From: Alphaproteobacteria bacterium
Lineage (GTDB): Bacteria; Pseudomonadota; Alphaproteobacteria; SHVV01
DNA length: 64,000 nt
Reading direction: 5' to 3'
Assembly (NCBI GenBank): GCA_965261735.1
Contig: OZ253470.1
Location: 4,832,001 to 4,896,000 of the forward strand
The notes under the pieces are model-generated. The model saw nothing but the letters and a program-made list of their open reading frames with translations, made no database searches and was not told the origin of the DNA. Both the position numbers and the translations under genes were made by a program. Below, piece by piece: positions 1 through 64,000 of the stretch. Within the stretch, counting starts at the first letter, position 1, and every line of letters begins with the position of its first letter.

Positions 1-379
1 GCTTGTGGAGAATTTGAAAGGCCGTCTCGTAGCGCGAAAGACCAAGTTGCCGCTGAAACTGCACGGCGGACATGCCGGGCGTCTGACTGGCGACCAGATA
101 AGCGGCCCAGAACCAGACGTTCAGCGGAGTGTGGCTACGCTCCATCACTGTTCCCACCGTCAGCCCGGTGTTCTGGCGGCACTTGCGGCAGCGCAGGACG
201 CCAGGGCGGTTTTCAAAGTGGAACGGCTCTCCCGCCGTGCCGCAGTGCGGGCAGGCAAAGCCGTCTCCCCAGCGGGCTTTCTCCAGGTAGGCGGCGCAGG
301 CCGCATCATCGGGGAAAAGTCGCTGGAACTCGGGTAGCGAATGCGGGAATGGGAGATCGGCGCGGTCGAGAACATCCAT
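1..379 (-). CDS. IS1595-family transposase, N-terminal part (runs off the window start; absent from the ORF track)
   Basis: Manual translation from ATG 379: MDVLDRADLPFPHSLPEFQRLFPDDAACAAYLEKARWGDGFACPHCG...CRKCR...TVMERSHTPLNVWFWAAYL...QRQLGLSRYETAFQILHK. Zinc ribbon plus HTH typical of IS1595 transposases. Confidence 0.9.
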   Translation of the reverse strand, partial: MDVLDRADLPFPHSLPEFQRLFPDDAACAAYLEKARWGDGFACPHCGTAGEPFHFENRPGVLRCRKCRQNTGLTVGTVMERSHTPLNVWFWAAYLVASQTPGMSAVQFQRQLGLSRYETAFQILHK

Positions 380-451
380 GGCGCGTTCCCCTATATCCGG
401 TTTGCGCCCATTCTAGCCCTAGTGGGTGTGGGTGTAACCCGGATAGGCAAG
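1..451 (-). mobile_element. IS1595-family element, left end near 447-451
   Basis: Transposase ORF; the terminal 35 bp (413-447) recur as reverse complement at 62576-62610 with 2 mismatches. Confidence 0.75.
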
Positions 452-560
452 GCTTGAACCATCAACAACAAGCGGCTTAACATCAATCCAAGATGAGCCA
501 GATCCTCCCTTATGAAACAGACTCAACAGTCCCAAATGTTTTGACGACGGACAGGCGCCC

Positions 561-1469
561 CTATGTCCTCGCCATCTTCTCGAGCTTGGTCGCGCGGATG
601 ACGTTTTGATCGAGGGCCGCGTCGGATTTCGCATCCATCCCGAAAGCGACGGCCATGAGCTGGCTGTAGAACACGACCGGAATGTTATGGTCGGTCCCGT
701 ACTCCTTGTTGACCGCGTCCTGATACATCTCGACGTTCTGCTGGCACAGCGGGCAGGGCGTCGCGATCACATCGGCCTCGGCCGCCTTCGCCGCATCGAG
801 GATCTGCTTGATGAGGTGGAGCGTCTTGTCGGGATTGATCACCGAAATGGCGCCGCCGCAGCACGAGGTCTTGACGTCGAAGTCGACGGCCTCGGCGCCG
901 ACGGCCTTGGTGAAGTCGTCGAGGAAGTCGGGGTCGTCGTAGGTGTCGTAGTTGCCACCGGCGTCGGTGTTGGCGAACGGCCTGACCGTTTGGCAGCCGA
1001 CGTAGCCAGCCACCTTGAGGCCGTCCAAGGGGTTGGTCACCCGCTCCTTGATGGTGTCGATGCCGACGTCGTTGACGATCACCTCGCAGGCGTGGCGCAC
1101 GTTGAGGTCCTCGTCGTAGGCGAGATCGCCCTCGGCCAGCGCCTCGTTGACGTTGCGCCTGAGCCTTACGTCCTCCTTGATCTTCTCGTTGACCGAATGG
1201 GTGTTGATGTAGCAGGCGGCGCAGCCCGTCAGCACGTCCTTCGGGCCCTGCTTTTGGGCGAGCGCCAGGTTGCGCCCCGATAGCACGGTGTTGGGCAGAT
1301 AGCCGCTCTCGACGTGGCCGACCGACGCGCCGCAGCAATTCCAGTCATCGAGCTCCTCGAGCTCGACGCCGATTTCGGGCGCGATCGCGCGCAGGGACTT
1401 GTCGAGGTGCGAGGCACTGCCCTGCGAGCTACAGCCGGGGTAGTAGGTGTATTTCTTGGGCTCGGTCAT
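561..1469 (-). CDS. hdrB: Heterodisulfide reductase subunit B-like protein (two CCG domains)
   Basis: YYPGCS, DDWNCCG, CCGG and TPCPLCQ motifs; directly downstream of hdrC. Confidence 0.9.
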   Translation of the reverse strand: MTEPKKYTYYPGCSSQGSASHLDKSLRAIAPEIGVELEELDDWNCCGASVGHVESGYLPNTVLSGRNLALAQKQGPKDVLTGCAACYINTHSVNEKIKEDVRLRRNVNEALAEGDLAYDEDLNVRHACEVIVNDVGIDTIKERVTNPLDGLKVAGYVGCQTVRPFANTDAGGNYDTYDDPDFLDDFTKAVGAEAVDFDVKTSCCGGAISVINPDKTLHLIKQILDAAKAAEADVIATPCPLCQQNVEMYQDAVNKEYGTDHNIPVVFYSQLMAVAFGMDAKSDAALDQNVIRATKLEKMART

Positions 1470-2086
1470 GATCCCGCGTCTCCGCTTTCACGCGCCTCGA
1501 TCTCCTTGGCCTTGCGCATGATGGCTTTCAGGCCCTTGGTGTCCTTGATCTTCTTCGGCCTGCCAAAATGCATGCGCCCGGTACGGAGCATGTTGAGCGC
1601 GATTTTCATGTTCCGCAGACCCTTTCCGACGCCCTCCCTGAGGCCGCCCGAAAAATAGTATGCGGCGGTCACCAGCCGCTCGTCGGTGCGGCCGTAATTC
1701 AGCGTGCTCCACCAGAACGACTTGGCGAACCGTGCGTTCTCGGAGGCCGCCGCCTTCGCGTAGCCCTGCTCGACGGCCTTGGTCATCAGGTCTTGGAGGA
1801 TGTTGGCGACCGGAATGCCGCGCGGACATCGCACAACGCAGCGGTAGCACAGCACGCAGTTGTGCATGGTGTTCGACGTCATCACCGCCTCTTTCATGCC
1901 GGCGCGGATCATCATGAACAGCTTGCGCGGCCCATGGTCCATTTGCGTGCCAATAGGACAGGACCCCGAGCACACGCCGCACTGCATGCACATGCTGAGC
2001 TTGTCGCCGCCGTCGACGTTGTCGTAGACCCACCTCGCGAAGCCGAGGTCGTAGGTACCCTCCGCGGCGGCGGCGGTTTCGGTCAT
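1466..2086 (-). CDS. hdrC: Heterodisulfide reductase subunit C-like protein, 2x[4Fe-4S]
   Basis: CMQCGVCSGSC and CVLCYRCVVRC motifs. Start at ATG 2086 (MTETAA) overlaps the qmoB stop. Confidence 0.88.
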   Translation of the reverse strand: MTETAAAAEGTYDLGFARWVYDNVDGGDKLSMCMQCGVCSGSCPIGTQMDHGPRKLFMMIRAGMKEAVMTSNTMHNCVLCYRCVVRCPRGIPVANILQDLMTKAVEQGYAKAAASENARFAKSFWWSTLNYGRTDERLVTAAYYFSGGLREGVGKGLRNMKIALNMLRTGRMHFGRPKKIKDTKGLKAIMRKAKEIEARESGDAGS

Positions 2087-4359
2087 CAGTGGACGCCCTT
2101 GAACGGGTTCGGATCGAGCTCTCCGATCCGCGCGACGAAGTCGTCGATCACCTGGGGCACGCGAGCCGAATCGGCGATGGAAATCTCCTCGGCCGCGACC
2201 CGCGCCGCGTCGAGCGCCATCATGTCGAGCGTGTCCTTCATCTTGGTCGCGCGCTCCTCGGCGATCCGGCTGCCCTTGATGAAGTGGCACTGATAATCGT
2301 CGGTCGATTTGCAGCCCATCATCATGACGCCGTCGAAGCCCTCCGACAGGGCCTCGGTGATCCAGGACACGCTGACCGAGCCCAGGCACCTGACCGGGAC
2401 GATCCGGACGAACGGGCTAAAGGACGTGCGCGCGATGCCGGCCATGTCGAGCGCCGGGTAGGCGTCGTTCTCACATGCGAGGACCAGGACGCGAGGCTCG
2501 TTCGGTGCATCGACCGGCACGTGGACGGAGCGGATTATCTCCGTGACCATGTGCACGCTGTAATTGTCGAACTCGATGGTCGACACCGGGCAAGCCCCCA
2601 TGCAGACGCCGCAGCGCCGGCACCGCGTCTCGGCCACCGCGGGGTAGCGGTCGGCGCCGACCTCGATGGCGCCAAACGGGCACTCCATCGAGCACCGGCC
2701 GCATTGCGTGCACTTGTCGAGGCCGAACTTCGGGATCGACAGGTCGCCCACCCGCGGATGGACCGCTGCCCCCTCCGGGGCGTTGCGGATCGCCTGAACG
2801 GCCTTGAGAACGGCCCCGGCCGCGTCCTCGGCGGCCTCGGCCATGGCCATGGGCGTGCGCACGGGGCCGCAGGTGTAGATGCCGGTGCGCCGGGTCTCGT
2901 AAGGGAAGCACACGAAATGGGAGTCCGCGAAGCCGTCGGCCAAAGCGGGCAGGTGCGGCCCCTGCCGGTACTGCAGGTTAAGGATCGCCCCCCCCGCGGG
3001 CAGTTCCTCGTCGGCGCGCGGCCAGGGGTCGGCGGGCTCTCCGGCATAGCCGGCCAACTCGAGCGGCGTCACCGGATTGATGTCGGAGCGCAGCAGGTCT
3101 TCGCCGCGATCCAGCTCCGGCGCCTCGGGGTCGGTCGTGTTCGGCACCATTCCGGTCGCCAGGACGACGAGGTCGAGGCCGGCCATGGGGATCTCCTGGC
3201 CGAGAAACTCGTCATCGACCAACACCGTCAAATCCGAGTCGACGGACTTGACCTTGCCCTTCATGAAAATGACGCCCGCCTCCTGGGCCTGGCGGTAGAA
3301 CTCCTCGGCCGTCCCCGGCGTGCGCAGCTCCTCGTAGATGACGTAGACGTTGGCCGCGGGCTCGGCCTCGAGGATCTGCAGCGCCTGCTTGATAGAGGTA
3401 CCGCAACAGATCGACGAGCAGTAGGGCAGATGGTTGGGGTCGCGCGAGCCTGCGCACTGGATGAAGGCGACGGTGCCAACCGGCCCCTCGTCCGACCGGC
3501 GCGCGATCCGGCCGTGGGCCAGCATCTCCTCGAGCTCGATGTTGGTGACCACGTCGGGCGAGGCGCCGTAGCCGAGGTGCCCGAGCTTGGCCGGATCGTA
3601 CGGGCGCCACCCCGTGGCCACGACGATGGCGCCCACGCGGACGTGGTCGTCCCGACCCTGGTGCTTGAGGTCAACCTCGAACTTGCCCGGCATGCCATCG
3701 GTTTTGGCGACCACCGCCTCGGTCATCACCGTGACCAGGGGGTCGCCCAGGACCGCCGCGATCAGGTCGTCGATGTCGTTGGGCTGGGGGTCGCGGTAGG
3801 GGGGCCGGTGGGGCATGCGCCGGCTCCACTTGCGCGACCATCCGCCGAGCTCGGCCGCCCGCTCCACCAGCACGACCTCGTGACCGAGCTTCGCCGCCTC
3901 GCGCGCCGCCGTGAGGCCCGAGAGGCCGCCGCCCACGACCATCAGGCGCCGGCTGAAATCGCCCTCCGTCAACGGCTCCGGCGCCGTCGCGTTGGCCGCC
4001 TGGGCGATCGCCATGCGCAAGGAGTCGGCGGCCATCTCCTGCGTACGTGGGTCACCGGCCGGGTGGGTCCACACTACCTGCTCGCGAATGTTGGCGCGTA
4101 CGACGTCGGTACCGTCGAAGGTGAAGCGGTCCGCCATCACGCGGTGCGAGCAGGCGACGATGATGGCTTGATCGATGGCGCCGGCGCCAATGTCTTCGCG
4201 GATGGCGCTGACGCCCTCGTCGCTGCACAGGCAGTCGTGCTGGCGGCACAGCGGCATCGCGAACTCGCCCGTGGCCACGTCCTCGAGCGCGTCGACCGAG
4301 ACGGCCTCGCCGATGCCGCAGCCTTGGCACAGATAGACGCCGGGTTTCCTGGGCTCCAC
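2086..4359 (-). CDS. qmoB: QmoB (HdrA-like flavoprotein with ferredoxin and C-terminal MvhD/FlpD domain)
   Basis: GTG start giving (M)EPRKPGVYLC; GGGLSG FAD motif; QCAGSRD..YCSSICC; two CxxCxxCxxxC; MvhD-like LACENDAYPA..VRCLGS..GCK..QCHF. Confidence 0.88.
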   Translation of the reverse strand: MEPRKPGVYLCQGCGIGEAVSVDALEDVATGEFAMPLCRQHDCLCSDEGVSAIREDIGAGAIDQAIIVACSHRVMADRFTFDGTDVVRANIREQVVWTHPAGDPRTQEMAADSLRMAIAQAANATAPEPLTEGDFSRRLMVVGGGLSGLTAAREAAKLGHEVVLVERAAELGGWSRKWSRRMPHRPPYRDPQPNDIDDLIAAVLGDPLVTVMTEAVVAKTDGMPGKFEVDLKHQGRDDHVRVGAIVVATGWRPYDPAKLGHLGYGASPDVVTNIELEEMLAHGRIARRSDEGPVGTVAFIQCAGSRDPNHLPYCSSICCGTSIKQALQILEAEPAANVYVIYEELRTPGTAEEFYRQAQEAGVIFMKGKVKSVDSDLTVLVDDEFLGQEIPMAGLDLVVLATGMVPNTTDPEAPELDRGEDLLRSDINPVTPLELAGYAGEPADPWPRADEELPAGGAILNLQYRQGPHLPALADGFADSHFVCFPYETRRTGIYTCGPVRTPMAMAEAAEDAAGAVLKAVQAIRNAPEGAAVHPRVGDLSIPKFGLDKCTQCGRCSMECPFGAIEVGADRYPAVAETRCRRCGVCMGACPVSTIEFDNYSVHMVTEIIRSVHVPVDAPNEPRVLVLACENDAYPALDMAGIARTSFSPFVRIVPVRCLGSVSVSWITEALSEGFDGVMMMGCKSTDDYQCHFIKGSRIAEERATKMKDTLDMMALDAARVAAEEISIADSARVPQVIDDFVARIGELDPNPFKGVH

Positions 4360-4373
4360 CTTGCCGTGCCCCG

Positions 4374-5648
4374 CTATCGGCTGGTGCCGCCGGCGACCGC
4401 CTGGACCGCGCGCAAGGCGGCTGCGGTCGCGGACTGGACCGAGGCGGCGACGTCGATGGGGCCACCCGCGACCCCGGCCGAGAACATGCCTTCCTCGCTC
4501 GCCATTCCCGGTACGATGAAGCCGTACTCGTCCGTCTCCAGCCTCATTTGCGGCGTGTGTTGGCCCGCTTCCGGCTCCATCCCGGTGGCCAGCACGACCA
4601 GATCGTAAGGCCTGGCGTAAACCTCGCGGGTGATGGTGTCCTCGCCGCAGACCACTGGCCTGCCGGTGTCGTCGGTGTCGATGTGGCCGGGCTTTGACTT
4701 GATGAAGCGGACCTGCGGATCGGAGCGGACGCGGTTGTAGAAGGCCTCGAGCTTTCCGTGGGCGCGGATGTCGATGTAGTAGATGTCGACCTCGGCGTCG
4801 GCGTAGCGGCCGCGCACATAGGCCGCGTGCTTGAGCGAGCCGAGACAACAGATGCCCGAGCAGTAGGGCAGGTAGTTGCGATCGCGCGAGCCGGCACACT
4901 GGATCAGCGCGACCCGCTTCGCCGGCTCGCCGTTCGAGGGCCTGACGATCGCGCCCGCCGTCGGTCCGCTCGGCGAGGCCAGCCGTTCCATCTCGACATT
5001 GGTGATAATGTCGGGGCTACGATCGTAGCCGTACGGTGTGATTTTCGCCGCATCGTACGGCCGCCACCCGGTCGCCCAGATGATCGCCCCGGCATTGATG
5101 TCGAATGTCGTCGGCTGTTCGTCGAGGTCGACGGCGCCGTATTTACAGGCCGCTTTGATGGTGTCGGCCTCGGGCGTACCGATGACGCGCGCGTCGATGA
5201 CGTAGCGCATGGGGAACGCCATCTGGTGCGGCAGGTAGGCTGCCCTGACCTTGCTCATACCGTAGTTGAAAGGGTCCGGGACCTCGGTTTCAGCCGCCCT
5301 GGCGCAATCGCCGCAGGCGGTGCATTTGGCGTTTACGTAGCGCGGCGTGGTCTGCACCGTGACCGTGTAGTCGCCGCGCGCGCCGGCGACGCTCGCCACG
5401 CTCGCCATCGTCACGAGCCTGATGCGCGGGTTTCTCCTGATGCGCTGGAAGTTGATTTCGAGCCCGCAGGTCGGCGGGCAAAGCTTGGGAAAGTATCGGT
5501 TGAGCTGGGCGACCCGGCCGCCGATCGTAGGACCGCGCTCGAGAAGGACCACGTCGCAGCCGACCTCGGCCGCCTCCACGGCGGCGGTGATGCCGGAGAT
5601 GCCGCCGCCGACGACGAGGATGGTCTGGCTCCTGGGTCCTTCGGCCAT
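4374..5648 (-). CDS. qmoA: QmoA (short HdrA-like flavoprotein)
   Basis: VGGGISG, YFPKLCPPTCGLEIN and QCAGSRD..YCSGICC motifs; 424 aa; directly upstream of qmoB. Confidence 0.9.
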   Translation of the reverse strand: MAEGPRSQTILVVGGGISGITAAVEAAEVGCDVVLLERGPTIGGRVAQLNRYFPKLCPPTCGLEINFQRIRRNPRIRLVTMASVASVAGARGDYTVTVQTTPRYVNAKCTACGDCARAAETEVPDPFNYGMSKVRAAYLPHQMAFPMRYVIDARVIGTPEADTIKAACKYGAVDLDEQPTTFDINAGAIIWATGWRPYDAAKITPYGYDRSPDIITNVEMERLASPSGPTAGAIVRPSNGEPAKRVALIQCAGSRDRNYLPYCSGICCLGSLKHAAYVRGRYADAEVDIYYIDIRAHGKLEAFYNRVRSDPQVRFIKSKPGHIDTDDTGRPVVCGEDTITREVYARPYDLVVLATGMEPEAGQHTPQMRLETDEYGFIVPGMASEEGMFSAGVAGGPIDVAASVQSATAAALRAVQAVAGGTSR

Positions 5649-5841
5649 CGCCTCCCCATGCTCTTGTTATGGACTGTGCGGCCGGAGACTCCGTATGGCC
5701 CTCACCCCTCGCTACATACCAGCTTCGCGGACCCCTCGTAAGGATTGTTTTCGGCGGTTAAGTGTGCTTATCGCGCGCCTTCTTCCTGTAGGATCGCGAC
5801 GCGCCGCACCGGTGATATCGTTGTTCGATAAAGGCTAGGAC

Positions 5842-6345
5842 TTGGCCATCAGCGTGCATCGCTTCTTCGTACGCTCCCCCGACGGGCGCCTGATCGTCGG
5901 CTTCGACGACGTCGACGCGGCCAAGGCGGTGGCGCTGGAGTACGGCGAGGGCGCGCATCTCGTGGACACCAGGGCCCAGGCCTATCATCCAATCGCTCAG
6001 GAGGTCAGCGGCGGCGAGCTGGTCTACGTCGATATCGGCGGCTGGGGCGCCGGAAAGCTCTCCGACGAGCGCAATCTCATCGAGGCCATCAAGAAGGGCC
6101 ACGCCGCCATCGTCCACGCCTTCCTCGCCAAGGGGGCAGATGCGAGCGCGCGCGACGATCACGGCGGCCCCGCTCTACTGTGGGCGGTGGCCCGGAGCAA
6201 GGCGGACATCATCGCACTCTTGATAGCCCACGGTGCCGACGTCGACGCCCGGGACGCTAAGGGGAAGAGCGCCCTCGACCTCGCCAGAGCGCGCGAGCAG
6301 CCGGCCCTCGTCGACCTCCTTCAGCAGGCGTCTGGCGCGCAATAA
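5842..6345 (+). CDS. Ankyrin-repeat protein with an unrecognised N-terminal domain
   Basis: Ankyrin repeats GHAAIVHAFLAKGADASARDDHGGPALLWAV...LLIAHGADVDARDAKGKSALDLA. Confidence 0.8.
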   Translation: MAISVHRFFVRSPDGRLIVGFDDVDAAKAVALEYGEGAHLVDTRAQAYHPIAQEVSGGELVYVDIGGWGAGKLSDERNLIEAIKKGHAAIVHAFLAKGADASARDDHGGPALLWAVARSKADIIALLIAHGADVDARDAKGKSALDLARAREQPALVDLLQQASGAQ

Positions 6346-6357
6346 GGCCGTGGCTCG

Positions 6358-6714
6358 TCAGAGCTTGGTGTACTTGGCGGCACTACCGCGTGCCTTCTCG
6401 ACCGGATATTTGGCCGCGTTGGTTTCGATCTTCTCGTCCGCGGCGGCGCCGAGGTCGATGCCGGCACGCTCACAGATCAGCAACAGGTAAAGCAGCACGT
6501 CGGCGCACTCTTCGGCGATGCGCGCGCGGAACTCGGGCTCGGACAGCGCAGCCTCGACCGCGGCGTCGTCCTTCCACTGCGTCAACTCCAACAGCTCGGC
6601 GGCCTCGAGATTCGCCGACAGGATGAGGTTCTTGAGGCCGTGGAAGCGGCGCCAGTCGCGCAAGTCGCGAAACGCAATTAGGCGGTCGGTGAGCTCGTCG
6701 AAATTCGCGCTCAT
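6358..6714 (-). CDS. MazG-like nucleotide pyrophosphohydrolase (dCTP diphosphatase-like)
   Basis: FRDLRDWRRFH..KNL..EAAELLE..EECADV..KIETNAAKYP; start ATG 6714. Confidence 0.85.
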   Translation of the reverse strand: MSANFDELTDRLIAFRDLRDWRRFHGLKNLILSANLEAAELLELTQWKDDAAVEAALSEPEFRARIAEECADVLLYLLLICERAGIDLGAAADEKIETNAAKYPVEKARGSAAKYTKL

Positions 6715-6866
6715 GGGGCGATCATTTTCCTCAAGCGCCGGCGCGGCGCACCCTCGACACGGCGGCGGGCGCGCACTACCCTCGGCCCGCTTTCCATAGG
6801 ACAAGATGGCCGCGGCGACATCAACGCATTTTGCCGCCCGGGAGCGCAGACGTGGCCAACGGCCGG

Positions 6867-7625
6867 ATGGTCATCGCGCAGATTAGCGACACCCACATCC
6901 TTGCGCGCTCCTCCGGCGAGGCTGTTGGCGAACAACGCGCGTCCAACCTTGCGCGCTGCATCGCCGACATCAACGCGCAGCGGCCCGACGCCGTGGTCCA
7001 CACCGGCGATATCGTCCAGCACGGCCTGCCCGAGGAGTACGCGCACGTGCGCGAGATCCTGGCGCCGCTGGAGGCGCCCTTGTACCTCATTCCCGGCAAT
7101 CGCGACCGACGCGAGACCCTACGGGCGGCCTTCGGCGATCACGCCTACTTCCCCGACGACGGTGACTTCCTGCACTACACCGTCGAGGATTACCCGCTTC
7201 GCCTGGTCGCGCTCGACTCGATCGCTGCCGGTGAAAGGAAAGGGGTGTTCTGCGCCGAGCGCCAGGCCTGGCTCGACGACGTGCTCGGGCGCGCGCCGGA
7301 CGCACCGACCCTGCTGCTCCTGCACCATCCGCCCTTCGATATCGGCACCTTCTACGTCGGTGGCTACCGCCGCGCGGACGACGCAGAGGATCTGGCGTCG
7401 ATCGTGGCCCGCCACCCGCAGGTCGAGAGGCTGCTGTGCGGGCACGTCCACGTGCCCGTCCGCACCCGCTGGGCCGGTACCGTGGCCACGACGATGCCGA
7501 GCGTCGCGGTCGACGTGCGCAAGGCGGTCGACGCTTTCGATGCCGGGGACTCGCCGGCGTACCAGCTCCACGTGCTGTCGGAGGACACCGGCTTCGTCAG
7601 CCACACCCGGATCGCCAGCGCCTGA
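6867..7625 (+). CDS. Metallophosphoesterase (CpdA/Icc/GpdQ-like)
   Basis: DTH, GD, GNRD, HHPP and GHVH motifs. Confidence 0.85.
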   Translation: MVIAQISDTHILARSSGEAVGEQRASNLARCIADINAQRPDAVVHTGDIVQHGLPEEYAHVREILAPLEAPLYLIPGNRDRRETLRAAFGDHAYFPDDGDFLHYTVEDYPLRLVALDSIAAGERKGVFCAERQAWLDDVLGRAPDAPTLLLLHHPPFDIGTFYVGGYRRADDAEDLASIVARHPQVERLLCGHVHVPVRTRWAGTVATTMPSVAVDVRKAVDAFDAGDSPAYQLHVLSEDTGFVSHTRIASA

Positions 7626-7682
7626 CGCAGACGTCTTGCGCGGGCGTAGCCTGATTTGTTAAGCCGTTGAGTTCTCTACGCC

Positions 7683-7772
7683 GGATGGGTGGCCGAGCGG
7701 TCGAAGGCACCGGTCTTGAAAACCGGCAGGGGCGAGCGCTCCTCGTGGGTTCGAATCCCACCCCATCCGCCA
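7683..7772 (+). tRNA. tRNA-Ser (anticodon TGA)
   Basis: Acceptor stem GGATGGG/CCCATCC, anticodon loop CTTGAAA, long variable arm, GTTCGAATC T-loop, encoded CCA; 90 nt. Confidence 0.97.
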
Positions 7773-7812
7773 GTTTGACCGGCACAGTGGGCGCCGGCCG
7801 CCGGCCGCCGGA

Positions 7813-8223
7813 TTACCCCGGCTGCTTCTCGATCTTGCGAACCGAGGCCAGGTCGTCGACCCAGTGTTGCTCCGAGCGCGACCATATCTGGACCTTGGGC
7901 ACAAGCTGATCGCGTTGTTGAATGGTGCCGACGCGCAGGCCGTGCACTTGCGCTGCATCGCCGTCCGGCGCGGCGTAGATCGGCGTGCCGCATTCCGGGC
8001 AAAACGCCTGCTGACGCTTCCTGCCGCTCTCGGCGGTCTTGACGTAGACCTTGGGCTCCCCCGACAGCAGCCGAAAGCTCCCCTCGGCGGTCGGGGCGAC
8101 GGTGCGATAAGACGAGCCCGACAGCGTCTGGCAATCGGTGCAGTGGCAGATCATCACCTTTTCCGGATCGACCTCCGCCTCGTAGGTGATGGCGCCGCAG
8201 TGGCAACGTCCGTAGACTTTCAT
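7813..8223 (-). CDS. GFA/CENP-V family zinc protein
   Basis: GRCHCGAI..CHCTDCQ..FCPECGT motifs. Confidence 0.88.
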   Translation of the reverse strand: MKVYGRCHCGAITYEAEVDPEKVMICHCTDCQTLSGSSYRTVAPTAEGSFRLLSGEPKVYVKTAESGRKRQQAFCPECGTPIYAAPDGDAAQVHGLRVGTIQQRDQLVPKVQIWSRSEQHWVDDLASVRKIEKQPG

Positions 8224-8341
8224 CGTGAGGCTCCTTTCGCCCGGCACATACGCTCTGGTCGGATCGTACCCAATCTGGGCCGGTTCGAACCGGGCCGCCA
8301 TCGATCAAGACGGCCCCCGCGGGGCTGCTCGCTGAACGAGC

Positions 8342-8758
8342 CTACACCGACGGCGTCGTGCACCGGCGCCAGATTTGGGGCTCCGCCGTCCCCTCGGGGT
8401 GTACTTGGATCATCAGGTCGTTCAATTGCTGCATCGTGGTGACGGTCCCGGGGCCGGGCTCGCCTTTTGGCACCGTGTAGGAGAAGGTGTGGCGGGTGTA
8501 GTTGCCCTCGATCCTGTTGCCGCCGGGGGTCACGATTTGCGGCCCCGCAATCGACATGTTGCGGCCGTCGTCAAAGCACCAATGGCCGTCTATCTGATCG
8601 GCGTGCGCCGCGGATGCGACCATCAGGAGCGCGAAGACGCTGCCGAACAGGACGGCGCCGCGGCGGCCGTGCCGCGCCACCGGCCGGGCCAACGGTTCGA
8701 AACGACGAGCGATAGGCCGGTGCTCCAGGCAGGCCATTATCGGTCTCCCAATCTGCAA
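8342..8758 (-). CDS. Hypothetical secreted protein
   Basis: Hydrophobic signal-like segment ending AHA, then a small domain with two Cys; true start uncertain. Confidence 0.6.
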   Translation of the reverse strand: MQIGRPIMACLEHRPIARRFEPLARPVARHGRRGAVLFGSVFALLMVASAAHADQIDGHWCFDDGRNMSIAGPQIVTPGGNRIEGNYTRHTFSYTVPKGEPGPGTVTTMQQLNDLMIQVHPEGTAEPQIWRRCTTPSV

Positions 8759-8922
8759 CGACCGATTATGCGCGGGCTTCGGTCAGATGAGCAAGGTGGC
8801 GGCCCGCCGGGTGCGCTTGCGCCGTTCGCCGCCATGTGCCATCAGCCACCCGTGTGCCGCGGCTGTCGTCCGGGTTGCCCCGAGGCTCCATGCCGCGATC
8901 TGTTTTCGAGGGGGAGGGATAA

Positions 8923-9441
8923 ATGGCGAGATCGCTGAGACGTGTGGTGACCGACCGTGACGAGGCGGGCAAGTCCTTTGTCGTTTCGGACGGGCCGGCG
9001 CCGACGGCGGCTCCCGGCGTCCGCCAAGTCGTGCTGTGGGCTGCGGATGCCATGCCGGCGCCCGCGCGCGGCGCGGCGGAAGTCGACGCGGCGACCTACC
9101 CGCTTCAGCCCGCACCCAACGCCACCAAGTTGTTGTTTTTCGAAGTGCAACCGGAGGACGAGTCGGTGTCCAGTGAGGACCAGGAGCGCATGGCGGCGGA
9201 GATGTTCGAGCGGATGGGCGCGGCCGATAGCCGCGGGGATACAACGCGCCACCCCTTCATGCACACCACGCAAACGCTCGACTACGTCGTCCTCCTGTCG
9301 GGCCAGGTGACCCTGCTACTCGACGAGGGCGAGGTCACGCTCAATCCCTTCGACAGCGTCGTCCAGCAAACGACCAACCACGCCTGGGTCAATCGCGGTG
9401 ACGAGCCCGCCCTGTTGGTCGCCGTAATGATCGGCGCCTAG
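8923..9441 (+). CDS. Cupin-domain protein
   Basis: RRVVT N-terminus; MHTTQTLDY...VQQTTNHAWVN. Confidence 0.85.
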   Translation: MARSLRRVVTDRDEAGKSFVVSDGPAPTAAPGVRQVVLWAADAMPAPARGAAEVDAATYPLQPAPNATKLLFFEVQPEDESVSSEDQERMAAEMFERMGAADSRGDTTRHPFMHTTQTLDYVVLLSGQVTLLLDEGEVTLNPFDSVVQQTTNHAWVNRGDEPALLVAVMIGA

Positions 9442-9460
9442 TCCCGCTGAGCGGCGGCCG

Positions 9461-10600
9461 CTAGTCGAACAGCCGGTCGAGGTAGGCGTTGATGATGTGG
9501 TGCACGCACGATTCGAGGCTCGCCATCGGCCCCGGCGTGTAGCCCTTGATCGACATCGCATGTTGCAGCGACTGCACCATCTGCTTGTCCTCGCTCAACA
9601 CGTAGTCGAGGTACTCGTGGTACACGCGGGCGCGCTCGGCGAAGTCGTCTTCGGCGAAATACTCGGTGGGGAACAGGCTGTAGAGGATGCCGCGTGATTT
9701 GTCCGGCGCCAGCGGCCAGGTGATCAGCATGCGCACCTGGTCGCTGCGAGCGACGATGTAGGTATTGGGCTGCATGAAGCCCATGGTGGCGAAATTGTCG
9801 GGGCGGTCCTCGAGCCAGGGGAGCTTGCCGAACAGCGTCTTGCCGCCCGGTGTCAACGGTACCGAGAGGTAGTCGCTGCGCAGGGCCCCGCGCGCCATCA
9901 GCTTGACCTCGACGTCGTCGTAGGAGGTCTTGGCACCGAACGTCTGCGCGTGCAGCGTGCCGGCGTGGTACATGTCGAGGACGTTTTCGGCGAGCAGCTT
10001 CCAGTTGCAGTCGAAGTCGATGACGATGCGCCCCGACAGCCGGCAGCGTTCGGGATGGAGAAAGCCGAACTCGCGCATGAAGTCGGCGCCGAACTCCTCC
10101 AACGGGGCCGTGTCCGCATCGAAACAGACGAACACGAACCCGGCCCACTCGGCGACCCGCAGCGGCCGCAGCCGGCACGTGGCGGGATCGAACCCTTGGG
10201 TCGCGTTCATGAAGGCGGCGCCGATGAGCCTGCCGTCGAGGTCATAGCGCCAGCCGTGATAGGGGCAGCTGAACTCGCTCGCGTTGCCCGATCCCGTTGC
10301 CACCTCGACGCCGCGATGGGCGCACACGTTGGCGAAGGCGCCGAGCCCGCCGTCCTGATTGCGCGCGACCAGCACGGGCTCGTCGGCGATGCGCATCGCC
10401 ATATAATCGCCCGGATTCTCGACCTCCTCGACGCGGCCGACGCACAGCCAGTCCTTGAAGAACAGCTTCTGTTTCTCGAGTGCGTAGACCTCGGGCGATG
10501 AGTAGATGAAGCCGGGTGCGTGGCGCGCTCGATTGAGCGGGCTCCTGATCTCGTCAAGCCCGCCGCCTGTCGTCGGCTCGCTCCTCATCGCGATTGTCAT
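9461..10600 (-). CDS. Rieske non-heme iron oxygenase alpha subunit (choline monooxygenase/CntA-like group)
   Basis: Rieske motif CAHRG..CPYHGW; NWK..ENVLDMYHAGTLH; C-terminal ED iron ligand. Confidence 0.9.
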   Translation of the reverse strand: MTIAMRSEPTTGGGLDEIRSPLNRARHAPGFIYSSPEVYALEKQKLFFKDWLCVGRVEEVENPGDYMAMRIADEPVLVARNQDGGLGAFANVCAHRGVEVATGSGNASEFSCPYHGWRYDLDGRLIGAAFMNATQGFDPATCRLRPLRVAEWAGFVFVCFDADTAPLEEFGADFMREFGFLHPERCRLSGRIVIDFDCNWKLLAENVLDMYHAGTLHAQTFGAKTSYDDVEVKLMARGALRSDYLSVPLTPGGKTLFGKLPWLEDRPDNFATMGFMQPNTYIVARSDQVRMLITWPLAPDKSRGILYSLFPTEYFAEDDFAERARVYHEYLDYVLSEDKQMVQSLQHAMSIKGYTPGPMASLESCVHHIINAYLDRLFD

Positions 10601-10747
10601 GACCTCGCTCCCGCGCTGTAATCGCCCGTGGCCGGCATGCTAGGTCATTCGCCGCGCCATTCCAACACGTCGGCGCGCCGCCGACGTGGCGGTGGACTCG
10701 GCGCCGCGCAACCCCCATCTATCCGCTGAACCAAGAGCGGTGCCCGC

Positions 10748-11425
10748 ATGCGTGTTCTGGTCATCGAGGACGACGCCGAGGCGGCGGCCTACGTCGTCAA
10801 GGGGTTGACGGAGAGCGGCCATGTGGTCGATCGCGCGCACGACGGCGAGGATGGCCTTACGCTCGCGCGCCTGAGCGACTACGACGTGCTCGTGGTCGAC
10901 CGCATGCTGCCTAAGCGCGACGGGCTCGCGCTGGTCGCCCAGCTTCGGGCCGAGGGGAATGTGACGCCCGTGCTTTTCCTCAGCGCTCTCGGCGCGGTCG
11001 ACGATCGCGTGCGCGGACTCAGGGCGGGCGGCGACGATTATCTGGTCAAGCCCTTTGCCTTTGCCGAGCTCCTGGCCCGTATCGAGGCGGTGGCGCGGCG
11101 CCGCGATGCGGCGGCCGTGCAAACCCGCCTGAGGGTCGCCGACCTCGAACTCGACCTGCTCAGCCGTCGCGCCGAGCGGGCCGGCGTTAGCCTCGATCTC
11201 CAGCCGCGCGAATACACCCTGCTCGAGTGCCTCATGCGCAACGCCGGTCGGGTCTTCACCCGCACGATGCTGCTGGAGCGCGTGTGGGACTACCATTTCG
11301 ACCCCAAGACCAACGTCGTCGACGTCCATATCAGCCGTCTGCGCGCCAAGATCGACAAGGGCTTCGACCGGCCGTTGCTCCATACGGTCCGGGGCGCCGG
11401 GTACTGTCTCCGTGAACCCGACTAG
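10748..11425 (+). CDS. OmpR-family response regulator
   Basis: Receiver domain (EDD, D, KPF) plus winged helix (NVVDVHISRLRAK..TVRGAGY). Confidence 0.95.
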   Translation: MRVLVIEDDAEAAAYVVKGLTESGHVVDRAHDGEDGLTLARLSDYDVLVVDRMLPKRDGLALVAQLRAEGNVTPVLFLSALGAVDDRVRGLRAGGDDYLVKPFAFAELLARIEAVARRRDAAAVQTRLRVADLELDLLSRRAERAGVSLDLQPREYTLLECLMRNAGRVFTRTMLLERVWDYHFDPKTNVVDVHISRLRAKIDKGFDRPLLHTVRGAGYCLREPD

Positions 11426-12773
11426 GCAGCTCCTGCGCACGACGACGTTCCGGCTGGCGCTGATCTACCTTGCGCTGTTCGGCGTTTCGGTTGCGGCCCT
11501 TCTCGGGTTTCTCTACTGGACCAGCGCCCGCATCTTCGTGCAACAGACCGACGAGACCATAGGCGCCGAGATTACCGGCCTAGCCGAGCAGTACGAGCGC
11601 CGCGGGCTCGGCGGCTTGCGCGCCATCGTTCAGGAGCGCGGCCGCGACCAGCGCCAGAGCTTGTACCTGCTGGTTGGCCCCGGCAGCGTACCGCTCGCCG
11701 GCAACCTCGATACCTGGCCGGCCGTCGCCACAGGCGCCGGAGGCTGGCTCGACTTCTTTTACCGACGGCCCATGGGGGCGCGCATCGAAACCCATCCTGC
11801 CCGGGGCCGCCACCTCCTGCTCGCCGGCGGGTTCGAGCTGCTGGTCGGGCGCGACGTCCACCAGCGTCGCGAGATCGAGAAGCTTGTAACTGATGCGCTG
11901 ATCTGGGCCGTGGGGCTCACGCTGGTGCTCGGCCTCGCCGGCGGAGTGATCATGAGCCGGGGCGTGTCGCGCCGCCTTCAAGCGATCAACCGGACGAGCC
12001 GGGACATCATGGCAGGCGACCTCAGTCGGCGCGTCGCGGTGCGCGGCGCCGACGACGAGCTCGACCGGCTCGCCCAAAACCTCAACGCCATGCTCGATCA
12101 AATCGAGCGCCTCATGACCGGCATGCGCGAGGTCACCGACAACATCGCCCACGACCTGCGGACCCCGCTCAACCGGCTGCTCGGCCGGCTCGACGTCGCG
12201 TTGAGGGACAAATCGGCGGCGCCCCAATTCCGAAAAACGCTCGAGGATATGACCGCGGAGGTTCAACAAATCCTGGCCACCTTCGATGCCGTGCTCAGCA
12301 TTGCCCGCGTCGAGTCGGGGGCGACGTACGAGATGGCGAGCGTCGATCTCAGTGCCCTCGGGCGCGACTCCGGCGAACTCTATGCACCAGCGGCCGAGGA
12401 CAAGGGCCTGCGTTTCGACGTCGCCGTCGAGGAGGGCCTCGCCGTGCGCGGCGAGCGCCACCTGCTTCAGCACGCGGCCGCCAACCTCCTCGACAACGCC
12501 ATCAAGTACACGCCGGCGGGGGGCGTTGTGACCCTGCGCGTGCGCCGAAGCGGCACCTTCAGCGAGCTCGAGGTCGCCGACAGTGGTCCTGGCATTCCGG
12601 CGGCCGATCGCGAGCGTGTGCTCGAGCGTTTCACACGCTTGGAGGCGAGCCGGAAAAGCCCCGGGGCGGGCCTCGGGCTCAGTCTCGTCAAGGCGGTGGC
12701 CGGCTTGCACGGCGCGGCGCTACGGCTCGAAGACAACGAACCGGGGCTGCGGGTGGTTCTGCGTTTCGGGTGA
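11412..12773 (+). CDS. Sensor histidine kinase (2 TM, HAMP, HisKA, HATPase)
   Basis: IAHDLRTPL, NLLDNAIKY, DSGPG and GAGLGL motifs. Confidence 0.95.
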   Translation: MNPTRQLLRTTTFRLALIYLALFGVSVAALLGFLYWTSARIFVQQTDETIGAEITGLAEQYERRGLGGLRAIVQERGRDQRQSLYLLVGPGSVPLAGNLDTWPAVATGAGGWLDFFYRRPMGARIETHPARGRHLLLAGGFELLVGRDVHQRREIEKLVTDALIWAVGLTLVLGLAGGVIMSRGVSRRLQAINRTSRDIMAGDLSRRVAVRGADDELDRLAQNLNAMLDQIERLMTGMREVTDNIAHDLRTPLNRLLGRLDVALRDKSAAPQFRKTLEDMTAEVQQILATFDAVLSIARVESGATYEMASVDLSALGRDSGELYAPAAEDKGLRFDVAVEEGLAVRGERHLLQHAAANLLDNAIKYTPAGGVVTLRVRRSGTFSELEVADSGPGIPAADRERVLERFTRLEASRKSPGAGLGLSLVKAVAGLHGAALRLEDNEPGLRVVLRFG

Positions 12774-12945
12774 CACTCGCGGCCTGCCCCGTGTGCCGAG
12801 CCACGAATGAAAAAATCGTAATCCTCCGGACAGCGCCCCGCCATCGCGGACGCTTACCTTTCTGTGCATGTGAGCGGCAGGAAGGGCGCGACGCGGAGTG
12901 CCGTCTCGCGACCCGCCGCCAGGAACGTGAACGGAGGCATTAGGA

Positions 12946-14438
12946 TGACCAAGCGTCCATCTATCGCAAGGCGCGTACCCAGGGTGCTCGGGGCGGCGCT
13001 CGGCGTCGCCGTGCTCGCCGGCGCCGTGACGACGTTCGTCGTGATCCAGTCGCCGAGCGCGAGCGTGGTGGCGACCGAGCGCGGGGCACCGTTCGCCATG
13101 GTGAACCTCGTCGACGTCATCGGGCGTGTCGGCCCCGCGGTGGTCAGCGTTCAGGTCTCGCGCAAGCCGGCCGCGATGCCCGCGCGAGCGGCCCCAGAAT
13201 TGCCCGAGGGAGCACGCGAGTTCTTCGAGCACTTCTTCGGCCGCGACATGCCGCGGAGCTTCGGCGAGACGCCTCGGCAACGGGACATGCCGCGGGCGAT
13301 GAGCGGCGTCGGCTCTGGATTTCTTATCGACAACCAGGGCCACATCGCCACCAACGATCACGTGGTGCGCGATGCAACCCGGATCACCGTCGTACTCCAG
13401 AACGGCGAGCGCCACGACGCCAAACTTGTGGGCCAAGACGCGCGGACCGACCTCGCGCTGCTCAAGATTGACCCGCCTCGGGATACGCCTCATCTCGCCT
13501 TCGGCGATTCCGACGGGCTGAAGATCGGCGAATGGGTGATCGCCTTGGGCAACCCCTTCGGGCTCGGTCACAGCGCAACGGCTGGGATCGTGTCCGCGCG
13601 CAGCCGCAACCTCGGCGCCGGATCCTACGACGACTTCCTGCAGATCGACGCGCGCATCAACCCCGGCAGTTCCGGCGGCCCCGTGTTCAACGCAGCGGGT
13701 GAAGTCGTCGGCGTCAGCACGGCGATCATCGCGCCGAATGGGGTCAACGTCGGCATCGGTTTTGCCATCCCCTCGGCACAGGCCATGCCCATCCTCGAGC
13801 AGCTTAGGGACGATGGCAGCGTGACCCGCGGCTGGCTCGGCGTCCAGATCCAACCGGTCGATCGCGACATCGCCGACAGCCTGGGCATGGGCGAGGCGAC
13901 CGGGGCCATCGTCGCCAAGGTGACGCCAGAAAGCCCGGCCGAACGTGCCGGCGTCGAGGCCGGCGACGTGATCCTGAAGGTCGGCAGCGAGCGCATCGCC
14001 CACATGCGCGGCCTGCCCTGGCTGATCGCGGGCCTGAAGCCGGGCGCGAAGGCCGAGCTGACGGTCTGGCGTCGGGATGCGGAAATGAAGCTAGCCGTCG
14101 AGATCGGTGACGTGCCGGACACCACCAAGATGGCGGCGCTGAGCGACGCCGATGTTCTCGGTATGCGGCTGGCCGCCAACGAGCCGCGGCCGTCGAGCAC
14201 CGCAGAAGCGGCGACAGGCGTGCTCATCACGGAGGTTCGGCCCGAGAGCGCGGCCGCTAAGACCGGACTTGTCGCCGGGGACATAGTCAATGCCGTCGGC
14301 TACGAGCGTGTCAACCGGCCCGCCGACGTCGTCGATGCCATCGAGGCGGCGCACCAACTGAACCGCAAAGCCGTGCTGCTGCTCGTCATGCGCGACGGGC
14401 AGGAGCGGTTCGTGGCCTTGCCACTGAGCGACGCCTGA
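12946..14438 (+). CDS. Do/DegQ/HtrA serine protease with two PDZ domains
   Basis: GSGF, TNDHVV, TDLALLK and INPGSSGGP catalytic-triad motifs; RGWLGVQIQ PDZ start. Confidence 0.93.
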
Positions 14439-14503
14439 GCAAGGGAGCGAGGAGGAGCCGGCGTCCCCGCCGCGCGGCCGGGGCGCCGGCCTACTTGTGC
14501 CTA

Positions 14504-15241
14504 TTAGAGATTTGCAACGCCGTCGCCGGGCAGCTCGAACAGTCCCTCGGGGAGCGTGGCGACGTAGGGTAGCACTTCGTTGCTGGCGACCACGTCGGCG
14601 TACTTGGCGTTCATGTCGAGCAGGTTGATCGCGTGCTCGACCACGGTCCGGTCGAAGCACGCGTCCTCCACGACGATACAGCGAAAGTTGTAGCTGAACG
14701 CATCGATCACCGCGGCGCGCACGCAGCCGCTCGTCGAGGTGCCGCAAACGAGCAGGCTGTCGACCTTGAGCTTGATCAGGTGATCGAGCAGCGCGGTGCC
14801 GTGGAAGGGGCTCGGCTTCTGCTTGCGGACGACGATGTCGCGCGGCGCCGGTGCGATCTCGGCAACGATCTCGTTGCCCTTGGCCTCGCGCTCGGGATCC
14901 TCGCTCATGCGCCCGTGCTTGTGGGCCCAGCCACCGAGATCGAAGCCGTCGCGGCGGAACTCGTTGGTCGAATAGATGACGGGAAGCCCCTTGCTACGGC
15001 ACGCCGCGAGCAGCTTTTGGATGACCTCGATGGCAATCCAGCCCTCCTCGCCGCAGGCGTTCGGCCAGCGTTTGATAGCGTCGAAGATCGGCTCGGGCCG
15101 GTCGCCGGCGAAGTTGTAACTCACATCGATAATGAACAAAGCCGGACGCCCCAGGAAGCCAGCGCGCTGGCCGTAGCCGGCAGCCTCGAGCACGTGCCTA
15201 TCGCGCTCGGACAGGAAGGGGTCCCAGATTCGCTCGCCCAT
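14504..15241 (-). CDS. Isochorismatase/cysteine hydrolase family amidase (maleamate amidohydrolase-like)
   Basis: PALFIIDV, KQKPSPFHGT and GTSTSGCVRA motifs. Confidence 0.88.
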   Translation of the reverse strand: MGERIWDPFLSERDRHVLEAAGYGQRAGFLGRPALFIIDVSYNFAGDRPEPIFDAIKRWPNACGEEGWIAIEVIQKLLAACRSKGLPVIYSTNEFRRDGFDLGGWAHKHGRMSEDPEREAKGNEIVAEIAPAPRDIVVRKQKPSPFHGTALLDHLIKLKVDSLLVCGTSTSGCVRAAVIDAFSYNFRCIVVEDACFDRTVVEHAINLLDMNAKYADVVASNEVLPYVATLPEGLFELPGDGVANL

Positions 15242-15368
15242 GACCGGCCTCCGTTCGCGGGTAGCACAAGGATAGACCGGCCCCAGCCGGTGTCCAGCGC
15301 GCGGTGACGGCAAAGCGTTTACCGGGGGCGATGATGCGCGTACTGTTTGCGCAACCCAGGGGGACGAC

Positions 15369-16835
15369 ATGGCGCTGGATTCAGCCCAGATTCGCGAACA
15401 GCTTGGCCACCCGGTCATCGACGGCGACGGCCATCTCATCGAAGTCGGCCCCGTGCTCCTCGACTATCTGAAGCAGGTCGGCGGCAAAGACCTCGCCGAG
15501 CGCTACGCCGGTGTGATCAGCAAGAAGGGCGGCGCGTTCTATCGCTGGTACCGGCTGACGCCCGAGGAGCGCCGGCACTATCGTGTCGGCCGCCCGCCGT
15601 TCTGGGTGGTGCCGACGGCCAATACGCCCGACCGCGCCGCAGCCATGATGCCGGCCCTGCTAAGCGAGCGGCTCGACGAGTTCGGTATCGATTTCTCGCT
15701 CCTTTATCCGACCGAGGGGTTGATCGTTATCCGGCTCGAGGACGCGGAGCTGCGCGCCGCGGCGGCGCGCGCCATCAACATGATGAACGCAGAGCTGTTC
15801 GCGCCGCACGGCGCGCGTCTTGCGCCGGCTGCGATCATCCCCATGCACACGCCCGAGGAGGCGATCGCCGAGCTCGACTTCGCCATCGGCGAGCTCGGCC
15901 TCAAGGTCGCGATGGTCTCGGGCACGGTGCGGCGCGGTTATCCCGATTCGAACGATGCCCGCGCCTACTGGATCGATGCGCTGGCGCTCGACGGTGCCCA
16001 CGACTACGACCCGGTGTGGCAGAAGTGCATCGATCTCGGCGTCGCGGCGACGACTCATGCCGTCAGCCTGGGATGGGTTACCCGCTCCTCGGTATCGAAC
16101 TACATGTACAACCACCTCGGTCACTTCGCCGCGGCCGGCGAGACCTTCTGCAAGGCGCTGTTCCTGGGCGGGGTGACGCGGCGCTTTCCGGCGCTCAAGT
16201 TCGGCTTCCTCGAGTGCGGCGTGGGCTGGGCCGCGAGCCTGTACAACGACCTCATCGGCCACTGGGAGAAGCGCAATTTGGGCGCGCTCAAGGCGAATCT
16301 GGACCCCGCGCTCGTCGACCGCGCCGCCTTCGCCGACCTCATTGTGCGCTACGGCGATGAGCGCGTGCGCGCCAAGCTCGAATACTTGCGCGAGCGCGAC
16401 GGCATCTTCCTCGACCAGGTGGCCGAGAACGAGGACGAGCTCGACGAGTGGGCGGCGTGCGCGATCGAGCGCGCGCAAGACATCCACGACCTCTTCGTGC
16501 CCAACTTCTACTTCGGCTGCGAGGCCGACGATCCGATGACGGCGGTCGCCTTCAACGCCCGGGTCAACCGCTTCGGTGCCCGGCTCAAGGCGATCATGAG
16601 CTCGGACATCGGCCACTGGGACGTGCCCGATGCGCGCGCCGTGCTCGTCGAGGCCTGGGAGCTCGTGGAGGACGGGGTGCTGAGCGAGGCCGACTTCCGC
16701 GACTTCACCTTCGCCAACCCGGCCGAGCTGCACAGCACGATGAACCCGGACTTCTTCGCCGGCACCGCGGTCGCCGACGCCGTCGCCAAGCTCCGGGCCG
16801 AGGCCCCCGGGGGCCTGCGCGCCGCCGGAGAGTGA
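15369..16835 (+). CDS. Amidohydrolase_2-family metallohydrolase
   Basis: IDGDGH, DYDPVW, LECG and SSDIGHWD motifs. Confidence 0.85.
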   Translation: MALDSAQIREQLGHPVIDGDGHLIEVGPVLLDYLKQVGGKDLAERYAGVISKKGGAFYRWYRLTPEERRHYRVGRPPFWVVPTANTPDRAAAMMPALLSERLDEFGIDFSLLYPTEGLIVIRLEDAELRAAAARAINMMNAELFAPHGARLAPAAIIPMHTPEEAIAELDFAIGELGLKVAMVSGTVRRGYPDSNDARAYWIDALALDGAHDYDPVWQKCIDLGVAATTHAVSLGWVTRSSVSNYMYNHLGHFAAAGETFCKALFLGGVTRRFPALKFGFLECGVGWAASLYNDLIGHWEKRNLGALKANLDPALVDRAAFADLIVRYGDERVRAKLEYLRERDGIFLDQVAENEDELDEWAACAIERAQDIHDLFVPNFYFGCEADDPMTAVAFNARVNRFGARLKAIMSSDIGHWDVPDARAVLVEAWELVEDGVLSEADFRDFTFANPAELHSTMNPDFFAGTAVADAVAKLRAEAPGGLRAAGE

Positions 16836-16848
16836 GAAGCCGCCCGGC

Positions 16849-18090
16849 TCAGGCGCCGCGTATCGGGTCTACCGCCCGGGTCATCGGCGCCGCGATAAGC
16901 GCGGAGGCAAAGACGATGTAGCCGGCGCTCGCCGCCGCGATCGTCGCCATCGACACGTCGAGATCGATCAGCCAGCCGATAGCGCCGGGCGAGAGTGCGC
17001 TCGCGAAGACGGTCAGCGCCCAGGCCATCGAACGGATCGCGCCGAGGTGGACGACGCCGTATATCTCCGCCCACACCGCGCCGAGCACGGTCACGCTCAA
17101 GCCGCCGCCGATCCCGAAAAGAATGAGATAGAGAAGCACGGTCGCGGGGTGCGAGAGAGTCGCGATCAAGACCATGCCGAGCGCCATCGGTATCAGGAAG
17201 TACGGCAGCACTCGAAGGGCTCCGAAGCGGTCGACCAGGGGGCCAGCGGCGAGCAAGGTCGCCACCATGGCGGCCGCGAAGGCAACGAAACCGATCGCGA
17301 CCAGCGTCAGGCTCCACCCCTTGGACTGGGCGAGATGAACCTGGTGAAAGAAGAACGCGGTCATGATGAAGGGCTGCGCCATCACCGCCGGCAGGAGGCG
17401 ATAGAAGCGCCCGTCCCGTAACACCTCGGGCCGCGTCCATTCGTGATGCTCCGCGGTCCCGCGTGGCGTGTCGGCGGCGGCTCGTTGCTGGAAGCGGCGA
17501 TGGCGCTCCCCGTGGCCCTTGAGCGTCCACAGCACGAGGGGCACGACAAGGACACCGAGTCCAATGCCGATCACCGCCCATGCGCCACGCCATCCCACGA
17601 GTGCGATCAACGATACCGTCGCGAGGGGGAAGACCGCGTTGCCCAACGAATGGCCGAGCGAGGCGATGCTGAGGGCCTTGCCGCGGCCGCTATCGAAGTA
17701 GCGTGCCATGCTCGTCACCGAGGCGTGGCTCATGATCCCCTGTCCGGTAAGGCGCAGGCCGTAGATGGCGACGAACAGGACGACCGTCGAGGTCATACCC
17801 GCCATGAGTAGACAGGCAAGGGCGAGCCCGGCACACGCGAGAGCGCTGTACAGGCGCAGGTCGACGACGTCGATAAGGCGCCCGAGCCACACCAGGCTTG
17901 CGGCGCTGGCCAGGGTCGCGGCCGAATAGACGCCGCCGAATTCGCCGTGCGAGAGCGAAAAGGTGGCGCGTATTTCGGCACCGAACAGCGCGACGAAGTA
18001 GGTTTGGCCAAAGCTCGCAAAGAAGGCGAGCGACAGGCCGAAGGCGAGAAACCGACGGTTCTCGATAACGAACGCAAAGTAGCTCAGCAC
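16849..18090 (-). CDS. MFS transporter
   Basis: About 12 hydrophobic segments; GRLID and GPLVDRFG motifs. Confidence 0.9.
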   Translation of the reverse strand: MLSYFAFVIENRRFLAFGLSLAFFASFGQTYFVALFGAEIRATFSLSHGEFGGVYSAATLASAASLVWLGRLIDVVDLRLYSALACAGLALACLLMAGMTSTVVLFVAIYGLRLTGQGIMSHASVTSMARYFDSGRGKALSIASLGHSLGNAVFPLATVSLIALVGWRGAWAVIGIGLGVLVVPLVLWTLKGHGERHRRFQQRAAADTPRGTAEHHEWTRPEVLRDGRFYRLLPAVMAQPFIMTAFFFHQVHLAQSKGWSLTLVAIGFVAFAAAMVATLLAAGPLVDRFGALRVLPYFLIPMALGMVLIATLSHPATVLLYLILFGIGGGLSVTVLGAVWAEIYGVVHLGAIRSMAWALTVFASALSPGAIGWLIDLDVSMATIAAASAGYIVFASALIAAPMTRAVDPIRGA

Positions 18091-18222
18091 CGAAATCTCC
18101 CGCCGGCGCGGCGCCGCGCTAGGATGTATAGCACGTGAAGTAGCGGCCCGATTGGTCGAGGAAAATGACGAAGATTCGCCAGTTCAACATCACCCACGTG
18201 CCAGAGGAGGACCGCCTGCTAC

Positions 18223-19656
18223 GATCGTGTCCCGCGGAGTGGTGTAAGAGCGTTGCGCTCTACGCGGCTCCCGGCGGGTAGGGCCGGGACGTTCAGGCTG
18301 CCACGGTGGGCAGCGTGATGGGGACACCATCGCTCAGCGGAGCGATGGATTCCAGCGTCATGTATCTCCTTGAGACGGCCCACTCGTCGTTCTGCTCGAG
18401 AAGGATGGCGCCGACGAGCCGTGTGATGGCGGCTTCGTTGGGAAAGATACCGACGACGTTGGTGCGACGCTTGACCTCGGCATGGAGCCGTTCGATCGGG
18501 TTTGTGGAGTGCAATTTCTGGCGGTGCTCCCTGGGGAAGCTCATGTAGGCGAGGACGTCGTGCTCGGCTTCGTCCATGAGAACTGCCAGCTTGGGCACCT
18601 TGGGCCTGAGCTGGTCGGCGACCTGGCGCCACTGGACCTTCGCGCTGTCGGCGTCCTCCTGGGCGAAGGCGGAGACGACGCGCCGGCCCTGGCGGCCGGC
18701 ATGGGCCAGCAGGTTGCGGGCGAAGTGCACGCGGCAGCGCTGCCATGTGGCGCCGAGGATCCGGGTCGCGGCGGCCTTCAGGCCCTTGTGGTCGTCGGAG
18801 ATCACCAGCTTCACGCCGCGCAGCCCGCGCCGGGCCAGCGAGCGCAGGAACTCGGTCCAGAAGGTCTCGGCCTCCGACGCGCCGATCGCCACGCCCAGGA
18901 CCTCGCGGCGGCCTTGGTCGTTGACGGCCACAGCCACGGTCACCGCGACCGAGACGATGCGTCCGGTCTGGCGCACCTTCACGTAGGTGGCGTCGAGCCA
19001 CAGATAGGGCCAGTCGCCCTCCAGCGGTCGATCGAGGAAGCCGGTGACCTTATCGTCGATCTCGCCGCACAGCCTGGAGACCTGGCTCTTGGAGGCGCCC
19101 GACATCCCCATCGCCTGAACCAGATCGTCGACCGAGCGGGTCGACACCCCCTGGATGTAGGCCTCCTGGATCACCGCAGCCAGCGCCTTCTCGGCCATCC
19201 GCCGCGGCTCCAGGAAGCCCGGGAAGTAGCTTCCCTTCCTCAGCTTCGGGATCTTCAGCTCGACCGTGCCGGCCCGCGTCTCCCAGGACCGGTCGCGGTA
19301 GCCGTTGCGATGGGTGATACGATCCGCCGAGCGCTCGCCGTGCCCGGCGCCGGTCAGGCCCTCAACCTCCAGTGCCATCAGCCGCTCGGCCGTGAAGCCG
19401 ATCATCTCGCAAAGCAGATCGGCATCGGAGCTCTTCTCCAAAAGCGCGCGCAGGGTCATCATGTCCTGGGTCATCGTGGTTCTCCTTCGGGTCAGGTTGG
19501 TTTGCACTAGCCCAACCCTAAACCGGAACCGCGATGGCCTCCGCTGTGGATAGCCGGCTTGCCTACGCCAGACTCTCGGCGGTCGCTACGGCAAGCCGCC
19601 TACCCACAGCTACCAGAGGCTCCAACAACTCCTACACCACGTCCTGGGACACGACC
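18223..19656 (-). mobile_element. IS256-family element A (1434 bp)
   Basis: Imperfect 28-bp terminal inverted repeats (TIRs) GATCGTGTCCCG.. / ..GGGACACGACC; 8-bp target-site duplication (TSD) CCTGCTAC at 18215-18222 and 19657-19664. Confidence 0.95.
18293..19474 (-). CDS. IS256-family transposase
   Basis: [29 protein letters not shown] and [15 protein letters not shown] motifs. Confidence 0.93.
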
Positions 19657-20008
19657 CCTGCTACTGCGCCTGAACACGACCGATCGAAGCGAGTTCCGGC
19701 TGTGGCTGACGCGCCGCATGGCCAAGGTGCTCGGTGCGCGGCTCGGTGCGCTTGTCGCCGCGCACCCACAGGTGGCCCGCCAGGCCCATGCCGCCGCGCG
19801 CCAGGCGGTGGCCTCGTTTCAGCGCGAGAGCGCGGTCGCGCGGACCGACTTCTCACGGCCCTACGAGGAAGCCAAGCATGCGCGACCGCTCGGCGAAGAG
19901 CCGATTCTGGTGACGAAGGTTGGTGTCGCGACCGCGGACGACGGCACGCACAGGGTGACGTTTGCGCCGGCCAAGGGTCAGGAGATCACCCTCAACCTGA
20001 ATGCCCAA

Positions 20009-21403
20009 GGCTGTGTCTCGAAAGTGGTGGAAATTTGAGGATGGCGTAATCTCCGGGTGACAAGACAACCACCCAATCGGCGGCTAGCACCGCCAAGGAG
20101 ATCACGCCATGAAGAACACTACCGAGACTTCCGCGCTTTCGCTACTGGCCAATGACGCCGGCTATGATCCGTTCGAGGACCGGCTGCGGGAGAACATCAG
20201 ATCCACGATCGAGGCCGTTTTTGAGGAGGAACTTGCGCAGTTTCTCGGGCGCTGCCGATACGGTCGAGAGGACGCGCTTCGGCAAGGGTATCGGAACGGG
20301 CACCGGGAGCGGCAACTGACGGGGACATTCGGGACCGAGAGGGTGAGCGTGCCGCGTGCGCGGATCGTTGAGGAAGACGGTCGGGCGTCGGAATGGCGTT
20401 CGCGGGCGCTGCCGCGCTACCAGCGGCTGACCAGAAAGGCCGAGGCGCTGATCGCTTCGGTGTATCTGTCCGGAACCAACACGCGGCGGGTGAAACGCGC
20501 GCTGTTCGGGCTCTTCCGGGGTGCTGTGAGCAAGGACGTTGTGAGCCGGGCGTGGCGCAAGGTGAAGGTCGATTGGGACGCCTGGTGCAGCCGTGGCCTC
20601 GCGGATGAGGATATCGTTCGGCTGATCCTTGACGGCACTGTGATCAAGATCCGACTGGACCGCAAGGCCACCAACATCTCGGTTCTCGCGGCTATAGGGG
20701 TGCGCCGGGATGGCCAGAAGGTCTTGCTTTCGATCGGGAATATGGGCGGAGAAAGCCAGGCGGCGTGGCGCCAGTTCCTCGACGACCTTGATGCGCGTGG
20801 ACTGAAACGGCCCGGGTTTGTCATCGTCGATGGCGCGCCGGGACTGGAGGCGGCTCTGTCGGCGCTTTGGGGCGATGACCTTCCCGTTCAACGCTGCACC
20901 GTGCACAAGCACCGCAACCTTCTGGGTCATGCTCCCAAACACATGCATGACGAGCTGAGCGAAGATTACCGCGATATGATCTATGCTGACACTGCCTCCG
21001 AGGTGGAAACCCGCCGCAAGGCGTTTGTCCGCAAGTGGCGGCTGAAATGCAGGGCCGTCGCGGACAGCCTCGCAGAAGCGGGCGACAAGCTCTTTACCTT
21101 CAACGCGCCTGTCCAAGAGCCAATGGAAATCAGCCCGAACGACCAACGCCATTGAGCGTCTCAACGAGGAGTTCAAGCGCCGGATCAAAACACAGACCGT
21201 GCTGCCGTGTCCCGAAACAGTGCCGATGCTCCTCTGGGCGCTCCTCGCTTCCGGCCAAATCCAGATGCGCAAAGTCGATGGATGGGAAACCCTCGATCAG
21301 CTAATCGCCGACGAAACCCTTGACCGCGCGGCCTGACCGCCGCAAAACTCAACCCGCTCGGAGAGGCGCCAAAACCAATTTCCACCACTTTCGAGACACA
21401 ACC
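20009..21403 (+). mobile_element. IS256-family element B (1395 bp)
   Basis: TIRs GGCTGTGTCTCGAAAGTGGTGGAAATT / AATTTCCACCACTTTCGAGACACAACC; 8-bp TSD ATGCCCAA at 20001-20008 and 21404-21411. Confidence 0.95.
20109..21336 (+). pseudogene. IS256 transposase with a +1 frameshift near 21102
   Basis: The ORF stops at 21155, but the conserved TTNAIERLNEEFKRR...LDRAA* continues in another frame after TTC-AACG-CGC. Confidence 0.85.
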
Positions 21404-21558
21404 ATGCCCAATACCTGCACTCGTTCTGCCACGTGCTTGCGAGTGCCGCGCGTCGCGCCGACTGGGACCTGAACCTCGAGTTGCGCCCGGCGATCTCACC
21501 CCAAGCGGCAGCGCCCGAACGGCTGATGTAGAGCGGTCACGCCGCGCGCCGGCGGTGC

Positions 21559-23067
21559 CTAGAAGATCCCATCATCGTTGGGCTCGCTCGGATTCAGCGT
21601 CGCCGCATCGACCTGGACGTTGAGCGCGCCGACGTCGTCTGGCGCCAGATCCGGCAGGCGCTGAGCGAGGTCGAGGAAGCGGGCGCTCTCGGCGGGCGTA
21701 ATCAGGCTCTCGGTCAGGGCCTGGAACTTGCCGACATACGCGTCGCGGCCGAAAGGGCGGGCGCCGAGCGGGTGCGCGTCGGCGACCGCGAGCTCCTCGG
21801 CGACCGTGCGGCCGTCGCGCATGCGTATTTCCGCCCGGCCGCCAAAGGCGCGCCGGCTCGGGTCGGTCTCGTGGTAGCGCCGCGTCCACTCGGCATCCTC
21901 GAGCGTGCGCACTTTGTGCCATAGCCGCACCGTGTCGGGCCGCGCCGCGCGCTCGGGCGCGTACGAATCGACGTGATGCCAGGTGCCGTCCTGCAGGGCG
22001 ACGGCGAAGATGTACATGAGGCTATGGTCGAGCGTCTCGCGGCTCGCCGCGGGGTCCATCTTCTGCGGGTCGTTGGCGCCGGTGCCGATGATCATGTGGG
22101 TGTGGTTACTCGTGTGGAGGCTGACGCCGTCGATCGCCTCGAGGTCGCCGACTTTGCCGCGCAACGCACGCGCGAGGTCGATGAAGGCCTGGGCCTGGAC
22201 CTCGGCCGAGTACTCCTTGGTGTAGGTCTCGAGGATCGCGCGCCGCGGCTCGCCGGGCTCGGGAAGCGGCACCTGGTATAGCGCGTCCAGGCCATCGAGC
22301 AGCCAGGCGATGAGGCTGTCGTCGCCCTCGTAGATGGGTGCCGGCGAGGTTTCGCCGCGCATGGCGCGGTCCACCGCCTCGACGGCGAGCTTGCCGACGT
22401 GGGCGGGCGCCGACGCCTTCCAGCTCGAGATCTCGCCCTTGCGCGACTGGCGCGTCGCGTTGGCCACGTGCACCGCGTGTTGCACCGCCTGCTGGATAAT
22501 CTCGGGCGCGAGGCCGAGGAGGGCGCCGATACCCGCCGTCGCCGAAGCGCCGAGGTGGGTCACATGATCGATCTTGTGGCTGTGCAGGTCGATCCCCTTG
22601 CATAGATCGACCTGGATCTCGTAGGCGGTGAGGATCCCGCGCAGGAGATCGGCACCGCTTCTGTTGCACTGCTGCGCCACGGCGATCAGCGGCGGGATGT
22701 TGTCGCCAGGATGGCCCATATCGATGGCCAGGAACGTATCGTGGAAATCGAGCTCGCGCACCGCCGTCCCGTTGGCCCAGGCCGCCCATTCGGCGCTGTA
22801 ACGGCGCTCGTTGGCGACACCGAACAGGGTGGCGCCGCCGGCGCGCGCATGGGCGAGGGCCTGGGCTCGTGCATTGGCCGGCGGGCGGCGATTGAGGGCG
22901 GCGGTCGCGACCGAGGCGTTGTCGATGATGCGGTTCGCCACCATGGCCGCCGCGGCATCGTCGATGGGCGCCGAATCGGCCGCGACCTCGGCGATCTTCC
23001 ACGCCAGCTGCTGCTCGCGGGGCAGCGCCGCGGCGGACGGGTAAACGCGTACTTCGTGGAGCTTCAT
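21559..23067 (-). CDS. prpD: 2-methylcitrate dehydratase (MmgE/PrpD family)
   Basis: [42 protein letters not shown] and SRETLDHS motifs. Confidence 0.88.
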
Positions 23068-23831
23068 GTCATCCCCCAGCTGCCGCCAGGCGCGCCGGCG
23101 AAGGCCTCTTCGATGGACTCCTGATCTGGCGCCGCGCCGCTTGGCGCTGTGTAGACAATACTACCGTATCGCAAGACATAAACATGATCCGCCACTTCCA
23201 CGCCTTTCTTCAAGTTCTTCTCAACGATGAGTCCAGACAGGCTACTGTCACGGTTAAGCGAGCGGATGACGGCGAATAGCTCATCCACAATGCGGCCCGA
23301 GAGTCCACGAGAGGGCTCATCGAGAAGGAGAAAACGCGGCCGGCCCATGAGGGCACGGGTGATCGATAGCATGCGCTGATCGCCGCCGCTGAGGTGTCCC
23401 GCGAGCCGCTCGCGCTGGAGCCTTAGCATGGGCACGAGATCGTACTGGCGCTCCATGTCGCGCTCGATCTCCCGCTTGTCGCCGCGCAAATAGGCCCCGA
23501 CGCGGAGGTTTTCCTCAACCGTGAATCGCGGCAGGACGGGTTCCTCGGCCGCCACTAAAAATATTCCGAGTTCGGGACGCGCGTGGACGGGCAGGCTCAC
23601 AAGATCGATCCATTGGGTGCCGTCGTGAAACTCGATCGTGCCGTCACGGATGCTGGTGAGCCCGGCGATCGAGGCCAATATGGTCGTCTTACCCGCGAGC
23701 CTCGGCCCCAATAGCACGACGATCTCCGCATCCCGCACCTCGAATGAAACGCCGTGCACGACCGGCTCTCGGCCATGGTCAACATGCAGGTTGGAAACCC
23801 GCAGCACCGGTTTGCCGACCGCGCGATCCAT
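23064..23831 (-). CDS. LivF-like ABC ATP-binding protein (orphan)
   Basis: Walker A GPRLAGKT, signature LSGGDQRM, Walker B LLLDEPS. Confidence 0.85.
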
Positions 23832-24065
23832 CCGCTACATCCGCGCCCGCTTGGATCCTCCCCCGACACCGGAGGAGCGCCCCCCCTTGATGCCGCGCAC
23901 CTTGTTGACTACGTTTTCGGCGATCCCCGCTGCGCGGGGAGGGCTCGTTGATGCGCGGCCACGCGCAGTCTACACCGGCGGATCGGCGTGGCAATCGGCG
24001 CAGCTATCGATGTCTGCGGGCGGAAGCGGGGAGGCGATGACGCACGGCGGCGAGGGGTCCATTCG

Positions 24066-27000
24066 GTGAGGCCGGTGCTTGGACAGATCGCCGGTGTTGC
24101 ACTCCTGAGCGCGCTCCTCGCCGGTTGCGCGATCCTCACGCCGCTACCCCAAAGGGTCACGTTATCCGAGCGCTTGGCGGTTTTTCCAACGGTCGGCCTG
24201 CCACTGCGCCAGCCGGTCATCATTTACTGGGACGACCACCAAATCCCCTTCATCGAGGCCGCGCACGATGAGGACCTGGCCGTCGCCCTGGGGCTGGTGC
24301 ACGCTCATCTGCGTCTCGGCCAAATGGAGGCCCTGAGGCGGGTGTCGCAGGGCCGTATGGCCGAGGTCGTTGGGCCGCTCGCGACCGATATCGATCATGC
24401 CTTGCGTATCGTGAATTTCGGCGCCGCGGTCCCGGACATGATCGAAGCCCTGCCCGCCGAGACGCGTCTATGGCTCGAGGCGTTCGTGCGCGGGGTCAAC
24501 CACTATCAGGAGCGGATGGTACGGCGGCCGCACGAATTCGCGGTGCTCGCGATCAAACCGGAACCGTGGAGCGTGGCGGACCTACTGACGATAGGACGGC
24601 TCGCCTCGGCGGACGTGAACTGGCTCGTGTGGTTTCAGCTCCTGAAACCGCGCGAGCGCCGGGACTGGCCGCAGTTGTGGGCGCGACTGGTCGACGAGGG
24701 AACCGCGTCGGTGCCGAGCTATGTCGCTGCCGCGCCGTCCTCGCTGGCGCAGCTCAGCGAACTCCTCGCCGGGCTCAGCCGTTCGGGCAGCAATTCCCTC
24801 GCCGTCAACGGCGCCCGCAGCGCGAGCGGCGGCGCGCTGATGGCGAGCGATCCCCACCTCGGCATATCGCTCCCCAACCTGTGGCTCGTTGCCGGCTACA
24901 AATCGCCGTCCTACCACGCGGTCGGGCTCATGATCCCGGGCCTGCCGTTCGTAGCGGTCGGGCGCAATCCGTGGATTGCCTGGGGCGGTACGAATCTTCG
25001 CGCCGCCAGCAGCGATCTCTACGACGTGTCGTCCCTCCCGGCCGACGCCATTGAGGAGCGCCGCGAGCACATCGCCGTGCGCGGATGGTTCGACCGCGAC
25101 ATCACGGTGCGGGTGGCACCCCACGGGCCGATCGTGACCGATGCTCCGATGCTGGACTCGGGGCCGGGAACAGCGCTGGCGTTACGCTGGATCGGGCACC
25201 GGCCGAGCGACGAGATGACGGCGATGCTCAACGTCAACCGCGCCCGCGATTGGCCCCAGTTTCGCGCCTCGCTGGCCGGCTTCGCGATCTCGGGCCAGAA
25301 CATGCTGTATGCGGACGCCAACGGTCACGTCGGCCAGACCATGGCGGCGCATCTGCCGCGCCGCGCGCTCGGCAGGCCCGCCGACATGGTGCTCGAGCCC
25401 GACGCCACGGCGCATTGGAACGAGGTCGTCACGGGCCGGGAGCTGCCGGCGCGCTTCGACCCGGCGGCGGGCTATCTCGCGTCGGCCAACAATCGCGGCG
25501 CCCACGCGGAAGTCCCGGTGGGCTACTTCTTTTCTCCCAACGACCGCATCGAGCGGCTCTCCGAGCTGCTCGAGTCGCGGCAGTCCATTGGCGTCGACGA
25601 CCTGGCCCGCGTACAGCGCGATGTTTACATGGCTTCCGCCGTAGCCCTGCGCGACCGGTTCGTCGCACGCCTCGAGTCGCCCGGCCTTTCGGGCCGTCTC
25701 GATCCCGAACACAAACAGCTGGTAGCCCGCCTCGCGGCGTGGGATGGGCACTACTCGGAGGACTCGCAGGGCGCGCTCGCATTTGAGCTCTTGCTCCACC
25801 ATTTCGTGGAGGCCTACTACGACGAAACCGCGCTCGACGCCTATTCGGCGGCTGGCCGGATGCTGAAGTTGATCAGGGACGACGTCGCCGGGGCGGACGA
25901 ATCGGCGCTCGCTCCGGTGCTCGTCGCGGCGCTGGACAATGCCGCCGAAGCGGCCGAGGGATTTACGGGCTGGGGCGACATGCACCGACTCGGCCTGGCG
26001 CATCCTCTGAGTTTCCTCCCGCTCATCGGATCGCGCTATCGCTTCGCCGACCTTCCTGCGGCGGGTAGCCGTTCGACCGTGATGAAGACCGCGCACGCCC
26101 TCACCGGCGAGCGCCATTTCACGCGCTATGGCTCCAATGCCCGGCACATCTCGGACCTCTCCGACGACGACCGCAACTACTTCGTTCTGCTCGGAGGCCA
26201 GGACGGCTGGTTCGGCAGCACGACGTTCATGGACCAGGTGGCGCTGTGGCAGCGCGGTGACTATGTGGAAGTCCCGCTCCGGTTGGATACAGTGCGCGCG
26301 AAGTTCTCCTATCGAACCGAGCTGGCTCCGCAACCTGTAGGGTTTTCGACGCGGGGCGGGCCCGCGGTCGCGCCACCATTTGTCATGCTCGACGCCACGC
26401 CTCTCTTCAGGCTTTATGCGCGCCGGCGCCGGCGCGCGCTGGAGGCGCTCGACCCGGTGGCGGCGCAGGAGAGCGCGCTTCTCCGCCTCCTCGCACGGGC
26501 GAGCGACACTCGTTTCGGGCGGGACCACCATTTCGCGGCCATTTCCAGCGTGGCCGATTTCCAGGCCCGCGTGCCGCTGCGACGCTACGAGGACTTCTGG
26601 GAGGCGTACTGGCGGCGCCCGTTCCCTCGGCTCGTCGATGTTACCTGGCCCGGCCTCATCCCCCATTTCGCCGTGACCTCGGGCACGACCACGGGTGTCA
26701 CCAAGTTCATCCCCTGCTCGCACGAGGTGTTGCGCGCCAACCGGCAAGCCGGCGCCGACGTGCTCGCCTATCACGTAGCGCATCGGCCTGCGAGCCAGGT
26801 GCTCGCCGGCAAGTCCTTCATGCTCGGCGGCAGCACCGACCTGACGCAGCGCGCACCTGGCGTGCTCAGTGGCGATCTCAGCGGCATCGCCGCCCGCACG
26901 ACGCCCTGGTGGGCGCGCTCACGCACCTTTCCCCCGCCCCGGCTCGCGCTCATCGAGGACTGGGAGCGGAAGGTAGAGACTCTCGCGGCGCTGTCGCTGC

Positions 27001-27914
27001 GGCAGGATATCCGTTCGTTGAGCGGCACGCCGAGCTGGCTGCTCGTCTTTTTCGACAAGCTCGCCGCGCTCCGCCCGCAAGGGGGCCCGCGCATGATCGA
27101 TTTCTACCCTCGGCTCGAGCTTCTAGTGCACGGTGGTGTCCCATTCGCGCCCTACCGGCGGCGGTTCGAAACTCTGCTCGAAGGAAGTCGGGCCGACCTG
27201 CGCGAAGTCTACGCGGCGAGCGAAGGCTTCATCGCCATCGCCGACCGCGGCGCCGACGATGGGCTCAGGCTCGCCCTGGACAACGGGCTGTTCTTCGAGT
27301 TCGTTCCCGTCGGCGAACTCGACAACCCCAATCCCGTGCGCCACTGGCTGGCCACGGTCGAGCCGGAGGTGAATTACGCGCTCGTGCTGAGCAGCTGCGC
27401 CGGGCTGTGGGCTTACGTCGTCGGTGACACGGTGCGCTTCGTCGCGCGCCATCCGCCCCGCATCGTCGTAACCGGCCGCACGTCCTACACGCTGTCCGCC
27501 TTTGGCGAGCACCTCATCGCCGAGGAGGTCGAGGCGGCGGTCGCCGACGCGGCGGCCGAGACCGGCACAACTGTCGCGGACTACGCCGTGGGTGCCACTT
27601 TTCCGCAACACGTGGGCGAGCTCGGCGGCCACCTCTATGTCGTCGAGTTCGCCGATGGCCTCCCGACCATGGGCCAGCTCGCCGCCTTCGCGCGGGCGCT
27701 CGATGTACGGTTGTGCGAGACCAACGAGGACTACGCGGCCCACCGCGCCGGTGGATTCGGGCTCAATGCGCCCCGCGTTCAAGCGCTCTCCCGCGGCGGC
27801 TTCGCCGCATGGATGAAAAGCCGAGGTCAGCTCGGCGGTCAACACAAGGTGCCGCGCCTCATCAGCGATGAGGCGCTGTTCCGTGCCTTGAGGGAGTTTG
27901 CCGGCAGCGGCTGA
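24066..27914 (+). CDS. Fusion of a lipoprotein penicillin-acylase-family (Ntn) amidase and a GH3-family acyl-amido synthetase
   Basis: Lipobox LAGC; IYWDDHQIPFI; nucleophile motif GSNSLAV; SDPHL; ASANN. From ATG 26385 (MLDATP) the GH3 motifs TSGTT.G..KFIP, YAASE, YVVGD, GRT and GGQHKVPR follow with no stop codon between the halves. Confidence 0.85.
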   Translation: MRPVLGQIAGVALLSALLAGCAILTPLPQRVTLSERLAVFPTVGLPLRQPVIIYWDDHQIPFIEAAHDEDLAVALGLVHAHLRLGQMEALRRVSQGRMAEVVGPLATDIDHALRIVNFGAAVPDMIEALPAETRLWLEAFVRGVNHYQERMVRRPHEFAVLAIKPEPWSVADLLTIGRLASADVNWLVWFQLLKPRERRDWPQLWARLVDEGTASVPSYVAAAPSSLAQLSELLAGLSRSGSNSLAVNGARSASGGALMASDPHLGISLPNLWLVAGYKSPSYHAVGLMIPGLPFVAVGRNPWIAWGGTNLRAASSDLYDVSSLPADAIEERREHIAVRGWFDRDITVRVAPHGPIVTDAPMLDSGPGTALALRWIGHRPSDEMTAMLNVNRARDWPQFRASLAGFAISGQNMLYADANGHVGQTMAAHLPRRALGRPADMVLEPDATAHWNEVVTGRELPARFDPAAGYLASANNRGAHAEVPVGYFFSPNDRIERLSELLESRQSIGVDDLARVQRDVYMASAVALRDRFVARLESPGLSGRLDPEHKQLVARLAAWDGHYSEDSQGALAFELLLHHFVEAYYDETALDAYSAAGRMLKLIRDDVAGADESALAPVLVAALDNAAEAAEGFTGWGDMHRLGLAHPLSFLPLIGSRYRFADLPAAGSRSTVMKTAHALTGERHFTRYGSNARHISDLSDDDRNYFVLLGGQDGWFGSTTFMDQVALWQRGDYVEVPLRLDTVRAKFSYRTELAPQPVGFSTRGGPAVAPPFVMLDATPLFRLYARRRRRALEALDPVAAQESALLRLLARASDTRFGRDHHFAAISSVADFQARVPLRRYEDFWEAYWRRPFPRLVDVTWPGLIPHFAVTSGTTTGVTKFIPCSHEVLRANRQAGADVLAYHVAHRPASQVLAGKSFMLGGSTDLTQRAPGVLSGDLSGIAARTTPWWARSRTFPPPRLALIEDWERKVETLAALSLRQDIRSLSGTPSWLLVFFDKLAALRPQGGPRMIDFYPRLELLVHGGVPFAPYRRRFETLLEGSRADLREVYAASEGFIAIADRGADDGLRLALDNGLFFEFVPVGELDNPNPVRHWLATVEPEVNYALVLSSCAGLWAYVVGDTVRFVARHPPRIVVTGRTSYTLSAFGEHLIAEEVEAAVADAAAETGTTVADYAVGATFPQHVGELGGHLYVVEFADGLPTMGQLAAFARALDVRLCETNEDYAAHRAGGFGLNAPRVQALSRGGFAAWMKSRGQLGGQHKVPRLISDEALFRALREFAGSG

Positions 27915-28003
27915 AGGGTGACCACGTTTTCCGTCGACAGCGATTGCGGCCTTCGCGCAAGATGCGCGCGCGTAGACGATCAAGAATATTACGGGAGGGC
28001 AAC

Positions 28004-28831
28004 ATGCGCATCAGCTTCACGGACGTCGATGGCGTCAACACTCGCTACTACCACGAGGGCGAGGGCTATCCGCTGGTGCTCGTGCATGGCGGCGGCGTCT
28101 CGGCGGACAACTGGGCTTCAAGCATCGATCGGCTGGCGAAGGATTTCGCCGTGTACGCGCCGGACATGTTGGGGAGCGGGTTCACCGATACGATCGACCT
28201 CAAGGGCGAGCCGCCGCAGCTTCACAACGTCGCGCACCTACGGAAGTTCCTCGACCAGCTGGGGATCGAGCGCTGCGCCATCGGCGGCAGCTCGTATGGC
28301 GCGCTGATCTCGGCGCTCACCTACTTCGATCGCCCGGAGCGCATTGAAAAGCTGATACTGATCGGTAGTGCGTCCGTGTTTCATCCGCCCGAGGAATTGA
28401 CGAGTTCCCTCGATGGCACCCGCAAGAACGCCACCTCGGCGCTCGGCAATCCAACGTTCGAGACCTGTCACGCCCGGCTCGGGCGCATCTTTTACGACAA
28501 GTCAAAGATACCCGACGACGTTATTCTCACTCAGCTCACGATCTACGCCCAACCCGATCGCCTGCCCTATTTCCAGCAGTTCCTCGACGGCATGGTGGCG
28601 TCGGTCAATTCTCCGGCGCATCGGGTCTTCGAGCGACTCGAGGAGATCAAGGTGCCGACGCTGACCATCCAGGGACGCGACGACATTCGTGCCAAGCTGC
28701 CGGTCATCCAGGAGCAGCACAAGCGCCTGCCCAACTCGAATCTCGTCATCGTCGACGAGTGCGGGCACATGCCGCACCTTGAGCACAACGACAGGTTCTG
28801 CCAGCTGGTAACCGACTTCGTTCGCGGCTAG
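28004..28831 (+). CDS. Alpha/beta-fold hydrolase (BphD/MhpC-like)
   Basis: VHGGG, GSSYG nucleophile elbow, QGRDD and CGHMPH motifs. Confidence 0.85.
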   Translation: MRISFTDVDGVNTRYYHEGEGYPLVLVHGGGVSADNWASSIDRLAKDFAVYAPDMLGSGFTDTIDLKGEPPQLHNVAHLRKFLDQLGIERCAIGGSSYGALISALTYFDRPERIEKLILIGSASVFHPPEELTSSLDGTRKNATSALGNPTFETCHARLGRIFYDKSKIPDDVILTQLTIYAQPDRLPYFQQFLDGMVASVNSPAHRVFERLEEIKVPTLTIQGRDDIRAKLPVIQEQHKRLPNSNLVIVDECGHMPHLEHNDRFCQLVTDFVRG

Positions 28832-31134
28832 CCGCCGGCGGCGCGAATCGCCCGCCAGACCCGCTCCGGCGTTGCCGGCATGTCGACATGGGTGATGCCG
28901 AGCCCGGCGAGCGCGTCGACGACGGCGTTGACCACCGCGGGCGGCGCGCCGATGGCGCCGGCCTCGCCGGCACCCTTGACGCCGAGCGGGTTGGTGGGGC
29001 AGGGGACCTCGTTCCAATCGACGGCGATCGTGGGAATATCGCTCGCGCGCGGCAAGCCATAGTCCATAAAGCTGCCGGTGAGTAGCTGACCCGAACCTTC
29101 GTCGTAGACCGTATTCTCGATCAGCGCCTGGCCCACGCCCTGGACGACGCCGCCGTGTACCTGGCCGGCGAGCGTCAGCGGATTGACGACCCGGCCGAAG
29201 TCGTCGACCGCGGTAAAGTTGACGAGAGCGACCACGCCCGTGTCGGGATCGATCTCGACCTCGCAGACGTGGCAGCCGTTGGGAAAGGCGGAGGCTTCCG
29301 GCGTGAAGGTACCGCCGCCGATGAGGGCGCCGCCGTTGCCCTTGCGGGCCGCCGCGGCAACGCTGAGGAGGTCGGCCGAGCGGTCTGTGCCGGCCACGGT
29401 GAAGCGCCCATCGGCAAACTCGATGTCGCTCGCCGCCGCCTCGAGAAGTTCGGACGCGATCGGCTTGGCCTTGTCGATCAAGTCGTCGGCGGCGACCAAT
29501 ACGGCGCCGCCGCCGTCCATGATGGTGCGCGACCCGCCCGAGCCGTGGCCGCTCGGGGTATCGTCGGTGTCGCCCTCGCGAACGTTGATGGCGTCGAACG
29601 GGACGCCCAATCGATCGACGAGAATCTGGGCGAATGGCGTTTCGTGGCCCTGGCCGCTCGCTTGCGTGCCGACCATGGCGGTGAGGCTGTCGTCCTCTTC
29701 GAAGCGTAGGACGGCGTCCTCGCCGCCAATCAATGGACCGCCGGTGATGTCGATGTAGTAGGCCATGCCGATCCCGCGCAACAGGCCGCGGGAGCGCGCC
29801 GCTTCGCGGCGCTTCGCGAAATCCTTCCAGCCGGCGAGGGCCATCGCATCGTCCATGTTGCGGGCGAACTCGCCACTGTCGAAGGTCACCTTGAGGCAGG
29901 TCGTGTAGGGCATCGCGTCGGCGGGGATGTAGTTGCGCCGGCGAAGCTCCGCGCCGTCGATCGCCAGCTCGCGCGCGGCTACATCGATCAGGCGTTCGAT
30001 CAGGTAGATCGCCTCGGGCCGCCCGGCCCCGCGGTAGGCGTCGACCGGCACCGTATTGGTGTAGACGCCCTTGTAGGCAACATAGGCGGTCGGGATCGCA
30101 TAAACCCCGACCTGCATCCTTTTGTTGGGAACCGAGGGCGCGAAGTTGGAGAGATAGGCGCCCATGTTGGCGTAGGTCTGTGCGCGCACCGCGAGAAACT
30201 TGCCGTCCGCGTCGAGCGCGAGCTCGGCATGGGTGACGTGGTCGCGCCCCTGGGTGTCGCTGACGAACGCCTGGCTGCGGTCGCAGGTCCACTTGACCGG
30301 GCGGCCGACGCGGCGCGCGGCCCACAGGGTGAGCGCGTATTCGAGGTAAAGAAACAGCTTCATACCGAAACCGCCGCCCACGTCCGGGGTGACGACGCGC
30401 ACGCGCTCGGGCGCGACGTCGAGAATGCTCCCGGCGACGACGTCGCGGACGTAATGGCCGCCCTGGGTGGTCGTGTACAGCGTGTAGGAATCACCCGCCG
30501 GATCATGGCTGCCGACGGCGCCGCGCGGCTCCATCGAATTGATGATCACGCGGTTGTTGACGAAGTCGAGCCGCGTGACGTGGGTAGCCGCCGCGAAGGC
30601 CGCCTCGGTGGCGGCCTCGTCGCCCGTGCTCCAGTCGTAGACGATGTTGTTCGGGGCGTCGTCCCAGACCAGCGGCACATCGGGGCCCGCGGCCCGCGCG
30701 GTGTCGGTTACGACCGGCAGCGGGTCGTAATCGACGGCGACGAGTTCGGCCGCATCGCGCGCGGCGTCCAATGTTTCCGCGACGACCAGCGCGACCGCAT
30801 CACCCACGTGGCGCACGCGCTCGCGCTTCAGCAGGGGATTGGGTGGCACCGGGCTCTTGCTACCGTCGCGGTTCGTCACGGCAGCGATACAGGGGACGTC
30901 GCCTAGGCCGTCGGCCGCCACATCCTCTCCCGTCAGCACGCAAAGCACCTGGGCCGCGGCCTTGGCCTTCGACGTTTCGATGGAGCGGATGACCGCGTGC
31001 GCGTGCGGCGAGCGCAGGATGAAGGCATGCGCCTGACCCGGTAGGTTGATGTCGTCGGTATAACGACCCGTGCCGGTGAGGAAGCGCTGGTCCTCCTTGC
31101 GGGTCACCGGTTGACTCACTCCAAACTTCACCAT
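28828..31134 (-). CDS. Xanthine dehydrogenase-family molybdopterin subunit (form II CoxL-like)
   Basis: [26 protein letters not shown] and GVKGAGEAG motifs. Confidence 0.9.
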
Positions 31135-31183
31135 CGGTCCCTCGTTCGTATCTTCGCCAGGGGCCGGACGGCCCGCACCCCGG

Positions 31184-31208
31184 GGAATATTCAAGCCGCC
31201 GCGGTGTT
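31184..31208 (+). promoter_or_regulatory. Candidate ECF26-type promoter upstream of the sigma gene
   Basis: GGAATA-16 nt-GTT, about 190 bp upstream of the sigma start. Confidence 0.35.
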
Positions 31209-31397
31209 TACGCTTGCGGTGGTGCTGCGGAGGCTACCGTCCGTGGTGTCCGCTCGGCAAGTTGCTTTCAACTGACCAGCAGCCAGGGGTTCTGCCAGAA
31301 GGGTCTTCAGGGCGAGGTTCGAAGGGCCGCGGTTGCGGGGGCCCGGGTTTCGCGGTTGAATGGACCGCGCCCGCGTCCCGCAGATCCCGGAGCATAT

Positions 31398-31907
31398 GTG
31401 GACGACAAAGGCAGCCTTATCATCGAACAGATACCGCGGTTGCGGCGGTATGCGAGGGCGTTGACCGGCAACCAAACGCTCGCCGACGACCTGGTGCAGG
31501 ACTGTCTCGAGCGCGCCTGGAGCCGCTTCTATCTGTGGCGCCGGGGCAGCAACCTGAGGGCCTGGCTGTTTACGATCTTGCACAATCAATACGCCAACAT
31601 GGTGCGCCGCGAACGCCGGCGGCCCACGCTCGTCCCACTCAGCGACAGGGGTAGCGAGCGTGCCGTCGATCCGGCCCAGGAAGCGTACGTCGAGATCGGC
31701 AGCGTCGCGGTGGCGTTGCGCCAGCTGCCGGAGGAGCAGCGCGCCGTCATCCTCCTCGTCGGGCTCGAGGGCATGACATACGCGGAGGCCGCCAAGGTCT
31801 TGGAGGTACCGATAGGCACGGTGATGTCGCGCCTTGCGCGCGGGCGGGCCCGCCTGCGGCTGCTCGTTTCAGGCGTCGACCCGGCGCGGCGGAAAGAGGG
31901 AACATGA
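31398..31907 (+). CDS. ECF sigma factor (PrtI/ECF26-like)
   Basis: IPRLRRYARAL..ADDLVQDCLERA..LRAWLFTI..IGTVMSRLARGR. Confidence 0.92.
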   Translation: MDDKGSLIIEQIPRLRRYARALTGNQTLADDLVQDCLERAWSRFYLWRRGSNLRAWLFTILHNQYANMVRRERRRPTLVPLSDRGSERAVDPAQEAYVEIGSVAVALRQLPEEQRAVILLVGLEGMTYAEAAKVLEVPIGTVMSRLARGRARLRLLVSGVDPARRKEGT

Positions 31908-32668
31908 CCAAGCGCCCGATTCCAGTCACCGAGGACGAGCTCCACGCTTACGTGGATGACAGCCTCGATGCGGCGGCGCGCGCGGCGGTCGAGGCCCACC
32001 TCGAGGGGCATCCGGAGGATGCCGAGCGCGTGCGCGGGTACCGGGCGGACCGGGAGATCCTGCATGCACTCTATGATACCGTCCTCGATGAGCCCATTCC
32101 GCCGGCGATGCTGCGCCGACACCGACTCCACCAACGCCCGTGGATCGGCAGGGCAGCGGCCGCGTTGCTCGGTGTCGTCGTCGGTGGCGCGGGCGGCTGG
32201 TGGCTCAACGATAGCGCGGGCGGGCGCACCGCCCTGGGTGGTCTCTTCGCCGAGGACGCGCTGGTCGCCCACATCGTGTATGCGCCCGAGATTCGTCATG
32301 CCGTCGAGGTCGCGGCGAGCGACGAGGCGCATCTCGTCGGCTGGCTGTCGAAACGGGTCGGTACCCCGATAAAGGCGCCGCGGCTCGACGAGGCCGGATT
32401 CGAGCTCGTCGGCGGGCGCCTGGTCCCTGCGGCTCGGGCACCCGTCGCCCAATTCATGTATGAGAACACGAAGGGCGAGCGCCTCACTCTCTACCTTCGC
32501 CACTTTGACACGAGCGATCGCGAGACGGCGTTCCGATACGACCGCCGCGGCGACGTCGGCGCTCTCTACTGGATCCATAGCCCGCTCGGCTACGCCGTCG
32601 TCGGCGAGATGGACCGCGAAGCCCTGCTCAAGCTCGCCAAGCTCGTGTACATGCAGTTCAGTCCCTAA
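31904..32668 (+). CDS. Transmembrane anti-sigma factor (PrtR-like)
   Basis: EDELHAYVD, a TM helix, HAVEV..HLVGWLSKR and GFELVGGRL; overlaps the sigma stop. Confidence 0.9.
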   Translation: MTKRPIPVTEDELHAYVDDSLDAAARAAVEAHLEGHPEDAERVRGYRADREILHALYDTVLDEPIPPAMLRRHRLHQRPWIGRAAAALLGVVVGGAGGWWLNDSAGGRTALGGLFAEDALVAHIVYAPEIRHAVEVAASDEAHLVGWLSKRVGTPIKAPRLDEAGFELVGGRLVPAARAPVAQFMYENTKGERLTLYLRHFDTSDRETAFRYDRRGDVGALYWIHSPLGYAVVGEMDREALLKLAKLVYMQFSP

Positions 32669-32734
32669 GCGGGGTGTTGGCCGGCCGCGGGCGCGGCCGT
32701 TGCGCTTCGCCGCTCGGCCCGCTATCACACGCGC

Positions 32735-33532
32735 ATGACGTTCGTGGCGTCGAAGGTCCTTTGGTTCCTCGTCGAGCCGGGCAACGCTCTGTTCTTGCTC
32801 CTCGTCGTCGGTGTCGCGCTATCCTGGACCCGGTGGCGGCGTTGGGGGCGGCTGCTGACGCTCTGGGCCACCGTCGCCTTTTTGGCCATCATGGTTCTGC
32901 CCCTCGGCGCCCTCCTTGCCCTTCCCTTGGAGAGTCGGTTCTGGAGCGGGCAGGCGGAGCCCGACCGGGTCGACGGAATCGTCCTACTCGGAGGGGCTAG
33001 CAGCCTCAAGGCGACCGCGGCCTGGGGGCGGGTTTCGCTCAACGACAACGCCGAGCGAATCACCGAGTTCGTTGCGCTCGCCCGGCGCCATCCCGAGGCC
33101 CGGCTCATTTTCACCGGCGGTTCTGGTTCGCTGCAGCCGGGGGCGCTGCGCGAGGCCGATGTGGTCGAACAGGTGATGCACGACATCGGATTTGATGTCG
33201 GCCGCGTGACGTTCGAGCGTGCCGCCCGCAATACATATGAAAACGCGCGAAACAGCCTTCCCCTGGCTAACCCGGCTGCAGGCGAGGTGTGGCTTCTGGT
33301 GACGTCGGCTCAGCACATGCCGCGGGCGGGGGGCTGTTTCCGCCAAGTTGGCTGGGACGTCGTGCCCCACGCGACGGACTACCGCCTGGATCGACACAAG
33401 CCGTACGGCATCGGGCTCAAGTTCGCCGGCAAGCTCAACCGGTTCAACGCTGTCTTCCGCGAATGGCTCGGCCTCATCGCCTATCGCGTGCTGGGGCTCA
33501 CCAACGCGCTCCTACCGGGGCCCGCCGCGTGA
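32735..33532 (+). CDS. YdcF/ElyC (DUF218) family protein
   Basis: IVLLGG, FTGGSG, ARNTYENA, LVTSAQHMPRA and REWLG motifs. Confidence 0.9.
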   Translation: MTFVASKVLWFLVEPGNALFLLLVVGVALSWTRWRRWGRLLTLWATVAFLAIMVLPLGALLALPLESRFWSGQAEPDRVDGIVLLGGASSLKATAAWGRVSLNDNAERITEFVALARRHPEARLIFTGGSGSLQPGALREADVVEQVMHDIGFDVGRVTFERAARNTYENARNSLPLANPAAGEVWLLVTSAQHMPRAGGCFRQVGWDVVPHATDYRLDRHKPYGIGLKFAGKLNRFNAVFREWLGLIAYRVLGLTNALLPGPAA

Positions 33533-34539
33533 CGTGGCGCGGGCTCTGGTCGCGAGATCGTCGCGGCTTCGCGATGGGGCACCTCGCCCTGTTCGTTGCC
33601 TTGGCCGCCACTTCGCCGGGGCCCGGGCACGCCGCCGAGCGCGATTTCGCGACCTGGCTCGACGGGGTCCGCGCCGAGGCCCTCGCCCGCGGCGTTCGCG
33701 CGGTCACGCTTGACGCGGCTCTGAGCGGCGTGGCGCCGATACCGCGCGTGATCGAGCTCGACCGCCGTCAGCCCGAGTTCACGCTGACCTTCGAGCAATA
33801 CCTCGACCGCGTGATACCGGAGCGGCGGGTGAAGCGGGGGCGCGCGCTGTTGGCCGAGCATCGGGGCCTGCTCGAAGAAATCGCCGCAGCCTACCGGGTC
33901 CAGCCGCGCTTTATCGTTGCGTTGTGGGGCATCGAGTCCGACTTCGGTCGTATCACCGGTGGCTTCGACGTGGTGCCGGCCCTTGCAACGCTGGCGTTTG
34001 ATGGGCGCCGCAGCGCCTACTTCCGCGCACAGTTAATGGATGCGCTCGTCATTCTCGATCAGGGTCACATTGCGCCGCGTGACATGAAGGGCTCGTGGGC
34101 CGGTGCGATGGGCCAGAGCCAGTTCATGCCTTCGAGCTTTCTGCGCTTCGCGATCGACCACGACGGTGACGAGCGCCGCGATATATGGACGACGCCCGCC
34201 GATGTGTTTGCGTCGACCGCCAACTATCTCGCCAAGTCGGGCTGGCGCGACGACATCACCTGGGGTCGTGAGGTGCGCCTACCCGTGGGCTTCGATCGAG
34301 GCCTGGTCGGCACCAAGGTCGTCAAGCGGCTGCCCGAGTGGCAGGGCCTGGGCGTGCGCCGCGCGGACGGCCGCGACCTTCCGAGCAGGCCCCTGGCAGC
34401 CTCACTAATCCAGGCGCAGGAGGGCCGGGGACCGGCGTTCCTGGTCTACGACAACCACCACGCCATCCTCAGATGGAATCGGTCAACCTATTTTGCGCTC
34501 GCGGTGGGACTTCTTGCCGATCGCATCGCCGACCGTTAG
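33529..34539 (+). CDS. mltB: Lytic murein transglycosylase B family
   Basis: DRRQPEF, WGIESDFG and GSWAGAMGQSQFMPSS motifs; EF-hand DHDGD; WNRS. Confidence 0.93.
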   Translation: MTWRGLWSRDRRGFAMGHLALFVALAATSPGPGHAAERDFATWLDGVRAEALARGVRAVTLDAALSGVAPIPRVIELDRRQPEFTLTFEQYLDRVIPERRVKRGRALLAEHRGLLEEIAAAYRVQPRFIVALWGIESDFGRITGGFDVVPALATLAFDGRRSAYFRAQLMDALVILDQGHIAPRDMKGSWAGAMGQSQFMPSSFLRFAIDHDGDERRDIWTTPADVFASTANYLAKSGWRDDITWGREVRLPVGFDRGLVGTKVVKRLPEWQGLGVRRADGRDLPSRPLAASLIQAQEGRGPAFLVYDNHHAILRWNRSTYFALAVGLLADRIADR

Positions 34540-34600
34540 ACTACTACATAGACGCTCATTGAGCTGCTGTCCCACTAGGTCATGGGGGAAAGCGGGGGGA

Positions 34601-35518
34601 GTGCGCCTCTTTACCGTTGTCGTTGCGGCCGCGCTGGTGGGTGCGTGCGCGCAGACTCGGCTCGCCGTCCACACGGCCAAACAGGTGGCGGAGTCGCTGG
34701 AGTCCTCGGCGCCGAGCGCGCCGCCGGCGGTCGCGACGGGCGTCGACAGCCCGACGTACAAGGTGGGCGACCCCTACCAGGTGGGCAGTGTCTGGTACAC
34801 CCCGCGCGAAGATCCCGACTACGAGCAAACGGGTATCGCCTCCTGGTATGGCGTGCCGTTTCACGGCCGGACCACGGCGAACGGCGAAGTCTACGACATG
34901 AACGCCCTGACCTCGGCGCACAAAACCCTGCCCATGCCGACGACGGTGCGCGTGACGAACCTCCAGAACGGCCGCTCCTTGGTGCTTCGGGTCAACGCTC
35001 GTGGACCCTTCGTCAACGGCCGCATCATCGACGTCTCGCGCCGCGCGGCGCAGCTGCTCGGCTTTGTGCGCCAGGGCACGGCGCGGGTCCGGGTGAGTGC
35101 CATTCAATCAAAGTCGGAGCGCTATGTCGGGAGGCGGCCCGAGACTTCCGAGGAGGAGCGACGCGAGATCGCCGCGGTCCCGATCGTTCCGGTTCGCGGC
35201 CAGCGGCTCGCGCCGCCGGCCGGCGTCAGCGTCGCGCCGGCCACGCCTCAGCAGCGCCCTTCCATCGTTTCGCGCGAGGCGGTCAAGGAGACGCGCATGT
35301 ATGTCCAGGCGGGCGCCTTCGTCCAGCACGCCAATGCGCAGGCCCTCGCCAGCCGGTTGGCGTCTCTGGGGTCCGCGCAGATCACCACGGCGACGGTCAA
35401 GGGGCAGCGCTTCTACAGGGTTCGAATCGGCCCCCTCGAGTCGGTAGAGGAGGCCGATGTGGCGCTCGCAAGGGTCATCGGCGGCGGCCATTCCGGGGCC
35501 CGCATTGTGGTAGACTGA
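34601..35518 (+). CDS. rlpA: Septal ring lytic transglycosylase RlpA (DPBB plus SPOR)
   Basis: Lipobox VGAC, GIASWYG, TANGE and AHKTLP motifs; C-terminal SPOR (VQAGAF..YRVRIGP). Confidence 0.93.
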   Translation: MRLFTVVVAAALVGACAQTRLAVHTAKQVAESLESSAPSAPPAVATGVDSPTYKVGDPYQVGSVWYTPREDPDYEQTGIASWYGVPFHGRTTANGEVYDMNALTSAHKTLPMPTTVRVTNLQNGRSLVLRVNARGPFVNGRIIDVSRRAAQLLGFVRQGTARVRVSAIQSKSERYVGRRPETSEEERREIAAVPIVPVRGQRLAPPAGVSVAPATPQQRPSIVSREAVKETRMYVQAGAFVQHANAQALASRLASLGSAQITTATVKGQRFYRVRIGPLESVEEADVALARVIGGGHSGARIVVD

Positions 35519-35561
35519 CGCCGCCGATCAAGCCCACCAGCCGAGGCTCTAGTAAACCTCC

Positions 35562-36716
35562 ATGACTTGTACAACTCGTCAGCCGCGCGGCCTGCGCCTC
35601 CTTGCGGTCGTGTTGCTTTGCGTCGCCGGCGCGCTGCCCGCCCATGCCTTCGAGACGCCGGCGGCCCAGGTGTTCGCTGTAGATATCGACACCGGCACCG
35701 TCCTCGTCGAACGCGCCGCCGATGATCCGATGGCGCCCGCATCGATGAGCAAATTGATGACCGTGTACATGGTGTTCGAGCGCCTCGCCGAGGGTGGTCT
35801 CAACCTCACCGACACCATGCCCGTCAGCGAAAAAGCCTGGCGCATGGGCGGCTCCAAGATGTTCGTCCGCGTCAACACCCGGGTTTCGGTCGAGGATCTG
35901 CTGCGCGGCATCATCGTGCAGTCGGGCAACGATGCGTGCATCGTGATCGCCGAGGGGCTGGCTGGTACCGAGGAGGCGTTCTCGGCCGAGATGACTAGGC
36001 GCGGACGCGAGATCGGGCTCCTCAACACGACGTTCAGGAACGCGAGTGGCTGGCCTGACCCGGAGCATCTGACCACGGCGCGCGATCTCGCTACGCTCGC
36101 CATCCGCCTGATCGAGGACTTCCCCCAGTACTATGGCTTTTTTGCCGAGAAGTCCTTCACCTACAACGGCATCAAGCAGGGCAATCGCAATCCGCTGCTC
36201 TACAAGGAGGTTGGCTCCGACGGCCTCAAGACGGGGCACACGAAGGAGTCGGGCTACGGGTTGACCGCGTCGGCCGTGCGCAATGGCCGCCGCGTCGTCG
36301 TCGTGCTCAGCGGCCTCGAGAGCGTCAATCAGCGGTCGCGCGAGGCCGAGCGCCTGCTCGATTGGGGGTTCCGCGAGTTCGGCAACTACACCCTGTTCGA
36401 GGCGGCCAACACGGTCGACACGGCGGACGTTTGGCTCGGGACGGAAGCGCAGGTGCCGCTCGTCCTGAAGGACCCGCTCACCGTGACGTTGAGCCGCAAG
36501 GCGCGGCGCGCGATGACGGTCAAGGTCGCCTATGACGGTCCCGTGCCGGCGCCCATCGCCAAAGGGGATCGCATCGGCGAACTCATCGTCGACGCGCCCG
36601 GCGCCCCCGGGATCGGTGTGCCCTTGTTCGCCGGCGAGAGCGTCGCGCGCCTGGGCGTGCTCGGCCGCTTTCAGGCGGCAGTCGGCTATCTGCTGTGGGG
36701 GGCCGCCGGTCGCTGA
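35562..36716 (+). CDS. dacA: D-Ala-D-Ala carboxypeptidase (PBP5/6 family)
   Basis: SMSK, SGN and KTG motifs. Confidence 0.93.
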   Translation: MTCTTRQPRGLRLLAVVLLCVAGALPAHAFETPAAQVFAVDIDTGTVLVERAADDPMAPASMSKLMTVYMVFERLAEGGLNLTDTMPVSEKAWRMGGSKMFVRVNTRVSVEDLLRGIIVQSGNDACIVIAEGLAGTEEAFSAEMTRRGREIGLLNTTFRNASGWPDPEHLTTARDLATLAIRLIEDFPQYYGFFAEKSFTYNGIKQGNRNPLLYKEVGSDGLKTGHTKESGYGLTASAVRNGRRVVVVLSGLESVNQRSREAERLLDWGFREFGNYTLFEAANTVDTADVWLGTEAQVPLVLKDPLTVTLSRKARRAMTVKVAYDGPVPAPIAKGDRIGELIVDAPGAPGIGVPLFAGESVARLGVLGRFQAAVGYLLWGAAGR

Positions 36717-36748
36717 TCGGCGGAGATGCCTGACCGCCGCGCAACGCT

Positions 36749-37390
36749 TTGGATCCCGGCAAATTCATCACGGTCGAGGGCGGCGAGGGCGCCGGCAAGT
36801 CGACACAGGCGCGCCTGTTGGGCGAGGCTCTGCGGGAGAGGGGGGTTGATACCCTGGTCACCCGCGAGCCCGGTGGGGCGCGCGGCGCCGAGGCGATCCG
36901 CAGCCTCCTCCTCGATCCGGCCGGCACGTGGCAGCCCATGAGCGAAGCGCTGCTGCATTTCGCCGCGCGCCGCGAGCACCTGAGCGAGACCATCGAGCCG
37001 GCGCTGGCCACAGGGAGGTGGGTCGTGTGCGACCGCTTCACGGACTCCACGGCCGCCTATCAGGGGGCGGGGCGCGGACTCGGGCAGGCCGCCGTTGAGG
37101 GTCTGCATAGGACGGTGATCGGCGATTTCGCTCCTGACCTGACTTTGGTCCTCGATATCCCGGTCGATGACGGCGCGACCAGGCTCGACACCCGCCGCCG
37201 CCGGCGCGACCGTTACGAGCGCATGGATGCCAGCTTCCATCAACGCGTTCGCGATGCCTTCCTCGACATTGCCCAGCGCGATCCGACTCGCTGCGTCGTC
37301 ATCGACGCGCGCGGTCCTATCGAGCGGGTCCAGGAGGCGGTGTGGCGCGCGGTGGCCGACCGCTTCGGGATCTCGCAGGGTCAAAGCTGA
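36749..37390 (+). CDS. tmk: Thymidylate kinase
   Basis: EGGEGAGKST, TREPGG and DRFTDST.AYQG motifs. Confidence 0.96.
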   Translation: MDPGKFITVEGGEGAGKSTQARLLGEALRERGVDTLVTREPGGARGAEAIRSLLLDPAGTWQPMSEALLHFAARREHLSETIEPALATGRWVVCDRFTDSTAAYQGAGRGLGQAAVEGLHRTVIGDFAPDLTLVLDIPVDDGATRLDTRRRRRDRYERMDASFHQRVRDAFLDIAQRDPTRCVVIDARGPIERVQEAVWRAVADRFGISQGQS

Positions 37391-38535
37391 TGGCCGAGCC
37401 CGTAGCCGAAGCCGCACCTTCCCCGCGCGACAATCCTGACCTTGTCGGCCACGAGGAGGCCGAGCGCGTGCTCGCTCGGGCCTTCGCCACCGGTCGCATG
37501 CCGCACGCGTGGATGATCAGCGGCCCCAAGGGAGTGGGCAAGGCGACGCTCGCTTACCGCTTCGCGCGCTTCGTGCTCGCGGCGGGGCGCACGGGCGCGC
37601 CGGGCGGGCCCGATCGCGCCGGCCTGCCTCCGAGCCTGGCCCTGTCAGCCGATGACGGCGTGTTCCGGCGCGTCGCCTCGGGCGGTCACGCCGACCTGCT
37701 GGTCGTGGAGAAGTCGTGGGACGAGCGCCGCAAGCGCATGCGCGACGAGATCGTCGTCGATGACGCGCGCCAGCTGCCGCAGTTCTTTTCTTTGACGGCG
37801 GCCGAGGGCGGCTGGCGTGTGGCTATCATCGACGCCGCTGATGAGATGAACCGCAACGCCGCCAACGCTCTGCTCAAGATCGTCGAGGAGCCGCCGGCCT
37901 TTGGCCTCGTTCTTCTGATCGCCCATGCGCCGGGCGGGCTGGCACCGACGATCCGCTCGCGTTGCCGCAAGCTCGCGTTGCGGCCGCTGGCCGACGATGC
38001 ATTAACCGCGTTCCTCGGCGCGCGTGCCCCCGACCTCAGCGAGGTGGAGCGCGCCGCGCTCACCGGACTTGCCGAGGGCAGTCCGGGACGAGCGCTGCGG
38101 ATCGCCGCGGCCGGAGGCATGGCGCTTTACGAGGAGGTCGTCGGTCTCCTTTCCTCTCTTCCGGGCCTCGACATCGGGCGCGCGCACCGCCTCGGCGACC
38201 GACTATCGAGGCGGGGCGGTGAGGACTCACTGGAGACCCTCGCCTGGTTCCTCGGCGGCTGGCTCGCCAAGATGATCCGGGGTGGGGCGGCGGGCGAGCC
38301 GTTCACGGAGATAGTCGGCGGCGAACGCGCCCTGGCAGAGCGCCTGCTGGCGCGCCGCGACCTTGATCGATGGGCCGAGGTGTGGGAAAAGGCGAGCGCG
38401 CTACTCGCCGCCGCCCACGGCGCCAACCTCGACAGAAAACAGGTTGTCCTCAACGTTTTCTCCGCCCTCGATCGGGCGGTGCAGGATGGCGATTCGCCGG
38501 TCCTGCCGTGGGTGACGGGCACGGCGCAGATATAG
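37390..38535 (+). CDS. holB: DNA polymerase III delta' subunit
   Basis: GPKGVGKAT, NAANALLKIVEEPP and TIRSRC motifs; follows tmk. Confidence 0.95.
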   Translation: MAEPVAEAAPSPRDNPDLVGHEEAERVLARAFATGRMPHAWMISGPKGVGKATLAYRFARFVLAAGRTGAPGGPDRAGLPPSLALSADDGVFRRVASGGHADLLVVEKSWDERRKRMRDEIVVDDARQLPQFFSLTAAEGGWRVAIIDAADEMNRNAANALLKIVEEPPAFGLVLLIAHAPGGLAPTIRSRCRKLALRPLADDALTAFLGARAPDLSEVERAALTGLAEGSPGRALRIAAAGGMALYEEVVGLLSSLPGLDIGRAHRLGDRLSRRGGEDSLETLAWFLGGWLAKMIRGGAAGEPFTEIVGGERALAERLLARRDLDRWAEVWEKASALLAAAHGANLDRKQVVLNVFSALDRAVQDGDSPVLPWVTGTAQI

Positions 38536-38561
38536 TGGAGCGGGGCGAGCGGAGAGGTTTC

Positions 38562-40118
38562 ATGGCGGCGGCGAACGCCTTCTACATCACCACGCCCATC
38601 TATTACGTCAACGACGTGCCCCACATCGGGCACGCCTACACCACGCTCGCCTGCGACGTACTGGCGCGCTTCATGAGGCTCGACGGCCGCGACGTCATGT
38701 TCCTGACGGGCACCGACGAGCACGGTCAGAAGGTGGAGAAATCGGCCGCCGCGGCCGGCGAGGCGCCGCAGGCCTTCTGTGACCGGGTAAGCCAGAACTT
38801 CCGCGATCTTTCGCATCTCATGAACTATTCGGATGACGCCTTCATCCGTACCACCGAGGTCCGCCATGCCGGTGCCTCTCAGGCTATCTGGCGGGCGCTC
38901 GACGAGGCGGGCGAGATCTATCTCGGCACCTACGCCGGTTGGTACTCGGTACGCGACGAGGCGTTCTACGCCGAGGACGAGCTGATCGAAGGGGAAGGCG
39001 GCAAGGCCGCACCCTCGGGCGCCCCGATCGAGTGGGTGGAGGAGCCGAGCTACTTCTTTCGCTTAAGCGCCTGGCAGGATCGGCTCCTGGAGCTGTATGC
39101 CGCCCATCCGGATTTCGTCCTGCCCAAGGGGCGCCTCAACGAGGTCGTAAGTTTCGTCAAGGGCGGCTTGCGCGACCTGTCGATCTCGCGGACGAGCTTC
39201 AAATGGGGCGTGCCGGTACCGGGCGATCCCGACCACATCATGTATGTGTGGCTGGACGCGCTCACCAACTACATCACGGCGCTCGGCTACCCCGAGGTCT
39301 ATTCGCCGCAGTTCACCGCCTACTGGCCGGCCACCATCCACATGGTCGGAAAGGACATCCTGCGGTTTCACGCAGTCTACTGGCCAGCCTTCCTGATGGC
39401 GGCGGGGGTCGCGCCTCCGGAGCGCGTGTTCGCCCACGGCTGGTGGACCGTCGAGGGCGAGAAGATGTCGAAATCGCTCGGCAACTTCATCGCGCCGAAC
39501 GATCTGGTGGCGAAATACGGTCTCGATCCGGTGCGCTATTTCCTTATGCGCGAGCTGCCCTTCGGCAACGACGGCGACTTCTCGCACCGCGCCGTGGTCA
39601 ACCGAATCAATAGCGATCTCGCCAACGATCTCGGCAACCTCGTCCAGCGCGTACTCAGCATGATCAACCGCAATTGCGGGGCCCGCGTTCCCGCGCCGGG
39701 CGAGTTGGGCGAGGCCGACTCCGAGTTGCTCGCCGCGGCGGCGGCGCTCCTCGGTGTCACGCGCGAGGCGATGGCGTGCCAGGAAATCCACGCCGCCCTC
39801 GTCGAGCTATGGAACGTCGTCGGCGCCGCCAACCGCTACGTCGACGCCCAGGCGCCGTGGCAGCTGCGGACCTCCGACCCCGCGCGCATGGCGACGGTGC
39901 TGTATGTGCTGGCCGAGGTGTTGCGCCGCCTCGGTATTCTCCTGCTCGCGTTCGTGCCCGATTCCGCAACGGCGATCCTCGATCAATTGGGGCTGCCCGA
40001 GGACGCTCGCGACTTCACACGGCTCAACGATGAGTCCGCTCTAGCGCCGGGGACGCCATTACCGCCACCGGTCGCCATATTCCCGCGCTACGTGGAGCCG
40101 GCGGCGGCGTCCGCCTGA
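38562..40118 (+). CDS. metG: Methionine-tRNA ligase
   Basis: YITTPIYYVN..HIGH and KMSKS motifs. Confidence 0.97.
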   Translation: MAAANAFYITTPIYYVNDVPHIGHAYTTLACDVLARFMRLDGRDVMFLTGTDEHGQKVEKSAAAAGEAPQAFCDRVSQNFRDLSHLMNYSDDAFIRTTEVRHAGASQAIWRALDEAGEIYLGTYAGWYSVRDEAFYAEDELIEGEGGKAAPSGAPIEWVEEPSYFFRLSAWQDRLLELYAAHPDFVLPKGRLNEVVSFVKGGLRDLSISRTSFKWGVPVPGDPDHIMYVWLDALTNYITALGYPEVYSPQFTAYWPATIHMVGKDILRFHAVYWPAFLMAAGVAPPERVFAHGWWTVEGEKMSKSLGNFIAPNDLVAKYGLDPVRYFLMRELPFGNDGDFSHRAVVNRINSDLANDLGNLVQRVLSMINRNCGARVPAPGELGEADSELLAAAAALLGVTREAMACQEIHAALVELWNVVGAANRYVDAQAPWQLRTSDPARMATVLYVLAEVLRRLGILLLAFVPDSATAILDQLGLPEDARDFTRLNDESALAPGTPLPPPVAIFPRYVEPAAASA

Positions 40119-40150
40119 GGCGTGCGCCCTACACGCGCGAGGTGAAAGCG

Positions 40151-40930
40151 ATGCTGGTCGATAGCCATTGCCACCTCGATTTTCCCGACTTCGAGGGCGA
40201 GCACGATGGCCTGATCGCGCGTGCGCGCGCCGCCGGCGTCGCCGCGATGCTGACGATCGGCACGCGGCCGAGCCAGTTCGCGCAGGTGCGCGACCTGGCG
40301 GAGCGCTACGACGAGGTGTGGTGCTCGGTCGGCCTGCATCCGCACGACGCCGCGGCCGAACCCGACGTCGATGAGGAGGCGCTGATCGCGCTCGCGCAGC
40401 ACCCCAAGGCGGTCGCCATCGGAGAAACGGGGCTCGATTACCACTATGAGCACAGCCCCAGGCCGCGCCAGCAGGAAAGCTTCCGCGCCCACGCCCGCGC
40501 TGCCCGTGCCTGCGACCTGCCGCTGGTCGTCCATGCGCGCGATGCCGACGACGATGTCGCCGATATCCTGGCCGAGGAGATGGCGGCAGGACCGTTTCGC
40601 GGCGTTATCCACTGCTTCACTGCGGGCCGGGCGCTCGCCGAGCGAGCCCTCGAGATGGGTCTCTACATCTCCTTCTCCGGGATCGTCACGTTCAAGAACG
40701 CGGGTGATATTCGCGCGATCGCGCGCGACGTACCGGCCGAGCGACTGCTCGTCGAAACCGATGCGCCCTATCTGGCTCCGGTGCCGCATCGCGGTAAGCG
40801 TAACGCGCCCGAGTTTCTGCCGCACACGGCGACCCATGTCGCGGAACTCAGGGCGGTGCCTCTCGAGGAGCTTGCGGCGCAGACGACACGCAACTTCCAC
40901 GCGTTGTTTTCCAAGGCGCGCGCGCCCTGA
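40151..40930 (+). CDS. tatD: TatD-family DNase
   Basis: DSHCHLD, IGETGLDY, HCFT and ETDAPYL motifs. Confidence 0.94.
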   Translation: MLVDSHCHLDFPDFEGEHDGLIARARAAGVAAMLTIGTRPSQFAQVRDLAERYDEVWCSVGLHPHDAAAEPDVDEEALIALAQHPKAVAIGETGLDYHYEHSPRPRQQESFRAHARAARACDLPLVVHARDADDDVADILAEEMAAGPFRGVIHCFTAGRALAERALEMGLYISFSGIVTFKNAGDIRAIARDVPAERLLVETDAPYLAPVPHRGKRNAPEFLPHTATHVAELRAVPLEELAAQTTRNFHALFSKARAP

Positions 40931-41688
40931 TGCGCTGCGTCATTCTCGGTTGCGGCACCTCGAGCGGCGTGCCACGTATCGGCAACGACTGGGGTGCCTG
41001 CGACCCGGCCGAGCCGCGCAACCGGCGCCTTCGCGCCTCGATCCTCATCGAAGACCTGGGGACGCGCCTCCTGGTCGATACCTCGCCCGATCTGCGGGCA
41101 CAGTGCCTGGCTAACGATATCGATCGCATCGACGCCGTACTCTATTCGCACGACCATGCCGATCACTCGCATGGCATCGACGATCTGAGGCTGTTCGCCT
41201 ATCGTGCTCGCTGCCCGGTCGCCGTCCATGCCGACTCCAACACACTGGGTGCCCTCAGGGCGCGCTTCGCGTACGCATTTGGCGAGGATCCGGCGTCCGA
41301 CTACCCGCCGATTCTCGCGCCGAACCTCATCGATGGTCCCTTTGAGGTCGGCGGCGTTGCGGTGGAGCCATTCCGCCAGGGGCACGGCCCGGTGGACACG
41401 GTCGGGTTTCGCTTCGGTCCGATCGCCTATTCGACCGATCTCGTGAGCCTGCCGGAAGAGTCGTTCCGGGTGCTGGAGGGGGTAGGGGTGTGGATCGTGG
41501 ACGCTCTGCGACCACAGCCGCATCCTACTCACGCCCACCTCGAGCTGACGCTAAGCTGGATTGCGCGCGTACGACCCGCGCGCGCAATCTTGACCCACAT
41601 GACCACGGAACTCGACTACCGGGCTCTCTGCCGGCAATTGCCGCACGGCGTCGAGCCCGCCTATGACGGCCTGATCATCGAGGCTTAG
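40930..41688 (+). CDS. MBL-fold metallo-hydrolase (PhnP-like)
   Basis: ILGCGTSSGVP, HDHADHSHG and HPTHAH motifs. Confidence 0.92.
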   Translation: MRCVILGCGTSSGVPRIGNDWGACDPAEPRNRRLRASILIEDLGTRLLVDTSPDLRAQCLANDIDRIDAVLYSHDHADHSHGIDDLRLFAYRARCPVAVHADSNTLGALRARFAYAFGEDPASDYPPILAPNLIDGPFEVGGVAVEPFRQGHGPVDTVGFRFGPIAYSTDLVSLPEESFRVLEGVGVWIVDALRPQPHPTHAHLELTLSWIARVRPARAILTHMTTELDYRALCRQLPHGVEPAYDGLIIEA

Positions 41689-41761
41689 GGGTCGTTAACA
41701 GCGCCGGTCTCTATGACTCAAAAAAGTCTAGGAACGCATTGGTATAAAGTAAGATAATAGT

Positions 41762-41789
41762 TTTTACCATAATATATATTATGCGATTT
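41762..41789 (-). other. Putative XerCD dif chromosome-dimer resolution site
   Basis: Minus strand reads AAATCGCATAA-TATATA-TTATGGTAAAA, against E. coli dif GGTGCGCATAA-TGTATA-TTATGTTAAAT; lies in an AT-rich intergenic patch. Confidence 0.85.
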
Positions 41790-41933
41790 ACGATATCTCT
41801 CTATCACCACCATTCCCCGGCTCAGGCGTGCTCCTCTCCGCGTGCGTCAGCTTTCGTTCATTCGGCGCCAAGCGCTGCGCGACGCACCCGAAAGCGCCTT
41901 GCTGCCCGCTACCCCTAACGAGATAATGGGCCC

Positions 41934-42734
41934 ATGACGGAATCGCACCGGGCGATCGAGCGCCTGCTCGCCATCATGGCCAGGCTGCGCGATCCCGAAT
42001 CCGGCTGCCCGTGGGATCGCGAGCAGGATTTCGCGACCATCGCTCCCTACACTATCGAGGAAGCCTATGAGGTCGCCGAAGCGATTCGCGGGGGCGATCC
42101 AAACGCGCTCAAGGAGGAGCTCGGCGATCTGCTGTTTCAGGTCGTGTTCCACGCGCAGCTGGCGCGCGAGGCCGGCTGGTTCGATTTCGCGGACGTGAGC
42201 GATGCCGTCTCCGACAAGATGACGCGCCGCCACCCCCACGTGTTCGGCGACGCCGTCATCGATACGGCGGCCGAGCAAACCCGGCACTGGGAGGACATCA
42301 AGGCGGGCGAACGCCGCGCCGGCCCAGGCCCCGTGAGCCGGCTCGAGGGCGTACCGCTTGCGCTCCCCGCCCTATCGCGCGCCGCCAAGCTACAGGGCCG
42401 TGCGGCGCGCGCCGGCTTTGATTGGTCTGACGCGGCAGAGATATTCGACAAGCTCGACAAGGAAATCGGCGAGCTCAAGGAGGCTCTCGCCGAGGGCGGC
42501 GCGGGCGAGCGTCATGCCGAAGAAGCCGGCGACGTCCTGTTTACCTTCGTCAATCTGGCGCGTCGCCTGGGGATCGATCCGGAGACCGCGCTGCGCGGGG
42601 CCAACGTTAAATTCGAGCGCCGCTTCCGCCATGTCGAGACGGCGCTGGCCTCCGAGGGGCAGGCGCCCGAGTCGGTGACGCTGGCCGCCATGGACGCGCT
42701 ATGGGACCAGGCCAAGCGGCGCGAACGCGAATGA
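41934..42734 (+). CDS. mazG: Nucleoside triphosphate pyrophosphohydrolase
   Basis: LRDPESGCPWDREQ, EEAYEV, EELGDLLFQ and RRHPHVF motifs; tandem MazG domains. Confidence 0.95.
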   Translation: MTESHRAIERLLAIMARLRDPESGCPWDREQDFATIAPYTIEEAYEVAEAIRGGDPNALKEELGDLLFQVVFHAQLAREAGWFDFADVSDAVSDKMTRRHPHVFGDAVIDTAAEQTRHWEDIKAGERRAGPGPVSRLEGVPLALPALSRAAKLQGRAARAGFDWSDAAEIFDKLDKEIGELKEALAEGGAGERHAEEAGDVLFTFVNLARRLGIDPETALRGANVKFERRFRHVETALASEGQAPESVTLAAMDALWDQAKRRERE

Positions 42735-43492
42735 GCGCGGCCGTGAACACAGTGCTGATCACCGGCGCTACCTCGGGCTTTGGCGCGGCGACCGCCCGTC
42801 TCTTCGCCAAGGACGGCGCCCGGGTTGTTGCGGCCGGGCGGCGCGCCGAGCGCCTCGAGGCCTTGGCCCGCGAATGCGGCGACGGCCTCCACACCATCGC
42901 CCTGGACGTGCGCGACCAGGCCGCCGTCGAGCGCGCGATCGCCGGGCTGCCGCCAGCCTTCGCCGCTATCGATCTGCTCGTGAACAATGCCGGGCTGGCA
43001 CTCGGCATGGGACCCGCGCAGGACGCCGAGATGGCGGACTGGGAGGCGATGATCGATACCAACATCAAGGGCCTTCTTCACGTGACACGAGCCGTGATCC
43101 CCGGCATGACCGAGCGTCGCCGCGGCCACATTATCAACCTCGGTTCCGTGGCCGGCAGCTATCCCTATCCCGGCGGCCACGTCTATGCCGGGACCAAGGC
43201 CTTCGTACACCAGTTCTCGCTCGCGCTACGGGCCGATCTTCTCGGCTACAACGTGCGGGTGACCTGCCTCGAGCCGGGCATGGCGGAAACCGAATTCTCC
43301 GAGGTGCGCTTCGACGGCGATCGCGGCAAGGCGCGGGCGCTCTACCAGGGCATGACGCCCCTCAATGGCGAGGATGTCGCCGAGATCATTCGCTTCGTCG
43401 CCACCCTGCCCGCGCACATCAACGTCAATACCATGGAGATCATGCCGGTCGCGCAAGCGTTCGCGCCTTTCGCCGTCCATCGCGAGACCTGA
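42731..43492 (+). CDS. SDR oxidoreductase (YdfG-like)
   Basis: TGATSGFG, NNAGLALG and YAGTK motifs. Confidence 0.92.
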   Translation: MSAAVNTVLITGATSGFGAATARLFAKDGARVVAAGRRAERLEALARECGDGLHTIALDVRDQAAVERAIAGLPPAFAAIDLLVNNAGLALGMGPAQDAEMADWEAMIDTNIKGLLHVTRAVIPGMTERRRGHIINLGSVAGSYPYPGGHVYAGTKAFVHQFSLALRADLLGYNVRVTCLEPGMAETEFSEVRFDGDRGKARALYQGMTPLNGEDVAEIIRFVATLPAHINVNTMEIMPVAQAFAPFAVHRET

Positions 43493-43528
43493 AACACCGG
43501 CCCGGCGCGCGCTCCGAGGCAAAAAAAG

Positions 43529-43698
43529 GGGCTTACATACTTAACTTGACAGGCGGCAATCCCGCGCTCGCGTCAGTCGGTACGAACGTAACACAACAGC
43601 CCAAGACCGGAAAAAGCACTCTTCGGCGACCGCATTGCAGCTAAGACGGGGGCCACGGCAGCCGGCGAACCTGCCCGTCAAGCTAAGTATGTAAGCCC
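43529..43698. mobile_element. MITE (about 170 bp, non-autonomous)
   Basis: TIRs GGGCTTACATACTTAACTTGACAGGC / GCCCGTCAAGCTAAGTATGTAAGCCC (24/26 match); flanking direct repeat CAAAAAAAG at 43520-43528 and 43699-43707. Confidence 0.85.
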
Positions 43699-43699
43699 C

Positions 43700-43732
43700 A
43701 AAAAAAGGGGGCCGCAGCGGTGCGGGCCCCTT
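43700..43732 (-). terminator. Intrinsic terminator of groESL
   Basis: GC-rich hairpin GGGGCCCGCA-CCGC-TGCGGCCCCC followed by T7 on the minus strand, just after the groEL stop. Confidence 0.8.
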
Positions 43733-43753
43733 AGCAACTCGTGGCCGGTGCGG

Positions 43754-45409
<1,656 letters not shown>

Positions 45410-45700
45410 CTATCCTTGCAGGACGCCCATGACGTCGGACTCCTTCATGATGACGTACTCGTCGCCCTCTATCTTTATCTCGGTGCCTGACCATTTACCG
45501 AAAAGGATGCGGTCGCCCTTCTTGACATCGAGTGGAACGATCTTTCCGTCGTCGCCGCGGGCCCCTTTGCCGGTCGCCACGACCTTGCCCTCCATGGGCT
45601 TTTCCTGTGCGGTATCGGGAATGATGATGCCGCCCGGGGTCTTACTCTCTTCTTCCACGCGCTTGACCAGGACGCGGTCGTGCAACGGCTTGATCTTCAT
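45410..45700 (-). CDS. groES: Co-chaperonin GroES
   Basis: [19 protein letters not shown]. Confidence 0.98.
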
Positions 45701-45749
45701 CGAGAAATCTCCGAATCGGGCTATAAACTATGAAAGCGGGTGGCACTTG

Positions 45750-45776
45750 TTAGCACTCGCCCCCGATGAGTGCCAA
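45750..45776. promoter_or_regulatory. CIRCE element (HrcA operator)
   Basis: TTAGCACTC-N9-GAGTGCCAA upstream of groES, one mismatch to consensus. Confidence 0.93.
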
Positions 45777-45805
45777 CAATACCGCCCCGGTTCCGTGAGT
45801 GTCAA
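45776..45805 (-). promoter_or_regulatory. Sigma70-type promoter of groESL
   Basis: TTGACA-18 nt-TATTGT on the minus strand, abutting the CIRCE. Confidence 0.65.
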
Positions 45806-45916
45806 CGATGCTTCGCTGGCACGGCGCCCTGATGTCGAGGGCTTGCCGGTCACCCCGGGCTCGAGAACCGTGCGGCCGCGGACCTCGACCCGCCCAAGAC
45901 GGGCCACGCGGCGTCG

Positions 45917-47236
45917 CTAGGTGGTGGGCTCGTTCGACGCTCGGCGTTCCGGCAGGGCCTCGAAGCGCCCGGCATCGCCTGGGTCGAGGCCTACGCGGAG
46001 GTGTGCGAAGCGCTCGTCATCGGTGCGCTCGAGCACGGCGCCGTGGCGGTAGAGCCAAGCGATCGCGGCACCGTTTTCGAGGGCAACCGACAGGTCGACG
46101 ACGCGCTGGCTTCGGGCAAACCAGGCGTCGAGACATCGCAGCAGCAGTTCGCAGTGCTCGCCCGTGGCCGCCGACAGTGGCACCATGTTGCCTTCGCGGG
46201 CGGCGATATTGGCGGTGCGGCCGCGCGCACCGGCGTCGAGAAGATCGATCTTGTTGAGGACCTCGATAAGGCCGCCCTCGCCCGGGGCAGTGACGCCGAG
46301 TCGGTCCAGCACCTGCAGCACGTCAGCCTTCTGCGCCTCGTTCTCGGGATGCGCCGCGTCGCGCACGTGAATCACGACGTCGGCCGCCGAGACCTCCTCG
46401 AGGGTCGCCGAAAAGGCGGCGACGAGCTCGGTCGGCAGATCCGAGATTAATCCCACCGTATCGGAGAAGATGACGCGCCGCCCACTCGGCAGGTCGACGC
46501 CGCGCATCGTTGGGTCGAGAGTGGCGAACAGCATGTCGTCGGCGAACGAGGCGGCACCCGCCAGCCGGTTGAACAGCGTCGATTTTCCCGCGTTGGTGTA
46601 GCCGACGAGGGCGACGATGGGATACGGCACCTTGCGGCGCTCCGCGCGGTGAAGCTGTCGCGTGCGAACGATTCCCTTGAGGTCGGTCTTGATGCGCGTG
46701 ATGCGCTCGCGGATGTGTCGGCGGTCGGCCTCGATCTGCGATTCGCCGGGGCCGCCGAGAAAGCCGTAACCGCCGCGCTGGCGCTCGAGGTGCGTCCATG
46801 ACCTTACGAGTCGGCTGCGCTGATAATCGAGCGCCGCGAGCTCGACCTGTAGGCGTCCCTCTCTCGTACGCGCCCGCGCGCCGAAAATCTCGAGAATGAG
46901 CCCGGTTCGATCGATCACCTTGGTGTCCCAGGCGCGCTCGAGGTTGCGCTGCTGCACGGCCGTCAGCGCGCCGTCGATGACAATCACGTCGACCTCGCCC
47001 GCGAGGCGTTCGGCGATGTCCTCGATCTTGCCGGGGCCGAGCAGCGTGCCCGGCCGCGTCTTCTTGAGGGCAACGGGCTCCGCGGCGATGACATCGAGCC
47101 CGATAGCTCCGGCGAGGCCCACCGCTTCCGCCAGCCGCGCGTCCGGCGAGCGGCTGTTGGCATCGCCCTTGAGATAAGGATGCACAACCAGGGCGCGGCC
47201 GGCGCCCGGCGAGGACCCGTTGACCGGAAGGCTCAA
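45917..47236 (-). CDS. hflX: GTPase HflX
   Basis: [19 protein letters not shown] and NKID motifs; follows hfq. Confidence 0.96.
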
Positions 47237-47237
47237 A

Positions 47238-47495
47238 TCACTCCGCGTCGACAGCGGCCTCCTCGTTGCCTTCGAAGAGCTGCACGGCGCTCGCCGGCAT
47301 CACCGTGGAAATAGCGTGCTTGTAGACGAGCTGGGCGTGCCCATTGCGACGCAGTAGCACCGAGAAATTGTCGAACCAACTGATTACACCTTGGAGCTTC
47401 ACGCCGTTCACCAGGAATACGGTGACCGGCAGCTTGTTTTTGCGGATGTGGTTGAGGAATACGTCCTGAAGGTTTTGGCCTTTCGCTGCGGACAT
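47238..47495 (-). CDS. hfq: RNA chaperone Hfq
   Basis: [27 protein letters not shown]. Confidence 0.98.
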
Positions 47496-47676
47496 GGGTT
47501 GTGCCCCCGTGTATCTCGATTGAGCGATTGCCGGTGGTCCACGGCGGCCCCGCCGACCTGATCGACGAGCCTACGAGCCCCCGCCGGCGAGACGGCGCCC
47601 TACCGGTGCTTGTCCACAAGTAAAATGGGGTAACGAGCGGCAACTTGCAATAGCGGCCGGCCATCGCTCCGGTGGG

Positions 47677-48546
47677 TCACCGCCGCTGCCGCCCCGCGCC
47701 CTGCGCGTGCGTATGGGACTCATAAAGGTCGTGCAGCCGGCAGGTGAGTGGCCCCGGCCGGCCATCGCCTATGACCGTCTCATCGATCCTCACGACCGGC
47801 AGAACGAGCGCGGTCGTGCTGGTGGCGAAGGCCTCTTGTGCCGCCTTTGCCTCGTCGACGGTGAAGGGCGCCTCGACGAGCGCAGCGTTGTCGCGCTGGG
47901 CGAGATCGAGAAGGACGCTGCGCGTAATGCCGCTAAGGATCGCCGGGCCGAGATCCCGTGTCTGCAGGGCTCCGTCGCCGTTGACGATCCAGGCATTGGT
48001 CGAGCTGCCTTCGGTAACGAAGCCGTGGGCGTCGACCTGCCATGCCTCATAGAAGCCGCCCTCGCGGGCCCGCTGCTTGGCGAGAACGTTCGCGAGCAGC
48101 GCGGTCGACTTGATGTCGCATCGGGCCCAGCGCTGGTCGGGCAGTGTGGAGATGGCGACCCCGTCGCTGAAAAGCGCCGGTGCGGGCACCTGGTTGCGGG
48201 CCGTAACCACGAGCGTGGCCTCGGCCGTGGCGGGAAAGGCGTGGTCGCGCGGCGCCGTACCCCGCGTCATCTGAAGGTAGACGATCCCCTCCCCCACCCG
48301 GTTGCGGCGCACGCACTCGTGGATCACGACGCTGAGCGCGCGACGCGACATGGGCCTGGGGATCGCGAGCTCGCCGAGCGAACGCTCGAGGCGGTCGAAA
48401 TGGGGCCCCTCGTCGAGCAATCGACCGCCGGTTACGGCAATAACCTCGTAAACGCCGTCAGCGAACTGGTAGCCGCGGTCCTCGATGTGGATGGCGGCCT
48501 CGCTGTGGCGCACGTAGTGTCCATTGACGTAGGCGATGCGGGACAT
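47677..48546 (-). CDS. dat: D-amino-acid aminotransferase (class IV)
   Basis: EDRGYQFADGVYE, RCDIKS, TEGSSTN and ILSGITR motifs. Confidence 0.92.
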   Translation of the reverse strand: MSRIAYVNGHYVRHSEAAIHIEDRGYQFADGVYEVIAVTGGRLLDEGPHFDRLERSLGELAIPRPMSRRALSVVIHECVRRNRVGEGIVYLQMTRGTAPRDHAFPATAEATLVVTARNQVPAPALFSDGVAISTLPDQRWARCDIKSTALLANVLAKQRAREGGFYEAWQVDAHGFVTEGSSTNAWIVNGDGALQTRDLGPAILSGITRSVLLDLAQRDNAALVEAPFTVDEAKAAQEAFATSTTALVLPVVRIDETVIGDGRPGPLTCRLHDLYESHTHAQGAGRQRR

Positions 48547-48562
48547 GCTTGGCGGGCCTTTG

Positions 48563-50014
48563 CTAGCGGCGCCAGAACGTGGCCCGGAACAGCACCAGCA
48601 CCGTCAAAAGCTCGAGCCGTCCAACCAGCATCGCCAGGCAAATCACCCATTTCGCGCCGTCCGGAAACGCGGCCCAGTGGGCCGTCCCGCCGCTCCCCAT
48701 GACCAGCGCGGGGCCCGTGTTGCTGAGCGCGGCCGCGGCCGCTGCGAGCGCGGTGCGCGCGTCAAGGCCGAACAGCGACAATGCCACGGCCACGGTGACG
48801 AAGCCAAACATGAACAACACGAAGAAGCTCCACGCCGCACGCATCACGGGCTCGGCCACGGTCTGCTTACCGTAGCGGAGGCGCACGATCCCGTGCGGAT
48901 GGGCGAGCCGGGCGAGCTCTCTGCCGCCCTGCTTGAAATAGAGCCCCAAGCGCATGAGCTTGATGCCGCCGGCGGTCGAACCGGTAGCGCCTCCGACCAA
49001 CGCCAAGGTCAGCAACAACACCGGTACGCTGACCGGCCAGGTCGCGGCATTGCCCGTGGTAAAGCCGGTCGTCGACAGCATGGAGACGGCGTTGAACAAG
49101 CCGGTCCTGAGCGCAAGCGTCGTATCGGCATCCGCCTGCCAAGCGTAGAGTGCCGCGACCGCCGCAGCGCCGAGCGCCGCGAGGACGAGAAAATACTGGC
49201 ACTCTGGATCGCCGGCATAGGAGCCGAAGCGGCCGTGAAATGCGGCCCAATGGAGCGAGAAATTGAGCGCGGCGATGGTCATGAACACAATCAGAACGAG
49301 CTCGATCAGCGGGCTGTCGTAGACGCCGATCGATCCCTCGCGCGCCGTGAATCCAGCGCTCGAGAGGGCGCTGAGCGCGTTCACGAGCGCATCGAACGGC
49401 GGCATGCCAACGGACCACAGGACCGCGGTGCAGAGCGCCGTGAGGGTGGCGTAAATCCACCAGATCGCGCGGATGGCCTCGACGAGGCGGGGTTTGAGAG
49501 CGTCGCGCTCGCCGCGCGGAATGGCGCTTCGGAACAGGTGCATTCCGCCGATTCCGTGCAGCGACAGGAGCGACACCGCGAGGAGGATGGTGCCGAGCCC
49601 GCCGATCCACGCGAGGAGGGCGCGCCACAGCAGAACGCTTCGTGCCGCTTGGTCGACGTCGGCGAGCAGGGTGGCGCCGGTTGTCGTGAGTCCGGAGAGC
49701 GACTCGAAGTAGGCGCCGGTCAAGCTGTCGAAGGTGCCGGTGAGGAGGAACGGGATGGCGCCGAACAGAGGCAGCACCGTCCACGCCAGTACGGCGAGCA
49801 GAAAGCCCTCGGGCTTGCCGACCTCCGGGCGCGCGCCGCGGGTGGCGATGATCAGCGCCCCGCCGATGAAGGCCGTCAGGACGGCCGTCGCGACGAAGGC
49901 CGATGCCGCCGTCCCTTCGGCGAGCCCGTAGGCGAGCAACGCCGGTGCCAACATCGCACCGGCGAGCGCGGCCAGACCCCACCCGAGGACCGAAAGCACC
50001 GTCGCATACGACAT
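48563..50014 (-). CDS. trkH: Trk potassium uptake membrane protein
   Basis: FESLSGLTTTGAT, GSTAGGIK, SNTGP and GRLE motifs. Confidence 0.94.
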   Translation of the reverse strand: MSYATVLSVLGWGLAALAGAMLAPALLAYGLAEGTAASAFVATAVLTAFIGGALIIATRGARPEVGKPEGFLLAVLAWTVLPLFGAIPFLLTGTFDSLTGAYFESLSGLTTTGATLLADVDQAARSVLLWRALLAWIGGLGTILLAVSLLSLHGIGGMHLFRSAIPRGERDALKPRLVEAIRAIWWIYATLTALCTAVLWSVGMPPFDALVNALSALSSAGFTAREGSIGVYDSPLIELVLIVFMTIAALNFSLHWAAFHGRFGSYAGDPECQYFLVLAALGAAAVAALYAWQADADTTLALRTGLFNAVSMLSTTGFTTGNAATWPVSVPVLLLTLALVGGATGSTAGGIKLMRLGLYFKQGGRELARLAHPHGIVRLRYGKQTVAEPVMRAAWSFFVLFMFGFVTVAVALSLFGLDARTALAAAAAALSNTGPALVMGSGGTAHWAAFPDGAKWVICLAMLVGRLELLTVLVLFRATFWRR

Positions 50015-50035
50015 CGAGGGGAGAGGCGCCGGTGG

Positions 50036-51412
50036 CTAGAAGTAGTCGGCACGCACGGAAAACAACTGTTCGACCTTTTTCACGACGCCGGCGACCGCGA
50101 ACAGGATGACCCGATCGTGCGCGCGAATGATCGTGTCGCCGCGCGGGATGACGACCTCGTTGTCGCGCACGAGAGCGCCGATGATGATGCCCTGGGGCAG
50201 GCGTGTTTCGCGGATAGGTACCCCGACGAGCGGCGAGGTCTCGAGGGCCTCGGCTTCGATGATCTCCGCCATGCCGTCGCGAAGACTGTGAAGGCCGCGG
50301 ATACGACCGCGGCGCACGTGCTGCAGGATGGTCGATACGGTGGATGCGCGTGGGCTCACGACCACATCGATGCCGAGCGAGCGGATCAGCGACCAGTATG
50401 CGAGCGTATTGACCAGCGTCACCGCGCGTTGGCAGCCGGCGCGTTTGGCCAGCAGCGAGGCGAGAATGTTGACCTGATCGTCGTTGGTCACGGCGACGAT
50501 GGTCTCGGTCGCGCTGATGTTGGCTTCATCGAGGATTTCGCGATCGAGGGCGTCGCCGTTGATGACCACGGTGTGGCTCAACTCGTCGGCCGCGACCTCG
50601 GCGCGTGCCTTGTTGGCCTCGATGATCTTGACCCGCACGTTCGAGTGGTCCTGCTCGAGCTGCTTGGCGAGGAATAGACCGATATTGCCGCCGCCGACGA
50701 TAACGACGCGGTGCGCCTCTTGTTCCTCGTGGCCGAACGCGGCCATCGCCCGGTTTACGTGCGCCGTATCGACGGCGAAATAGACTTCGTCACCAGCCTT
50801 CATCTCGTCGTCGGCCGTTGGCACGGTGATCCCGTCGCCGCGGATGATGCCGAGCACGCGGATGTTGAGGTCGGGGAAGAGCTCGGTGAGCTGGCGCAGC
50901 GGCGTGTCGACGATCGGACAGTCCTCACGGTCGAGCACCGCGATAACCCGCACGAGATCGTCGGCAAAGGGAATCATGTCCGTTGCGCCCGGCACCTGAA
51001 GGCGGCGCATGACCGCGCGCGCGACCTCGATCTCCGGCGAGATGATGACGTCGATGGGCATGTTGTCGCGGCTGAACAGGTTCTGCCACATCGGCTGGAG
51101 ATAGCCCTGCTCGCGGACCCGCGCGATCTTCATGGGGACGTTGAACAACGAGTGCGCGACCTGGCACGCGACCATGTTGATCTCGTCGGCCTGGGTGACC
51201 GCGATGATCATGTCGGCCCCTTCCGCACCGGCCCGCTCCAGCATCTCCGGATGCGCCGCATGCCCGACCATGGCCTGGACGTCGAGCGTGTCGGTGAGGC
51301 GGTCGATGAGGTCCCGCTCGTGATCGATGACGGTGACGTCGTTGTGCTCGGCGGTGAGCTGGCGGGCGATACTGTGACCCACCTGGCCGGCGCCGCAGAT
51401 GATGACCTTCAT
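50036..51412 (-). CDS. trkA: Trk potassium uptake NAD-binding subunit
   Basis: Two RCK domains (GAGQVG, GGGNIG); 458 aa. Confidence 0.96.
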   Translation of the reverse strand: MKVIICGAGQVGHSIARQLTAEHNDVTVIDHERDLIDRLTDTLDVQAMVGHAAHPEMLERAGAEGADMIIAVTQADEINMVACQVAHSLFNVPMKIARVREQGYLQPMWQNLFSRDNMPIDVIISPEIEVARAVMRRLQVPGATDMIPFADDLVRVIAVLDREDCPIVDTPLRQLTELFPDLNIRVLGIIRGDGITVPTADDEMKAGDEVYFAVDTAHVNRAMAAFGHEEQEAHRVVIVGGGNIGLFLAKQLEQDHSNVRVKIIEANKARAEVAADELSHTVVINGDALDREILDEANISATETIVAVTNDDQVNILASLLAKRAGCQRAVTLVNTLAYWSLIRSLGIDVVVSPRASTVSTILQHVRRGRIRGLHSLRDGMAEIIEAEALETSPLVGVPIRETRLPQGIIIGALVRDNEVVIPRGDTIIRAHDRVILFAVAGVVKKVEQLFSVRADYF

Positions 51413-51443
51413 CGTCCCACTTTCACGGCGTCGCCCGCGGCGA

Positions 51444-52850
51444 CTAGGATTCGACGGCGGGCGCGCGTTCCTCGCCCGTTACGCCGAGTGTCTTGAGCTT
51501 GCGGTGGAGCGCCGAGCGCTCCATGCCGACGAAGCTCGCGGTGCGCGAGATGTTGCCGCCAAAGCGGTTGATCTGGGCCAGTAGATACTCGCGCTCGAAC
51601 AATTCCCGGGCCTCGCGCAGCGACAGGCCCATGACCTTCTCGCTTCCATTGGGGCGGACCATGGCTAGGCCCGCCGCGCCCAGCTCCGGCGGCAACATGT
51701 CGGCCGTGATCGGCGTGCCGGCATCCCCCGGTCCCATGATCAGTAAGCGCTCCACCATGTTACGGACCTCGCGCACGTTGCCGGGCCAGTCATAGGCTTG
51801 GAGGGTCGCCATCGCATCCTCGTCGATGGCGCAACTCGGCAGGCCCGACACATCGACCGCGCGCTGGATGAAGTAGGCTGCGAGCAGCGGAATGTCCTCG
51901 CGGCGTTCCTTCAGGGGAGGCACGCGAACGGGGACCACGTTGAGGCGGTGATACAGGTCCTCGCGGAAGCGCCCGGCCACGATTTCCGCCGCCAGGTCCC
52001 GGTTGGTGGCACTGACCACGCGAACGTCCACGTGCACTTTCGCGCTCCCGCCGACGCGCTCGAAGGTCTGCTCTTGGAGCACCCTCAGGATCTTGGCCTG
52101 AGTCTCGAGCGGCATGTCGGCGACCTCGTCGATAAACAAGGTGCCGCCGTGGGCCTGTTCGAAGGTTCCCTTGTGCGGCCCCGCGGCGCTACCGGGGATG
52201 CCGTTCTCGATCCCGAAGAGCTCGATCTCCATGCGCTCGGGCACGAGGCGCGCCGCATTGAGCACGACGAAGGGCTGCTCCGCCCTCCGTGAACGGGCGT
52301 GCAGCTGACGCGCGATCACTTCCTTGCCGGAACCGGGCGGGCCGGAAATGAGGACGCGGCTGCCCGTTGGGGCGACCTTGTCGATCACCTGATCCAACAG
52401 GTTCATGGCCTGCGAGCGGCCGATGAGCTCGGTGTCGTAGCCGGCGCGCGACCGCAGATCTTCGTTCTCGCGACGCAGCCTGGCCGCTTCGATGGCCCTC
52501 TCGATAATGACGAGCAGGCGATCGGCCTTGAACGGCTTCTCGATGAAATCGTAGGCGCCGCGCTTGATCGCGGTCACCGCGGTTTCGATATTCCCGTGGC
52601 CGCTGATCATGACGACCTGCGTCTCGGGATGGCCCCGCCTCACCTGCTCAAGGAGCTCCATACCGTCGAGTTCGCTGCCCTGCAGCCAGATGTCGAGAAT
52701 CAGCAGCGATGGGACGCGCGCCTCGATGGCCAGCAGCGCGGCGGAGCTATCGGCCGCAACCCGCGTATCGTAGCCGTCATCGGCGAGAATCCCGGAGACC
52801 AGATCGCGGATATCCGCTTCGTCGTCGACGATGAGGATGTCATGAGCCAT
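51444..52850 (-). CDS. ntrX: Response regulator NtrX
   Basis: MAHDILIVDDE start; AAA+ domain without GAFTGA; HTH MERSALHRKLK. Confidence 0.95.
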   Translation of the reverse strand: MAHDILIVDDEADIRDLVSGILADDGYDTRVAADSSAALLAIEARVPSLLILDIWLQGSELDGMELLEQVRRGHPETQVVMISGHGNIETAVTAIKRGAYDFIEKPFKADRLLVIIERAIEAARLRRENEDLRSRAGYDTELIGRSQAMNLLDQVIDKVAPTGSRVLISGPPGSGKEVIARQLHARSRRAEQPFVVLNAARLVPERMEIELFGIENGIPGSAAGPHKGTFEQAHGGTLFIDEVADMPLETQAKILRVLQEQTFERVGGSAKVHVDVRVVSATNRDLAAEIVAGRFREDLYHRLNVVPVRVPPLKERREDIPLLAAYFIQRAVDVSGLPSCAIDEDAMATLQAYDWPGNVREVRNMVERLLIMGPGDAGTPITADMLPPELGAAGLAMVRPNGSEKVMGLSLREARELFEREYLLAQINRFGGNISRTASFVGMERSALHRKLKTLGVTGEERAPAVES

Positions 52851-55125
52851 GAGACATACCCTCTTCGGCCGGCGACGTCTCGAAGGGCCCGGGGTCGCCA
52901 CCGACCACGGCCTCGGTCGCAAACGCCAACTGCACGACGGCGCCGCCCCCGGGCCTGTCGCGCAGCTCGATCGCGCCGCCATGGTCATCGACGATCTTCT
53001 TCACGATCGCGAGACCGAGCCCGGTACCCCTGTCGCGGGTCGTCACATAGGGCTCGGTGAGCCGGTCGTGTTGGCCCCCGGGCAGACCGCATCCGTTGTC
53101 GGCGAACTCGACGACGATGCGGCCGTCGTTCGTCTTGACCTCGACATCGATACGCCCCCGCGATGCGGCGGAGTCGCCGTCGCGGCCGACGATCGCTTCA
53201 GCCGCGTTCTCGTAGAGGTTGATCAAAACCTGGCTCATCTGGCGAGCATCGCACCGGAACATGACCGGATCGGGCGGCGTCGAGAGATCATGCAACAGGT
53301 CGGGATGCGCGAGCCGCTGCATGAACTGCGCGCGCTCGAGCAGCTCGGCCAAGTTCTCGCGCTCGAACACCGGTGCGGGCATGCGCGCGAACGCCGAAAA
53401 CTCGTCGACCATTCGGCCGATGTCCGCCGTCTGTCGAATAATCGTGTCGGTGCACTGGGTAAAGACCTCGGGCTCGGTGGTGATTTCCTTGAGGTACTTT
53501 CGTTTCAAGCGCTCGGCCGACAGTTGGATGGGCGTCAGGGGATTCTTGATTTCGTGGGCGATGCGCCGGGCGACATCGGCCCAGGCGGCGGTGCGCTGCG
53601 CCGTGACCAACGCCGTGATGTCGTCGAAGGTGAAGACGAAGTCGGTGATGGCGCCGCCGGCTCGCTCGGCCACAACGCGCACGAACAGCGTTCTCGCCCG
53701 GCCGCCGCGCGTCAGCTTGACCTCGCCTTCGGCAAGGCGGTCGGGCCGCTCCCGAGCCTCCTCGAGAAGGTGGGCGATCTCCGGAAATGCGTCCGCGAGG
53801 GGCTGTCCCGTCAGTGTCTCGGTGTCGGTTTCTAGCATCGTCGTCGCCGAGCGGTTGGGAAGATTGATGCGGCCGTCCGCATCGAGGCCGATAACACCGG
53901 CCGAAACGCCGGCCAGAACCGCCTCGGTGAACTGACGGCGCATGTCGAGTTGGCGATTGGCGGCGATGAGCTCGGAGCGCTGGCTGCTGAGCTGCCCCGT
54001 CATGCGATTGAAGGCCCGAGCGAGGTTGCCGAGTTCGTCGTCGCCGCTCGCTGCCTCGACCTGCACGTCGAGATTGCCGGCGCGCACCTGCTCGGCCGCG
54101 CTGATGAGATTGCCGATCGGTCGAACGACGCGGGTCGCAAAGGAGAGGCCGAGCCATACCGCGACCATCAACAGCAGCAGTGTGACGACGATGAAAAGGA
54201 GCGCAAAGGTGATCTGGATGCTGGAACGCTCGCCTTCGAGCTTCTCATAGGCAGCGACCGCGCGGCGGTTGCGCTCGACCTGCGAGATCACGCGCGGATC
54301 GACGAAGCGCCCGACATAGAGAAAGCTGTCGACAAAGCGGTTGAGGCGCACGATCGCGCGAACCCGGTCATCGGTATCGCTGGTGAAGAGGACGACCTCA
54401 CCTGCCGCCGCCTCGTTGAGCGCCGCCTGCGGTACGGAGCCAAACTCGAGCGCGAAACTCAGGCGCGAGCGCGCGACGACCCGCCCCGAGCGTGCGAACA
54501 CGATCGCCTCAGCGAGCGAACGCAAATCGGCTTGAGCTGACACGACGTTGTTGAAGCGCTGCGGATTGCGCAGCAGCACGTTGGCGTCCCGATTGAGGTC
54601 GTTCGCCATGGCCAGGATGTCGGCGCGGATGACTTTGCGGTGCTCATCGAGATACGCCTCGGCAACGGTTGCCGAAGCGGACAGCGCGTTGCGCACGCGA
54701 TCACCGAACCAGGCCTGTAGACCGAGGCTGAAAAACAGCGCGGAGAAGACGGCGATAATGATCGCTGGTGCCACGGCGACGACGCTGAACATCGCGACCG
54801 TCCGGGTGTGGAGCCGCGATCCGGCCGATCCCCGACGCCGCTCGACCCACAGCTTGACCAGTCGTCGCGCCACGATCGCGCCGAGGGACGCCAGCAGCAT
54901 GAGGTCGGCGAGAAGGAGGACGAGCACCGACCGCGGGTCGGGCCCGAAAGGCGAAGAGCGGGTAAGGGAGACGTAGGTGGCGATTCCCGACGCCACCGCG
55001 AGCAGCGCCAGCGAGAGGGCGAGCTTGCGCCCCAAGTCGATGCGCCGCGCCCACACCCTCAGGCGCAGCCAGGTGCGGCCGTTGGCGCGGGCCATGCCCG
55101 CGGTGGCTCCGCTCTGCTGACTCAT
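52840..55125 (-). CDS. ntrY: Sensor kinase NtrY
   Basis: GSRLH, HAMP and PAS domains; AWADVARRIAHEIKNPLTPIQLSAERL. Confidence 0.95.
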   Translation of the reverse strand: MSQQSGATAGMARANGRTWLRLRVWARRIDLGRKLALSLALLAVASGIATYVSLTRSSPFGPDPRSVLVLLLADLMLLASLGAIVARRLVKLWVERRRGSAGSRLHTRTVAMFSVVAVAPAIIIAVFSALFFSLGLQAWFGDRVRNALSASATVAEAYLDEHRKVIRADILAMANDLNRDANVLLRNPQRFNNVVSAQADLRSLAEAIVFARSGRVVARSRLSFALEFGSVPQAALNEAAAGEVVLFTSDTDDRVRAIVRLNRFVDSFLYVGRFVDPRVISQVERNRRAVAAYEKLEGERSSIQITFALLFIVVTLLLLMVAVWLGLSFATRVVRPIGNLISAAEQVRAGNLDVQVEAASGDDELGNLARAFNRMTGQLSSQRSELIAANRQLDMRRQFTEAVLAGVSAGVIGLDADGRINLPNRSATTMLETDTETLTGQPLADAFPEIAHLLEEARERPDRLAEGEVKLTRGGRARTLFVRVVAERAGGAITDFVFTFDDITALVTAQRTAAWADVARRIAHEIKNPLTPIQLSAERLKRKYLKEITTEPEVFTQCTDTIIRQTADIGRMVDEFSAFARMPAPVFERENLAELLERAQFMQRLAHPDLLHDLSTPPDPVMFRCDARQMSQVLINLYENAAEAIVGRDGDSAASRGRIDVEVKTNDGRIVVEFADNGCGLPGGQHDRLTEPYVTTRDRGTGLGLAIVKKIVDDHGGAIELRDRPGGGAVVQLAFATEAVVGGDPGPFETSPAEEGMSHGS

Positions 55126-55186
55126 CTCTCGCCCGAAGCGTTTTGTGTGCGCGCGCGAGAACTACCACGTGTGTTGCAATAATGCA

Positions 55187-56626
55187 TCACCTAAGCGTGC
55201 GCTCCACGGCGACGCCGAGCTCGCGCATCTTCTTGCGCAGGGTGTTTCGGTTGAGGCCCAGTAGTTGTGCCGCCTTGATCTGATTGCCCTTGCTCGCGGC
55301 TAGGCTAAGCCTGATCAGCGGCCGCTCGATCTCGCGAAGGATGCGGCGGTGGAGCCCGCTCGGCGGCAACCCCTCGGCGTGCGCGGCGAAGTAGCGCGCT
55401 AGATGGCGCTCAACGGCCGCGGCCAAGTTTTCTTCGCCGCCCCCGCGATCGGGGTCGCCAGCCTCGGCCATCGCCGTGGCGACCTCGGAGGCGCCGATCG
55501 TCTCGCCGGGATAAAGCGCCGTAAGCCGCATGGCGAGGTTCTCGAGCTCGCGCACGTTGCCGGGCCAGTCTTGCGCCATCAATCGCTCGAGGGCACCGGC
55601 ATCGAGGCTCTTGCGCGGCAGGCCCCGCGCCACCGCCCGCGACAGGAAATGGCGCATCAGGTCGGGAATGTCTTCCCGGTGTTGGCGCAGCGGCGGCAGC
55701 CGAATGGGCACAACGTTGAGGCGATAAAACAAATCCTCGCGAAAGAGGCCGCTGCGCACGAGCTGTTGAAGGTCGCGGTTGGTGGCTGCGATGATCCTGA
55801 CGTCGGTGGCGATCGGGGCGTGCCCGCCCACGGTGGTGTATTCGCCCTGCTGCAGGACTCGCAGCAGGCGGGTTTGGGCATCGAGCGGCATGTCGCCGAT
55901 TTCGTCGAGGAACAGGGTCCCGCCCTGGGCCTGGGCGAAACGGCCGATGCGGCGCCGGTTGGCGCCGGTGAATGCGCCTCTCTCATAGCCGAACAGCTCG
56001 CTCTCGATGAGGTCATGCGGAATGGCCGCCATATTGACGGCGACGAACGCGGGGCCTCGGCGCTTGCTGTAGTCATGCAGCGCGCGAGCGACCAGTTCCT
56101 TACCGGTTCCCGATTCGCCCGTGATCAGCACCGTGAGTTCGGTTCCGGTGAGGCGCGCCACGAGCCGGTACACCTCCTGCATGGCCGGCGAACGTCCGAT
56201 CAGCGGAATCGCTTCTGTGCCTCCGGCCGGCTGGGCTGGGCTCGCCGCCGCCGGCCGGTCGCGCTCGTCGAGGGAGCGTTCGATCACCCGGGCGAGGTCG
56301 TCGAGATCGAAGGGCTTGGGGAGGTATTCGTAAGCACCGCGCTCGGTGGCGCGGATCGCCGTCAGCAACGTGGTCTGCGCGCTCATGATGACGATCGGAA
56401 GATCGGGGCGCACCCTCTTGATGCGCGGCAGCAGGTCGAGTCCGTTGCCATCGGGCATGACCACGTCGGTAAGGACGAGATCGCCCTCGCCGGCGTCGAT
56501 CCATTGCCACAGCGTGGCCGCCTCTCCGGTCGAACGAACGGCATAGCCGATTCGGCGCAGCGCCTTTTCGAGCACGGTGCGAATGCTGCGATCGTCGTCC
56601 GCGATCAGGATGGTGGCCTGGTTCAA
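55187..56626 (-). CDS. ntrC: Nitrogen regulator NtrC
   Basis: Receiver domain, [14 protein letters not shown] and [13 protein letters not shown]; probable TTG start at 56626. Confidence 0.94.
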
Positions 56627-56636
56627 CCCGTTCCTC

Positions 56637-57743
56637 TCACGCTTTCGCCGGCGCCGGGTCGCATACGGGCAGGCGGACGCGAAATTCGCACCCTTCGGGC
56701 GTGCTGTCGAACTCGATAACACCGCCATGGTCGTCGACGATCTTCGCCACCATGGCGAGCCCGAGTCCGGTGCCGCCGACCTTGTTCGTGACGAAGGGAT
56801 CGAACAGGTGGGCCGCGATGTCGTCCGGAATACCACTGCCGTTGTCGCGCACGCCGACCTCGAGCGGCAGGCTCACGCGTCCCGCATGGCTTTGAGTCTC
56901 GAGCCGTACACCGGGGCGAAAGGCGGTCGAGAGCTCGATCTCTCCATCGTCGTGCGGCACCGCCTCGGCGGCGTTCTTGATCAGGTTGAGGAACACCTGG
57001 ATCAATTCGTCGCCGTTAGCGAGGGCGGGCGGCAGCGAGGGATCGTAACTCTCGTGAAAGCGTACGCGGCTGGCGAAGCTCGTTTGCGCGAGCCGGCGCG
57101 TGCGCGCGAGGACCTCGTGAATGTTGACGGGGCCGCGTACCGTCGGCCTGTCGCCAAACATGTCGATCTGTTCGAGGAGCCGGCACACACGGTCGGACTC
57201 GTCACGAATGAGGCGCGCGAGCTCGCGATCGTCACCGCTGGCGTTTTGCTCCAGCAATTGGGCTGCGCCTCGGATCCCGGCGAGCGGATTCTTGACCTCG
57301 TGCGCGAGCACGGCCGCCATGCCGGTGACCGAGCGCGCCGCCCCGCGGTGGCTGAGCTGGCGATCGATGCGGGTGACGAGGGTGAGATCATCGAGCGAGA
57401 CCACGACCCACCCGCGCGTCTCTGCGAGCGGCGCGACCTGGACGTTGACCAGGCGCTCGCCAAGGCGGCGGCCGCCGATTTCCACGCCGTGCTCGAGCAC
57501 GTCGCTACCATGTTGGCGCGCTTGGGCGATGAGGGCGAACAGCGGGCTATCGAAGGCCACGAGCGCGCTCAGGGGGCGCCCGGCAAGATAGGGCGCGCCG
57601 ACACCGAAGAACTGCTCGGCCGCGGGATTGGCGTAGACGAAGCGCGTCGCTTCATCGAGGACCAGGACGGGCGCGAGCAGGCCGTTGAGTACGGCGGCCG
57701 CATCCAGCCGCGCGGACGGCTCGGCCGCCAACTCGGTCGTCAT
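56637..57743 (-). CDS. ntrB: Nitrogen regulation kinase NtrB
   Basis: PAS domain, [29 protein letters not shown] and GTGLGL. Confidence 0.94.
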
Positions 57744-58726
57744 GCCGCAGCGGCGTCGCAGGCGCCGGCGAAGAAGTCGCGCATGTGGGCCCGCACCTTG
57801 GCCGCGTCGGCGCATTGGTTGATGGCGTTGCGGAAGCGGTTGGCGAAGGGCAGACCGGCGGCGTACCAGGCGAGGTGTTTGCGGCCCACGCGCATGCCGA
57901 CATCGTGCCCGTAGTGGCCGAGCAGGTCCTCGTAGTGGATGGCGCACAGCGTGGCGCGCTCGGCCACCGCCGGATCGGGCCGGCGCTCGCCGGTGCGCAG
58001 GAACCCGATCGCCTGGCTCAGGAACCAGGGGCGACCGTAGCACGCGCGCCCGATCATCACCCCGTCGGCTCCCGACAGACGCATCGCCTCAGCCACATCG
58101 TTCAGATCGGTGATGTCACCATTGACGATGACGGGAATGTTCACAGCCTCTTTCACGCGGCGTATGAACGCCCAGTCCGAGGTGCCCTTGTAAAACTGGC
58201 AGCGGGTGCGGCCGTGCACCGCGATCATCTGGATGCCGCACGCCTCCGCGATGTGCGCGAGCCGCGGGGCATTGCGATTGGCATCGTCCCAGCCCGTTCG
58301 CATCTTGAGTGTTACCGGCAGTTTCACCGCTTTGACGGTAGCCTCGATCAGCCGGGCGGCGAGAACCTCGTCGCGCATGAGCGCCGATCCGGCGTAGCCG
58401 TTGACTACCTTCTTGGCCGGGCAGCCGAAGTTGATGTCGATGAGGGCGGCGCCTCGGTCCTCGTTGAGCTTGGCGGCCTCGGCCAGCACCGCCGGGTCGC
58501 GGCCGGCGAGCTGGATCGCCATCGGGTATTCCTCGGGCACGTTCTCGGCCATTTTCAGCGATTGGCGCGTGGCGCGGATCATCGATTGGCTGGCGATCAT
58601 TTCCGATACGACCAGGCCCGCGCCGATGCGCTTGACGAGGCGGCGAAACGGTAAGTCCGTCACCCCGGACATGGGCGCCAGGAAAACCGGATCCTCGATG
58701 TGGACCGCGCCGACTTGTATGGCCAT
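57740..58726 (-). CDS. dusB: tRNA-dihydrouridine synthase B (NifR3)
   Basis: [19 protein letters not shown] and HGRTR motifs. Confidence 0.95.
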
Positions 58727-58739
58727 CAAGGCCCCCGAG

Positions 58740-58784
58740 TGCTCAATTGTTGGGCAGCCGCAACGACTGCCCCAATTTTGGGCA
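58740..58784. promoter_or_regulatory. Two NtrC-type boxes upstream of dusB-ntrBC
   Basis: TGCTCAATTGTTGGGCA (58740-58756) and TGCCCCAATTTTGGGCA (58768-58784), both TGC-N11-GCA. Confidence 0.7.
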
Positions 58785-58935
58785 ATCTATCGCGGGCCTG
58801 CCTCCGGGGCAATGATTCCGCCGCGTGCGCGCTTGGCGGTCCCCCGCCCCTCTGGCAGAGGTTCGGGCCAGGGCTTGGCAATCGGGTCCCGTGGACCTAG
58901 GGTTGCCCCATGATGCCGTGCCGGGGCCGAGTCGG

Positions 58936-60084
58936 GTGAGTGTCGCCGCCCTCATCGTGGCCGCAGGGCGCGGCGAGCGTTTCGGCGGCCCGCTGCGCAA
59001 GTCCTACATGCCGCTCGGCGGAGCGCCCTTGCTGCGCCACAGCGTCGCCGCCTATTGCGCCCATCCCGAGGTCGGCGCGGTGCGCGTCGTCATCCATCGC
59101 GACGATGCCGCCCTCTATGAAGCAGCCGTGGGCGGCCTGGCGCTGCTGGCCCCGGTGCCGGGGGGCGCGACGCGCCAACAATCCGTGCGCGCCGGCCTCG
59201 AAAGCCTCGTCGAGGAGGCGCCCGACCGGGTTCTTATCCATGACGGTGCGCGACCCTTTCCCGGTTCAGCGATCGCGCACGTCCTGCGGGGGCTCGAAGA
59301 GGCGCCGGGCGCGGTCGCGGCGCTGCCGCTGCGCGATACGCTGAAGTCGGCCGAAGGAGGCCGCATCCTCGCGACCGTGGACCGCACCGGCCTATGGCGC
59401 GCCCAGACGCCGCAGGGGTTTCGTTTCGCCGATATCCTGGCCGCCCATCGCGCAGCGGGCGACCTCGAAGCCACCGACGATGCCGGTGTCGCCGAGCGAG
59501 CGGGTATCCCCGTCAGCCTGGTCCCGGGCTCGGAGCACAACATCAAGGTCACGACGCCCGAAGATCTCGCGCGCGCCGAGGGCATCCTAATGAGCCACCT
59601 CGGCGACGTTCGTTGCGCCATGGGCTTCGATGTACACCGCTTCGTACCGGGCGATGGCGTGCGCCTGTGTGGCGTCGCCATCCCCTATGATCGGGCGCTT
59701 GCCGGCCACTCGGATGCCGACGTCGCGCTCCACGCGCTGACGGACGCGCTGCTCGGCGCACTCGGCGAGGGCGATATCGGCCTCCATTTCCCGCCCGATG
59801 ATGCCCAGTGGCGGGACGCCGATTCGGCGGTGTTTGTACGACGCGCCGCGGCCATGGTGGCCGAGCGCGGCGGGCAGATCGGCCACATCGATCTGACACT
59901 GATCTGCGAGGCGCCGCAGATCGCGCCCCACCGCTCGGCCATGGTCGCCTCCCTCGCCGCGTTGCTCGGCATCGCCGAGTCCCGGGTCAGCGTCAAGGCG
60001 ACGACGACCGAGCGCCTCGGCTTCACCGGTCGTGGCGAGGGCATCGCCGCCCAGGCGACTGCGACCGTGCGCCTCCCCTTCTAG
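58936..60084 (+). CDS. ispDF: Bifunctional IspD/IspF
   Basis: AAGRGERFG, IHDGARP and AQTPQGF (IspD); GFDVH, GHSDADV and GDIGLHFPP (IspF). Confidence 0.96.
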   Translation: MSVAALIVAAGRGERFGGPLRKSYMPLGGAPLLRHSVAAYCAHPEVGAVRVVIHRDDAALYEAAVGGLALLAPVPGGATRQQSVRAGLESLVEEAPDRVLIHDGARPFPGSAIAHVLRGLEEAPGAVAALPLRDTLKSAEGGRILATVDRTGLWRAQTPQGFRFADILAAHRAAGDLEATDDAGVAERAGIPVSLVPGSEHNIKVTTPEDLARAEGILMSHLGDVRCAMGFDVHRFVPGDGVRLCGVAIPYDRALAGHSDADVALHALTDALLGALGEGDIGLHFPPDDAQWRDADSAVFVRRAAAMVAERGGQIGHIDLTLICEAPQIAPHRSAMVASLAALLGIAESRVSVKATTTERLGFTGRGEGIAAQATATVRLPF

Positions 60085-60094
60085 AGCGACGATC

Positions 60095-60610
60095 GTGGCG
60101 GAAGAACAGCCTTCGCCTCCGACGCCGCTGCGCCTGCGGCATCCGGCGGCGCTGATCGCCACCTGCGGCGGCATCGGCTTGCTGCCCTGGGCCCCCGGCA
60201 CCTGGGGATCGCTGGCGGCGCTGCCCGTCGCGTGGCTGATCCACCAGAGCTTCGGTGCCGCCGCGCTCCTTGCCGCGACCCTGATCGCGTTCCTGGCCGG
60301 ATGGTGGGCGGCCGGCGTCTACATAACGGCCGCCGATGACAAGGATCCGAGCGCGGTGGTCGTCGACGAGGTCGCCGGGTTGTGGCTCGTCCTCGCCACC
60401 GTGCCCCGCGAAGCGCTCGCCTATGCCGTGGCCTTCGCCCTGTTCCGCCTGTTCGATATCACCAAGCCGTGGCCCGTACGGTGGGCCGACCGCGAGCTGT
60501 CGAGCGGTCTAGGCGTCATGCTCGATGACGTGCTCGCCGCCGTCTACGCGGCCTTTGCGCTCTATCTGTTGTTATGGCTGATCGCCGCAACCGGTTTGGG
60601 AGGCGCGTGA
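60095..60610 (+). CDS. pgpA: Phosphatidylglycerophosphatase A
   Basis: APGTWGS, VVVDEVAG, FRLFDITKPWP and GVMLDD motifs. Confidence 0.95.
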   Translation: MAEEQPSPPTPLRLRHPAALIATCGGIGLLPWAPGTWGSLAALPVAWLIHQSFGAAALLAATLIAFLAGWWAAGVYITAADDKDPSAVVVDEVAGLWLVLATVPREALAYAVAFALFRLFDITKPWPVRWADRELSSGLGVMLDDVLAAVYAAFALYLLLWLIAATGLGGA

Positions 60611-61107
60611 TGTTTTCGCCGGCGCTTCTTGAGCGCGCCCAACATGTGATCGCCGCCTGCCGGGCCAAAGGGCTTCACCTCGCCGCCACCGAGTCGTGCA
60701 CGGGCGGGCTCATCCTCGGCTGCCTCACCGCCATCGCCGGCTCGTCGGACGTGGTCGAGCGCGGCTTCGTCGTCTATACCAACGAGGCCAAGACGGAGCT
60801 GTTGGGCGTGCCCGAGGGGCTGTTCGCCGAGGTCGGCGCCGTCAGCGAGGACGTGGCACGCGCGATGGCCGAAGGCGCGCTCGCCCACGCGCCGGCCGAG
60901 GTCGCCGTCTCCTGCACTGGCATCACCGGACCGGGCGGCGGCACGGCTGAGAAACCGGTGGGTTTGGTCCACCTGGCGGTCGCACAGCGTGGCGCCGCAA
61001 CCCTGCACCGGCGCTGCACCTACGGCGACATCGGCCGCGATGCCGTGCGCCTCGCCGCGGTCGCCGACGCTCTTGACCTGGTGCTGGAGGGCCTGGAAGC
61101 CCACTAA
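60610..61107 (+). CDS. cinA: CinA C-terminal/PncC NMN deamidase
   Basis: ESCTGGL, GAVS..VARAMAEGA, TGITGPGGG and KPVGLV motifs. Confidence 0.92.
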   Translation: MFSPALLERAQHVIAACRAKGLHLAATESCTGGLILGCLTAIAGSSDVVERGFVVYTNEAKTELLGVPEGLFAEVGAVSEDVARAMAEGALAHAPAEVAVSCTGITGPGGGTAEKPVGLVHLAVAQRGAATLHRRCTYGDIGRDAVRLAAVADALDLVLEGLEAH

Positions 61108-61166
61108 GACTTTGTGAATTTCTGGGTTAGAGTCAATCGATGACAAATCGACGAATGCCTCGAAAA

Positions 61167-61397
61167 TCAAGCAGCGGGGCATTGTCGGAGCAAGTGGGAG
61201 TGTTTGCGGGACTGGTATATTTTTCCCTTTTGTACCAACCTCTTGCACGCAAAATCCCGATGAAGCTTGTGATCGTGCGAATACAACAAGCGCACCCCTG
61301 ATACTCTGGCTAAGGCGATAATATGAGTATCATTGGACACACAGATCCCCATCCTTTACACGTTCCTCACTTCCTGGTTGATCTGCTTACTTCTACG
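61167..61397 (-). pseudogene. PIN-domain-like protein remnant
   Basis: SNDTHIIALA...LLYSHDHKL resembles a PIN C-terminus; in-frame TAA at 61356-61358; N-terminus missing. Confidence 0.5.
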
Positions 61398-61491
61398 TGA
61401 TTATCCCATTGACGTACGTCATTCGGGGCGATAGGAACTGTGTGACATTATCCTACCGTGGGTCACGCGGCTCTATCTATCGGGTGAATGA

Positions 61492-62112
61492 ATGTTAAAG
61501 TGGTTCGCGCGCCTCATCCTGCCTAACGTTATGGGATTTTGGCGCGGTTTGGAGTTGGACGGCAGCGGCAATCCCCACAGCAGTCGCCGGGGTTGCTGGG
61601 ATGATCGGGGTCTATGATAGCCTGTCGTTAATGTGGGCGGTTGCAGGGACAACCTTTACCGCTGCCTCCACCATTTTAATTGTAGTTGGATATAAGATTC
61701 ATCGGTTTCAAGGGAATCCTGGACACAAACTGAAATTTGTTGGGCCGCATGTGTAAATGACAAATTCTCTGTCCGCCTAGGATTCGAAATTAGGAATGAT
61801 GCTCTATTCTCGATTGAAATTAATTTGAGTGATCTTCGAACCTCATGCGCAAGTACGATTAATCCAAACAACAAGAAGAATTTCAGGAATTTCAAGATTC
61901 CACCTGGGGAAACGATCGTACATTATGAAGCGGCAATCGACATCACAAGGAATGCCGATGAGGTAATGCATGGTAGAATGGAGATGTCTATTAACTACGG
62001 ACATTCTGGAAAGATTCGGTATGTAATAATTAAAGATATAGATTTTTTAATCCCGCGCGACCCGTCGCGACCGTTTCGTTCAATGGATCATGTGGAGGTG
62101 GATCATGTCTAG
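61492..62112 (+). pseudogene. Low-GC membrane-anchored hypothetical gene with two apparent frameshifts
   Basis: Three consecutive reading segments: MLKWFARLILPNV / WDFGAVWSW..TM..KLKFVGPHV / VNDKFSVRLGFEIRND...VEVDHV*. Confidence 0.5.
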
Positions 62113-62395
62113 GGGCCACTACCTTTCCTTAGAAGATGCCCGTAGTGTTGGCCAAATCGACCGGTTCTGCAAAGAACACCAGACAGAAGGCGACAAGGTG
62201 CGCTTTGAAAGATTACTTCTGGCGGTGGCTAAAATGCCACCAGAAGCCGATCAAACATCCGATCAGGATGCCTCCGCATATTGTAGCGATACTCGAACTC
62301 CTTCACGTATTTCTGAAGGTGCTTCCGGAAAACGTGAACGTGCGTCCCACGGATCTACAACTTCAGCCGCGCCCAAAAGCCCTCGATCCCGTTGA
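62105..62395 (+). CDS. Small hypothetical protein overlapping the 3' end of the IS1595 transposase remnant on the opposite strand
   Basis: MSRGHYLSLEDAR...; start overlaps the end of the upstream gene. Confidence 0.45.
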   Translation: MSRGHYLSLEDARSVGQIDRFCKEHQTEGDKVRFERLLLAVAKMPPEADQTSDQDASAYCSDTRTPSRISEGASGKRERASHGSTTSAAPKSPRSR

Positions 62396-62572
62396 CATGA
62401 CAATCGCCGTCAACATATTCGCCAGCACCGTGGTTCACAGTCTCATGCTCGAAACCGGCCTTGGAAAGCCCGCTGAAGGATTTAAGTTCATCGGTATGAA
62501 CCGTGCTGCCCTGTTCGACGTTCCCTTTGATGATCGGCTGAAGCGTATTCTTCCGAACGTTCGGGACAACGC
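62229..62572 (-). pseudogene. C-terminal remnant of a second IS1595-family transposase
   Basis: Manual translation: VVPNVRKNTLQPII..STVHTDE..HETVNH..EYVDGDCHVNGIEGFWARLKL*IRGTHVHV..HLQKYVKEFEYRYN; internal TAG at 62355-62357. Confidence 0.88.
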
Positions 62573-62610
62573 TTTCCTATCCGGTTGACACCCACACCCA
62601 CTAGGGCTAG
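62573..62610 (+). mobile_element. Left-end stub of an IS1595 element matching the one at the window start
   Basis: CCTATCCGGTTGACACCCACACCCACTAGGGCTAG is the reverse complement of 413-447 at 33/35 positions. Confidence 0.8.
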
Positions 62611-63509
62611 TGGATTGATTCCAACGTTTGGAACCCTCTGTTTCGTGCGGCGATGATATGATCGGGGTCGGCTTTCCAGATGAAGGGTTTTGGGTTTGCG
62701 TCATTGTATTCGCGGACAAATCGGTTGATGGCGTCCTGAAGGTCGACGACGGATTGGAAGACGCCGTATTTGAGCCTGCGCCGCGTTAGTTTGGCGAAGA
62801 AGCCCTCGACGGCATTGAGCCACGAGCACGAGGTTGGCGTGAAGTGGAAGGTCCAGCGTGGATGGCGGGCGAGCCAGGCGCGGACCTTGTCCTTCTTGTG
62901 CGCGGCGTAGTTGTCGAGGATGACGTGGACGGCCTTGTCCGTCGGCACCTCGCGCTCGATGCGGTTGAGGAAGCGGATGAACTCCTGATGGCGGTGGCGC
63001 TGCATGTTCTGTGCGATGACCGTACCGTCCAGCACGTTGAGCGCGGCGAACAGCGTCGTCGTGCCATGCCGTTTGTAATCATAGGTCATCGTACCGGCGC
63101 GGCCCTTCTTCATCGGCAAGCCGGGTTGGGTGCGGTCGAGCGCCTGGATCTGTGATTTCTCATCAACCGACAGCACCACGGCATGGGCCGGCGGATCGAC
63201 ATACAAGCCGACGATATCTGTGAGCTTCTCGGCGAAGGCGGGATCATTGGAGAGCTTGAAGTGCCGCCAGCGGTGCGGGCTGAGGCCATGGGCCTTCCAG
63301 ATCGCTTGGACCGTCGACGCCGCGACGCCAGCAACCTTCGCCATCGCGCGCAGCGTCCAGTGGGTCGCCTCGTGCGGCGGCGCTTGCTGGGTCAGGCGGA
63401 CGATCTCGGCGACGCGCTCCGGCGGGATCGGCGCTTTGCCAGGCGGACGGGACCTGTCGCGAAGCAAGCCGTTGACACCCTCGTGCATGAACCGCTCCTG
63501 CCAGCGCCA
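62607..63509 (-). pseudogene. IS630-family transposase, interrupted near its N-terminus by IS256 B
   Basis: WRWQERF, VDEKSQIQAL, DYKRHGTTTL, ILDNYAAH and WLNAVEGFF motifs; stop codon lies in the CTAG target. Confidence 0.92.
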
Positions 63510-64000
63510 GGCTGTGTCTCGAAAGTGGTGGAAATTTGAGGATGGCGTAATCTCCGGGTGACAAGACAACCACCCAATCGGCGGCTAGCACCGCCAAGGA
63601 GATCACGCCATGAAGAACACTACCGAGACTTCCGCGCTTTCGCTACTGGCCAATGACGCCGGCTATGATCCGCTCGAGGACCGGCTGCGGGAGAACATCA
63701 GATCCACGATCGAGGCCGTTTTTGAGGAGGAACTTGCGCAGTTTCTCGGGCGCTGCCGATACGGTCGAGAGGACGCGCTTCGGCAAGGGTATCGGAACGG
63801 GCACCGGGAGCGGCAACTGACGGGGACATTCGGGACCGAGAGGGTGAGCGTGCCGCGTGCGCGGATCGTTGAGGAAGACGGTCGGGCGTCGGAATGGCGT
63901 TCGCGGGCGCTGCCGCGCTACCAGCGGCTGACCAGAAAGGCCGAGGCGCTGATCGCTTCGGTGTATCTGTCCGGAACCAACACGCGGCGGGTGAAACGCG
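63510..64000 (+). mobile_element. Second copy of IS256 element B (partial; transposase ATG at 63610)
   Basis: Near-identical to the sequence from 20009 onward; one difference seen (CCGTTCGAG vs CCGCTCGAG). Confidence 0.97.

Follow-up and report, generated by a model that had tools for sequence, protein, structure and literature searches.

Among the described systems closest to the locus considered here is the OlsH/OlsI pair of Singulisphaera acidiphila, whose OlsH is a characterised member of its family, published in 2025 (PMC12493201). As described there, OlsH carries three nucleotide-binding motifs, of which motif 1 includes S115, found to be essential by an S115A replacement, motif 2 reads TYPCSE and motif 3 reads GMWSHLIGD. 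Its partner, the alpha/beta-hydrolase OlsI, is an O-acyltransferase that acts on the OlsH product. OlsH was inactive in living E. coli, for which its authors suggest a shortage of free fatty acid (PMC12493201). Plant GH3 enzymes (JAR1, GH3.8, VvGH3-1) belong to the same three-domain fold family, and we infer that the protein studied here uses the same two-step chemistry of adenylation and amide ligation. On the hydrolytic side, the described relatives are penicillin G acylase, glutaryl-7-ACA acylase, D-succinylase and, within the same Pfam family, PvdQ and the AHL acylases.

Both kinds of enzyme are encoded in a single open frame in the window, which is the whole 64,000-nucleotide stretch of DNA that was analysed. 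The frame is unbroken on the + strand from 23988 to 27914 (1308 aa counted from the first GTG), and the form on record (P0122) runs from a GTG start at 24066 to 27914 (+), giving 1282 aa. Pfam searches placed Penicil_amidase (PF01804) at residues 76-770 (E 2e-148; 496.8 bits; profile positions 1-674 of 675) and the GH3 N, M and C domains (PF03321, PF23571, PF23572) across residues 822-1295, with 90.7, 45.4 and 58.4 bits against a gathering cut-off of 23.6 each. Both halves match their families over full lengths, so a GC-rich composition did not open the long frame by chance. The frame reading and the Pfam matches thus bear out the description in the first-pass annotation of one uninterrupted ORF with an N-terminal acylase and a C-terminal GH3 part. 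The motifs that it named (LAGC, GSNSLAV, TSGTT, YAASE, YVVGD and QHKVPR, the last read from the sequence at 27840-27857, +) were all present at the expected positions.

The acylase half (24066..26330, +; Pfam PF01804) encodes a penicillin-amidase-family (Ntn hydrolase) lipoprotein that stands alone in relatives as a protein of about 755 aa. A short hydrophobic signal segment precedes the lipobox L-A-G-C (24117..24128, +), which supplies Cys21 of the precursor. In two sets of related acylases a Cys-containing lipobox pattern was matched in 11/18 and 9/14 members, and two more acylases of the set of 14 have L-P-G-C, which lies outside the pattern counted. From alignment to solved structures, Ser242 in GSNSLAV (24786..24806, +) is predicted to become, on autoproteolysis, the nucleophile at the N terminus of the beta chain: query residue 242 is where the match to solved beta chains begins (residue 1 in 4hst_B, for example), and D-succinylase has LGSNNW at this position. 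Over its full length the acylase half fits PF01804, the family of penicillin G acylase, glutaryl-7-ACA acylase and D-succinylase; its predicted GSN nucleophile lines up with the first residue of solved beta chains, and it has an export signal in common with periplasmic acylases. It is however only distantly similar to those three, the nearest solved structure among PDB sequences being D-succinylase 7ea4 (E 8.9e-43), and in contrast to them it combines a lipoprotein signal with a tie to a GH3 ligase gene. The substrates of D-succinylase are N-succinyl-D-amino acids and not amides of fatty acids. Removal of a fatty acyl group from an amide outside the cytoplasm, as by PvdQ and the AHL acylases, is the kind of reaction proposed here. 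The PvdQ equivalog model NF051460 gave 21-23.5 bits over about 80 residues and did not reach its cut-off of 950, and the 55 PDB sequences with matches at E <=0.001 include no PvdQ chain.

The GH3 half (26385..27914, +) has its own ATG and encodes a GH3 acyl-acid amido synthetase of 509 aa followed by TGA. The OlsH equivalog model NF052613 (lyso-ornithine lipid synthetase) scored 602.7 bits on the protein and 606.2 in a genome scan, short of its cut-off of 620, a value reached in 0/401 genomes of the class. All three nucleotide-binding motifs are kept, each with residues that are invariant in 14 sequences: TSGTTTGVTK (26676..26705, +), which contains the serine equivalent to OlsH S115 (S99, G100 and T101 invariant); VYAASE (27207..27224, +; Y276, S279 and E280); and GLWAYVVGD (27402..27428, +; G340, G347 and D348). 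Judged by this near-equivalog score and these motifs, the GH3 half is OlsH-like, a member of the lyso-ornithine-lipid synthetase family below the equivalog cut-off. Its clade is sister to a planctomycete clade that includes Isosphaeraceae. It resembles the plant GH3 enzymes weakly (E 8.4e-9 for the best PDB match, which is partial), and unlike them the protein has a bacterial context and likely lipid substrates. The earlier remark on the poor characterisation of bacterial GH3 proteins is now partly outdated, since this one falls with a family that has a characterised member (PMC12493201).

The partner genes differ. In S. acidiphila the partner is the alpha/beta-hydrolase OlsI (PMC12493201), whereas here it is an exported penicillin-amidase-family acylase encoded upstream. 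In the planctomycete sister clade an alpha/beta hydrolase lies upstream in 7/9 loci. An alpha/beta-hydrolase ORF (27944..28831, +; Pfam Abhydrolase_1) begins 30 nt downstream of the GH3 half in the window; it was considered as OlsI and rejected (OlsI model 65.8 bits, cut-off 385), related loci of the proteobacterial type show nothing equivalent next to GH3, and we treat it as local context outside the conserved module. The best OlsI match in the whole genome was 73.2 bits, again below 385. Given the sub-threshold OlsH score and the failure to find OlsI, ornithine is no more than a putative acceptor. The same genome has an OlsB-like gene, of the acyl-ACP route, which scored 307 bits against a cut-off of 320.

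An OlsH-like GH3 gene directly follows an exported acylase gene at 47 loci, in Alphaproteobacteria and a few other Pseudomonadota. Spacing between the two genes was -8 to +74 nt at 36 junctions and approximately 200-400 nt at two (L068, L069), ATGA or GTGA overlaps were frequent, and at 21/21 related junctions GH3 has its own start codon, which coincides with the homologous position or is no more than 3 nt away from it. Such tight spacing suggests that the acylase and the GH3 protein may be translationally coupled. The two genes show strong co-occurrence: across the 401 genomes, which are related and so not independent samples, both genes were found in 41, GH3 only in 6, acylase only in 18 and neither in 336. 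For five genomes in which GH3 has no neighbouring acylase, an acylase ortholog was located elsewhere in four. A smaller set of relatives had indicated that the acylase never occurs without GH3 (0/36), which the 18 acylase-only genomes in the larger sample overturned. In these 18 genomes no GH3 remnant was detected beside the acylase at E <=1e-5 and no downstream gene was common to them; examples of the neighbours are genes for Macro, PhoH, isochorismatase, trypsin-like and Fur proteins. In L165, a distant locus (acylase 37% identical), a thiolase and an AMP-binding enzyme follow the acylase, which is a hint only. ORF clustering of 20 related loci plus the window recovered no third conserved neighbour; acylase, GH3 and antisense shadow ORFs recurred.

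On this comparative evidence the conserved unit is a tight predicted two-gene operon, an exported acylase followed by a cytoplasmic OlsH-like enzyme. We found no paper on this pairing in the literature searched, and term searches of the two OlsH papers gave no hit for 'acylase' or 'amidase'. The possibility, raised in the first-pass annotation, that the two genes are not conserved neighbours is contradicted by the 47 loci at which they adjoin. The functional link that it proposed between amide hydrolysis and amide synthesis survives in the form of an operon, the two genes being conserved neighbours, and not in the form of a fusion, as relatives carry a stop codon between them.

We infer that the pair functions in salvage or turnover of acyl amides across the inner membrane. 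In the normal operon the acylase would be exported, and anchored by lipid in about two thirds of relatives, and would hydrolyse an N-acyl amide outside the cytoplasm. The cytoplasmic GH3 enzyme would adenylate free fatty acid with ATP and join it to an amino acid, either ornithine or a related one, yielding a lyso-aminolipid. Our tentative preference is for salvage, in which the periplasmic acylase would free the fatty acid that GH3 captures inside the cell, so that the net result would be ATP-driven acyl transfer from an outside amide to ornithine. The inactivity of OlsH in E. coli, with the suggested lack of free fatty acid, is consistent with this order (PMC12493201), as is the presence of an OlsB-like gene for the acyl-ACP route in the same genome. 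GH3 is seldom found without the acylase (6 genomes) and the acylase more often without GH3 (18), which also favours salvage, but these counts do not separate salvage from turnover and fit the latter equally well. Possibly, though the case is doubtful, salvage amounts to an undescribed two-compartment transamidation, in which fatty acyl chains would be cut from amides outside the cell and, with ATP spent, joined inside it to ornithine or a similar amino acid. Conceivable substrates outside the cell include aminolipids, N-acyl amino acids and acyl-homoserine lactones.

The alternative that survives best, if somewhat unlikely, is turnover: cytoplasmic GH3 would produce either a lyso-aminolipid or an N-acyl amino acid, which the acylase would deacylate at the outer face of the inner membrane, for remodelling or for release of the head group. 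Pyoverdine synthesis has a similar logic, in that PvdL acylates and PvdQ later deacylates in the periplasm. The compartments are identical to those of salvage, and in acylase-only genomes the enzyme could act on lipids made by OlsB-type enzymes, a gene for which is present here. The operon partner in the planctomycete sister clade likewise acts on the product of OlsH (PMC12493201). A cycle of ATP-consuming synthesis and hydrolysis would however need a rationale, and the low score with the PvdQ model argues against turnover of this kind.

It is improbable that the acylase takes the place of OlsI as an acyl-transferase, using its acyl-enzyme to esterify the lyso-lipid from GH3 with a second fatty acid. 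The acylase-linked clade is sister to the OlsH clade paired with OlsI-like hydrolases, no OlsI reached the cut-off in the genome, and penicillin acylases catalyse acyl transfer in vitro. We know of no physiological transferase in the penicillin acylase family, however, nothing points to a periplasmic acyl donor, and the 18 genomes that keep the acylase without a GH3 gene do not fit such a role.

The joining of the two genes in the window is a separate matter from the conserved pair. Where relatives have the acylase stop, the window has CAA (26331..26333, +); the near-identical strains X1, X9 and X10, from three other studies, have T at 26331 and thus TAA, and among the strains compared C at 26331 was found only in X5, the probable source sample. 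The former intergenic spacer of 51 nt (26334..26384, +) is in frame and free of stop codons and now specifies 17 linker residues, so that the sequence from CAA 26331 up to ATG 26385 translates as the 18-aa linker QPVGFSTRGGPAVAPPFV. This codon, the ATG and the linker between them had been noted in the first-pass annotation and were read directly in the sequence. Promoter-like and terminator-like sites were scanned for in the spacer and none was found, the scan performing no better than shuffled controls, and no SD-like sequence was found upstream of ATG 26385.

Proteins of closely related strains are split at this point. In the 90% identity cluster, of which 15 of 18 members were listed, the sole fused form (1282 aa) came from the window's own contig, and the other listed members were six proteins of 755 aa, five of 509 aa, two of 583 aa and one of 454 aa. 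The 755-aa acylase P0003 (99% identical) ends in ...ELAP, P0003 and P0004 both stop at the Pro just before the 26331 codon, and the 509-aa GH3 proteins of near-identical strains begin MLDATPLF, equivalent to the start at ATG 26385. The 3.85-kb ORF is thus very probably two genes of one operon merged by loss of a stop codon, which accords with the accidental read-through, with CAA as a former TAA, that the first-pass annotation had offered as its alternative. A single base change in the acylase stop, CAA here and TAA in the other strains, would suffice; as the spacer is in frame and stop-free, translation would run on through the OlsH-like GH3 gene that follows. The signal peptide of the fused allele would route the GH3 part to Sec export and a compartment without ATP, and functional GH3 could arise only by internal initiation at ATG 26385. 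Since the GH3 part would be exported away from ATP, the fusion is most likely neutral or damaging and not a new bifunctional enzyme.

The C at 26331 is without independent confirmation, as it comes from the assembly and one contig (mean word depth 4.69), probably of the same sample. It is nonetheless hardly to be expected that a base-call or assembly error is responsible, with TAA at 26331 in the organism and the fused ORF only in the deposited sequence. All three other strains compared have T, and a difference on one contig at a depth below 5 may be an error. Against this, the separately assembled X5 contig is identical to the window over 901 bases (0 other letters), including C at 26331, and every sampled word of the stretch is present in each of the runs X5-X8 of that sample; small shares of these words also occur in three sponge-metagenome runs, which do not enter the comparison. 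Positions 26365 and 26582 likewise set this strain apart from the other three, so that the lineage is a separate one and true substitutions lie near the codon.

Stop codons were present at 39/39 junctions read in more distant relatives (21/21, 3/3 and 15/15), in addition to the near-identical strains, as the first-pass annotation had foreseen for an accidental joining. None of the 47 adjacent pairs in other genomes was fused; in the eight of them beyond these 39 junctions the GH3 open frames were 513-545 aa. In an exhaustive search of 1.84 billion representatives, which gave 8610 matches, none of the best 150 covered both halves. Longer fused relatives of the GH3 half were also sought with a word index; nothing matched, but the window's own fused protein was missed too, and the result is uninformative. 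Among the 120 matches listed in a separate search only P0002 (723 aa) covers the junction; this second fused ORF joins no more than the last 200 aa or so of an acylase to a GH3 protein, and read-through has therefore happened at least twice. That selection produced a bifunctional enzyme, channelling acyl groups between hydrolase and ligase on one polypeptide, is very unlikely: the frame is intact over 1282 aa, catalytic motifs are kept in both halves and P0002 is a second read-through ORF, but P0002 is without the catalytic N-terminal two thirds of the acylase, the two genes are in different frames at 27/36 junctions and split in near-identical strains, no fused form appeared among the best 150 matches or the 47 pairs, and the lipoprotein signal would put an ATP-dependent domain outside the cytoplasm. 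The original headline, a fusion enzyme that makes and breaks amides, is accordingly not supported by the near-identical strains or by the adjacent pairs, and with its failure the ORF makes no entry as a new domain architecture.

The interesting part of the locus is instead the conserved pair of acylase and OlsH-like enzyme. The acylase partner suggests a testable source of free fatty acid for an OlsH-type enzyme, or a turnover step. Either salvage or turnover, if true, would extend knowledge of phosphorus-free bacterial membrane lipids. The transamidation route, if true, would give Proteobacteria one more way of arranging aminolipid synthesis and would answer where OlsH-type enzymes get their free fatty acid.

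The forward-strand frame from 23988 to 27914 runs for 1308 codons without a stop, and Pfam places on it a complete Penicil_amidase domain (residues 76-770, E 2e-148) followed by all three GH3 domains (residues 822-1295). The public-collection form of the fused protein starts at the GTG at 24066 and has 1282 residues. The first-pass annotation had described this long ORF joining an acylase to a GH3 enzyme, and that observation was confirmed, as were its positions for the LAGC lipobox, the GSN nucleophile, the three GH3 nucleotide-binding motifs and the C-terminal QHKVPR. The CAA codon (26331-26333, +) and the ATG of the GH3 half (26385, +) were likewise read in the window sequence where it had put them.

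The proposal that acylase and GH3 form a fusion architecture did not survive, however, and five lines of evidence agreed on this point. At 90% identity the window's protein belongs to a cluster of 18. Among the 15 listed members, the fused form came only from the window's own 5.03-Mb contig; the listed members from other assemblies were six acylases of 755 residues, five GH3 proteins of 509 residues, two truncated acylases of 583 residues and one GH3 call of 454 residues. The 755-residue acylase ends in ELAP, directly ahead of the CAA, and the 509-residue GH3 protein begins MLDATPLF, corresponding to the ATG at 26385. Contigs from four public sequencing runs were compared with the window over 25900-26800. 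Three runs from three studies (X1, X9 and X10) have T at 26331, giving TAA. The fourth (X5, mean word depth 4.69) has C at this position and zero differences from the window, and is probably its source run. In a sample of 401 genomes from the window's class, an OlsH-like match occurred in 46 besides the window's own, and the long open frame without a stop was found in the window's genome only; in genome G357 the frame reaches 1303 residues only if a TGA is read through. A stop terminating the acylase gene was present at the junction in 21/21 loci, in a further 3/3 and in 15/15 obtained by scanning named genomes separately. Eight more pairs are adjacent by coordinates, with GH3 open frames of 513-545 residues, and none of the 47 adjacent acylase-GH3 pairs is fused. 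Both genes share a frame at just 9 of 36 scored junctions, and a 4-nt ATGA or GTGA overlap occurs at 13 junctions. Finally, 1.84 billion representative proteins were searched exhaustively with a query running from the acylase's last 377 residues through the linker and GH3 half; the best 150 of 8610 matches were all GH3-only or acylase-only (228-809 residues), with no fusion. A stop was therefore ancestral, the window very probably carries a T-to-C stop-loss allele, and no new architecture is involved. This bears out the alternative in the first-pass annotation, accidental read-through of two adjacent genes.

With the genes fused, the signal peptide would send the GH3 part to the Sec pathway, away from ATP, and we found no Shine-Dalgarno-like sequence ahead of the ATG at 26385. 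Given these two features, the likeliest effect of the fused allele is reduced GH3 function or no effect at all. The only other ORF found across the junction, P0002 (723 residues, on an 8.5-kb metagenome contig), comprises merely the last ~200 residues of an acylase plus a GH3 protein, with V where GH3 would start; residues 1-25 do not significantly match the acylase, and the ORF has the look of a copy that has decayed or been frameshifted. P0018, a metagenome ORF of 845 residues, has an OlsH-like GH3 start that gives way to low-complexity sequence rich in Arg, Ser and Pro, with a Poly_export domain among its precomputed annotations. It resembles read-through after a frameshift rather than a genuine fusion. 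Two near-identical strains encode 583-residue acylases (P0131 and P0134) that stop just ahead of the Tyr codon TAC at window 25815-25817; one 583-residue acylase lies on a contig of 140,521 bases, and an intact 509-residue GH3 protein is recorded on a contig of equal size. The acylase gene thus appears to be truncated in some strains of the species, besides being fused in the window's strain.

Against NF052613, the NCBIfam model for the lyso-ornithine lipid synthetase OlsH, the GH3 half scored 602.7 bits (curated cut-off 620). The 2025 report of OlsH from the planctomycete Singulisphaera acidiphila describes an enzyme that uses ATP and Mg to ligate a free fatty acid to ornithine and requires S115 in motif 1, with an alpha/beta-hydrolase partner, OlsI, supplying the second acyl chain (PMC12493201). 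Like OlsH, the GH3 half has all three nucleotide-binding motifs, with key residues invariant in 14 relatives; unlike OlsH, it departs in two defining respects, scoring under the cut-off and having no recognised OlsI partner. We label it OlsH-like, and from its sequence it is predicted to work as OlsH does. An alpha/beta hydrolase ORF (27944-28831, +) starts 30 nt past the GH3 stop. It was rejected as OlsI, scoring 65.8 bits against a cut-off of 385; it is 24-27% identical to hydrolases adjoining planctomycete OlsH genes, and at related loci of the proteobacterial type the GH3 gene had no such neighbour. The window also holds a Mutator-family transposase ORF (20109-21155, +; PF00872, E 6e-58) ~3 kb upstream of the operon and, at 31356-32668 (+), an ECF-type sigma factor (PhyR_sigma2, Sigma70 r2/r4 domains) followed by a zf-HC2 anti-sigma ORF. 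Elsewhere in the window's genome, an OlsB-like ornithine N-acyltransferase gene (L152:1108-1962, -; G000:C1 ~835,100-835,960) scored 307 bits, under its model's cut-off of 320. The genome may therefore have a second, acyl-ACP route to N-acyl-ornithine.

The acylase half matched PF01804 across the full profile, and Ser242 aligned to residue 1 of solved beta chains. Its nearest solved relative is the D-succinylase 7ea4 (E 8.9e-43), with penicillin G and glutaryl-7-ACA acylases next, and the acylase half has no close kinship with the PvdQ type (21-23.5 bits, cut-off 950). A Cys-containing lipobox was present in 11/18 and 9/14 related acylases, and L-P-G-C in two more. The window's genome has two further penicillin-amidase-family paralogues (G000:C1:3912596-3914851 and 4402359-4404575, both -; 34-35% identical), and paralogues at ~27-36% identity are common in relatives without the GH3 gene. 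One genome (G087, 79% complete) carries tandem orthologous acylase genes (L157, G087:C239:178-4784) that are 55-57% identical to the window's, and no GH3 match was found in it. Locus L165 (G059:C4) has a thiolase and an AMP-binding enzyme on the same strand downstream of a distant acylase (37% identical), one case of an acylase adjoining fatty-acid activation genes.

The acylase-then-GH3 gene pair is conserved. An acylase lies directly upstream on the same strand in 31 of the 46 other GH3-positive genomes of the class sample, and an orthologous acylase lies elsewhere in eight; in three the contig ends at the locus, so that linkage cannot be judged, and in four (two 99-100% complete, two 74-88% complete) no acylase was found. 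When all 401 genomes were cross-tabulated (GH3 at E up to 1e-50, acylase at E up to 1e-120), 41 had both genes, 6 GH3 only, 18 acylase only and 336 neither; no test statistic is given because related genomes are non-independent samples. No third conserved gene was found around the pair. Locus L043 (G269:C1:153092-156125) has two tandem OlsH-like GH3 genes and no adjoining acylase, the acylase ortholog being ~770 kb away. In the named-genome scan, a 42-51% identity group, whose loci are planctomycete or unclassified MAG, had an alpha/beta hydrolase upstream of the GH3 gene in 7/9 loci, which is the published OlsH/OlsI arrangement; a same-strand upstream acylase occurred in 0/46 loci of the group at 35-40% identity, which is largely Bacteroidota. 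The GH3 tree was built from 79 sequences, with 38 of those 46 loci left out and the other eight used as outgroup. One clade of 63 sequences holds all 38 acylase-linked GH3 genes (SH-aLRT 95) and is sister to a planctomycete clade with Isosphaeraceae (SH-aLRT 98); within the clade of 63, acylase linkage has changed, by loss or by gain, no fewer than eight times.

The two separate genes are thus close together and co-occurring; one product carries an export signal, and the other, a predicted ATP-dependent ligase, lacks one. Outside the cytoplasm the acylase would hydrolyse an N-acyl amide, and inside it the GH3 enzyme would make an N-acyl amino acid. We tentatively favour salvage, in which fatty acid freed outside would be captured inside by adenylation and put on ornithine, because GH3 is seldom found without the acylase and the acylase is more often alone, because OlsH had no activity in living E. 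coli, where its authors suspected too little free fatty acid (PMC12493201), and because the window's genome also has the OlsB-like gene of the acyl-ACP route. That the acylase instead turns over the GH3 product seems somewhat less likely to us, and that it serves as an acyl-transferase in place of OlsI is improbable. The words 'acylase' and 'amidase' are absent from the main text of both OlsH papers, and, judged from search listings, we found no paper on the pairing in the library searched. OlsH itself is already described; the acylase-OlsH-like operon is a new configuration, a variant in which an OlsH-like gene follows an acylase gene.
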